The notes below the pieces were generated by a model, which was not told the DNA's origin, did not search any database, and saw nothing but the letters and a program-made list of their open reading frames with translations. 64,000 nucleotides of DNA from Guillardia theta CCMP2712 (taxonomy: Eukaryota > Protista > Cryptophyta): assembly GCF_000315625.1 (NCBI RefSeq), contig NW_005434616.1, forward strand, positions 186,001-250,000. The letters are read 5' to 3'. Below, piece by piece: positions 1 through 64,000 of the stretch; the first letter of the stretch is position 1; each line of letters opens with the position of its first letter. The position numbers were made by a program, and so were the translations under genes.

Positions 1-39
1 AAGTCGCTCTTTGACCATGCCGGGCCGGAGGAGCAGACG

Positions 40-2031
40 ATGAAACGGGAGGAGTGCCCGATCTGCCTTGAGAGCATCGACCCTGACCAGGCGTTCCTCA
101 CGACGTGTGCACACAAGTTTCACAAGTCGTGCTATGATGAATACTCTAGAATGTCCTCAGTAGCCAACAAGAGACAGTGCCCTGTTTGCCGAACAGCTCA
201 GCACACGCGGGAGACGTTCTCGTGGGAAGTTGAGGACTCTGGGCCCCAGCGACCGGCGGAGTCGATGGGCAACGACGTTGGGGGAGATTTCAACGAGCTT
301 TCGAGGCGAGACGGGCTCTTCATTGATACAAGATTCTATGACGACACAGCCGTCAACTCGCCCCGAGTTGGGGAGGCGACTTACGAGATGTCGCAGGAGT
401 ACACGCAGAGGCCAAACCGAGTTTTTGCCAACAGCCCCTTGATGTCTACCGTCATGAAGCGGAAACCGGATGAAGAATCCGATCACCACAAGCACGACCT
501 TGCTTCGATGCCCCTCTACTCGGGCGTGAAGAAATCCGCGGTCGAACCTATCAAGGACAACTCTCGCTGGACGGACTCAGTTCTGTTCTCGCAAGACGTC
601 CCTGCCAACGCAAGGCCGACCTCCTCCCTTCACAGACCGTCGAACGCGCAAGCACCAGCCGCTTCTGCCCCGAGACTCGATCTACGGGAGCTTGGGTCGC
701 ACTCGATGGAATTTCACAGCATTGCGACGCAGATGTTCACGACAGGAAAGGTGGGCCTGGGGTCATCGAAAGAAGTCACATCGCAAGTACCAGAAGCCAC
801 TAGGAAGGCAGAGCGACTCGAGAGCACCAAGTCAGAGTCTTCAGCTCATGCCCGTCCTCGTCCTGAGGCGGGGGATCCGAGAGCCGCGCGAGTTCGTGTG
901 GTGGGGATTGAGAAAGTTACACAACACTCGAGCTTCAAAGAGGCTGTGAGAGAGGCCAACAAAGGCAGCGCCAAGGTGATCGTGGGTGCCGGACGCCACG
1001 AATGGGAAGGGGACGCGACGTTCCGAAGAACAGAGATGAACGTGACAGCAGAGGAAGGAGCGACGATGCTGAGCCAGGTAAGCGAGCAGAAGTTCCTGCC
1101 CCCCTGACGCAAAATGCCAGTGGCTGTTCAAGGAGGCCAGCGGAGGGTCCCTCAACGCCCTTGCCTGTGTCTTCGTTGCTCCAGACCTCTCCGAGCCTTG
1201 CATGCTCTTCTGGGGGGGGCCATGGCTTGTCGACCGCTCGAGCGTCCGCAGCAACGGCGGCATCGCCATCATGAGCGCTGAGCAGGCAGCAGTGATGATG
1301 CGGAGGTAGTTGAGGGGTTGCTGCGAGTGTGGGGCTGACCGAGGGCTGCAGTTGCAAGGCAGGCGGAGTGTCAGAGGACGAGATGGCATCGACGGGGTTG
1401 AGCATCGGGGGGGCGAGCAGATGCATCCTTGAGCAGTGTGAGATCGGCTTCGCGGGGACGAGAAGAGGAGGAGGAGCAGGAGTACGGGTCAGTGGAGAAC
1501 GCTGGTGTGACTGCGATCGACTGATGGTCACGAAGGTGATGGACGATGGGAAGGCGTCTATTGAACTTTCGACGATCGCCAACGTGAGGCTTCTCCCCAT
1601 CGCCCGTCCCTCCTCCACTCCTATTCCCTCCTGCCATTCTCCTTCCTTTCCCATTCCCTCCTTCCACTCACTCCCTCCTCACCTCCTCAACTACTCCTCT
1701 CCTCCCCTTCGACTCCACTTCGTGTCCTCCCCGCCTGACGTCACCCAGGTCTCCTACTGCATCTCCATCTATGGATCCGCCAAGGTCCTCGTGCGCGAGT
1801 GTTCGCTCGCCTCCGCCAGGTCTTGTCTGCCTCCTCCTGCTGGGCTGACAGCTAGGCAGGATGAGCGCCTTCTACGCAGAGGCAGGGAGCTCGAGAGCAT
1901 CTCTGCAGCTGAAGAGATGCTCCGTCACCTGCCGCAAGGTAGGAGGGAGCTGGGCAAGTTCGAGACGCTGAGCCAGATGATTGCAGGAGTGGTACAACCC
2001 GGATAGGCCGGGCAAGTATGAAGTGAGATAG
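40..2031 (+). CDS. RING-finger protein with C-terminal pectin-lyase/right-handed beta-helix-like region (multi-exon)
   Basis: N-terminal CPIC..C.HKFHKSC..CPVC RING-H2 motif. GT-AG intron 1078-1120, then exons reading WLFKEASGG..GGPWLV..; probable last exon EWYNPDRPGKYEVR* ending 2031. Confidence 0.7.
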
Positions 2032-2087
2032 GTTAACATGTGAGCGTGTACAGGGCGAGTTAAGAATGTAATGAATGTTAATACCTC

Positions 2088-5000
2088 TCACGTCTTCTCC
2101 TCTCCTCCGCTCCTTGTCTTCCTCCTCACCAACACCTGCTTCGGAAACGACCTCCCCAGCCAGAAGATCCGATCTCTCAACCCCTGAGCCTTCTTAATGA
2201 CAGACAGCGTGCTCCTCTCAGTCTTCTTCTTCCTCCTCCTCCTCTCCTCCTTCAGATTCTTCGCAACCTTTTCGTCCTCCTCCGCAAGAGCAGGAGTACG
2301 AACGGTCCTGCCGTCGCTGCTCCAGTAGCTTGCGGGGATGCTTCTCTTCGCCATGGCAACCGCCGCCTCAACGTCCTCCCAGCGCGAGTGGCTCCTCATG
2401 TACTCCCTAGCCAGCAGAGGGCCCAGCTTCCTCCACTCCATCCTCCCGCCAGCCTGTGACAGCGCAGAGTCGACTGCATGCACCCAACCCCTCCAGCCTG
2501 CCTTGGCTGCCTTCACCGCGCTCCAAACCTCCCCCGCCTGCTCCTCCGACACCCTGAGCTCCTTCCTAACGTAGTGGACGAACCGGAGGCGTCTCACGGG
2601 GACGAACTCGTGCTGCAGCAGCTGCTTCAGCAGCCCCTTCGTCTCGTCGCTATGAGAGTTCCTGATCGCCTTCCATAGCACGTCCTGCCAGGCCGCCTTG
2701 TCTACCAGCACGTCGTGCGCCTCGCACCACTCCAGCCACTGCTGCCACATGGCGTCATGGCGGAGGGTGTGGGACGAGCCGAAGACGATTAGTCCACGTC
2801 TCGCTCGCGTCAACATCACGTTGAGCCTCCGCCAGTCGCGCAGGAAGCCGACCATGCCCCGCTGGTTGCTCCTCACGGCCGAGAAGAGGATCAGCTCTTT
2901 CTCCCTCCCCTGGAAGTTGTCGACGCTCGCTATCTCCAGCTCCCTCGCCTCCGCCTGGTCCAGATTCTCCCGCGCGCACAGGCTGTGCCAGCTCCTCTTG
3001 AGCAGGCGGACCTGAGCCATGTAGGGGGTGACCACCCCGACGTCCCGCGGCCGCAGGTTCTTCTTCCTCAACACCATGATCAGCACTTGCAGCAGCTTTT
3101 CCACCTCCTTGGGGTTCGCCTTCGACTCTCCCTGCTGCTGCTCGTGGTATCCTCTTCCCATGTCCACAAACGCCACGGGCACGTCCCTCCTCGGCCACAC
3201 GAACCCCTGCAGCGCCGGCCGCTCCTCCCCCCTGATCCCGTCCTTGAGCCTCCCGTCGTAGACCATCTTGGAGGAGAATTCCATGAGCTTCGGGTGCGAC
3301 CTGAACTGAGTGTCGAGGAACTTCGCCTCCAGCCCCTCCCTCACCAGCCGAGCGTACAGGGAGACCGACATTCCTCGCTCCTCCGCCTCCTCGCTCTGCA
3401 CTGTTGGAGGGAGCTGGCAGTGGTCCCCAGACAGGACGAGGCGGCTGCATCCCCTCTGGACGATGGGGACGATGGTGTTGATCTCAGTGCACTGGGCGAC
3501 CTCGTCGACGAGGATTGCGTCGAAGCTGCCGAGCTGACGGAAGAGGAAGTCTCCTCCTGCAGTGATCATCTGAGCACAGATCACCTCGGCGTTGTCGAGG
3601 ATCTCGTCTCGGATGAAGTTATCTTGGTCTCTCTCCTGCCTCTCCTTGCGCTTCTGCCGCTCTGCCGGGTCCAGCTCCAAGTCCATCCAGATGTTCACCT
3701 TCTCTTCATCCTCGCTGTCAGACATTGGTTTGCTCTCCATCCATTGGTCCCTTTTCATGTCCAACAGACATGGAATGCAGTCCTCCTTGGTCGGCTTGTA
3801 GTCCACGAACCCCCCAGTGTCCGCCTCCTCCACATTTTCCCTTCGTATCCTCCAGCCACGGGCCGGGGGAAGTTGCGAGTCTTGCGGGCAGTATGCCAGG
3901 ATGCCAGACTTACCCTTCTTGTTGGTGATGTACCAACCCGACTTGTCCTTCCTTTCCATGTAGAAGCAGTAGAGTGGTGACTTCTTCACTCCGTCGAGCT
4001 TCTTGTACGAGTGGTAGGGAGATTTCATCAAGAACTCCCGCTCCACCTCGTACGCCCGTGCCCAGACCCCGTTGAGCTCGGGCATCAGAGTACCGTTCTC
4101 GTAGACCTTCCTGGCTAGCAGCCCTGACATCCGAAACCAGGCTTCCTTGTCATACTGCATGTTCACAACTTGCGCCTCCGTCATCGCCTGGAGCTCTTTC
4201 TCGTACTGACTCACGTATTCCTCCATCTTCCTATCGATGCCCAACTTCTTCTCCTCCCGCCTTCTCTCTTTGTCCTCCTTCCACTTCTTTACCTGATGGT
4301 CTAGCGTCAGCTCCTCCACCAGCGAGCTGATCTTCTCAGGCCTCCCTATCCTGACCACCTTCACTCCCGCTCGGGCCAGCCCCTGCGCGATGTTGTCCAC
4401 CGCCACGTTCCCATCAGCTGTTGCTAGGATCTTCCCGACGCCCACCTGGGCCCATAGCTTCAATATCTCGACGGACGTACTAGTCTTTCCCGTCCCTGGG
4501 GGGCCCTGGATGATGGTACATCTCTGCCAGAGAGCCGCCCTCACGGCCTCGCGCTGGGAGGGCGTCAAACGCTCGTTGTGCTCCAGCTCGTTGCTCGCCT
4601 TGCAGAGATTTTCCCAAATCATGGGAGGCCTCCAGGGCTCCTCCGCAATCTGCTTCACCCGGTTCCTTGCCCTCTCCTCCTCCTTCTTCCTCTCCTCCTC
4701 CTTTCTTCGTTCCTCCGCTTTTCTTCTCTCCCCCTCCCTCCTCTCCTCCTCCTTCTTCCTCTCCTCCGCTTTTCTTCTCTCCTCCTCCTCCTTCCTCTCC
4801 TCCTCCTTCCTCCTCTCCTCCGCTTTTCTTCTCTCCTCCTCCTCCTTCCTCTCCTCCTCCTTCCTCCTCTCCTCCGCTTTTCTTCTCTCCTCTTCCTCCT
4901 TCCTCTCCTCCTCCTTTCTTCTCTCCTCCACTCCAAGTTTCTCCTCTACCTGAACCAGATCCTGCTCCTGCTTTATTCCTTCTCTGCCCACATCTTCCTT

Positions 5001-8000
5001 TTCCTGCATCTGCGTCTCCACAATCGCAACTTCCTCCCTATTCCCTTCCTCCTTCCCTTCCACGTCCGCCATCACCACCATGTCTCCTGCTTCATTCTGC
5101 ACCACATCCTCCGCCGCCTCCAACTTCGTCTCTACTCCTCCTGCTCCTTCCTCCTTGTCGCCCGTGGCCCCACAACCTCCCCCTGAGCACAATCACCCCG
5201 TTCAGAACCTCTCAGCAACACAGAAGCAACAATCTCACCTGCAGCAATCCAGCCTCCTCCCTCGCTCTGTGGCTCAACGTCGTCCATTGCCGTCGGCACT
5301 CCGGCGCTCTCCCCCTCTATCTCCTCTTGGTCGTCCGAGATGTAGATCACTTCAACCTCTTCTCGTCTCACCTGCTCCTTTGCTGTCTCACCTCCTCCAC
5401 CCATCTTGGCCTCCGACCCCTCAGGCTCTACCTCCATCGCATCCTCGCTCATCCCTCCCTTGCCTTGACCGTCCATTGTATCTTCCTTGACGACCAGGTC
5501 CGGGTCCGGCCCCTTCCCTTGCTCCGTCCTCGACTCAAGATCCTGACTCGGCAGGCAGTACTGACCCGCCGTCGATCCTTCTTGCGAGTCTTCCGCAAAG
5601 TCCATGGTCGTCACGTCATCCACCTCCTTCCCCGTTCCAGCGACGTCCTGCACGGGTGCTGTGGAACTTGACGCCTCGAGCCTGCCTCCCACCTCCTCCA
5701 CGTTCACTTCCCCCGCCGCCAACACTTGTGGCCTCTCATCACAGCTCTCACAGCTGATGGCATCTTTCATCATCTCCGCATCCTCCCCCACGGTACAAGA
5801 GGCCTCGGCTCCCTCCTTCCCCTCCCCCTCCCCCTTCCCTTCCGCTCCTTGCTGCTTCTTCCTCCTACTGATCCACTCGTCCACCATCCCCACCTGACTC
5901 TCCGTGATGATCTCGAAGATCTTCTCTTCGTCCTGGCCCCTCACCTCCGTGCAGATCGTCTCTAGCGACTGCAGCTGGCGGCTATAGCTCGTTCTGTTCG
6001 CCGACTTGTCGACTCTCCACGTCTTCTCCATGTAGTCCTTGGGCAGTTTGACAACCTCATCAAGGTTGATCGTCATTGACGTCTCCGTCAACTCCCCGCA
6101 AACTCCGATGCCCAGCTTGTCCACCAGCGGGCTCGTCAGGCTGATCGCAACCCCGTCTCCCTTCTTGATCTTCAGCTTGAACAGGTCGATGGCGCTGCTG
6201 CTCTTCAGCCAGATCTTGTTCGCGTGCGTCTTGTCCTCCCAGCCCCTGTGCCTCCTCCCGCACGCCACCTTGCTCACACTTAGCTTCGTCAGGGCCCAGC
6301 CCGACCTCTGCAGGGCCTCTGCTGTCCGCCCGCAAACCCGATTGCGCATCAGCTCGAGGTCAGCTAGGAACTCTAGATGGATCAGGACGTTGAAGTGCTC
6401 GAAGTAGCGCAGCTTCTTCTCGTCTCCGTGGACGACCCCTCCCCTCAGCTGTTCTACGTCAAGTTGCCCCACCAGCTCGTTCACAGGTGGAGCTGAGAGC
6501 TCCTCGTACTCCTGCCTCCCCACCAGCTTCACAGGATCTGGGCAGCGCTTCTTCCCCTCGTTGATCTGCCAGCCAGCCCGAGGGGGTAATGAGGAAGTGG
6601 AAGGGTTGAAACCGATGGTAGCAGCTTTGCTCCCAAATTTTGTGCCAAGCCACCATCCTTTCTTCATCTTGCTGAAGTTCCAGTAGTAACATACCAGTTC
6701 CTGCTCCGTGTCTCCTCCCTTCTTCTCTGCCTTGCTCTGCTTCTCCTTTTCCCCACTCCCGACGCTTGCGTCTTCCTTGGTTGTGTCTTGTACTCTCCCC
6801 TCTTCTCTCCCCTCCTCTTGGGGAGCTTTGACGTATACAGGCCTCTTGTCATCCATGAAAGCATCGTATTTGTCAACTTGCAGGTATCTTCCGTTGACCT
6901 CCTCCCTAGCCTTGCAACCAAAGAAGAAAATTTCCTCGGGGATCGTCTTCGCTTCCTCCTCTCCTTTCGCTTCCTCCTCTTCTTCATCCTCCTTGTGCTC
7001 GGAGTTTTCGATCTCCATGCTCGGCTTGCTCAGCCCCTGCAGCTCCGCCTCCAGGTCCTTCAAGCTCGATCCTTTCTTCATGGGGCTAACACAAGGAGCA
7101 TCGGGAGGGAGCGCGAGGTTGAGGAGGATGCGGATCAAGGCAGGATGCACGGAGAGGTCCGAAGTCACTCTCATCATCACTTCACGGTACGAGCCGATGC
7201 TCAGCCTCAATCTGCTCCCTCCTCCTCCTCCTCCTCCTCCTCCTCCTCGCTTCTCCCTTTCCTCGGTAACTTGAATTGTCTGTCCTGCCTCTTCATTTGA
7301 TCGAAAGATCTTCAGAGCTTGAATAAGAGATCGGAGGCTAACTTTGCAGGACACCACCAGCAGATCAACTATCAAATATTCCTTGACTGCAATCCCATGA
7401 AGCCTTGCTTCCTGGATCTCGTTCACAGCTCCGCTGATGTCCCTCTTGACCAGAAGGCGTTCGATTCTCTCCGAAACTTTCTTTTCACGCTCCATCCGCT
7501 CCTCCTCCAGCCGCTGCTTCTCTCTCCTCTCCTGCTCCTTCTTATCCATCTCCTCTCGCCGCTGTTTCCACTGGCGCCTCTCCTCGTCCAACCTCCTCAT
7601 CCGCTCCTGCCTGTCCTCGTCTGTCTCTCTCTGTTGCATGTCATTCCAGCGGACTTGACTTCGGTCGTCGCTCCTGCTCGGGGCATATCTCGGGTAATTT
7701 CTCTCCTCCGCCCTCCACTCCTCGACTCTTCTCCCTCCCACCTCCCCGGCTCTCTGCTCTCGTCGCCTGTCGGCTCCGTCATGCCTCCTTGACGGCTCGT
7801 CCAGCTGCGGCTGAGGGGATGGAGCATAGAAGGACGACCAAGGAGAGGAGGCGCTCGACTTATGCCGTTTGTGCTCTTGTGCTTGCCTTGCGGTATCCAC
7901 ACGAGCAAAGTCTCCTCCGTTCAGCGACCCTCCCTGCCACCCTTCTCGTATCTCACCATTGGGCCGATCGGTGGTGGAGGAGGCAGGTGGATCGCCGCGA

Positions 8001-8146
8001 GCGTTCACATGATTGTTTGCGTTCACATGATTGTTTGCGTTCACATGATTGTTTGTGGGCGCATCTCGACCCTGTCTGTCATCAAACCACACTTTCCTGG
8101 TCTGAGGGTCTTCTCTCCGAGCATACCCTGCTGGAACCATCAGCAA
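2088..8146 (-). CDS. Large UPF1/IGHMBP2-like superfamily 1B helicase (~2000 aa)
   Basis: ORFs 5132..8146 and 2088..5192 are joined by a 56-nt GT-AG intron (5183-5238). Motifs [48 protein letters not shown]. True start codon uncertain. Confidence 0.88.
4676..4930 (-). repeat. Coding 54-bp tandem repeat ([18 protein letters not shown], ~4 copies), charged helix
   Basis: Repeating ctctcctcc/gcttttctt units visible in the sequence. Confidence 0.85.
8003..8056 (-). repeat. 18-bp tandem repeat x3 (NNHVNA)
   Basis: gttcacatgattgtttgc repeated three times. Confidence 0.85.
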
Positions 8147-8730
8147 TCAAGATCGGCAACGAAACTCTCAAACCATCGTAGTTGGTGGTATGGTAACGAG
8201 AACTTGACGCTGCAAGGTGTATGTGAGTTTCTCTATCATATGTTGATGTCTTCATAACAACCATAATCATACGAATTGCCATATTCATTGCTGTACGCGG
8301 TGACATGTGCATAGTCGTATCCAACTCCACAGTTCGGCGGTGGATACTTGAATGCATGTCAGAGCACCAGAGCAAGAATATCAAGATATCAACTCACATG
8401 GTAATAAGGCGTGACATCGGTTGGGGGGGGCTCAAAACGATCCCAATCATCGTCATGGCGCCTTTTGCGCGGCAACATCCAGTCCCACGAACTCATGCTC
8501 CGAATCTGCAGCGAGCTTTGTGTGAGATTTTGTGCTGTTGTTATATGAGCCACTGTTTCCCTTTTCCTTCTAATTCTCATAGAAGGTATTCCTACGACCA
8601 CAACCCTTCCTTCTCCGTTCCTGCAAACCCCTCGTGCGAGCTATGAATTAAAACTCTCATTCTCTGGGGAATTCTCCAATCATCCTTCCAATCACCCTCT
8701 CAATGTCCTTCTTCCTTGTCCTCCTCTTCC

Positions 8731-8783
8731 TCTTCATCTCTTCATCTCTTCATCTCTTCATCTCTTCATCTCTTCATCTCTTC
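8731..8783. repeat. (TCTTCATC)n, ~6.5 copies, in divergent intergenic region
   Basis: Seen directly. Confidence 0.9.
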
Positions 8784-9133
8784 CTGTCTTCCGGTTGATT
8801 TATTCCATCGGGCATTCCAGCATGTGCAACATACCCCTACCCCCCAACTTTAGTCAAATCAGGTGAATAGGTGGGGTACGAACGATTGTTGCTAGCATTC
8901 GAAGCCCATAGGAGGAGGAGGGGTGGTTTTCTCTGATTTCAGGACTTCAAGACGACCGGTGGTATTTTTGATAATCCATCTGTCGCGGTTCCGCCTCTGG
9001 CTGACCTGAAATAGAACATGGCGGGGGGGAGCGAGTGAACAGCCGAAGGGACCCATGCTGACTTGCTGACTTCCCTTGTCCTCCTCTCCTCTCCCTCTCA
9101 TCCGACCGCTCGTGTCTCACCGTCGCTATCTCG

Positions 9134-12100
9134 ATGCAGCATCAAGTCGTCCATTGCAGTGGATATGGCACCCGCCAATCAGCCGAGCGAAGGTCCAGGG
9201 CATGCCTGCTGGCCGCGACGTCAGTCGTGTTGGCTGTCTTGACCGCTGCTATGTTCTATGGCAGCAGAGGATCGCAAGAGTCTCTCCTTCAGCTCTCAGC
9301 CCCCTTCAGCCAGTATGACCCCCTTTCGTTCAACTTCGGCAGAGACAGGTCCATGATTGCCACGGTGCCCATGTGGGCAACAGCCGACGTACCCGAGTCA
9401 GACGACAGGGACCTTGACATGACGGTCAACTCAGCGCTGGCTGTAGCTCAGGAGGCTCGTTCGCTTGCTGGACCGCAGAGCTCTGAGCCCGACTTTGTTC
9501 CATTCTCACCCCATCTTGCCTTCTCCCTTCCAGCGGGGTGCGTGGGAGGGTGTAAGCAGCAGCATGCCACAGTAAAGATTGTGAAGCGATCGATCCCTCC
9601 CTCCAAGGAGGAGAAAGAGATCAAGAAGATGTCTTCCACCTTCAAACGGCTGCAGAGGATCGACAGTGGGCACTACAAGATCCTCTCCACCAGGATACTG
9701 TCCCTGGAAAGAATGCTGAGAGAGTTTGCGGCCAGGGAAGCGAAGAAATCCTCCGACGTGGCGCTAGCGAAGACGAGAAAGATTCTCTCGGCTCAGGCTT
9801 CGATCAGGACGGCGAAGAGAGCGCTGGATGCTGTAACGGAGCTGAGGAGGATGAGATGGACGCGCGATCAGCCGGAAAAGCATGAGGATGGGTCGACAGC
9901 GCGAGCGCAGAAAGTGCAACAGCAAGAGCAACAGCAGCAGCAGACCATGATGGTGCCACAACGACAGGAGGAGAGGGCAAGGGAGGAGCCGAGGCGACGG
10001 GAGGAGAGGGCAAGGGAGGAGGAGCCGAGGAGGCGGGAGGAGAGGGCAGGGGAGGAGGAGCCGAGGCGACGGGAGGAGAGTGCAAGGGAGGAGGAGCCGA
10101 GGCGACGGGAGGAGAGGGCAGGGGAAGAGGAGCCGAGGCGACGGGAGGAGAGTGCAAGAGAGGAGCCGAGGCGACGGGAGGAGAGGGCAAGAGAGGAGCC
10201 GAGGCGACGGGAGGAGGAGGCAAGGGAGGAGGAGCCGAGGCGACGGGAGGAGAGGGCAAGGGAGGAGCCGAGGCGACGGGAGGAGAGGGCAAGGGAGGAG
10301 CCGAGGAGGCGGGAGGAGAGTGCAAGAGAGGAGGAGGCGAGATGGCGTGGAGAGAGGGAAAGAAACAGTGAGCTGGAAGGAAGAAGAGTGAGACGGAGGG
10401 GAGAGAAGGAAGAGGAAGGCTATGCCTCAAGGCGTAAGGAAAGCAAGTATGCACGTCCTGTCTCATCTTCGTCGCTCGCTGCTGAGCCCTTCGGTTGTCG
10501 TTGTCTCTTCTTGTTTGCATGCTCTTACCCTCTGCAGATGCTGAAAGTTTCGTTCCCGGGCCTCACGATCGCATCTACAAGGGTCTGAGCTCAAAGTACA
10601 ACGACGAAGAAATAAGACAAGGTAATCCCCATTCTCCCCAAACCCTCCTCCTCTGCCTTTCCCCTTTGAATCCTGTCCGGCTCTATGCCACTTGGACTCC
10701 TCTCTGCCCTCTCTCTGCTTATCCTTCGCTGCTTTTAGCTTCGTGCTTCTCCTCACACTTGTGCAGAAAACCCGAACGAAGATTTCAGTCCCTACGGTGA
10801 AACTCGGAAGGGTGAAGAGAAGGAGCCGCCCGAGTACAACGAGAGTAGAGAATATTACGACGATGCCGAGAAAAGTGATCCTAATGGTAATCCCCCCTCC
10901 CTCCACTCCCTCTCCCTCTCTCTCCTCCTTCTTTCCCTACTCGCTATCCTGTCCCCTGCTCCCGCCCTTTCCAAGGTCCTTTCTCGTTGCATTGTTTTGT
11001 TTCATTTCTCTTCCCTTGTCCTAGCTGTGCTTGTCTGCCTCCTCCATCCATCGCATGACTCTTCTCTCCTTGCTCCTCCTACATTTTATGTCCAATTGCT
11101 GCCACTGAGCATGTGTTGCAGGGTTCTGGGGGGATTGGCGAAAGAATCCCATGGTATCCCCTATTTCTCTCCCTCACCATCCCCCTCCGTGCTTACCTCC
11201 CTTGAATTTGTCCTTGCTCTCCCTTTCCCTGTTCCCCCCCTTTTCATCCGCTGCTCCGCTCAACCCTTTCGCTACAGGGAATGCCCAGCGGCATTACAGC
11301 AGTACGGAATCCGTCCTATCCGTTCAAGAGCTGGCGGGGGTTGGACTGGATGGCAGGAGCAAAGGAGAAGACACAGAATGGGCAAAATGGAGGAGGAAAC
11401 GAGGAGGGTGGGGGCAAGACAGAGGAGGGAGGAAGTGGACAGGCAGGGGAAGGGCAGGAGGATGCCGGGAACCAGAACGACGGAGGTCAGGGCAACCAGG
11501 AAGCAGGTCAGGGCAAAGAGGCCCAAGTCTCCGCAGCAACAGAGCAGAACAATGAATCGCCTGCCCCTGTATCCAACGAGGAGGCAGCAGCCAGTCCGTC
11601 ACCTACCGCCTCCTCCCCGCCTCAAGCAGAAGCTCCGACACAAGCTGCGGCCGAAGCAAAGAGTTTCTCTGTGAGGAGCGGGTTGGAACAAGCTCCCTCC
11701 TCCATCACCACGAACCTTGAGTCGATGCTCAGTGGCTACAGGTGTGGCAGCACAAAATAGTCGACCCCCCTGTCCTCCTGTCCATTTCGACCCCCAAAGG
11801 ATCATTGCCCTCCACTTCTTTTCCGCTCATCTTCCTCATTCCTCTTTCTCCTCTCCTTCTGACTTCTTTCTGCACGACAATCTTTCTAACCCCGTTCCTC
11901 CTCCCTCATCTCCTTCCTCCCTCGTGTCTGCTATCGTGTTCATCCCTCATGCTGTGCAGGCTGGCAGGAGGAGATGTACCCGGCCATGATTTGAAGAGAG
12001 CACGAGAGGTGAGGAGGAGAAGAGGGAGGGAGAAGGATGCTGACTGGAAGAAAAGATGTATCTGCGGAAAAGTCTTAGGGTCAGTAGGGAGAAGGATGTA

Positions 12101-12231
12101 CAAAGGCACCTTCCAGATGAGGTAAGCAGGAGGAGCAGGAGATGGTGGTGGAGCAGGAGCAGGAGCAGAACTGACGGTTAGACTGCAGATTTCTTCCCTT
12201 CCGCGCAATCGCTGGCACCGACACACTTTGA
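9134..12231 (+). CDS. Unknown type II membrane/secreted protein with coiled coil and EEPRRREERAR repeats (multi-exon)
   Basis: Long first exon with N-terminal signal anchor (CLLAATSVVLAVLTAAMFYG). A chain of GT-AG introns with pyrimidine-rich interiors links exons to about 12231. Confidence 0.6.
9962..10340 (+). repeat. 30/33-bp coding tandem repeat (E)EPRRREERAR, ~12 copies
   Basis: gaggagccgaggcgacgggaggagagggcaagg units. Confidence 0.9.
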
Positions 12232-12523
12232 ATCATTTCGAGGACCATCAGAACTCCGTCTGAGGGGGGAGAAGATGAGGAACATAAGGAGATGGAGGGA
12301 TGAGAAGTAGCAGGGCGAGGAGAAGCGAGGAGGGCGGAGCAAGTAGCAACTTAGGATGAGATCCCATGTTGATGTAAATAGACATAAAGGTGATGTAGGT
12401 CTGTCAGCTCCAACAAGTTTCCCTTCATTCATAATCCCTAAGCTCGCATACGACACAGACTGCAGCTGCGCGCGGGCGCTCTTCCTTCCTCCTCCTCTTC
12501 CGATGCTCGGACAGCCAACAGGC

Positions 12524-15030
<2,507 letters not shown>

Positions 15031-15722
15031 CGCTTGTGACGAAGAGAGGAGGCCGTGAGGCTTGAGAGGCCGAGATGGGGGTACTCCAAAAGTTTGGTGG
15101 GTACCAAGATGTGGCGCTTATGGCTGAACAGTAAAAGACAGGGGTGGGTGGGTATAATTGTCATCACCACCCTCAATTTGGTCCTTGATGAGGGGGGTTC
15201 CAATTGAACTTCGTGAAGGCGTAATGGATTAATTGCATGTTGGGGGTCCTTATGAGAAAAAGGGGGTGATGGCCGTGGGGTATGACCCCTCGTGGAGATT
15301 TTTAGTCAATAGCACCACACCGGTCCTTGGTAATGCAAATAAGGCGTACGTGGAACATTTAGACCCCCTTGCGTCATCATTGAGTACGATGGGCAAAAAG
15401 GGGTAGGGGTTATAACCCCCACCACCCCTCTGCGCACACAACTGCTGACCTCATTCTCTGAGTCTGATTCTTTCTGATCAAGTTGAGTGATCGTGCCAAG
15501 AACTTGACTGGCAGCTCCGGGCCGCCGGCCCGCCCGCTGTCGGCTGAGGAGCCCGGCCTCCGGCGGCCCCGGCGTGACGGCATGGGCCGGCTGGGCCGGC
15601 CGCCGCAGTGACTGAGGCTCCGGGGGCTTGTTAATGCCTGCCTGAGTTCCATGCTGGCAATGACCCGTGAGTGGCACGGTGAGGCTACTAGGCCCCGCCG
15701 TGCTGGCTGTCCCCGGGCCCTG

Positions 15723-18017
15723 CTATTTACTATCAACAACCTCCTCGAGGAAAATGGTGCAAGGGCAGTCAGAACATGCGTAGGGAAACCAGGGCACGCC
15801 GCACCCGAAAATGTCATTGCTGGTTTCACGCAGCAGCACCTCTTTGTCCTTTCGGATCTCCACCTGCCCTCGCTCACAGTCCACCCACACCTCGATGCTG
15901 TCTCCTTCAATGCACATTGCAAACTCCATGTCCACATGGCGCGAAAGGGTGGGAGCGCGGACCTCCCCCCGGCAAAGTATGCTGCCGTCCCATGACAACC
16001 ATGCGATGCAGTGGGTCCTTGTCCTCTGTTTCCATTCCTTGCTAGCGCGCGGGAGTTCGTCCACTGGGATATCCTCCATGGCGATGCCCACGGCCAATCG
16101 CTCGACCCGTCCGGAGAAAGAGAAACGCCATCGCACGCTTCCTTGAATCTTCTTCGCTCCTAGAGCTCCTATCCATCTCTGATTTGACGCATTCCTGACA
16201 GACTTCCCGCCATGGCCGATGGTCATGCTGGGATGGGACCTGGAAGGAGACCAAGAGAGGAAAGACGACAGGTCATCGATGCTCCTTGGCTCCTCTCCTC
16301 CCTCTGCTTCCTCCCTGAGGTCAGCATAGTTCCAGGAACTTGACACGAGCCTGCCCTGATCATCCAGGCACTCTTCCCTTACACGCACACAGGTCTTGCG
16401 GGAGACAGGAGGGCAGAAAGCTGCTGGGATTGTGCAGCTTGTGCTGGGGCCAGCAAACACCGTCCTGAAGCTCACAGGGTTGCCATGGGCGTCAGCTTCC
16501 GACACTTGAACGAAGAACACGGATTGTTCGCGAGGAGTTGGGGATTCAGACGTTAGAGCCTTGCCGGAGAAGAAAGGTTGCCAGCTCACACTGATCGCAC
16601 TTCCCGAACTTCTCATGCAGGTGACTGTGTACGGCTGCGAAATGCCGACTCGGAGCGACGGCTCCATCCTCACAAACTTCTCACGGAGATCGAGCGTCTC
16701 TTCTTGCTTGTTGGCATAGAGATCAGGATACTGCAGCCTGAGATGCGCCTCGAAAGTCTCATACCAATCGTATCGTGCATTCCGCACAACAGCGTCTGTC
16801 GGCTCTATCGCCTCACTTCCTTGAGCACTGACCAGATCACCTGGCGACTCCTGGAACTTCAACTCAACGGCAGGAACTGCCGTATCCGAGCCCACGATCG
16901 ATATGAAAGGAGGTGAGAGAGGTTGAGAGCGAGCAGGATTCTGAAGCTTGAACGAGAACGAGGACCTATTTCCAGGCGCCAATTCTTCTTCAACCTGCAC
17001 CTCTAACGTGCCATCTCCCTTGCTCCAGACTCCCGTGTTGGCAAAGGGGGCCGCCTTCTCCTTCTCCCCTGGGAATGTGATTTCCAGTTGACCGTCGTCC
17101 TCAGAAGCGGACCCTCTCAATCCTGAAACAACGACCCTCGCTCCCTGCATGATTCGGCGATTCAGCGAAAAAGAAACAGTGATAGTGTTCAGGGATCCTG
17201 GGTAGTTTGTGTCCGAATGTATCCCAGCATAGATGAAGAATGCCTCTTCTGCTGATTGCGTCATCCTGTCATTGGAAACTTCTGAATGCGATGAGTTGAT
17301 GTCCGTCAAGTAAACGGGGTCAATCTCTACACATCCGACCGCTTCAAGGGAAACTCGATCCATAGCGAAAGGCATGGCTGGATTCCTGACGTGCAGCTCT
17401 AGGAAGTGCTTCTTGCGCGGGCTCAGCACTCCTCGGAGGTAGAGCAACAGATCACCCCTGTCGTTCCACGAGCCCTTTCCTCCTTGTTCAGAGTCCGGGC
17501 TGTTGGCAAAAAGTTTGGCAATGGAGCCACCCAGGTCCAGAAGAGGATCCTCTGTATCGGATGGTGCAAACATGTGGAGACCTGAGACCTGGAGCCAGCA
17601 GAGAGACTCTTTGCTTCCTCCTGCTCTTGCGGGACCTAGAGGGACGTTGGATGAGAACGCAATTGTGACGATGTTCTTCGAAAGCGGGGTCGGGCAGGAC
17701 TGTGAGATGGTATGGTGAAGCCATTTCGCGTGGACTACTTGAAGGGGAGAGGGACCTGTGTCTCCTCCTGCCTTGTTTCTGCTGCTTCTTCCATCCTCAG
17801 CAAGCCTGTGCCAGTCCTCTCCTCTCCTCTTCGCTGCGGCATTCTTCGTCGCCCGGACGAACTCACTCACGACAGTTCCAGACCAGGAGAAGGTCTTCTC
17901 GTCGGTGTATGAGTCTTCTCCGAAGGACTGGAGGACCTGGCAGATCTCCTCGCAGTCGCTCAGGCTCATCTTGTCCCCTGCGATCCTCCCCTCCAACCCG
18001 GGCATCCACCCCGCCAT
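15723..18017 (-). CDS. Intronless 764-aa protein: beta-sandwich module, FN3-like domain, C-terminal SPRY/B30.2-like domain
   Basis: Long ORF. FN3-like ISVSW..FFVQV..TVFAGPSTSCTI..VRVR; SPRY-like WRFSFSG..LAVGIA..GDSIEVWVDCERG..WFPY. Confidence 0.65.
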   Translation of the reverse strand: MAGWMPGLEGRIAGDKMSLSDCEEICQVLQSFGEDSYTDEKTFSWSGTVVSEFVRATKNAAAKRRGEDWHRLAEDGRSSRNKAGGDTGPSPLQVVHAKWLHHTISQSCPTPLSKNIVTIAFSSNVPLGPARAGGSKESLCWLQVSGLHMFAPSDTEDPLLDLGGSIAKLFANSPDSEQGGKGSWNDRGDLLLYLRGVLSPRKKHFLELHVRNPAMPFAMDRVSLEAVGCVEIDPVYLTDINSSHSEVSNDRMTQSAEEAFFIYAGIHSDTNYPGSLNTITVSFSLNRRIMQGARVVVSGLRGSASEDDGQLEITFPGEKEKAAPFANTGVWSKGDGTLEVQVEEELAPGNRSSFSFKLQNPARSQPLSPPFISIVGSDTAVPAVELKFQESPGDLVSAQGSEAIEPTDAVVRNARYDWYETFEAHLRLQYPDLYANKQEETLDLREKFVRMEPSLRVGISQPYTVTCMRSSGSAISVSWQPFFSGKALTSESPTPREQSVFFVQVSEADAHGNPVSFRTVFAGPSTSCTIPAAFCPPVSRKTCVRVREECLDDQGRLVSSSWNYADLREEAEGGEEPRSIDDLSSFLSWSPSRSHPSMTIGHGGKSVRNASNQRWIGALGAKKIQGSVRWRFSFSGRVERLAVGIAMEDIPVDELPRASKEWKQRTRTHCIAWLSWDGSILCRGEVRAPTLSRHVDMEFAMCIEGDSIEVWVDCERGQVEIRKDKEVLLRETSNDIFGCGVPWFPYACSDCPCTIFLEEVVDSK

Positions 18018-18187
18018 ATTGCCCCTGCTCTGATCAGATTTAGGTGGAAAGCGCGTTTACTCAAAAGTAAAAGTGGTACCAAGGTTTCCCAGTTTAAGAG
18101 ATATTTGGTCTAATTTAAATAATTTCTTCTTAATAATAGTAGCTTTCAGCTAGAACAGAGTACCCTTGTCTTGGCTGCCTCTTCGCC

Positions 18188-18757
18188 ATGCGATCTTACG
18201 GTACAGCGCCATCGGCACCATTGGCAGCTGCTCCTGCTGCCGCGCGAGCATCGAAGCACCTCCTCCTCCTCCCCTTGCTTGCCCTTGCTGCTGTCTTGCT
18301 CCTTGCTGCCAGCCGTGTGGCCCCAGTCGCACTCTGGAACGCTGCTCACAACGATGAGATCAGGTTGGACAACGTAGGCAGGCCCCACCCGTCCGAGTTT
18401 GCGCACACCCCCGTCTCCAACGGCAACCTCGAGAAGAAGCTCATGAGTGAGGTTCTCACTCATCGCCACCATGTCATCGTGGACCCCAGGGAGGTTCAGC
18501 AATACTACCAGCCCCTTAAGTGGATCCATGAGCAGGGAGAGCCGTCGGCCAGGGCCAGGCGCGGCGCAGCTCTTGGGCAGCGTAAGATTGCTCGTCAGCA
18601 GATGCTTTGGAACGATAAGATTCTCAGGATGAGCCCAGAGAAGGTCAACACCATGATCGCCAGCAGCGTGCGCTCCTTGGACAACCAGACTCCCAAGACT
18701 TTCCGCTCCAAGCTAAACCAGAAGATTATCAATGACATTCAAGCAGCAGACCACTGA
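18188..18757 (+). CDS. Unknown 189-aa protein with N-terminal signal anchor
   Basis: ATG-initiated ORF with GC3-rich codons and hydrophobic LLLLPLLALAAVLLLAA. Confidence 0.75.
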   Translation: MRSYGTAPSAPLAAAPAAARASKHLLLLPLLALAAVLLLAASRVAPVALWNAAHNDEIRLDNVGRPHPSEFAHTPVSNGNLEKKLMSEVLTHRHHVIVDPREVQQYYQPLKWIHEQGEPSARARRGAALGQRKIARQQMLWNDKILRMSPEKVNTMIASSVRSLDNQTPKTFRSKLNQKIINDIQAADH

Positions 18758-18941
18758 TCGATGGCATGCTGCTGAGATGCTGGTGGAGTGGTGAGAAAAC
18801 GTTTTAGTAAATACAACAAGTTTCTCAGCCCGGAGTTTGTTCGATCCCAATCTCCTCGTGCACCAGTGGAATACAAACAGGCTGAAACGCGACTGACGAG
18901 TGCAGCATTTAAGTTTGAAGTTTGTGTGTGCCGAGATTCAG

Positions 18942-20361
18942 TTAAATAAGCTTTGTTCCGCTCTTCAACAGGTAATGACGATACAACTCAAGACACCCAA
19001 CATGACAACCTGGCAATGAATGATTGTCTTCGTACAGAACCTGTGAAAGAGACAGGTATCAGCACCAAACCACTGTCAGAAGCCAGAGAATAACACCTGG
19101 CGGATTAGATCTTGTATGCTGACTGTGAAAATCTTGAGAGATTCGAAACGATCTTTGAGTTGTGCGCTTGAATATCTCTCTATCACCTGCCTCATTCAAC
19201 AAATGAAGACGCTCAATCCCACGAAAGATGTCAAACGTCTCTACGGGTCACCTCTGAAGATGAGAGTCGGGTTTTGACAAGGAACAGCATACACGTACGA
19301 TGATTCACAACTCGCCTTGCAAAGCCTAAAAAGATCTTCCAGCTGCGGAGTCAGAGGATTGCAAACGGTCCAGTGGACGTACCGGCTCCTCCACTTCGGA
19401 CGGCAAGATGCCAGTCTCCTCCTCTACCTCTTCCAGGATTGCATTCCACAACTCGCTGACAACCTGTGTAGTTCTTGCATCAGCTCCAGGAAGCAACACA
19501 ATAGGAAATCTAACATCGTCCTCCGTCGGCACAGTTCCTTTTTCATTCATTTCATTCCAGTCCTGTAAGCTCTTGATCCCTATCCTCTCCGGCTCGGCGT
19601 GACCACCTGGTAGTACCACAGCCTGAGCGAGGTGAAGACGTAAGCTGTGTTGACCTCCAACAGTGAGACTACTATCCCAACTCACATTGTGACATTCACC
19701 CACATTCCCGCTTCTTTGCAAGAGTACGATCTGGCCATCGCAAGTCTCCACAATCGCAGCGTTCCCCAGAGTATTTGCCATGCATTCTCCAGAGTTTGCA
19801 TCTTTCTCGTGGACTTGCAAAGTCTCTCCTGAAGGAGTCTCATACTCAAAAACATTTTCTCCGGCATGCTGGTTCTGCGGAAAGAAGGCTTATCAGAGAT
19901 GGATGACGACAAGACAAACATGATCTAACCAGATCTTCGCTCAACATGGAACCCCAATCAGCACGAAGATTTGTTCCGACATGCGCTCTATAGTCCGTTA
20001 TACCGAACTGCAGGAGTACATGACTTTCTTGATTCCTCTCGTCACCACTCAATGTGAAGCCTGAAGTCGTATGTTATCAAACTCCCTAGAAGGACAACGC
20101 GTGCCTGCAAATCTGAATTTTGAGCCGTTGTACAAGAAGGAGTTCTTTTCTATCTTTGATTTCCACTCAGCTTCCACGCAGTCTTCAGAAGAGCTTGTTC
20201 GTCTGTCATTGCACCTGCGCTGTGCGCTCATCTTCACATTCAAAAAAGGCTCCCGCCCGGCGAGGTTACCTGTTCAAATGTGCCTTCACCTGCGTCCGCT
20301 TCATCCCCTCAGGGAGGCAGAGGAGCAGGTCGAAACTGGCAGCAGCGGCGCGAGAGATCAT
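18942..20361 (-). CDS. Nudix hydrolase, NUDT22/AtNUDX9-like (multi-exon)
   Basis: Exons read LYNGSKFRFAG, GITDYRAHVGTN, LGNAAIVETCDGQIVLLQRS, PGGHAEPE, ILEEVEEETGI (Nudix box). Confidence 0.85.
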
Positions 20362-20780
20362 GGTGCAAGAACAAGAGCGGAAGAGGATGAGAGAGCCAAG
20401 CACCAAACTCACTGCCCTCCTTCTACGCCCCATCCAGCATACCCTCCAGCATCAGCTCCAGCATGCCTTTCCATTAAAATTATTGATCGCACGGTTATGA
20501 CACCGTTACATCAGATTGATCGAATCACAGTTGGAATCATCCGGCTAGCCTAGTAGCACGGCCGTAGTACAATCCGGGGCCGGCCGGGCCGGGGCCGGGC
20601 TCCGGCCGCCGGCCCGCCGCGCCGGGCAAATGGCGGCGGTGGACAAGGCTCAGTCACGCCCCCGCGGTTGTGTCATGGTATCCTGCATTGACATTCATTG
20701 TTCAAGCATTATGGAAAATCTAATTAGCATCTTCAACTTTTAGGGTTCCAAATAGGCCCAAGTATCATCCAGGTTGATCT

Positions 20781-22593
20781 TCATTCAGCCGCTTTCTCTG
20801 GAGACTCATCGCCGCACTTGATTCGCAAGAAGCCCTTTACTTTGATTGGCTTGCCAAGAGTCTACAGTAATGTCAGGACATGAGAAGACACAATGAAGTG
20901 GAGATGGACAGACCTTGGAGGCTGACTCGATCACGTCCTTGACCTGCATCGTGATAACCATGTCAACAATAATAACTTGGAGCATTTTAGAGCAGAAGAC
21001 CTTCTTCTTCTTCTCATTCTGACCAACAATTAGATAATCTTGCTCATGCAGCACAACTTCCTCCTGTTCAGAAACTTTCATCAGCTCCATCTTCAGCAGA
21101 ACAAAAGATCAGTTCTCACATGCCACTTTTTCAGCCTTCCAGCAATCATCCTTTCAACCACATCCTTTGGCTTCCCGCTCTCTGCTCCCTGAACAAGACC
21201 TCACATCGCGTGCTGCACTAGAAACCATGAAGATGGTGCACCTGGGCACGGAAAATTTCGGACTCCTTCTCGATGGCTGCTTGAGGAATGTCCTCCACCT
21301 TCAAGTGGACCTCAGTGGAGCCATCAACCTCCTTATACGCATTACAGTGTTGAATTTGGGCGAGGCGGCCGCTATGTGCATAGCTAGCTCCATGCCGAAG
21401 GATTCGAGGTCCTTTCAAGCACAATTAAGCGCGCGAAACTTCGCCGTCAGTTTGTGGAGACCTTCGCAGAGAGAGAAGATTCCAAGGCCACGAGCACTCC
21501 AAGCTTTCCCACATCATCTCCCATTGGTGTGTGAATGTACTTCACAATGCAACCCTCGGAGACTTCGAGCTTTTGAGCACGACGAAGCTGCAGTGCAGGG
21601 TGAGCTCAGAGTTGACATGCAAGTGAAACAAATCAGACCTGGCAATTTTCTCCGACCGTCGCAACCATCTCCTTCACTGCTTCGTCAATGCTCACCTACT
21701 CGTACTGTCAATCCATAATATGTCGCCATTGAGCCTTCCACATACAACTTACCGCAGACGTGGACTTGGGTCCACTGGCAACAGTCTCTTTCTTGAAATC
21801 TTCTACATCCATGTCCGACTTTGTCTTCAATCTCACTAGGCAGATATCCTCAACTAGCTTCTTGAAAATAGGATTCTTTGCCACAAAGTCTGTTTCTGAA
21901 TTTAGCTCGACTACAGCTCCGCTCTTCTTGTCATCTGAGCTCAAAAATATGAGAATTTAGAAATGCTTCACATCAAAATTCCTTGGAGCTTGACAGCTAC
22001 AAGTCCATCAGCCGAACGGCGACCGATTTTCTTCGCTGCACTTGCAATTCCCTTCTTTCGCAGCCAATCCATTGCAGCTGTCACGCACGGAGCATACTTT
22101 GAGCAAGATTACAAAAGAAGAAGAGAAGATCACTTGTCATGTCCCCGTTGCAAGCTTCCAATGCTCTCTTGCAGTCCATCATGGGCGAGCCTGTCTTGTC
22201 TCGCAGTTCCTTCACCAGGGAAGCAGGGGTAGAGAATGCGCGCAAGTCAGCACGTGCATACGCACAAACCGCAGCGCGGACAGACTGAACAATGGGCCTC
22301 GCTCTAACGCATCTTGCAAGCCTGTAAGAAGATAAAACTTCATCAGAAGTAGAAGTCGAACACTCATCTTTGGTGCATCCCCCACTACTCATGCAAACAA
22401 AGAGACCCTTCGTAACAAAGAACAAACGCCGTCGATCAAGCCCACCAAGATCCGGGACAGACAAGAGGAGACGAGGACTCAGGAAGGCTCATCTATACGA
22501 GACAGGAACAAGGGACAAGAAGAGAAGAGCAAGGATGACCAAGAACTGTGCCGCCTCCCCCTTCCCCTCTGCTCACATGCTTCGAGCCAGCAT
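20781..22593 (-). CDS. TSFM: Mitochondrial elongation factor Ts (multi-exon)
   Basis: Arg/Ala-rich presequence [14 protein letters not shown]..; [20 protein letters not shown]; [14 protein letters not shown]; VLHEQDYL. Confidence 0.92.
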
Positions 22594-22856
22594 CGCCGCC
22601 TCTGCTCACGTCAGGATGAACTTTCACTCAATTCTCCTCTGAAATCTTACCAGCCTGGCCCGGGTACACCTGGTACTCAGTACTACCGTACTGGCCGCCC
22701 TGGCACAGTGACTGACGGACCGCAGGCCCGGCCCGGCCCAGGGACCGCCGCCCGGGCCGGGCGGGCCTCGTCGGAGGGCACTGCGGCAAGTTCCGAGACG
22801 GTCTCAACCGTGCCACGGTGTCCCGGGCGCACAGCACGTCCCGCCACTGAAGGCCT

Positions 22857-23207
22857 TGTGGTGGCTGGCGGATCAGTCGCTCGGCGAACAAGCCTCGGAA
22901 ACGGCAGCGCTGAACTTCGGAATGGCCTCTCGGCCTCGCGCGGAAGACGTCTGAAGGTGATCCGACTTGCAAACGCATCCGGTCCACTGCCAGGATCTTT
23001 CGGCGGAGTCAGCCGCCCAGTCAAGCCCGGCCTCCCTCTCCTTCGCCGAGGCTGCCATCATCGCAGGTGCATTCCGGTAAGCGTCTCATTCCTTCGGCGG
23101 CGGCCACAGCGACATGCCACGCATTGGCAGGATGGGGTTTGGTTCTTGCTGTCTTTTCTCCGAGGCTTCTCGCCGTTTGGCCAGTGCGACAGTGTCAGGG
23201 TCAAGCC
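22857..23207 (+). repeat. Dispersed GC-rich repeat A, copy 1
   Basis: Shares colinear blocks (tgtggtggctggcgg, tcgctcggcgaac, ggaaacggcagcgctg, tggcctctcggcctc, aggtgatccgac, tgcaaacgcat, ggtttggttct, tgcgacagtgtcaggg) with 42508-42709. Confidence 0.85.
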
Positions 23208-23219
23208 CGGCCTCCTCCT

Positions 23220-23840
23220 CCCTATTGATTTTTAACAAGTTAAGTTAAGGCATTGTGCGGCGCTCAGCGGCCGCAGTGGCCCACCTCCGCTGGATCGGAT
23301 GCCGCGGATCACAGTGACTGAAAGTTGAAAACTAGCGGCAGTGAACCACTATCGGTTCGTGGCACATGCAGCAAGGAGAAGGACAGACCACCTGAGCAGT
23401 TATCGATCATGAGGCATGGGGAGCCACCAGGGGTGGTGAGGCTCCTGACCGTACGCACGAGTGAGTATGCCTTGTGCGTCCGCTTAGATCGTACACAACA
23501 GGGGACATTTATGCAAGGTACGGGTGGTATCTCCTGTACTGTGGCTGAACCTCGATGAGGAGCAGGCAGCAGATCTAAGCGGACGCACGAGGGATGCTCA
23601 CTCGTGCGTGAGGAGCCTCACCACCCCTGGTGATTCCCCCTGGCTATCATAAAGGGATCTTCAACAACCGCTGAGGTGGTCTGTCCTTCTCCTTGCTGTG
23701 TGTGCCACGAACCGATAGAGTGTCTGTGTTACTTCTCAAATAAACATCTTCATACCTCTATGTCTCGTCACCTTTGTGTGTGATCCAGCGGAGGTGCCTT
23801 TAGCATTAGCTGTAGACGTTTGCAACTCGTGATCATAGGG
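23220..23840. repeat. Imperfect long inverted repeat (fold-back) formed by two copies of element B
   Basis: Paired blocks: 23282-23296 with 23782-23796 (15/15), 23349-23397 with 23670-23718, and 23426-23490 with 23572-23631. Confidence 0.9.
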
Positions 23841-24045
23841 CGATAAAACTTTCTTGTATCATGCCAAAACTTTCTTGTGCATGATACAAGAAAGCTTCTT
23901 GTACTCGAACCTCCCCCAAGAGCGAGTTGTTGACAATCAGGCTTAGTTTTAGATCATTTCCTAAATCCAAGTGACTGTACAGATTCGTTTATTGACACGG
24001 AGAATTATATACAAAAGCTTTACCACCTTGTGGTTGGCACAAATA
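23790..24045 (-). pseudogene. Heavily decayed histone H4 relic
   Basis: Minus strand 23947-23909 reads TKPDCQQLALGGG versus H4 [13 protein letters not shown] with exact spacing. QGGKAF (cf. KGGKGL) lies upstream and F..MI/R.A..Y../AK downstream. Element B follows, as it does for the H4 pseudogene at 45 kb. Confidence 0.55.
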
Positions 24046-25717
24046 GTTTCCACTTTGTCGCGTCATCCCTTGCATGCATATTCGAGGACTTTGATGAAGC
24101 TTTCGAATCAAGATTTCCCTTTGTGAAACACTCATGGAGCATCGGAGAAATGTCTTGCTTGCGAAGGATTGGTCCTTGTCCAGAGTCTGAGGAACGATAC
24201 GTGCCACGAAGGGTATGCTGACGCGAGAATTCAAAGCTGGATGACTGAGAGCTTCTCTGGGAACCAGCCATGCTTGTCGTGTGCATTTCGGAAGACGAGT
24301 GTAGCGATGCTGCACAGGATCGGTAAGAACCTCGGGAACAAACCTAGCACAAGACAAACGCGCCAGCCAGTGGGTGTTCTGTGCTTCTGAGCGCGTGGAC
24401 GGCCAGAGGGGATTATATCAGAGTGGAGGAATTTGGAGGAGGTATCTGAAGCTAAGTTCACAAGGGCTTTCTGTGGAAGGGTGGGGGTACAATATCACAG
24501 AATGGGTGGAATGGAATGTACTGGTAGGGTATGTCAAGGTCCCAGTCGGAGCACAGAGAGACAGCTGAAACAGTGGGGTAGGGGTATATCCAAAACAGTC
24601 TAGTGGGTAGGTGGTGATACGTGGGTGTGGAGGTGACTGGGTGGTTGACGGAACCAAAACACAAGGAGCATTACAAAAAGTACCGGTAGATCCAGGGGCA
24701 ATGACGGGGTAGGGTATTCGGATCGGAGTTCAGGTCACGGTGTGTGGCAGGTGAAAGGGGGGTAAGGGTACTGTTCTTACATCTGAGTTTGAGTCAAAAC
24801 GGCAAGGGTGGGGGTACATGTCAGGATTAAAAGGGGGTGATGGTTGAACTCCGGAAGTCCGAGGATCCTAGAGTGGGTGGGGTGGGCGGATGAATGGATA
24901 CACACTAACGTCCCCCTATGACCATTTCAATTGACCCGTGCGAGGACAAAAAGTCAAAAACATAGTTTCGAAATAATATCTATGAATCCCTGTAGAAAAT
25001 TTGAAATTTTGGGCGGCGGTCACGTTACTTTCGGCAGTCCTTCGACCAGGCAAACAATTCTATGACGCAACCTGGACAAGGGGAAATCTCCCAAATGTTT
25101 GGAGTATAGAATCGTTATTTCAAATATACCTGACAGAGTTCGTTATAGCTGGTCAAAATTTCAAAGTCACCTTTCGTCAACTTGTGGGTCATCATGAGTG
25201 TGACGTGACTCCTGCCGTCTACGACGGTCAATCATGAATAGAGGAGCTTTTCCACGAGTCCGCCCCAGCCTGTGCTGCCGTGACCTCACAATGTGACTTC
25301 AGCCTGAGTAACATCGAGTCGGGCGGGGCCGGGGGGCCAGGGGTGACTGGCCCGGGCTATGATGAACGTGAAACCCGATAACTAAAAGTGGGCGGATAAC
25401 CAATTTAACTTTATACATGGCTGTTTATCTTTATACATGCTTGTACACGCACATACAATCGTTCGTGCCGCCCTAGGGACGCAAGGCTGACCACCCCCAC
25501 CCCTTCCTTCCCAGCCACTCCCTCACATGCACTACCTACCCCGTCCCCTCAGCCCTCCCGCGCTCGGAATGGATTCGGGGGAGTGGTGCGAGGGCTGTGG
25601 GACAGGAACGGCGGATAGTGGGGGAGACATGACAGGCGATGGCCTTGTAGGCGATCGCAGCGCACCATCGAACTTCATTCGCATTGGTAAGAGCTGAGAC
25701 ATTGGCGACTTGAACAG

Positions 25718-27124
25718 ATGGTGAGGGGGACGTCTGGAGCGATGAGGCTGCTGCTGGTCGTCGCCATGTTGCTGCAAGTCTCCAGCCTTACAACTCTGAC
25801 GAGCCTTCCAAGGCCAAAGTGTTGGGTCACCTCTGTCAGGCAGCATGGATTGCTGCAAGCGGAGAGAATGAGAGGAGGAGCGTCGATGTCGCGGGAGTGG
25901 CTTGTGCTGTTTTCGATGTATCTCTCTCGAGCAGCATGCGATCGAGCATGGGCGTTCTATGTCAGCGTGTTGGTCGACAGCAGGTCAGGCTCCATGCTCT
26001 TCATCTTCCGAACTATCGTTCAGTTTCTTTTCGGATATTTCGTGACTAGGAAGGATTACGATTGGCTTGATCTTCACGCAGCTTTCCATGCGAAGGTGTT
26101 GCTGTTCGTGCAACAAGCTTCCTTCTTCGCGCTTGCAGCCTGCCTTCATGGCTTCTACATGCGACAGAAGACTCCGAGTGCGGTGGGCATGGTTCTTGCT
26201 GGAATCTTCTCCGGCATTGAGGTGACTCTGTCAAGGCACTTCAAGAACGTCAAGGGAAAGCGAGATGTCTACCTGCTGGCGTTGAAGTCTGTAGAGCCCT
26301 CTCAGAACCCCGACGTCACAATATCAAGAGCCAACGCCCTCCTGTCCCGCTTCGACTTAGCTTGTGCCACCCTCTCTCCCCTGGCCGTCTCCCTCCTCAT
26401 CTCCTCCTACGGCAAGGCGTCCACGTTGATCGCTCTGATTGCAGTGCAAGTGATCACTGCTGTTGTAAACACAATCTTGTTGTCCGTTGGAGATGCAGGA
26501 AGCAGTGAACCGAAGAACGAGATCAAACCGGTGAAGAAAGGAAGAGAACTCAAGACGGAGCAGGCTCCCATTGTGCCATGGCAGATCCATGCATTGGTGG
26601 TCTGCTATTCTCTCCTCTTTTTCACAGTCTTCAGTCCCAATGGGCTCTTCAACATGTACCTCAGCGAGAGCGGCATGCCCAATCATCAGATCGCGATGTT
26701 TGGTAGCTCCGCTCAGTTCTGCGGCGTCATTGCCACCGTCCTCGTGCACCACGTCGTCCATTACTGGGGGATCATCCGCACGTGCCTTGCCTTTCAGTCC
26801 CTTCAGTCCGCCAGTGTGATCGCTGCAGCCCTTTTGGTACGGAGGAGCCTCATGGCAGAGGCAGCCTTCTTCTGCACGCTCTCGCGGCTGGGCTTCTGGG
26901 GGTTCATCCTGTGTGAGAGGACGTTGATTCAAAAGCACACCAGGGCAAGGGTGCAGGTGTTCACGACCGAGACCAGCCTGACGGAGATCATGTCTCTGGC
27001 CATTTTCGTCTCTAGTCTGGCCTCAAACAACTTTCAGCTGCTGTGTTGGCTGTCAGCGGCTGCTACAAGTGCATGCTCTCTCCTGATCGGACTCGTTTAC
27101 TTGGTGCCCTTGAAAGGAGAATGA
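25718..27124 (+). CDS. Ferroportin (SLC40)-like MFS transporter with N-terminal signal peptide
   Basis: YLSRAACDRAWAF (cf. WGDRMWHF), ANALLSRFDL (cf. NATIRRID), SRLGFWGF..LIQ (cf. ARIGLWSFD..LLQ); about 11-12 hydrophobic segments. Probable start at 25742. Confidence 0.75.
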   Translation: MVRGTSGAMRLLLVVAMLLQVSSLTTLTSLPRPKCWVTSVRQHGLLQAERMRGGASMSREWLVLFSMYLSRAACDRAWAFYVSVLVDSRSGSMLFIFRTIVQFLFGYFVTRKDYDWLDLHAAFHAKVLLFVQQASFFALAACLHGFYMRQKTPSAVGMVLAGIFSGIEVTLSRHFKNVKGKRDVYLLALKSVEPSQNPDVTISRANALLSRFDLACATLSPLAVSLLISSYGKASTLIALIAVQVITAVVNTILLSVGDAGSSEPKNEIKPVKKGRELKTEQAPIVPWQIHALVVCYSLLFFTVFSPNGLFNMYLSESGMPNHQIAMFGSSAQFCGVIATVLVHHVVHYWGIIRTCLAFQSLQSASVIAAALLVRRSLMAEAAFFCTLSRLGFWGFILCERTLIQKHTRARVQVFTTETSLTEIMSLAIFVSSLASNNFQLLCWLSAAATSACSLLIGLVYLVPLKGE

Positions 27125-27144
27125 ACTTTTGACCACGGAAACAG

Positions 27145-30100
27145 CTACCTTGTCATCGCGTATGAACTATTGCGTTGCTCCGGGTTCGATCTCCCAGCTG
27201 CAACTCCAAGATGCACTTTACCCCTTTGGCACCAGGTGAGCGGAGAGGGAAGCATTGGGGCCACCTTACCTCTCTCGAAGTTTTCGACCCAATAAACAAC
27301 ATTGAATAACCTTGATAAAAGTTTTTCCTGTGCCCCAATTATCACTTCACAGCGAAGAGGATTTCCATGAAGCAGGTCTAACGCGATTGAGCCGCAGCTT
27401 CATGGATGTTACGAGTTCCTTTCTTCGACTCAGCTTTACCGCCATATCCTCATAGTCCTATGGCAACATTCCAGGCTCACTGCAGCGATAGCAACTCAAC
27501 GACGGTACCTTCTCATTGCGTGCAACAAGGATTCCTGAAGAAATCGCGAAGGAGAACGATGAAGAAATCCGAGAAGCCATGCTCTCCAACGGAAGAACGA
27601 TCATGCTCACCCCCGCCTTCGAAGCATGTGAGAGGACAACATCGCACCATGTTCAATACCCATAGAGCATCTCCGGCAGTAACATGTGCGTTGTAGTTGG
27701 GTGTATCAAGAAAGACGTCGGCATGGCCCTTTTCATAGATGTGAGGGGAAAGAAAGCGAATGACTGGGGTGACACTGGCTGATAAGAAGATAGCAGTGAG
27801 ACGGACCTTGATGAAAATATGATCCGAAGATGAAAAGGGAGTCGAGAATATGAGCCTTGACTCATTCACACCTGGAACAACTCAACCATGACTGCGAGGA
27901 ATATTGTGATGGAGGTTCCAACCTGCATTCATGGCTCTGGATTTTAAATTCTTTTCTGTGCCGTCTGACATTGCTAAACGTGTTAACCACAGCAAGGAAT
28001 TATTTGCCTGGTTGAATGTCAGAAGATGGAAGCGACTCAACGATGGCGGCAATTCCTGTGTCATTATGCGCATCCAGCTGTCCCAGGTACGGTGATTGAT
28101 CTTTTTCACACGATTGAAACACGCAAAAAGTATTTCATAGTGATCTTTCCGCAACCAATGATATCTGCTTGCTCGTTGGTCGATATTCAAATTGATCACG
28201 ATACTAACTCTTCTGGTACAGGTCTGACGTCCGCCCTGGTTCCGAAGAGATTCTTGTGGGCTAGTACATGATGCGATGATGGAAGCAAGAGCAGATTCTC
28301 CGTGAAGAAGGAGCTGAGACAGTCTCAAACAAGTTGCAACAAGTTTCTAAACGATCAGATACCTGTAGTCCGGAGGTGTACTGACGCGATCGGTCAACAA
28401 GTAGTCCACAAATCTTAACCTGCAGGCGATGGAAATTGACAAGACGCAGCTGAAGAATCAGTTGCATGAGTTACCCACTAGTGCCAGCATATCCAAGAGC
28501 ATTAAGAATCAGCATCGCGGGCCTGTTGGAAAGAAACCTTCAGTAACTTGAATCTAGGCCAGAGACAACCTGTGCAACAATATGTCATTGCGATCCTCTC
28601 CTGACCATCCGTTGAGATTCACTATCACATGTAATTTCTGATACATAAGGAACGGCTATCAGCAACACACCAGGCATTGTCAGGATTGGAATGGATACTT
28701 GCTGGTTCAGTAAAGAAGCAGCCTTTGAGCTCCGCATGTCGCCCACCTGCAAGAGGCCGTCAAAATCCTCCCCGCACCACACGTCCAAATCTTTTTACGG
28801 CAATATATTGGCTCCCACATTCTCGAAGAACCTTGGTTCAGTATTCATTATGAATATCTGATCAAAGCCACCATTACCTCGGATCTCCAGTTCACATTTG
28901 ATCTGTTGATTCCTTTTGGATGAGCATCTAGGCAGAAAACTTTAACCTTTGCCCGAGTCAGGATTCACATTTGCCAGAACATGAGGATGTGAACGCACTT
29001 GTTTCTTGTTGTGCGCTTCAAGAATTGGCAGCAACAGCTGTCCGATCGGATGGCTCAATTTGAAATCAGACGAAAAGTAAGCAATTGAGACAGGTCTGTG
29101 AATATCAAGCGATCGAAAAGGAGCTGAAGGTGCAAGTTTTGCAGCTTCCATGTTCAAATCAGAGGCATACATCTTCGATTAGAAGTGTCATATTGAATAT
29201 GATTTACTCGCTTCGTACCTGTGCCAAGTGGAGAAATTCCAATGCATCAAAGTTGAAGTACAATGCTTCATAAGGGCTCAAGAATCGTTTGATTTTGCTC
29301 TTTGCAGTCGCGGCTTTATCAAGGTGAAGTCAAGACACACAGCCCTCAAAGAATCTAAGTACCACGTATGGCTTTCAGCTCCTCTTTCATACCAGAAAGG
29401 TATGACTCCATTTCTTCCCAATTACCTGAAACAATTCAGCTCTAGTACGATTAAGTTGAGTTTGTACAAGTCGTCTGGAGCGCCGATAAAAGGCTGGAAT
29501 GGCATTCTTTTGACCCATCTACTCAAGTTCAATGTTTTTGCTCATCGAGAATTCATTTCACCTTCACTGCTCTCCTTAGAACAGACGCTGAATTGTCATA
29601 ATCGCGCATTTCATTGCTTGCAAATGTGGTCCTTTGTTCCAAATGTGAGGAACAGACAGCAAACATTTCATTGATACCCTATCGTCCAAAGGTCTAAAGC
29701 TGTGATCGATGGAAGATCTCTTAATCGAAAAAGGATGAACTTTGCGAGATTGACACTTCCAAGTTGAATCAGTCGTTTGACAATCTCGGGAACGAGTGCC
29801 ATGATGGATTCACGATGCCTGGACTCGTACCACGATCTTCTCATAGCTGAATAGATCATGGGAGCGAATTCTTCCTTGTACAAATTGCTTTTCAATCTGA
29901 AAGCTTTGCACAAACACACACTTAGAATTGCATTCAAAAACCGAAACAATCAATGAATACCTGCTATTTCAAAAAGTGCAAGCGCACTATCAATCTTATC
30001 CCCAAGTCTGAGGATCATCTGACGAAGTCTTGATTCCATCTCAACAACTTCAGGTGAAGGATGCTCTAGTATGCTCAATGAATTGGCGAAGGCCCTTAGA

Positions 30101-30844
30101 TTCTCAAGATTGGACGGCTCCGAAGTGGCAGATTGCATCAAAAGATAAGAGGCCCTCTCCACTTCACCTACTTTGCCTAGTTATGAAATATTGAATTTGA
30201 TGGAAACAAGGAATTTCTTTCCTGTCTCCAAGAGAAGAGATCCAGCATTAAAATACGAATCGGCAGGGCTGGCTGAAAATTTTGAAGCATTCAGATACTG
30301 AAAGATGATGGTAAGTTCCAACAGGTCAGCAAAGCCAACGAAATACAGCAAAGATCGCTTGTTCACTGTTTTTCTGGAGACGATAGACATTGCCCAAATT
30401 ATTGTAGGCATGGGATATCGTATCTGCAACTAGATTCTTGAACAGTATCAGTTCTATAATGAGAGACATCCGTACAGCTACCGAACAACTCGCTGCCATC
30501 GAATAAGCTTCTTGCGCAAGAATCCAGCTTTCGATAGAAGCCCAGCAGTTCCCACACATCAACAGCATTGTCCCGACATGTGCCTCATTGCAAGCTTGAT
30601 GGGACCTAGATGAGAAAATCATGATCTGCATTGCCGTCAGCGCGAGGGGATACCTGATCCTGCGTATGCTTGCACAGCTCTTTGCACAGCATTGGAAATC
30701 TCCAAGATAGAGGCAGCTGCGCGCGATCACGTCGTAGCCAGCAGAGTCCTCTGCAGCACAGCATCGTTCATACTTTCACATGGTCGGTGTACACCTCACC
30801 CACAGAAAATCCCAGGAGCTGCTCACCACAGGAAATCGCAGCAT
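27145..30844 (-). CDS. TPR + glycosyltransferase family 41 (OGT/SPINDLY-like), many exons
   Basis: HAYNNLGNVY and DSYFNAGSLL TPRs; IAYFSSDF..HPIGQLL; LGYAGTSG; FACFNRVKKI; DVFLDTPNYNAHVTAGDALW. Start approximate. Confidence 0.85.
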
Positions 30845-31096
30845 GAAACTACCCGGCAAACATGTCAAGGAACTTTATATGACAATTTCTACTTCCTGCC
30901 TGAGACTCTGCGATGAGCCTCTCAGCCGTTTCAATTACAGACAGCTTGTCCGATGATGATGTAGGACATGGCTTCCTTTGGACCCCGCAGACAGCAAGCA
31001 ACCAGGTTAAGTTGATGCAAGCGCGAAAAAGTGGGTAGAATCGCATCGAAGACGGGATCGATCTCGACTTGGAGAGCAAGTTGGACTCCCCGTCAC

Positions 31097-31483
31097 TCAC
31101 TGCATCTTCAGATGTTCTGGAATTCTCGAATCCTCATCCTCTTGATCTCCCTTGAGATTCATCAGCTCGATTCAAACGAAGTTCAAGGGAATACCTCTGC
31201 AAGAAGATGCTGCTTCAGTTCCTCCTCTCCCGAAGTCTCTTGTGAGAAGGAACCGCCCAAAAACAATCTGCTTGGAAGTTGAGTGAGAATGAGCTTCATA
31301 ACAGTACTATCTGAACCCGATGAGGTACAAGATGTAGATCGCCTTTGAAGAAAGTCAGGTCCAGTGAAACGAAGCGACTGTTTCCTCCTTACCGCAATGC
31401 CAACTTGCATGACAAGGACGAAACGGATCAAGAGCAGATACACCTGTGTGGACCGTCAGAACAAGACCAGCATGCACCGCCAT
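31097..31483 (-). CDS. Possible small spliced gene, unknown function
   Basis: Open frames linkable by short GT-AG introns; no recognisable motif. Confidence 0.3.
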
Positions 31484-31755
31484 GCTGGCGATCGGCAGCC
31501 AGCGCGCAGCACACACCTCCCCTTCGCTGAAATCCCACAGCATTAGGAGAGTGCTGAAACTCATCGCCCTCGTATGCCAGACTATGTCCTACAGAAACTG
31601 CTACAGAAATAGGTCCTAGCACATTGGTTGAGTCATAAGTAACTCAACTAGTGGAAATGGTCCTAGGAAAGTCATGTACTAGGGGTATTATGAAAGGACC
31701 GGTGGGTTGGGATTTTTGGCGCCTTTTTTTTCCTCCACCACAAACTTTGGACATC

Positions 31756-32790
31756 ATGGCATCGCCACAGGCAAACAGCGGGAGGAGGAGGAGGAGGAGG
31801 AGGAGGCTAGGCCCTCCAGTTGAATGGATTGATCACGTGAAGGATAGATCCGACATACAGGACGGGGAACTGAGAGAAAGGAGCCAGAAATGTGCAGCAG
31901 AACCTAATAGCAACGGCCAACAAACATCAGAAGCAGATCACAAACAGGTACAAATTCTTGCAGAGTGCTTTTGATCTTTTGATGACATTCATAGATTGAA
32001 AATTTGAGAGCTGAAGTAGCAAAGAGGGAAGAGATGATCAAACTGATGGAGCAGAAGCATGCTTTTGAAATGGAGCAAGCCTTAGCAAGCAGTAAGGAAA
32101 AGAGACAAGAGCTGGAGGGAAAGCTTCTTATGGAAAAGGAGAAAACCCAAGAACTGCAAAGCACAGGAAGGTAAAATGGCTTGAAGTACAAGATCACTAA
32201 AATGAAATTGAGCAGTAAACACCCTTGCTCAGAAAATGTCGCAGTGGAAGTCGGACCTATTCATGTTGGTAAAGTCGGAAACTGTAGACCGTAGGTAGGG
32301 TGATTAAAGAATGCGTGAATACACCAAGTAAGGCAGTGCAAATATGGAATACTTCTAGAGAGCACAGCGGTATATTTCCGATTTACACCAGATTGCTTTA
32401 AATCTACACGACAGTCGGGCCAAAATCATGGGAATGCTCTGACCTGCAGGCTTTGTGAGAAGAGAGCATTTATCATTTTGATCAAGCTGACCTGTTCAGC
32501 AAGAAAGGCCTCGTGACCAATGATGATAAGACAAACCCTCCGAAACTGTAGGGGGCAATAGAGTTTGCAACGCCGATCGCACCTGAAAACTATAGGTCAA
32601 ATCTTTCAATCAATTGGCGGTGAAGCATACAAAAATGGGCTACAACAGCCGTTCCACCCACAGAAAACTCCTTAGACCTGCATGGAGAGGTTCAAAACTT
32701 GTGTTCTATGACTCCTGGGTGATCACATAGTAGATTTTTCTTGGAAAAGCTCTCGAATAAGATATACTTGAATGCCGGACGCTACAACGC
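31756..32790 (+). CDS. Unknown coiled-coil protein (multi-exon; end approximate)
   Basis: ATG 31756; spliced heptad exon IENLRAEVAKREEMIKLMEQKHAFEMEQALASSKEKRQELEGKLL. Confidence 0.5.
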
Positions 32791-32799
32791 TGAGCCCCA

Positions 32800-34713
32800 T
32801 GCTCCCGACAGCTGTGGGAAAGTTTTAAAGAAGATAAATCGAAAAACCGAATCGCAACCTGCAGGAATGCTGGCTTGCGCTGCTCTCTGGAGAGTGCCTG
32901 GAAGCGGAATCACAGTTTTCTGCCTGATGATCCTGTCCAAATCCTTCACAAGAAGGAAGACATAGACTGTTCCGGAATGCACCTGTAGTGTCGGAGGGTT
33001 CCCCATAGCGATCCGCAAACTCCCGCCCATAATGCATTCTTTTAAAGCAAAATGTTAAGACGACTTTAGCGATGATCAAGCAAACAACCAGCATGACCCG
33101 CGGAAAATCCCATGAAATGTCTTGAGAAGTGATCTTGCTGTGAAATCTGGTTTCGGACAAACTGTACAGATATCATGAATTATCACAATACGACGACAAC
33201 AAAGAAAGGTACATGGGCTCAAATGTTGCGTCGTAGGATAAACTTGGAATCGCATTTGCAATCTCTCTTGATACATCGACTGCAGCAATCACATGTTATC
33301 CAACAAAGAGCTCTGAGGTGCAACATTCTTATTACCTATCAGCCTTGCAGCGAGAGGATCGGAGTCTTTCTTTCTGTGATACAAATCGACAAGACTCTGG
33401 GGAAAACAATGGAAACGAGAGATCAAAAGAACAGGCAAACACAAACAAAAACTACCTTCGTCAACTCCGGCGAATTCAAGAAATTCGTCGACTAAGCCAT
33501 TCAACGTCTTAATGTAAGATTGAATCGTGAAAATAAAGAGTGCACCTCTTCACTCCGAAGCTTTGCAATTCCACCAATCGCACGAATAATGGCCTTGCAA
33601 ATGAACATGTGAATTTAACAAAAGAAACAATCGAGTTTCAGCTAACCAGTCTGCGGATGTTATGGTTCTGGAACTCCAAGATTTCTTGGCGGGTTCTTGG
33701 AATGATTTCATCTCTTGATAGGATATCGAGCATGAGCTTTTGAGCAGCTTGTACAAGCACATGTGAGAATCGAATAGCAAAGCAAAAGAATCACCTGTGC
33801 TCTTGCACAAGATTTCCTGGCCGCGAGGATCGGTCGCGATGCTTGCTACCAACATCGCTTCTGAAGGAGTCCAATTCCGAGCCTTAGTTGTCTCTCGTAC
33901 AACAGCATCGTTCATGTCTGTCTGCTCGTCGTCAGCAGCGTAGGATCCAAACGTTTGCCCGCGCGCAAAATGTGATGGAGCCCTGGAGGGTTTTCCTTCA
34001 CTCCTATTCTGTCGATATTCCAACGCAAGTGCCGCCCAGTCATATTCGCTCTCATCTGAGATGAGCGAGTTAATAACATCCATGTACCTCTCTGAAGCGA
34101 AAAATCTCTCCCTGCCTCGATCACAATCCATAACAACTGCAAGCATTTGAGAGCTAAATTCCCGATTGTTGAAGGCAGACACGAATTGATCGCGAAAATT
34201 GTCTATTTGCCCGCTAGAAATTGACAGAGCATACAAGTTCTCTAGCTTTGAGACATAATCCTGTAAATCGTTGCTCGTGCGTACCTGCAAGTTCACGAGA
34301 GCCTCGACACAACCATTCCTCGCCAGCTTCTCTCGCACTTCATCTGGCCTGCGCCCAGCGAACACGAAAAGAGCGCGAAGAGCTTTCAAACCCGAGGATG
34401 CACGCAATTCTTTGACAATCCGCTTGTAAAGATTTTCATCTTCAATAGAATTGATGACGTAGATTGTCAATGACCCACTTGCAACTGCGAATATCCATGG
34501 CCATAGAGTGTATCGTCCCTTGGAGTAATCATTGCCGTTCCCTTCAGTTGGTGTGCTTGAAAACCTTCGATTGTTTGCAAATGAAAACTGCATGACACGA
34601 TGGTGAACACTCGGCACACTGATCTGCGCAGATCGCAGACATTTAAATCGACACAACTGAGTCAAATGATGGCGTGCCTGAACCCATTCATGCCGGAGAA
34701 ACAGCGCCTGCAT
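32800..34713 (-). CDS. Unknown protein with mitochondrial-type presequence, one TM helix and ARM-like helical body (3' exons approximate)
   Basis: 387-aa ORF; NNRRFSS cleavage-like motif; LWPWIFAVASGSLTIYVI; ARM-like LARNGCVEALVNL. Confidence 0.6.
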
Positions 34714-35575
34714 GGAAGGAACAGGGATCAGCTAGTCGAAGAACGCAACAAGGAAAGGGAGGAGAAACAACAAGAACAAGTGCCCGCATGCAGCCATTAC
34801 ACCATCTTTCCAAGCGGTTTGCGCTGAGCGGCCATACCATGATCTGAGGCGCACCTACCGAATGTTCGACAGGCAGTTAGCCCGGCGGCCCGCGGACTCG
34901 AGCCCCGCCCCGGCGGCGCGGCGTGTCCGCCGCCGGGCCGTCAGGGGCCCGGGGCCGGGCGCGGCAGGATGGTGGGCCGTGCGACTCACTGCCGATGCCA
35001 TGACTCAAGGGCTTTGGAGTTTACTACTCAAGGGCCGTTTGCTCAAGACAGAGTTTTTAATGGCACACGAAACTCACAGTAGTCAGCCACGAGCCGGGGT
35101 GCAGTCAGTCACAATTGAACGAGAGATAAGATAAGATCGGACAGGAAGAAAGAGAGACTCTGTGAAGCCTCCGCTTGTCCGCCTCCGCTTGCCCGCCGGC
35201 TTTTGAAGACCGGCCACAAGATAAAATTTGAACCGTAAAGAACTTGTGGCCAGAGTTTGCTGCCACGAAGTTGGAACATCCGTTTCGTTGAAGGCAAGTG
35301 AAGATGTTGCGGCAGTACGGTCCTTGATGGATCGCATGCCAGCCGTGCCAGTCAATGATAGCGCCGAGTTAACAAAAATGTCCTGTAAACGGCAAGACGA
35401 CCGTCACGTGTTTCTCATGATGTCTGGATGCTTAGTTTCACATCCTAGCATACAGTCTATCTGTCATGTGCTCCTCAACCCTTGCTTCTGGTGCATTTGA
35501 CTCGTTCTTGAGCAAAACCTGGCTTGTTACAACTGAGGTCAACCAATTTCTGCATTACTTTGCCATAGTACAGTT

Positions 35576-36553
35576 CTAGCCAATTTGTATTCTGCACTCC
35601 TTGCATACCGATTACCGCCGCCCGTGCTCGCATATGCTGCTGCCCCCGCACTCCTTGCATTGTGATCGCTGCCGCCCGTGCTCGCATATGCTGCTGCCCC
35701 CGCACTCCTTGCATTGTGATCGCTGCCGCCCGTGCTCGCATATGCTGCTGCCCCCGCACTCCTTGCATCGTGATCGGACCCGCCCGTGCTCGCATATGCT
35801 GCTGCCCCCGCACTCCTTGCATTGTGATCGCTGCCGCCCGTGCTCGCATATGCTGCTGCCCCCGCACTCCTTGCATCGTGATCGCCGCCGCCCGTGCTCG
35901 CATATGCTGCTCCCCCCGCAGTCCTTGCATCATGATCGCCGCCGCCCGTGCTCGCATATGCTGCTCCCCCCGCAGTCCTTGCATCATGATCGCCGCCGCC
36001 CGTGCTCGCATATGCTGCTGCCCCTGCACTCCTTGCATCGTGATCGCTGCCGCCCTTGCTCGCATATGCTGCTGCCCCCGCACTCCTTGCATTGTGATCG
36101 CCGCCGCCCGTGCTCGCATATGCTGCTGCCCCCGCACTCCTTGCATCGTGATCGGACCCGCCCGTGCTCGCATATGCTGCTGCCCCCGCACTCCTTGCAT
36201 TGTGATCGGACCCGCCCGTGCTCGCATATGCTGCTGCCCCCGCACTCCTTGCATCGTGATTGGACCCGCCCGTGCTCGCATATGCTGCTGCCCCCGCACT
36301 CCTTGCATCGTGATCGCTGCCGCCCGTGCTCGCATATGCTGCTGCCCCCGCACTCCTTGCATACCGATTGGACACACTTGTGCTGGGATGCAGCTTTAGT
36401 TTTTCGTCTCTTTTCTAGTCTCTGATGGTCTTCTGTCTCGTCCTTCTCTTCTTCTCTCGCGTCTGAGCTCAGCTTCCTACTCCTCTTCCCCAACCTCTCA
36501 CTGCTCCCCGTTGCCGCTGACATAGCTTTTCTCGCAGCACTCATCCCCCTCAT
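35576..36553 (-). pseudogene. Cys/His zinc-finger-like repeat protein with basic NLS-like leader, interrupted by three in-frame stops
   Basis: MRGMS..KRRKTK leader followed by the repeats; TGA at 35984 and 35930, TAA at 35612. Confidence 0.7.
35595..36365 (-). repeat. 54-bp tandem array, 15 CxxC units encoding CKECGGSSICEHGRxRSx
   Basis: cactccttgc (two units cagtccttgc) recurs every 54 nt from 35595 to 36351. Confidence 0.97.
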
Positions 36554-36902
36554 ACGATCACTGCTGAAGAGGGGATGAGGGCACTCAACCTTGATTGATG
36601 GTGCTGCGTGATGTCCACAAACTATTGCAGGTAAATGGGAAGCGACAATGCTGAGAGGAGATGAAGGAAGTGAGAACGCGATGAGACAAGAAGGTTGTGA
36701 TGAGATGAAACGTTGACCGGAAGAGAGTCGAAGAGGATCGGAGGGAGCGACGGAAACAGTGAGATGTAGAGAGTAGATAAACAGCAATATAAGGAAAGAT
36801 AGCAGAAGTATGCATGATAGAAACGGTCAAATCCATCGATCGAGTCGAGTAGAAGCAATCTGGGCTGGGTTAGCAAGTTAGCACTCGCTAGTATACTTGC
36901 AG

Positions 36903-37685
36903 GATCTAGACCAACTGAATCGGTTTCGCTCGATACAGCTTGAAGCTGTGAACAAAAGCAGCGAATATGTGAGAGGATCGTATGAATACCATCACTACGG
37001 CCAGGGAATCTCTGACCACGGTGATGAATCGTCTTTTCTTCATAGCATGCCTGATTGATGCGCAGGGTGGGGCTGCGCCTACAGGTCCTGCCAGACTATC
37101 TTCTCATGGTACGCTCTGAAGGGGTTCCGAGCTAGAGACGAGAAACGGGTCCCGTCCATACGAGAGATGCAAGAGGTGCTGGTTAAGATGGGCGACAAAC
37201 CTTGCAAGTTTCTCGGAAGTTCAGACTGGATAGGATCAGTCGAGATTTCCATCCTCCTCGACTACTTCTACTCCGCTCCCTGCAGAATCATCCACAGGAG
37301 GAATGACGAGCCGTGGGACCCCAGCATTACGAGATCTATCATGTCGCACTTCGCCGCAGTAGGGAGCCCAATCATGCTCGGTGGTCAGGGAGGAGGAGCA
37401 AGGACAGTGTTGGGTATCTGTATCTCAGAAGCGGAGGATGCGCAAGTTCCGAGGTGTCTGCTCCTTGATCCGCACTACTCAGGAGAGGACGAGATAGCAA
37501 GCCTGTCAAGGCATTCGTCGAGGGTTTGTGCATGGAGCACCTTCGATTCTATTTGTCGGCAGTACGGAAGTTTTACCAACTTGTGTCTCCCTCTCTTGCC
37601 CGTTGGAGTGCCAGGAGTTTTGGACGATGCCCCTGGGCATGATGACAATTCTGAGTGGGAGATGGAGGTTGTGGATGTAGGATGA
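36903..37685 (+). CDS. UFM1-specific protease (peptidase C78, UFSP1-like); first exon not located
   Basis: VRGSYEYHHY, spliced DH|GWGCAYRSCQT, VPSIREMQEVLV, FLGSSDWIGSVE, LLLDPHY. Confidence 0.88.
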
Positions 37686-37730
37686 TATCAAAAAGCTCTT
37701 TATTCGCCACCACAAGGCGAGGGCTGCCTT

Positions 37731-40700
37731 CTAATGTCGGTTCAGGTCGATGGCCTTGGACAACACTTGATGCATCCGACTTGTCGTTGCCATCTTTGCA
37801 TGCCAACTGGTCCATGCATCCTTGATAAGGGTCAACGCGTGCCGCCTTCTCACTCTCTCAATATTCCGCCTATATCGCTTCTTCGAAAGTGCGATCTTTT
37901 GAAGAAATCTTGTGACCGCAACAATTTTGTCATGCTTGACCTTCGATTCTGCTTTTGCCTGAAGCATCTTCGACCGTCTGGACACTTTACATCCAGCGAT
38001 GAAGAGTCTGAACATCTTCCTTACCGTCACCATGTTCGACCTATGCCAGATCCTTAGCATACTTATGCGTCTGTTTCTCTGGAGAGCTGAAAACTCATCC
38101 CATCGTCGGTAAACATGATGTTTGAATCGAGAGCGATGCCTGCGGGTCATCAACATGATCTTGCATGCGTTGGATTCATTCTCGTCGAACAGTCCTTGCC
38201 ACGTCGCTAAGCAAAGCTGCAATGCGATGTGTCTGCGTGAGATGAGATGCCGCAAAAATTTTTTCGCTTGGACGACGAAAGCCTGCCAACATTGAAACAT
38301 TGCTGCCGTGAGCTTCAATACGGTTCTTGAGTAAAGCTTCTCCAGACGGGTTTCCATTTGGCGAGAAGCAATCACTATGATATGCCAACCTAGTAAATAA
38401 GACTTGCAACATGTAGAGGAATACTTTTTCGTTGCATGCAGCAACTTTCTTCGTTCTTCACAACTTAACTTCGCATAGCTGAGCATCTGCATGAAGAATT
38501 CATCCAGCAACTTTCTTCCTCCTCGATCCTTGATTTGCTTGATTGAATAGCTCAAAACCAATGTGTGCTTCATAGCGGAATATGCTTGTTCCAACAATAT
38601 CCTGATATTACGATTCAACAAAGTATTAGCCCTGCCATTGATGACTTTTTGTTGAGTTGCAAAATCTGCCCATAGCCCTAAGAATGAATACTTCCTTTGC
38701 TCGCACCGCCTTGACTGCACCAAATCTAAAACTATTCCATAATCTGTACGCAATCGCGCAATCCCCGACATTTGAGCAAAACACTTCCGTGAAAGTGATT
38801 TCTTGTGGAGATCTTGAAGATACGCTTGTCCTTGCTGGTAAAGTATGAGTTTTTTGATTTTTGAGCTGAGGGCGTGAAATGACTTGCTCATACAGTCCAA
38901 GTCCGATCGTCTTTTCATTTCAGTGGCCTCAACCTTTTGTTGCAAGCTACACTCCTTACGAGCATGCCACATATTGAAAAAAGTACATTTCACTCTAGAA
39001 TCGACACGATGAAGAATGGAACTCAAGTGATATTTCTTGAAATGTAAATGTTTCACAGCAGAATAAAATTCTTCGTAAGTACGTTCAAGCTGGGCGAGTA
39101 ATCTCCTTCTTGCAAATTGAAGAAATTTCCTAGTATTTCTGTGCTTCGTTCTCCAACTAGAAAAGTACATTGTAGCAAGGCGCAATTCAACAGTGTGCTT
39201 CGTGAAATTATTCAAACGATTTTTCAAAGTGGTTTTCAAGTATGTTTTTTGACTCCAAGCAAGAAACACAGTAGAGTATGATTTCGAATCATCCCGCTCT
39301 ACCATAAGGTTGTATTTCCTGTTCCGCACAAGATTCAATCTGCAAATTTCCATCCAAGAAGACCAACAAAATCTGAAGAGTTTCTGAAATCTATCCTGCG
39401 ATTTGAAAAGTATGATGTGTTCACTTTTGCGTGAGAAACGTCTCCATAAATTGAAATTCGCAAAGGTTCCTTGCAGCAGTCTATACGATACCTTGTGATT
39501 CAACCATTGCAGTCTTTTGGCAAGAAGGCGATATTTCGCAATGTAGCTTGACCAAGACATCATCATCCTCATTGACAACCGTCGATGATAAAGCCGTTCC
39601 TTGATTTGTTGCATGTTTCTTATTCGTCCTCTCGCACACATCTTCTCGTACCAGAATTCCAAGTGTCTCTCTAATTGTTTGTAACAGCGCCTCGCATCCA
39701 TCCTGCTGATGCCCTCTTCGGTTCGACCGCGCTTACTTATCTCGTGATCTGCACATTCCCACCAAGCTGCAGCACATGTCAAAGCAACGAAGGAAACAGA
39801 GTGTCATGACTCACCTTGAAAGCAGGAAATTGCACTACGCCGCTGGATCTTGTAGAGGAAATCGATTACACGATTTCGGACACGGATTCGAACACGCCAA
39901 CTTGCAAAGTAGACGAACACCTGCCGAAGATTGGTCTCAGATCACACCAATGTGAAATGTCAGGACTTGTTACCAGCGTTGAAGTAATTCGATTGGACAT
40001 TTTTTCTGCTTTTCTCCAAGAAATCCAATAGTACACTGACAAGTGATACCAAGATTGAAAATGTTCTTTCAAAAGAGTTCCGAACATCGATTTTCTGAGG
40101 ATTCCCATGAATTGTTGAAGCTGTGAAGCCTTGTTCCAACTCTGCTGCCATACATCAAAAACTTGCTTTCTTCTTCTAAAATCATGAAAAGCTTGTTTCT
40201 GGTTGGCTTTAAATACTGCAATGCACTTTTGTTTGTACAAAATCCAGGCATCTAAGAACAAGGTCTTCGAATCATGCACTCGCATTCGTTGTAACTTCAT
40301 ATAGCAACTTCTGAAGTGTCTCAAAATGCCCAGATATTGAAATATTTTCCTCCAGACGTGTGAAAGGAATTGAAAGTTTTGACGACTATATTTCTTTGCC
40401 AGGTTCATTTGAAGTAGCTTGGATCTTTCAAAAAGCAGAATCCAAGATGTCAGGAGCTTTTCGATACAAGTTCGTCGGCCTCTACATACTATCATAACAT
40501 ATTTTCTATGGCATTGTCTGGAAAATATCCAGCATTCAAACCATTCCGAAAACGCTAATTTGGTATTTAGAGCATTCCATCGACCAGCTGTTAATCGTGC
40601 AATCTGTTCCAGCCTTTGATTGTATCGAAGTAAACTGATCCATTTGGCATAAGCATGATGACACGTTGTCGAATTTGCTCTTGCTAGATTAGAACTCAGA

Positions 40701-41405
40701 AGCTCAAGATGCTTTCGCGACCTTATCACCTGTACGATTGAAAAGAACACTGATCTCAATATCTTGATCTGCAAACGAGCATTGAAACTTTTAATTCCTT
40801 TCAATCTTTCGATATTTTGCATCGTGATTTCCACCCATTCGCAAAAGGTACTTGTGATGCTTCTTGACTGTTTGAACCGTTCAATTGATTCAAATTTTCG
40901 CTTTTGATTAAGCCTTTGCTTCCAGATTAGGACAGATGTTTGGACAGATTTGAACGCTGCCAGTTGATTGATAATTCGCTGCTTCTGAACCAAGGACTTA
41001 TTCAAAATGATCAGCCGTTTCCAGAAAACGAATGCTTCTTCAGTCAGTTTGATCTCAATCCTTCCAACGAGTCTTCCAATATCTCTATCAAGTACATTCT
41101 TCTTGATCACAAGCTGGTTCCAGGAGGACCAGAACTTCCGCAAAGATATCGTGTTCCTCCTTGAATACAGCAACTCAAAACAATGTTGAGATAAAGTCCT
41201 TTTCATTCGAAGGTTTGCTTCGTAGAGGAGGGTTGCTCCAACTTGTGAGAGGCTGGGTAGACGGTTCCCTTCTTCCTTCGGTGATATCTTCTGAATTGGT
41301 TTTGACTTGCCTTGAGCTACAGCAAATTCTGGTTCAATTGGCTTGTCATGAAATATTGGTGACTGCTGCATTGAACGCAGTTTTGATAACGATATGAAGT
41401 AATCG

Positions 41406-41436
<31 letters not shown>

Positions 41437-41707
41437 TAAGCAAGAATTTCAATCCTCGCTGAATAGAAGGATTGCGAATTTCCTTTCTCGGGTGAGCTCG
41501 AAACGTCCCTCGTTCTGGACTTCCATTTTCTGACTGCAGGACATTTTCGGTCTCATGCTTTGTCGTGGAGTTTGTGTACTGAGTCAGAGGAGCATGTTCT
41601 CCAGTAAGCTCTTCCAAGCTGAACGCTGTCATTGAATTAGGATTCTCGGTCGAAGGTTCCAAATCCCAAAGACTATCGTTCCCCAAAAGAATTTTGCCAC
41701 TTGACAT
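37731..41707 (-). CDS. Sfi1-like basic helical repeat protein (centrin-binding type F/L..W repeats)
   Basis: 613-aa and 683-aa ORFs linked by short introns near 39.8-39.9 kb; recurrent xFxxW at about 23-33-aa spacing. Confidence 0.7.
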
Positions 41708-42507
41708 CCAAATATTTTCAGTGAATTCAGTAATAGCTTACAGCTGACTTTGTCGATTTCAGATCATTTGTGGTGGGATGTCGAGTACAACGAAAATCAA
41801 GAAAAAAGGAAGGAATAGGAATAACCAGAATCAAAGTTGGAAGGAACTAGCAGGATCAGGGCAGCATGATTGAAAGCAAGAAAGTAGAGAACATCAGGTT
41901 GTCAGATGACAAGGAAGAGGAAAGTTAAAGAGGAAGGGCGAAGAGAGGACGAACCCTAAGGAAAGGGTTTGGCGAAGCACGGCCGAGGGGTAAGGGATAC
42001 ATGGAGAGTGGGTGGGGTGATCGAGACGAGGCAGGGTAGGGTATGTGGCTTGCAATCTGATCCTACCAGTACACTGGGTATGTAAATGAGGGGTGAGGGC
42101 AAGGCATCAATAAAGAAAGTCAACGGGAGGGTAGTCTTATTGAAAATGAGGATACCAGGGTAGGGTGGTGAAAAGGGGGTGGGTGCTATTTCAGGATCTT
42201 CCTCGCCTCGGCTCTCGTCTTGTAGCACGCCGTTTTGCCATCATCACCCCCACCCCCTCCAAGAAGTCTGACCTCCCTGAGACCACCCCCGGTCTGACCT
42301 ACAAACCGTTTCAACTTCGCCGTGGCATACCGCTGCGTTGCCATACTAGCCGGGGCCGGGCGGGGGCTCGGCCCCACGGTGGCACGGTTGACTCCCTGTC
42401 ACTGAGACTCCCGCCAACCTGAGGGCCTTTCTTCCGAGTTCCCCGGGCCCACTGAGTCATCACCAGCACTGATAGACTCTTGCGGCAGGATGATGCGTTG
42501 CGCTTTC

Positions 42508-42709
42508 TGTGGTGGCTGGCGGCGGATCGCTCGGCGAACTAACCGTTGAAGGAAACGGCAGCGCTGGATAGTGGCCTCTCGGCCTCACCAGACGTCTCAG
42601 GTGATCCGACCTCAGTGCCGCAGTGCAGTGCAAACGCATGGTTTGGTTCTCGCTGGCTTTTCTCTTCTCGCCGCCGGTTTGGCCTGTGCGACAGTGTCAG
42701 GGACAAGCC
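42508..42709 (+). repeat. Dispersed GC-rich repeat A, copy 2
   Basis: Matches 22857-22978 plus 23136-23207. Confidence 0.85.
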
Positions 42710-44179
42710 TCCGAAGCCCATGCGGCATAATGGTTGTCAAGTTCGGAGTCAGTGCTTCCGCAGTTCCGAACGGTTCAGTGAACTTGGAAAGCCCGGCGGG
42801 CCCGGCCCCGGGTCCGGCTGCAGCCCCGGGAGCCCGGGGGGCCCGGGCCCGCGAGCGACCATCCGACTCGTGATGATCGGACACCGTTGAAGGTGATAGA
42901 GAAAAATCGTCTGGCATTGCCGGGCGGCGCCCCGGCGGTGACCGGTACGGCCCGGTTTGCCACCGTGGCACGCCAACTTGATCAGAGTCATCAGTTCATG
43001 TAGTTCAAGTTTATTGCAAGTTACTGGGTAAGGATGGTTGATCTAAGGCCGTGTACTAGTACCTACCGTTAGGATAGCACAGCCGCTGGGACTGTGCCAT
43101 GATCTTCGGACTCAGCCCTGACACTTGAATGATTTCCGTCACTGGAGTCGGAGCCGCCTCCCGCCGCCGGGCCCTCCGGCGAGCCTGTCAGCCGACTCTG
43201 ATCTGTTGAACTTCGGAAACGCATATCTGCCAGGCTGACAACATCAGCATTTGACACTCCCCGAATCAGGAATGCGACGCTGAGACCCGCATGGTCGTCA
43301 TCAGTAAGTTGATAATGTGGCGTTGAATGTTCATTCTGATCACAGTGACTCATTCAATTGCTTCTTGCATAGACAACTGGCAAAGTCTCAGAGCATAATG
43401 ATGCGCCACCGGGTGCGGCGGGAATCATGGTATGATGAAGTATGCCTCGCAGGCGTAATAAAACAGATGGTAATCATTCAAATCCTAAAATGTCCGATAA
43501 TCATGACGATCGAGATGGTAATAATGCCGCTCAAAACTCAGGCTGAAGGAAATGTTGAAGAATATTTGCGCGTTTTGACGGTCAAATGCGGACTAAGGGA
43601 ACTTGTCAAACAGGATTTCATGAATATCATTCCTGTTATAGATAGATGGTTCTTGAACACACCAGCCAGGTATCAAGCAGAGGAAGTCTGCGTGTGAGCC
43701 ATTTTCTTATCCGGTCTCGCATGAATGCAACGACAAAGATCAACTGACAAAAAATTCCCAATATCGTCTATATGTTTTTCACAGAAACAAACCTGGTATG
43801 TTATCATACCAGCTTCGGAGAGTAACACTCAAACGATTGTGTATAAAACATGGCGAGTAGGTGTTATCAGGACTACACGCATTTTCTTTGACGCTCCTGT
43901 GTAGTGTGGAGCGCTGCAGAACTCTCGGGCAATTGAAGGCGACGATGCCACCGAGATTGAGTGAAGTTTCCTGGCAATAGAAGTGAGCACAGGATTCGCA
44001 GTGATGCCTGCCGTAGTGGTGTGGATAATGTTTACACAGTAGAAGAAGGCTGAAGAAGGAGTTGGTTGCTGACGATCATCGAACTGATTACCAGTGAAAT
44101 TGGAACCTACATTGAAAAGGAAACATGATTGCCTGCTTCCGCGGAAGCAGTATCTTCTTCTTCTTGTCATCAATATAAC

Positions 44180-44491
44180 CTACCCACCAAATCCATAAAG
44201 TGTCCTTCCTCGCCTCTTCAACGCGTACACCACGTCCATCGCTGTGACAGTATCTCTTCTTGCATGCTTTGCGTAGATCATCGCATCCCGGATCATAATC
44301 TCCAGGAATTCCCTAAGCACAGTCCTAATCTCCTGATAGATCAAGCTGGAGATTCGCTTCACGCCTCCTCTCCTGGCGAGCCTTCTGATGGCAGGCTTTG
44401 TGATTCCTTGCATGTTGTCGCGCAGAACCTTGCTGTGTCGCTTGGCTATTCCCTTGCCCAGTCCCTTACAGCCTCTTCCGCTCCCCGTCAT
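44180..44491 (-). CDS. H4: Histone H4, divergent variant, intronless
   Basis: Full-length 103 aa, aligns without gaps to canonical H4 with 22 substitutions. Confidence 0.95.
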
Positions 44492-44824
44492 GTGTTGATG
44501 AACGTGTATGATGAGGAACCTCTTTGTACCTGGCTTTGTAGCACCCGCGCACCGTACCCCACCCCTCGGGGGTGTAATGCAGGAAAATAAATCATTGAAT
44601 CATTCAAGTAGTACATTGGTCGATTCTTGTGTCAATAGTGTCCAAATTGTCTCTTTTGTTTCTTTTGAACCACTTCCCTCTGCGCGGCCCGAGGTAGGAA
44701 GTAAAGGGGTGGGGTTACAACTACCCCCACCCCTATCATCAAGTGTTACACAGAGAATCACCTGGAAAATAGGGGTAGGACAGGCGCATGGTAGGTAACC
44801 TCAACCCACAAGTCCTGATAGCGA

Positions 44825-45125
44825 ATGGCAGTAGGGGAAGGCCCCTCGAATGGGAAATCGCTGAGCAAGGAGCATCGAGAGGTACAGGCGCGGAGAAGTT
44901 CATGTGCAGGAGATCTCTTGGCCTGATATTCGAAGGCTCACCGAGAGGGGAGGCGTGGAGAGTAACCCCAGCTCGATTTGCAATCATAAGATTTCTTTTT
45001 AGAAGTTTCGTTAGCAGTATGATCCGCCACGGGGTGACATTCATGGAGCATGAAAGGAAAAATTCAATGAAAGCAATGGACGTGCTGTGTGCAAAGGGTA
45101 GAGATATGAAGATGTTGATTTGATA
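44825..45125 (+). pseudogene. Frameshifted histone H4 pseudogene, head-to-head with the variant
   Basis: Three successive frames: GKSLSKEHREV (cf. GKGLGK..RHRKV), HVQEISWPDIRRLTERGGV (cf. [19 protein letters not shown]), RSFVSSMIRHGVTFMEHERKNSMKAMDV (cf. [28 protein letters not shown]). Confidence 0.85.
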
Positions 45126-45334
45126 ACGCCAACACACTATCGATTCGTGGCACACACAGCAAGGAGAAGGACAGACCACCTGAGCAATTGTTTACGATCC
45201 TTTTATAGTCGAGGGTGAGGAACGACCAGGGGTGGTGAGGCTCCTTACGCACGAGTGAGCATCCCTCGTGCGTCCGCTTAGATCTGCTGCCTGCTCCTCA
45301 TCGAGGTTCAGCCACAGTACAGGAGATACCACCC
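45099..45334 (+). repeat. Element B, third copy (candidate structured non-coding element)
   Basis: Reverse complement of 23522-23760; 45225-45334 matches 109/110 and 45137-45185 matches 47/49. Confidence 0.93.
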
Positions 45335-45383
45335 TTACTTTGGAAACTCTGTCGCCCAACAGGGGTTGTACCCCAGAGGTGTG

Positions 45384-45932
45384 TCAGTAGCCGTTAGAGC
45401 CCTTGCTGTCCTCGTGGCTGTAAGAGAAGACCATAGATTCTCTTGCTGCCCACTCCTGCTCCATAATATTCTTCCTGCATGAAGCTTCAGCGAAGGCAGA
45501 GCTCTGGTACGCTCCAGCTGCTGCCTCCTTGGGCTTGGCACGATCATCGTCAAACCGATTGTCCGTCATCAAGTCCGGCTTCGTTTTGTTAGCAGTCACT
45601 GAGTCACAGTGGTGCTGCAGTAATGAACTCGGAAGGGAACAGCAAGAATATAAAGGTTTCATCACTTTGCGTCTGTAAAAATTCAACTCGATAGGTAGTG
45701 TCTCAACTGGCTTTGAAAGCGACAGACGTCGAACGTCTTTATCTGACAGCTTTCTGCTTCCAAGCCATTCCTTGCCGATTATCACCCAGCGATTCCAGCG
45801 GACTCCCCGGATGGTATCTTGAAGGCTGTCAAATGAACGGAGGCTCAGCAACGCCCAGTGTGATGATTCTCTGCTGATTCTCTGTAATACTGCAGCCTCT
45901 GAGGGGGGCCCGAAGTTTGGACAACCCTCCAT
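45384..45932 (-). CDS. 182-aa ORF, weak J-domain-like resemblance; possibly a pseudogene
   Basis: ATG-initiated; SHWALLSL, VRRLSLS, KPD..DDRAK..EAA..AYQ; no HPD motif. Confidence 0.3.
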   Translation of the reverse strand: MEGCPNFGPPSEAAVLQRISRESSHWALLSLRSFDSLQDTIRGVRWNRWVIIGKEWLGSRKLSDKDVRRLSLSKPVETLPIELNFYRRKVMKPLYSCCSLPSSLLQHHCDSVTANKTKPDLMTDNRFDDDRAKPKEAAAGAYQSSAFAEASCRKNIMEQEWAARESMVFSYSHEDSKGSNGY

Positions 45933-47054
45933 GTCTCTAAGCAGATGCTAACCCCTCATCCCCTCCCTGGCACCCACAACCCCACCCTGTCATCCTCAAG
46001 GTCACCCCTTATCGTCTGCGCAAATGGTGCAACCACCCAGGAGAGAGAAAGGACGGGTCCTGCCCTGATCTTGCGACCTTCGGAGTACCCCACCTATCAC
46101 AAGTGATGACTTCTGACACACACCCCGGTACTTTGATCGACTACCTCATCCACCCAACCAGCCGTACGGTCTCGGGGTCCATGCTGTGTAAATACGCCGA
46201 TCCTGTGGGAGGTGATGTAGGTCGGGAAAATCACCTAAAGAGACACTTAAAAGAATTGCAGACTATAGACACCGTAAAACAACAAGACCGTTTAGCAGTG
46301 AGTTCGTACGGTGCCAGGGTGCTCATCTCGCTTCCGACAATCACCACCCCTGTCTTCTCCTGGGCTGATTCTCGAGCTTGTTTCAAGTACCCCTCCTGAT
46401 CCGATATGCTGGCACCCACCGCACGCACTTCAATAGACCCCTCTATGACCCCTAGGTTGGCAGTTACACTTGAGCCACGATGGATTTATGACCCCCCAAC
46501 TGTTTACCACCCACGTTGACCCACCCCTAAGATTCGCTCAACTTTTGTCAACTTGGCCTGGATGTCCTCCCTTTCTTCTTTCCTACAAACGCTCCATAGT
46601 TTCTAGCAGCAGCCTGACCCTTGCCTTCTGTTCTCAGTCACAACGAGGTAGGCAGGTAAGAAATATATGGTAGGTCGTCCCGAGCAGAAATGGATTGGGG
46701 GGTGGGATGGAAAGATGAAAGGGGGTATGCCTGCAAATGAACAAATCTGGTAGGAGGAAGCAAAGAGGGGGTAGGGTAGGTAGCAGCGAGGGAGGGCCAT
46801 GAGGCAATGAGAAATGGGAAAATAAGGGGTAGACGATGGGCAGAGGAAGGCAAGTGAGGAACAAGAAGCCATACTAGTAACCCTAACTGAATTCTTGGGC
46901 GAGCCATAAGGAAAACCAAACAGGTGGACCTATACCAAGAGCAGACACGCAAGAGAAAAATAGACTATAGAAACGAGGGTAGGGTATTGAGAGGTTCCTT
47001 AAAAGTCCCGTGACTGGTTTTACCGTTACGCGTAGTCCCTGCCTCGCCACCGCC

Positions 47055-48376
47055 ATGAGCAGCACCACCCCCGCCCCGCAGGTGTCAACCCGCTCTGTGC
47101 GCTAGTGTTCTGCTCTTGCCGTGGTCTCTTATGCTTCATTTGCTCCTGCTTCTTATGCTGTGATGTGCTTGCCTGTGATCCCATCTTGTAAATCGTCTGG
47201 TCTGCTCTTGTGCTACGCCTCTGCCTCTGCTCCTCCTCGGCGGGGGATCCCTCGAGGAGAAGAGAAAGGATAGGTTTTTTTGCAGGGGAGGGGGCTGCGC
47301 AAGCGAGTGTAGAGGGGATGGTTGTTTCTATTAGTGCTGCACGCTGATAGGCAGCCAGAGATGTTGACAAACATGTGGTGATGGGGATAATGTAGAAGGG
47401 GCATTGGCATCTGTTTTCCGTAGACAGAGGATACTGGATCTAGCGGCTTGATTGCAATGTGCTTGTAGCTGACACCGAGACAGGTTCCCTACCCTTACCC
47501 TCCCATGATGTCCGGACTCCAGTACGCTCCCGGAACCGTGATCTCCGGAGTGCCAGGAGCTGCTCCCGTGAGCTCCTACCCCGTCATGTCCTACGGCTAC
47601 CCCGTCACCAGCGGATCTGCCGCTCCTGTTTCCTACGGCGTGCCCCAAGCAGTTGGCAGCCTCCAGCCTGTCGTCTACTCGCAGACCATCCCAGTGCCTG
47701 TCCAGACCACCCAGACCGTCATGGAGAACCAGGTGAGCTAGCGGAATGCGCATCGGTGTGAGAGTGAGAGAGGGAGCAAGAGCTTTCGTGTCAGCATGGG
47801 ATAGAAGGTGCGCGACTGACTCATGCGATCACAGACTATTATGGAGAGCAGAGAGGTTACCGTGAAGGTTCCCAAGGTCATCATGGAGGAGGTCGAGATC
47901 ACCTACCAGGTCCCAGCGATGGAGGAGCGCGTCCACACCGTGCAGCGACCCAAGACTGTCATGTGAGTATCTCATTTCTTGCTTGCACTTGCCCTTGCTT
48001 GGGCTTATCTCTTCAACTGGGAGGGTGAGGCTTGCGATATTTGACGCTGTTTCCTGTCAACAGGGAGGACAGGGAGATCACTGTCCAGGAGCCTCGCACC
48101 GTGATGGAGCCTAAGACCGTCCAGGTTCCCACCTACCAGACCGTGCAGCAGGAGGTCACCATGTCAAAAGTGCTCGAGTACAGCCGCCCCAAGCTTGTCC
48201 AGCAGCACTACATCCAGCAGTCCGTTGCTCCCTGGAGTACCGTCACCATGACTGCACCAAGCTACACTGGAGCCAACGTCTACAGCACCACCCAGCTGGC
48301 TCAGCCACAGCAGCAGCAGCAGCAGCAGCAGGGACAGCAATTTTATCAGCCATCGGATGATGCCATCTCCGCATAA
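47055..48376 (+). CDS. Articulin/epiplasmin-like V/P/E/K repeat protein, copy 1 (4 exons)
   Basis: Exons 47055-47081, 47484-47732, 47835-47962, 48064-48376; core VTVKVPKVIMEEVEITYQVP..ITVQEPRTVMEPKTVQVP; poly-Q tail. Confidence 0.78.
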
Positions 48377-48875
48377 GATGCCGGACCTTACACACGTAGT
48401 GTAGATGTTTGGGTGTTTTTTAATCGATGTTGTGTAACGATCAGTAAATCCAATCAAGCTTTGCTTCGATTTTTGATCGTTCAGGTCGGTCTTGGCACAT
48501 TTTGGGTTCAACTGTAGCAAGCTGATTGCAGTTGATAATGTTCATGCTGTTTCAGTATCTTTTTGGGGTTTGTGGTCAGATTTGGTCTTGTGTGGGTGTT
48601 GGTGATTTCTTGAGCATGGTGAATGGCAAGCAGAGCGTTGTTGGCTTTCGGAATCCGAGCAACTTGGGCTTGCATAGACGGCAGTGCATGGCCCGCGGCG
48701 TAGGCCAGTGTAATATAACCATCGATCAGGTTCGGAGGCGGGCTTGCATCGTAAGGAGCGTCGAGAACCATAGCCTTAATGGACCGGTTCATTGCAAGGG
48801 CAAATTTTGGGTAGGGGTACCAGTACTCCCGTGAGTGATGTTACCGTTACGCGTAGTCCCTGCCTCGCCACCGCC

Positions 48876-50199
48876 ATGAGCAGCACCACCCCCGCCCCGC
48901 AGGTGTCAACCCGCTCTGTGCGCTAGTGTTCTGCTCTTGCCGTGGTCTCTTATGCTTCATTTGCTCCTGCTTCTTATGCTGTGATGTGCTTGCCTGTGAT
49001 CCCATCTTGTAAATCGTCTGGTCTGCTCTTGTTTGCTACGCCTCTGCCTCTGCTCCTCCTCGGCGGGGGATCCCTCGAGGAGAAGAGAAAGGATAGGTTT
49101 TTTTGCAGGGGAGGGGGCTGCGCAAGCGAGTGTAGAGGGGATGGTTGTTTCTATTAGTGCTGCACGCTGATAGGCAGCCAGAGATGTTGACAAACATGTG
49201 GTGATGGGGATAATGTAGAAGGGGCATTGGCATCTGTTTTCCGTAGACAGAGGATACTGGATCTAGCGGCTTGATTGCAATGTGCTTGTAGCTGACACTG
49301 AGACAGGTTCCCTACCCTTATCCTCCCATGATGTCCGGACTCCAGTACGCTCCCGGAACCGTGATCTCCGGAGTGCCAGGAGCTGCTCCCGTGAGCTCCT
49401 ACCCCGTCATGTCCTACGGCTACCCCGTCACCAGCGGATCTGCCGCTCCTGTTTCCTACGGCGTGCCCCAAGCAGTTGGCAGCCTCCAGCCTGTCGTCTA
49501 CTCGCAGACCATCCCAGTGCCTGTCCAGACCACCCAGACCGTCATGGAGAACCAGGTGAGCTAGCGGAATGCGCATCGGTGTGAGAGTGAGAGAGGGAGC
49601 AAGTGCTTTCGTGTCAGCATGGGATAGAAGGTGCGCGACTGACTCATGCGATCACAGACTATTATGGAGAGCAGAGAGGTTACCGTGAAGGTTCCCAAGG
49701 TCATCATGGAGGAGGTCGAGATCACCTACCAGGTCCCAGCGATGGAGGAGCGCGTCCACACCGTGCAGCGACCCAAGACTGTCATGTGAGTATCTCATTT
49801 CTTGCTTGCACTTGCCCTTGCTTGGGCTTATCTCTTCAACTGGGAGGGTGAGGCTTGCGATATTTGACGCTGTTTCCTGTCAACAGGGAGGACAGGGAGA
49901 TCACTGTCCAGGAGCCTCGCACCGTGATGGAGCCTAAGACCGTCCAGGTTCCCACCTACCAGACCGTGCAGCAGGAGGTCACCATGTCAAAAGTGCTCGA
50001 GTACAGCCGCCCCAAGCTTGTCCAGCAGCACTACATCCAGCAGTCCGTTGCTCCCTGGAGTACCGTCACCATGACTGCACCAAGCTACACTGGAGCCAAC
50101 GTCTACAGCACCACCCAGCTGGCTCAGCCACAGCAGCAGCAGCAGCAGCAGCAGGGACAGCAATTTTATCAGCCATCGGATGATGCCATCTCCGCATAA
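48876..50199 (+). CDS. Articulin/epiplasmin-like protein, copy 2
   Basis: Same exon structure; one synonymous TAC>TAT change seen. Confidence 0.78.
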
Positions 50200-50698
50200 G
50201 ATGCCGGACCTTACACACGTAGTGTAGATGTTTGGGTGTTTTTTAATCGATGTTGTGTAACGATCAGTAAATCCAATCAAGCTTTGCTTCGATTTTTGAT
50301 CGTTCAGGTCGGTCTTGGCACATTTTGGGTTCAACTGTAGCAAGCTGATTGCAGTTGATAATGTTCATGCTGTTTCAGTATCTTTTTGGGGTTTGTGGTC
50401 AGATTTGGTCTTGTGTGGGTGTTGGTGATTTCTTGAGCATGGTGAATGGCAAGCAGAGCGTTGTTGGCTTTCGGAATCCGAGCAACTTGGGCTTGCATAG
50501 ACGGCAGTGCATGGCCCGCGGCGTAGGCCAGTGTAATATAACCATCGATCAGGTTCGGAGGCGGGCTTGCATCGTAAGGAGCGTCGAGAACCATAGCCTT
50601 AATGGACCGGTTCATTGCAAGGGCAAATTTTGGGTAGGGGTACCAGTACTCCCGTGAGTGATGTTACCGTTACACGTAGTCCCTGCCTCGCCACCGCC

Positions 50699-52022
50699 AT
50701 GAGCAGCACCACCCCCGCCCCGCAGGTGTCAACCCGCTCTGTGCGCTAGTGTTCTGCTCTTGCCGTGGTCTCTTATGCTTCATTTGCTCCTGCTTCTTAT
50801 GCTGTGATGTGCTTGCCTGTGATCCCATCTTGTAAATCGTCTGGTCTGCTCTTGTTTGCTACGCCTCTGCCTCTGCTCCTCCTCGGCGGGGGATCCCTCG
50901 AGGAGAAGAGAAAGGATAGGTTTTTTTGCAGGGGAGGGGGCTGCGCAAGCGAGTGTAGAGGGGATGGTTGTTTCTATTAGTGCTGCACGCTGATAGGCAG
51001 CCAGAGATGTTGACAAACATGTGGTGATGGGGATAATGTAGAAGGGGCATTGGCATCTGTTTTCCGTAGACAGAGGATACTGGATCTAGCGGCTTGATTG
51101 CAATGTGCTTGTAGCTGACACCGAGACAGGTTCCCTACCCTTACCCTCCCATGATGTCCGGACTCCAGTACGCTCCCGGAACCGTGATCTCCGGAGTGCC
51201 AGGAGCTGCTCCCGTGAGCTCCTACCCCGTCATGTCCTACGGCTACCCCGTCACCAGCGGATCTGCCGCTCCTGTTTCCTACGGCGTGCCCCAAGCAGTT
51301 GGCAGCCTCCAGCCTGTCGTCTACTCGCAGACCATCCCAGTGCCTGTCCAGACCACCCAGACCGTCATGGAGAACCAGGTGAGCTAGCGGAATGCGCATC
51401 GGTGTGAGAGTGAGAGAGGGAGCAAGAGCTTTCGTGTCAGCATGGGATAGAAGGTGCGCGACTGACTCATGCGATCACAGACTATTATGGAGAGCAGAGA
51501 GGTTACCGTGAAGGTTCCCAAGGTCATCATGGAGGAGGTCGAGATCACCTACCAGGTCCCAGCGATGGAGGAGCGCGTCCACACCGTGCAGCGACCCAAG
51601 ACTGTCATGTGAGTATCTCATTTCTTGCTTGCACTTGCCCTTGCTTGGGCTTATCTCTTCAGCTGGGAGGGTGAGGCTTGCGATATTTGACGCTGTTTCC
51701 TGTCAACAGGGAGGACAGGGAGATCACTGTCCAGGAGCCTCGCACCGTGATGGAGCCTAAGACCGTCCAGGTTCCCACCTACCAGACCGTGCAGCAGGAG
51801 GTCACCATGTCAAAAGTGCTCGAGTACAGCCGCCCCAAGCTTGTCCAGCAGCACTACATCCAGCAGTCCGTTGCTCCCTGGAGTACCGTCACCATGACTG
51901 CACCAAGCTACACTGGAGCCAACGTCTACAGCACCACCCAGCTGGCTCAGCCACAGCAGCAGCAGCAGCAGCAGCAGGGACAGCAATTTTATCAGCCATC
52001 GGATGATGCCATCTCCGCATAA
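50699..52022 (+). CDS. Articulin/epiplasmin-like protein, copy 3
   Basis: Same exon structure. Confidence 0.78.
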
Positions 52023-52486
52023 GATGCCGGACCTTACACACGTAGTGTAGATGTTTGGGGTTTTTAGTTTTTTTAGAATGCACTTGAAGTCAGCCGGTTT
52101 CTGTTCTTGCTTTTCTGTTGTTGTTTTGCAGGTCAGGGCATTACAAAGAATTGTCGCATTTCACTCCTCAAAGTATTTCTTGTATGTGTTTGTTTCTCCA
52201 ATGGCGGTAAACCTTCCTTTGCACGGAGCTTTGCACAACAGCATGTCATGTTCATGCTCAGGATGGCCATCCCCTGTAGCTGCCAGCCGCAACGAGCTTA
52301 TCAGTGAATTACTGTTGTGTACATACCTTGGTCTCCGGCCCGAACCCTTTTAACCGTCGCTGCAGTAGGGCCAGGAGATTGGAAAATAATGGGAAGGGGG
52401 AGAGAGGGAGAGATCAGCACGACCGAGTCTTGCAGGTTGACTTTAACTGCCCTCTTCATCTGAGTAGTCCAGATTGAACAGACCAT

Positions 52487-55400
52487 ATGGACTGGATATC
52501 AATACTGAAAAGCGAAGATGTAAACAAGAACGAATCTGTGCGAGTTGTATTCCAAGGCTTCAATTTTGCTGTAACTCGTGATCCCTCGTGCCGATTACGT
52601 GTCCAAGAACAAAATTCTCCAAATGTACAATGGGAAATCCATGAAAACAATCATCTGGTCAAAATAAGACGAACATCTTGCGTGAAGCGTGAGGATCAAA
52701 ATGAAGGGCAAGTATCTTCACACGAAGAACCCCACCAAATATCGCAAGTCTCGAAGGAAGAGGGTACAGGGAGAAAAGTTGAATTTCAAGTCAGCGACAC
52801 GCAAGAGACAAGGAGGAAGAAAGATAAGTCCATCAAGCAGGCATGGAGGAGTCATGTTGACAGAATTAGAAACTCGAGAGCTCGTGACCAGGGCGAAGAG
52901 AATGAAGATCTGCTCCCTCCTTCATCGTACGAGAACATTGCCACGATGGAGGTCGATGAAGTCAACCGGACTATACTTCGTGCCAAGGCTTCAATGCGGC
53001 ATGAACTTGAAAATGCAAAGCAACAGCGAGAGGTTTTACAGGTTCACTGACAGCCGAGGGTGTCTACTGTTTCTCAAATGTGTTTCAGGGTCAGATTTCG
53101 AGGATCTCATTGCAGAGACAACGACTGCAGAATGATCGTGAATATCTCGCTTCGAAACGTGATAACTTGCAGGTTAGAATCCATGATCTGGAGCTTCAGG
53201 TCAGAGAGGCTCTAGAAACGCTTGAGCCCTATGAGGAGCGAGTTGAAGTCCTCGAGAGGGATGTGAGAAACCGTCAACAAGCGTGAGTCTCGTCCCTTTT
53301 CTGCTTGCGCTCTTTCATGTTTGAACTTTGCCTTGCAGATCTGAAATTTTGCTGAGAGAATTTCAGTCGGAACGCAAGAAGATGAATGCTATAAAAGGAA
53401 AGGCTCATGAGCTCAAATCTAACATGGAGATGCTGAAAAAGCAACTTCATGCTGCAAAAGAGAAAGTGAATTCAGCGGAAAACAGGCTAGAATCGCTTTC
53501 TGAAAATAACCAAGTCAGACAGTATGAACTAGATATGATGAATGGCAGTATCGCAGTGATTGAGAGATTTCTGAAAGCAGATCTGATCGAAACCACACTT
53601 GACCAAACTTTACCTCCTTCATTTCAACATCTGTGTCAGATCATGACAGAAGGAAGGGAGAGGCTTGAGGAGTTGCAACTGCGTCGATCCAGCATAGAGG
53701 AGCAGAAGGCGGAGGACGACTCCATGAATCAAGAAGAACGTAACCACCAGTCAGACCCCTACGAAGATTTACAAGGAAACGAGCAGGACGAGCTGAGGGA
53801 ATGGAGATCCCTGCCGAGTGTTTGGATCAGACGTAGACGATTTGCTATGAACGCTTCATCCCCTCGTTGGAAGAAGAGGCTGCAAAGCGAGGTTGACGCG
53901 TGGCAAGATGACTCCGGCAGAAGCCCTAAGGTGAATCGTGCGAACCAAGAGGCTCTTGCTCAATTGAAGAAGAAGCAACTCGCTCTGGAGATCAGGCAAC
54001 ACGCGACACCTTCTGCAAATGTTGCGATCACAACCAAATTCTTAGAAGACCACCCATGGCTTTCAGGACAGTATCGAATAAGTTGTTACGAGGAGATGAA
54101 AGATAAATGCATTCAGGTTAGCTCACGTTGCTCGTTCTTGTGAGTCTGAAATGCCTTTGTTTTGCTTTGAAGGGATGGGAACGAGAGCGAGAAGAGCGGC
54201 TAAAGAAACAAGAAGCACAGGAGAAGCCTCTGAGAGAAATATGGGAGGCCAAAGGAATTCCTTTCAACGAAGAAGCAGATGTAAGAAGGCTGCGGTCGAT
54301 TCATGCCAAGTCTTCATACCCCTCCTTAGAAGAAGACTTGGATGAGTTCTGTAGGAAGATGAAGGGGAAGTGGGAGGAGCTGCAGGACCTTTTCAAGATG
54401 ATGGACACCAGCGGAGATGGGCTGGTGGACTTGAACGAGTTCAAGAACGCTTGTGCGATCTTCGAGTTGCACTGGAGTGACGTCAGATGATCAGAGCGTT
54501 TAATCATATTTCTAGGTCCAGCCCTCACTTGGACTTGTCTGACCTTCTTGACCTCTTGGCTCCTCCTCGCGTGACGTCAGAGACTAGGAACTTGTTGCAG
54601 ACTAAGGTGCCATTCTTGCAGCTCGAGTCCGAAGAGGCGATGAGAGAAGTGATAAGAACGATGAAACCGAAGCACTGGTCGAAAGGAGACAGGATTTACT
54701 ACCTGACACAACTCGAGTCTGTCATATACGTCTTGTATTCTGGACGAGTCAAACTTGTGGAAGTTGATGACACCAACTCAAAGATGGTTGGACCTGGTGA
54801 TGTGTTTGGAGAAGAAGCTGTGAGGTCTCTACTTCATTACTTGTTTTCTCATTCTCTTTACAGGTCATCCATCACAACCTTCACGACCACCTTGTTCCGA
54901 GGAGAAGCAACGCGTATGCCATGGAAGACTGTTTGACGTATCAGATCGACAATCGAGACCTGGAGAACGTCTGTGTCGATTGGTTGCCCTTTGCTCTCAT
55001 TCACATCGTTGCAGTTGTTTCCCAAGTTTCCCTCCATGAAGTCGAAGCTCTTTGCCCTGTCTGACATGTACCGCAAAGAACAAGAATGGACGAAAAGGCT
55101 TCTCACCCTTCTCTTCTGAGTCACCGACTGATCCTCCGATAGGTCCCTCGCGCCCGACCCCGTCACCTCCAAGATCGAAGCCAAGGTCTACACCGCTGGG
55201 TTCAAATCCAACAGAGTGAAGATGCGCAACCAGCCCATGATGTAGGAGCGCATGCAACAAGACGACGTGAGGGAGGATTGAGTTTGACTCAGGTTGCCTG
55301 AGGTCAAGTTGCGGAAACTCGACGAAGGGACTCTCGCCAATCACCTTGAGCTGTCTTCTGGTTGAGCCCCCCCCGTCCTCCTCTGTTGACCCGGTTGAAA

Positions 55401-55650
55401 GCCTGCTGCAGTGATACCTACACAAGAAGCAAGTCGCTTCCTCCCGGGTAGACGTTGGGGGAAGATCTTTGAGGAAGAAGTAGAGTGCAAGACGGTGCAA
55501 GAGAAGATAAGATACATCTCAACAAATATCGACAACAAGTTTGCAAGGTCATCATCTTCTTGCTCACTTCTTGCATCTGACTTTGATCTCGGCAGAGTGA
55601 TGAAGTTGAGAGAACAGGGGTTGCGGTATCTCGATGGACTGGGAAAGTAG
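52487..55650 (+). CDS. Coiled-coil protein with EF-hand and cyclic-nucleotide-binding-like domain (multi-exon)
   Basis: Heptad-rich exons; EF-hand DTSGDGLVDLNEF; cNMP-like WSKGDRIY..IYVLYSGRVKL..VGPGDVFGEEA. Confidence 0.75.
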
Positions 55651-55775
55651 ATTTTGTCCGGTCTGAAAATGAGTCTTCACGAGTATCAATCATGACATGT
55701 CTATGATAATTTCAATACATCCATCTCAATGAATCTCAATGAATTCTCTCAGAACATCTTAGCTTGCTGTCTTGA

Positions 55776-57517
55776 TCAGAACCATCCCTTTCCTCCTTCC
55801 AGATTGTTGCAACCCAGCTCCGTCAGCTTCTGATACGCCTGCTCCTCATGTCAGCTATTCGCCCCCTCGGCTGACAGCTCAAACCTTGGCGAAGTCGGCA
55901 AAAAACCGCTTCTCATCTTTCGCGTAGATTTCAACCCACTTGCGGAAATGGAAGTCTTCGATCTGAAGCCTCGATAAGGGCGAGGAAAACAGCAAAAGAC
56001 AAGGCAGAGAGGACATGCTGCAAGGAGAGGAACGAGGGGGTCATGCGTGTCTCAACCAGCGCAAGGTCGGTGGGAAGCATCATCAGATCCTTTCCGTCCT
56101 CGTTTTCGAATTGTTTTGGTCCTTTCCAAGACTTGGGGACCCACTGCAATCCAGTCAGGCGAAGAGAACTGAGCTAACGTCCCGTCACCTTAGACTCAAG
56201 AAGTAGACCTGCGATCAAACGATCAGCGTCATCGAGCCGAGTCACTGGTTCTCTCACGGTAGTACTCGTTGGAGAAGGTGGTTGGGGCCCTTGTCCATGG
56301 ACCGGTGTATCCCGACCTGTCGGTGTGACAGCGCCCGAGGGCATGAGCTCCGAAGAGCGCGACGATCTCTTGATCGTTGAAGCCCATGCGGTAGAAGATG
56401 TCCCTGTGCCGCCCTCCACTCACTCTTGCTACCGTCAGACTCACAGCGACGTACCGCACGTGTCCGATGGTCGCAGGTTTGGTTCCCTTGCGCCAGGTGA
56501 GCCAGTCACGTCAAGATTTGAGGCGCGGGCATACCTTGTCAGCGTCAGGAAGTCTTCCATCGGGTGGACACCACTGGGACCAACGGCCTGAGCTCACGAG
56601 CTGTGCACGGAGATGTCTCTTACCTCTCCACTGATTTGGTCACGACGACCAGGACGGAATGGAATCTGATGAATGCGATGTTAGAGCACAAGAAGCGAGC
56701 AGAAGTAATCACTTTAGGTCCACCCATCTCTTCGATGGCGACAATCTATTGGCAAGGTCAAAGATCGAGGTAAATATTTCAAAGACAGACGTACCGATGC
56801 GAGGATCCAGAGATCAGCATACGTCAGTCCCGGGAATTGAGCCTCCATCAGAATCTCAGAATTTTGCGATCAAGGCAGTTTGCAATCACCTTGATGGGCT
56901 CCAATCGCTTTCGAGCCTCAGCCAGCCCAGCGTTGGCTCCGAAGGCTGCATGGAGAGGAGGGTCAAGGATGACAGAGCGACTTGTGACTGTCTGCCTGCT
57001 TCTGGCGTGAAGCGCATGGTGGCCCCGTCGCTTCCGCCTGCAAAGCTTTCACTCACCACCATCACATGCTTTCTCTTGCACCAGTCTTTGTCTTGGCGTC
57101 GTAAGTCCCAGAGGCATGCCACGCCAGCCTGACACTACAAGAGGTGACGCCGAGTTGCAACGAGGCAGCAAGTCACAGGATAGGCCCGATGCTTCCGTCA
57201 TCGTAGTCATCCTCGTCCAAGATAGCCTTTACTGCATCTCTGACCTGAAAGGAATATGAGCTTTTTCACGGAGCAGACTTGATAAACCTTGCTGTAATCA
57301 GGTTTCTCACTGTATGCATAGGCTGTGAATGCCGAGAAGCCTACGCCAAAGGCCGATGCTACAACCAGACTGCTCGTAGCCCTCTTGAACCCTGAATGGG
57401 CCAGACGTCAGTGCAACTCCTGGAGAAGGCAACCTTTGTTCTACCGGAAGTCCCAAAGTTTCTGGTATGACTGCAGATCTGTCTGCGGATGATGACAGCT
57501 GCAGAAAGAGGAGACAT
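55776..57517 (-). CDS. Class I heme peroxidase, mitochondrial cytochrome c peroxidase-like (many introns)
   Basis: Presequence plus TM; [22 protein letters not shown]; [10 protein letters not shown]; [24 protein letters not shown]; [10 protein letters not shown]. Confidence 0.92.
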
Positions 57518-58090
57518 CAAAGTGTGTCATCGCCATAATTTTCGTTTTTTTCCCCTTCCTTCTCCCTTATTACTCTCATCTCCTTCTCTTGTCCTTGCTT
57601 TCTCTTCTCAATCTCCCCTCCCGTCTCATCCGCCTCCCCCTCTCTTCGTCTCTCCTCTCATATGTCTCCCCCCTCTTCGTCTCTCCTCTCTTCATCCTCT
57701 CCTCTCTTCAACCTGCTTGCTTTCCAGCGCTCCTGAGCATTTTTGTCTTTGCAGAGGAAGACAAACTTGTCCACCCTACTACCCCCACCTATCAAATCGA
57801 ATCAGAACCTCCTTTTATCCACGTTTATCTCCTATAAGTACCCGGTATTTCAACAAAATTCGTGGTAATGACCCCTTCTCTGCCTGGACCCCCTAGCAAT
57901 CGTGGATGCACCCCTCTAAATGATGGCGAGATGAGCCGAGCGCGATGGCAAACCCGCCGATGTCAGGAGGAGGATGGCGAGGCAGCCGCTCCTGTGTCGC
58001 CATGGCAGCTCATGAACACTGGGAGGCCTCCTAAGGAAGCTTTCGAGATCCCTCCACTGGGTGTGTGCGCATGTTGCACGACCTGTCGGC

Positions 58091-60286
58091 ATGACTGACC
58101 CTCAGGCAGGGGAGGAGACCCTGCTGTATGAGAAGGGGACGGACATCAGCGAGAGTCAGTTCTGGAGTGTGATAGACAGCTGGATCAAATCCCCAGAGCA
58201 CATTCTCAAGTCCATCTGGAAGGCTGAGGGAGTGAATATAGACGGTTGCCATGCTGGCTGAGGCATTTGGTGGTGACGAGTCGCATCTCAGATCTGCCCG
58301 AGGAAGAGCGAGAACGAGCTACTCATTTCAAGCCCCGACTGGAAGATTTGCCATTTGTATGGAGATGTCCGTGTTGCTCCTTCTCAACATGATCTCTTGA
58401 AACAGAATGAGGAATCGCACTCTGCAAGTAGTTGTGATGGACCAGACGTTGTCCAACGCTACGAGGATGCAAGGGGAGAAGGTTGCGATGCTTGGCTGCC
58501 TAGCTTGCAGCCTATTGTTAAAACACGTGTTTGGGCTCAACTGTTCCAGTAAGACATCTCCTGATGCTTGTCACAAATGTCAGGGAGCGACTGACCTGCT
58601 GTTATTCAGATCAGGAATCCTGAGAGCAAAACTGGAGGTTGAGAAAGAATGTAGCAATGCAGAAAAGTTCTCGACAGCGGAGCAGAATGCAGAAACCCTT
58701 GATTCAAGTTCTGAACCAGTGATCTTTCGAGCATGATTGCCTTGTCATACATGTGAGTGAGATATTACAGGTCAGGCACACGTTGCGGAGGTTGCACAGA
58801 AAGGACGTCATTGCTGCTCCGTTAGTGTTTCGAGCGCGTTGCGGTGTGCATGACTGAACAGCATTGTCTTCAGATATCTTGATGAATGGTGCACCATATT
58901 CAAAGATGCGAGAAAGGTTTGGTTCACTCCAGTATTGCCGGATGTGAGTGTGTAACGCTGCAACAATTCTCTTTTGACTTGATTTTACAAATAGCCCTCA
59001 AACTGGAAGAGACCGATCATGTCCTACTTGCCTTACAACTATCCAAAGTCTCTCAGGTGAACCCCCTGAATCGGATGCAGAGATTCACCGAGAATTTCTG
59101 AATGCAAAGCATGGCAGGTACAGCTTTCAGTTCCTCCCTGCCGGTGCTCCTGGGGTTGAAGCTAAGTTGAGGATGTTCGCCAACCTCTTCGATATTCGTA
59201 GTGTTGTGAGATGCATGGTTTAAGTCACTTCAGTCTCTGATGCACATCAGATCTTCATGGAGAGCACTGCTGCAAGGTTGCTGGACAAGTTGCAGAAGTG
59301 GGGCTGTTGCATCAAAAACGGAGTCACAAGTTATGAGAAGCGAGTACAGCTGGATGTTCTGGTGGATCAGCAGGAATTTCGCTTGGAGTACCAGAGAATG
59401 AAGAACCTCTACAAGCACTGGGCAAAAGACTGGCCGGAGAGAACCGATCCTCAGAAGTTTGTTTTCGAGGAAACTGGCATAGCAGCTTACCTTGTAGCCC
59501 TATGGAAGAGCAAGAAGTTTGAGTCAGCGACGAGTGACTATGAAAAGAAGATTTCCTTTGTGGATCTTGGCTGCGGCAACGGATTCTTGACTCACGTTCT
59601 GACCATGGAGGGGTTTGAAGGAAAGGGCATCGACAAGCAGCAGAGAAAGATCTGGGACTTATATGGTGAAGAGACGAGGTCAAGGCTAGTTATTGAAGAC
59701 ATCGACCCCGAAACTTGCTGCTATCCAGGGTGAGTGAGAGATTAGGGAAGGAGGGTATGGGTGCAGAGAAGGGAGAATCATGATGAGGATGAGGAGATTT
59801 TGTCAGTTCTGATGGAGGGGGAGAATTCAGGGTTGATTGGGTGATTGGAAATCACTCGGACGAGCTGACGCCCTGGCTTCCATCCATCGCAAGGAGATGC
59901 GGGCCGACCACGAGATACTTTGTGAGCTCTTTTACCCTCCTCCTCCTCGCTGAGCTGCTGTGCCAAGGTGATCCCCTGCTGCTTCTGGGACTTCCAGGGC
60001 AAGTTCAACCGTCGGGTTCCGCAGGAGTCCAGTGAGGCTATATGGCTCTCATGATGCGGTTTGTAAGGCATGTCCAGGGTACACGACCTACTTGAAGTTT
60101 GTGGAGAAGTGCGGCACCGAGGAAGGGTTCCAAGTCCTCTCCGATGTGAGAGCTCTAGAGACCTCCCGCCGCCTGTCAGCTGATCTCCTTTCATGGCAGA
60201 CATTGAGGATCCCTTCCACCAAGAATGTGGCTCATGTTGGTTGCCGGCCGTTGGATGACGGAGGAACTCGAAAGTCTGTCGATTGA
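58091..60286 (+). CDS. TRM44: tRNA (uracil-44-2'-O)-methyltransferase
   Basis: DPQKFVFEETGIAAYL, FVDLGCGNGFL, WVIGNHSDELTPW, IPCCFWDF, LRIPSTKN. Confidence 0.92.
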
Positions 60287-60934
60287 CTCAGTGCTTTGAG
60301 TAAATCTCTTCGATGCCATGATAAGCCGATTCTGAATCACTCACGGTTGCCAAATAATGGCGGCCGACTCTGTAAAAGTCCGATCAGTCACCGGGTCCAG
60401 CCTGGATGATGGGCCCGCTGGCCGGTCGGAGCCGCTTGGACTGTCCGGAGGCTCCCGGAGTCCGACGGTCCTACCAGTACCGTACCGTGCCCGGATCGGA
60501 CCGTCGGCCGGGCTTCAATGAACCGTGTGAAACTTGTGACTTCCGGCGGCCGTCGGAGCCCGGCCCATGATTGCACGGTTCCGGAGTCCTGATATTTTAC
60601 TCAACATCCGCCTGAAAACCCTGACAATGGAGGTAAGTAGATCATCGGGGTAACGAAGAGGGAGGAAGAGGCGAGAGGACGAGCAGGAGAGGCGAAGGGA
60701 TGGCGAGAGGACGATAGATACACGCCGATAACATACTGATGTGTGAGGGGAAACCTCAATGTCGAGGCAGAGGCCATAAAACTGAGTAAACACAGAAGAA
60801 ATGGAGATAGGAGGGGGAGCGGTAAAGAGGAATGTATGCAGAGGGTGCTAAAAGGAGCAATAGAGGGAGGAAAAGTAAGAGGAAATGGAGGATTGCAAAG
60901 CGGAGGCGAAGAGCAAACTCATGATACTGCAATC

Positions 60935-61871
60935 ATGCAGGCCAGCCCCGATCAAAATTTTCTCCTCGTCACTGATGCGCACATGTTGAGTCGACTTCTG
61001 TATCCGAATCCTGTCTGCATTCTTTCTGTATGTTGTCAGAGAACAAGCTCGGAACAGCAAGCGTCTCAACAAGATCGGAATGTCATGGTATTGAGTTGGC
61101 TGACAGCGACGGACAACTACGGTTCCTTCATCTGCAGCGTCAAGAGGAGTAGGCATTCTCTGAGCCTGATGCTTACAAGTAGAAAGTTTGTCCTAGGTGT
61201 TCCCGTCCATGGCATGGAAGAAGTCTTACGGCAGATGGGAGGAGAAAGTGGCAGAGATTCGGACAAGATTGCAAAACTTGGTTTGAGGGCGTTCTACTTG
61301 AGCTCTTTGCGCAAGTGCGACAAGCAAGAAAAGCGGGGCAGATCAGCTAAACAAGAGGAAAGGAAGAGAGCGGAAGAGGAGGATCAAGAGATGCTTGCGA
61401 TCGAGGGGTGTGCAGCTTATATGGTCTGCAGCATAGAGTCAGTGATGAGTACCAAGGACCAAGGTGACGAGGCGGTTCCAAGACGCCAAGGAGGTTGATG
61501 AATTTGATGGTGTGCAGCAAGCGGGAGAGAGAGCACGCAAGAGGAAACTGCAGCACAGACGATTCTTTCCTGTAAGATCACAAGAGCCTTTGTGAATGCA
61601 AAGTGAGTGATATGTGATTTTAATTTTTATCCATCGCTCCTCCCTTCTGACTCGCCCGTCTCGTTGATAGTTACTGGGATGGGAAGACCTTCTGTGCAAT
61701 GTTGCCATCCACCAGACCGTTCATGAGCTTCCTGGGATCAGGTGAGCATCCGATCCAGTCAGTACTCATCAACACTGCCAGTCCATTCACGCGAGCCCGC
61801 GGGCCGGCGACATTCTGATGCGGCCCCATTCAGGAACGTTTGGATTCATAGTGCGCAGCCCTCTAAGTTAA
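60935..61871 (+). CDS. Flavin-reductase-like FMN-binding split-barrel protein
   Basis: SRLLYPNPVCILS, NVMVLSWLT, FVLGVP, IEGCAAYMVC, spliced end FLGSGTFG. Confidence 0.75.
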
Positions 61872-62242
61872 CGAGTCTCCAGAAACTCTAGGCTCACTGA
61901 GTCAGCCGCTGAGCCGTACTAGCCTGGCCTCAGAAGCCCCGGGGCCTGGCCCTCCGATCAGCATCTCACTGCGGCGCCGCAGTGGCCAGCTCACTGAGTC
62001 AGGGCCAGGGCCCGGGCGCAGCGGCCGGGCCGCCTCGGCCCGGCAGCCACTGGGCAGCCTGGGCAGCCAGCCCGGCTGCCGCAGTGCAGCCCGGCAGCTG
62101 GCAGCCCGGCCGATCCGCTCGGACTCCCCATCATCCGTGGTTTCATCTCCCCCCCTGCTGCGACTGCCAGGCCAAGACGGGGAAGAATGTTGAGACAGTG
62201 ATGGGGCGAGCGATATAAAGGGGAAGAGAACAACAGACTCCA

Positions 62243-63229
62243 ATGCTCTCTGAAGCATGGGCTAGGGACCAAAAGCGGAGGAAGCAGCAATCAAACTGCT
62301 TTCTTGAGTACCAGAAGGAAGATGGCGAACGAGTTCACTTGCTGTTCAAAGCCTGCGATCTCTTGTGTGAGTTCTCACGTCAGTTTGACGAGATTGTAAA
62401 TGAGTGTCTTGAGAAGGGATGTTCAAGGTCGTGCATCAGGTATCCCTCTGCTGGCTTCCTCTTCTCGGCGTTGATATGTGTCCTCGTGCTTATTTCCGCA
62501 TATTCAAACTTGGCATTAGCATCGTTGGAGATACTTGTTGGGTTTCCTTTCCTCATGTCTCTTAACTATTCTAGGATAGTCCGAACTTCACAAGAGATGA
62601 GCTCCTTACTTGTGACTGGCTGTTTCTGTGTCGTGATGTCGTGCTTGGTTTGGATTTGGATGAGTTTTCAGGTCGGGTCGCTCATGCTTGGTTTGCTCGC
62701 TGTGATTCCTTGCTTCCTCCTCTTCCTCATATTCTACTGCAAACGTTTGTCTACACAGCCAAAAGTTGCGAATGAAGACGAAAATACGATTTACAGGAGC
62801 AAAATTTGCAGTTGGTGTGGATTGAGGAGACGCCGCTTTGACCATCATTGCATCTGGATTGATTGCTGTGTCTATGACAAAACTCACCGAACTTTCATTC
62901 TTATTCTGATTGCTTCAATACTTTGCTCTTCTGCTTTCGTGGTCTTTGCGTTTTACTTCTCCAGTCAGCTTTTCCAGAATTCAGATTCGACAATAGTGAA
63001 TTTGGCCGGCATGCTGCATTTGAAACACCCGTTCGTTTTTGCTACCATGCTGATCAATTTTGTATTCGGAGGCGTTGTCTTTATAATCCTGTCGATGCAA
63101 ATATTCTGTATAGCTCAGAATCTCACTGTCAACGAGTTGTTCAATCACAATCGTTACTTCATTATTGAGCATCGAGACAAGCCTGAAGATCGAGGGTATA
63201 CTGAATGTGCACTTGGTGAAAATGTCTGA
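62243..63229 (+). CDS. DHHC palmitoyl acyltransferase
   Basis: CSWC..RFDHHCIWIDCCV..THRTFIL; flanking TM helices; NLTVNE motif. Confidence 0.9.
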   Translation: MLSEAWARDQKRRKQQSNCFLEYQKEDGERVHLLFKACDLLCEFSRQFDEIVNECLEKGCSRSCIRYPSAGFLFSALICVLVLISAYSNLALASLEILVGFPFLMSLNYSRIVRTSQEMSSLLVTGCFCVVMSCLVWIWMSFQVGSLMLGLLAVIPCFLLFLIFYCKRLSTQPKVANEDENTIYRSKICSWCGLRRRRFDHHCIWIDCCVYDKTHRTFILILIASILCSSAFVVFAFYFSSQLFQNSDSTIVNLAGMLHLKHPFVFATMLINFVFGGVVFIILSMQIFCIAQNLTVNELFNHNRYFIIEHRDKPEDRGYTECALGENV

Positions 63230-63389
63230 TCTGTTTTCAGGGTAAGGCGGAATGTATTTGGATTCATCGAAGGTTCTGTTCATGTATTCGGAGCAGTTTT
63301 GCCGAGTGACAAGGTTGAAGCTATGTAACATGATTCAATGAGTATTTGTAAATGTGCACATTTTACTCCACAAAGAGAATAATGGTAAC

Positions 63390-64000
63390 TTAAATCTTGA
63401 TGCCATCCGCAGGCTCAAACTTGGAGCCCAACTCAGAGAGCTTCTTGTGGGCATTAGCGTAGGACTTGAAGAATTCGTCCTGGCTGTCCCTGAACTTCTC
63501 AGCGAAGGGACGGAAGCCCTCGTCGTCGAAGAGGGTCTTGTCGGTGGACAGCTTCAAGAGCTCAGGATCAGCTGACTTGTTGGGGATGGTGGTAAAGTAC
63601 GAGTTGTCGAACTTGAGCCACTTCTCAGTCCAGCTCGATCCACCAGTTCTACCGATTCCAGCCTTGCCATCAGCACGGGCAACCTGGCTGCCATCAGTGA
63701 ATTTAGTCTTCTCTGCTCCGAGTCCAGAGCGATCCTTGAAGGCACGGCCAAGGGTGTGGGCGCCAGAGAGAGCGACGATCTCCTCATCGTTCAATCCCAT
63801 ACGGTAGAAGACCTTGCGCAAGTGACCGTTGGGGGTAGTGTCCTCCGTGGGCTTGGTTCCGGAAGTACCTCCATACTTGCCGTTGGGTCCAGCCTCAGCA
63901 TCGGGGAGGTTGCCCTCGGGGGAGCAATCCTGGGGGCCGGCAGCATCGACACGACCGTACTTCATGTCGATCTTGGGACCTCCAGCAAGCTCAATGGCGC
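63390..64000 (-). CDS. APX: Ascorbate peroxidase (plastid-type features), 5' part outside window
   Basis: [73 protein letters not shown]. Confidence 0.93.

Follow-up and report, generated by a model that had tools for sequence, protein, structure and literature searches.

A conserved element beside a decayed histone H4 copy in Guillardia theta is very probably part of a truncated LTR of an old Ty3/gypsy-type retrotransposon family

Introduction

Solo and fragmentary LTRs of Ty3/gypsy (Metaviridae) retrotransposons are the closest described counterparts of the element studied here. Common to both are a direct-repeat unit of ~500 nt bounded by TG...CA with short imperfect terminal inverted repeats, an internal TATA box and AATAAA, and a TGG-initiated PBS-like site a few nucleotides past the 5′ LTR. 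RT/RNase H remnants of gypsy type lying between two copies, and many isolated copies with a star-like, mostly unresolved phylogeny, complete the resemblance. The family described here differs in that no intact autonomous copy was found, that target-site duplications (TSDs) are mostly unrecognisable, and that several copies lie inside larger tandem arrays (C73, C118).

G. theta and its relatives are known to carry retrotransposons with flanking direct repeats of a few hundred bp, and a Copia retrotransposon in one G. theta PLV as well as retrotransposon-like nested insertions in cryptophyte genomes and polinton-like viruses have been described (PMC12220804). Our locus shares with these the direct repeats of a few hundred bp in the same group of organisms. 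In contrast to the Copia case, what remains of pol here belongs to the Ty3/gypsy RT-RNase H type, and the copy in the window lies outside any PLV, as far as examined.

The histone 3′ UTR stem-loop (RF00032) of histone mRNA tails offers another comparison, since here too an H4-like reading frame is followed by a hairpin. However, no Rfam match was obtained at this locus, and the hairpin belongs to a repeat that occurs at dozens of non-histone sites and is absent from the genome's real H4 genes.

The element under study, hereafter element B, occupies positions 45099-45334 of a 64,000-nucleotide stretch of G. theta DNA (the window, to which all positions refer unless a contig is named). An initial annotation had proposed that it is either an undescribed structured RNA or the terminus of a mobile unit that carries H4 copies. 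Our analysis retains the mobile-unit terminus, in the form of an LTR, and gives up both the carriage of H4 and the structured RNA: element B very probably belongs to a truncated LTR from an old Ty3/gypsy-type LTR retrotransposon family, by now degenerate, of the G. theta nuclear genome.

Results

Element B belongs to a dispersed repeat family

A family profile and a majority consensus were built from ten long copies in order to fix the boundaries of the repeat. Searching with this profile (nhmmer) placed all three copies that the initial annotation had recognised in the window, with E values of 1e-32 to 1e-119. The best match extends from 45093 to 45511 (profile 79-497, E 8.6e-119); the profile match is on the plus strand and the LTR reads on the minus strand. 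Element B sits within this copy; it had been recognised rightly as a repeat, but its annotated limits cover only part of the unit. According to the profile placement, the 45-kb copy is without the final 78 nt, so that the U5 end with its terminal ...TGTGACA is missing. The remaining two copies in the window are fragments, at 23511..23832 (profile 16-330, match on the minus strand and LTR on the plus strand, E 3.7e-85) and at 23282..23490 (profile 52-262, match on the plus strand and LTR on the minus strand, E 2.5e-32). They are inverted relative to each other and separated by a gap of 20 bp.

Alignment of the three copies (45060-45400 on the plus strand, 23460-23800 on the minus strand and 23300-23520 on the plus strand) reproduced the reported similarities. 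The 49-nt block 1 shows 2-3 differences between copies, and the 110-nt block at 45225-45334 differs from 23522-23631 at one position, with a far more diverged stretch between the blocks.

The genome search suggested by the initial annotation covered 87,145,349 bases in 669 contigs; the nuclear genome of Guillardia theta has been reported as 87.2 Mb (PMC4007541). A 198-nt core matched 44 places in this genome. With a full-length copy as query, at least 55 scored matches out of 115 first-look candidates were obtained genome-wide, the family copies being 70-88% identical. In the alignment of long copies, the unit measures ~500 nt, with sharp ends and unrelated flanks in many copies. The mean distance of the copies to the family consensus is 9%, and their tree is largely unresolved and star-like; it was made on a 146-column region, which does not resolve the relationships of the window copies. 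The distance from the consensus and the star-like tree together give what, judged from the sequences, is the picture of an old transposable element burst. An exact 32-nt word of the LTR had no match in metagenome contigs.

Parts of the family appear to have been amplified as segments of other repeats, since LTR fragments are embedded in larger repeated units. One tandem array (L037, G000:C73:286000-295999) has a period of 2.4 kb and extends to at least 302.7 kb; in each unit, the final ~170 nt of the LTR and the PBS-like site are accompanied by ~400 nt of leader and by a 33-bp minisatellite whose copy number varies. LTR fragments and internal-deletion derivatives lie inside larger repeats with 2-5-kb spacing at C118:189.6-198.7 kb (G000; L010-L012) and on C430/C19 (L047, L053). 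On a smaller scale, a 28-nt unit of the LTR (GTAGAGATATGAAGTTTATTTGATAACA, positions 45094-45121 in the window) is tandemly amplified 5-6 times in two copies, L006 (C21:~700.4-700.6 kb) and L019 (C74:~142.2-142.4 kb). The truncation point of the 45-kb copy is the exact start of this unit, a coincidence that hints at a recombination-prone spot where the LTR was truncated.

The repeat has the termini and internal signals of an LTR

The LTR strand is opposite to the strand on which element B had been described, and the unit runs 5′-TGTATCAGAGCTC...GGGGTGTGACA-3′. Most of the copies that retain their ends have TG...CA termini with short imperfect inverted ends (TGTATCAG...GGTGTGACA). A TATA box, TATAAAAG, was read at 45200..45207 on the minus strand, inside what had been described as a variable spacer; of the 22 copies compared, most retain the motif CTTTTAT..AGTCGAGG. 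About 90 nt beyond TATAAAAG on the LTR strand lies AATAAA. Both motifs stand at conserved positions in the family, and the AATAAA is mutated in the 45-kb copy. They are candidates for an internal promoter and a polyadenylation signal, and on their positions we base the presumed U3/R/U5 layout.

Outside the repeat, a PBS-like sequence, TGGTAGCGTT(A/G)AG, was found 3-6 nt past the ...TGACA end at seven independent loci (C21, C48, C51, C73, two on C146, and C151), with a one-base deviation in two copies. A leader of up to ~430 nt is common to most of these loci as well. Position and sequence of TGGTAGCGTT fit a putative primer-binding site. It is complementary to ...CGCUACCA, as in yeast initiator tRNA-Met. 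Two pattern searches for tRNA 3′ ends in the G. theta genome gave matches at control level only, and the matching tRNA was not found.

Directly upstream of the start of the 45-kb LTR, at 45512..45532, lies a stretch that is purine-rich on the minus strand. This flank of 19-21 nt reads AAGGAGGCAGCAGCTGGAG in the window and AAGAAGGCAGCAGCTGGAG in L005, the one other copy with which it is shared. It resembles a polypurine tract, suggesting that the 45-kb copy may have been a 3′ LTR. A clean TSD (GGAA/GGAA) was seen in one of the seven two-ended copies, L028, and in none of the other six. Age or recombination between elements could be the cause of this scarcity.

A degenerate element carries gypsy-type pol remnants between two LTR copies

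The locus L058 (C146:68000-77999) contains, in this order, an LTR remnant (422-567), the PBS-like site, the leader, a gag-like ORF, degenerate RT/RNase H, and another LTR remnant (5998-6244) oriented like the first. The leader carries a 78-bp tandem repeat and the gag-like ORF a CFNC zinc-knuckle remnant. In the pol ORF we found the RT motif LSKVDLASGFWQF and the start of RT_RNaseH_2 (PF17919; E 3.7e-6, below the Pfam gathering score as a single stretch); beyond a frameshift, the RNase H match goes on in a different reading frame and takes in a TDASD motif (E 0.009). On a different contig of this genome, an ORF matching the pol ORF (BLASTP, E 6e-11) carries RVT_1 (E 1.9e-17) and is adjoined by an ORF with RT_RNaseH (E 8.8e-33). 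L058 thus has, in degenerate form, two LTR copies in direct orientation on either side of a gag-pol region with RT and RNase H. No integrase was detected in this degenerate locus, and no intact full-length or autonomous element with two complete LTRs was found.

Taken together, the termini, the internal signals, the PBS-like site, the PPT-like flank, L058 and the pol homology point to a degenerate Ty3/gypsy-type LTR retrotransposon family. A better-preserved gypsy-type element with Retrotrans_gag, RVT_1 and RT_RNaseH ORFs was observed in L044 (G000:C151:66500-76499, ~4057-6925, plus strand), near a split LTR copy and in the opposite orientation to it; it is probably of a different family.

Another non-autonomous repeat class, such as a SINE, a MITE or a Helitron fragment, was weighed against the LTR and is very unlikely. 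Most copies are indeed solitary, ~500 nt long and without coding capacity, their TSDs are mostly not visible, and two window copies contain GGTTCG, which bears a loose resemblance to the B box of Pol III promoters. A SINE is nevertheless at odds with the ARAGORN result, which gave no tRNA-like head or gene at seven loci, and with the lack of an A-rich or simple-repeat tail at either end. As for a MITE, there are no terminal inverted repeats beyond TGT..ACA, and the family ends do not fit the TC...CTRR termini of a Helitron. The PBS-like site, the shared leader and the pol remnants between two copies of the same orientation fit an LTR element.

The near-identical blocks point to local duplication or gene conversion

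Rare derived characters unite the 45-kb copy and the 23.6-kb copy: each has an insertion of 3 nt, has lost ~8 nt and carries the substitutions GAGTGAG and CTCATCGAGG. The two copies are therefore sisters or gene-conversion partners, and the fragment at 23511..23832 is the sister of the 45-kb copy in its central part. The contrast between conserved blocks and a diverged spacer is limited to this pair. Because the pair shares rare indels, the near-identical blocks are best read as the outcome of a recent local duplication or patchy gene conversion, presumably not of selection on an RNA structure. It is by such exchange that we infer the sharp contrast between the identical blocks and the diverged spacer to have arisen. 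For the two adjacent 23-kb copies, gene conversion was also considered; the CA dinucleotides that they share at CpG sites could reflect parallel deamination, and we make no claim of conversion between them.

It is very unlikely that the blocks, 21.6 kb apart, are under selection as a domesticated cis-regulatory module or as a source of small RNAs. Were this the case, antisense transcripts might for example start at the LTR promoter, cross the H4 pseudogene and run towards the H4 variant described below, with a regulatory role for that variant.

RNA structure is at the level expected from shuffled sequences

The sequence does contain the complementary segments that had been pointed out, as well as the 9-bp hairpin (45247-45273). 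The hairpin is an inverted repeat, ACGCACGAG / CTCGTGCGT (45247..45273, no strand assigned), and its sequence is well kept across the family without covariation. This helix (helix 4) is 90% paired, a double change occurs in one of the nine pairs (two cells), and the other changes are one-sided or break the pair. For the 21 named pairs on 22 copies, the covariation score was 0.074 against 0.076 in shuffles, and 85.4% of cells were paired against 85.1%. Folding gave MFE z-scores of -0.96 and -0.64 on either strand relative to dinucleotide shuffles, thus within one standard deviation. Rfam yielded no match at the gathering threshold over the whole window, and noise only under relaxed settings over 44700-45500. 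The spacer, which had been thought to form a variable loop, is at the family level as conserved as the blocks and holds the TATA box.

Nor did the search for a transcript favour an RNA gene: RNA-like coverage was low and patchy, with no discrete transcript, in libraries that would miss short RNAs. RNA-like contigs over 45258-45314 had a depth of 5.7-19, and no pile-up of their starts or ends was seen over the LTR. These contigs run on into unlike sequence and hence derive from other copies of the family. The summed word depth over the element was 0-11, against ~88 over the adjacent H4 variant. Low-level RNA-like contigs that touch the region, together with the complementary segments and the well-kept hairpin, are what could be said for a gene or gene family of an undescribed structured non-coding RNA whose blocks pair around a loop and are followed by a hairpin. 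Against covariation and folding at shuffle level and a conserved, TATA-containing spacer, we consider such a gene highly improbable.

Of the copies tested, only the 45-kb copy adjoins histone H4 sequence

A decayed histone H4 copy (residues 26-90; CDS nt 79-265) lies at 44901..45093 on the plus strand (tblastn E 1.9e-6) and was confirmed by nucleotide alignments to canonical and variant H4. It is contained in a chance ORF, 44788-45123. The H4 similarity stops at 45093, which is the LTR junction (profile position 79), so that the final ten codons of the H4-like ORF are LTR sequence. The claim that the copies generally trail decayed H4 genes did not withstand a tblastn search with H4 at ~30 independent copy loci and over the whole window, in which H4 was found beside the 45-kb copy only. 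This is largely the outcome that the initial annotation had set as its refutation: the other copies have no H4 association, and the element bears the hallmarks of a transposon (LTR) end.

The diverged H4 sequence said to lie upstream of the 23-kb copies also had to be reassigned. The first 110 nt of the family, including the 78 nt past the junction in complete copies, scored no better against H4 than shuffles did, and neither the four canonical H4 genes nor the variant had flanks that matched the repeat. Since the family end has no H4 similarity and the flanks of the real H4 genes have no repeat, the sequence beside the 23-kb copies is the LTR's own U5/R terminal region and not H4. An H4 origin of the repeat end was also tried by local alignment to canonical, variant and decayed H4; a match was obtained with the decayed copy alone, owing to its final 30 nt, which are the repeat itself.

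Six H4 loci were found in the genome: four canonical genes, one intact divergent gene and one decayed copy, the latter two in the window. The decayed copy and the intact variant form an inverted, head-to-head pair, with 64% nucleotide identity over CDS nt 79-265, and both derive from the nearest canonical gene, C58:181437-181742. The remainder of the decayed H4 beyond the LTR was not found in the window or the genome. On the minus strand, 45889-45993 resembled the H4 N terminus (tblastn E 2.7); this possible relic had no nucleotide support and was treated as chance. RIP-like mutation of the H4 copies was set aside as well, the mutation spectrum being not transition-only and the organism not a fungus. 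Between the head-to-head copies, at 44705-44734, there is a 30-nt near-perfect palindrome, AGGGGTGGGG...CCCCACCCCT.

That element B is an H4 3′ UTR, a composite transposon end or another tail of a mobile unit or processed H4 transcript that scatters H4 copies is extremely improbable: at 45 kb the decayed H4 does run straight into the repeat and its frame continues to a stop inside, but among ~30 independent loci and the three window copies this one alone adjoins H4-like sequence, the genome has six H4 loci only, none of the flanks of the intact H4 genes matches the repeat, and complete copies extend 78 nt past the H4 junction with sequence that is not H4 and scores at shuffle level.

The neighbouring intact H4 variant appears to be transcribed

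The intact divergent H4 gene, 103 aa long, lies at 44180..44491 on the minus strand, head-to-head with the decayed copy. It carries 21 substitutions relative to the four canonical H4 genes; its dN/dS is ~0.25 relative to the nearest canonical copy, whereas canonical copies give 0.009 among themselves. The variant and ~420 nt downstream (43756-44389) are covered by three sets of RNA-like contigs at a depth of ~44-90, and raw RNA reads match as well. The gene therefore appears to be transcribed. No homologue closer than ~80-83% was found in a search of 5.8 billion proteins. Divergent expressed H4 variants are rare in eukaryotes. At position 44221, inside the gene, all five covering raw RNA reads have G where the assembly has A; the mismatch could be a strain difference or editing (no DNA control).

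Further observations concern the neighbourhood. The only close named homologue of a ferroportin-like ORF comes from the cryptophyte Hanusia phi (71% identity). Downstream of the locus, three segments of ~500 bp (47006-47500, 48827-49323 and 50650-51146) are 99% identical and spaced by ~1.8 kb, which suggests a young tandem repeat. Within the first of them, at 47041-47083, the RNA-like depth is very high in two runs.

Discussion

The arrangement at 45 kb can be put together as follows. The LTR runs on the minus strand from 45511 down to 45093, with TATAAAAG in its presumed U3, a downstream region corresponding to the AATAAA region of the family, and its final 78 nt lost. It abuts, in antisense orientation, a duplicate of the nearby H4 gene that has decayed and been truncated. 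That H4 and LTR lie side by side would be the result of insertion and rearrangement, not of co-mobilisation, and both 23-kb copies are further fragments of the same LTR family. The copies presumably have no present function.

A false lead, a new structured RNA or an H4-carrying mobile element, is thereby removed. The locus illustrates a trap: a solo or fragmentary LTR beside a pseudogene can mimic a conserved tail, and local gene conversion can mimic selective constraint. With the retrotransposon reading, one old Ty3/gypsy-type LTR family very probably joins the repeat inventory of a cryptophyte genome, and the divergent H4 variant that appears to be expressed beside the LTR is of greater interest than the LTR itself.
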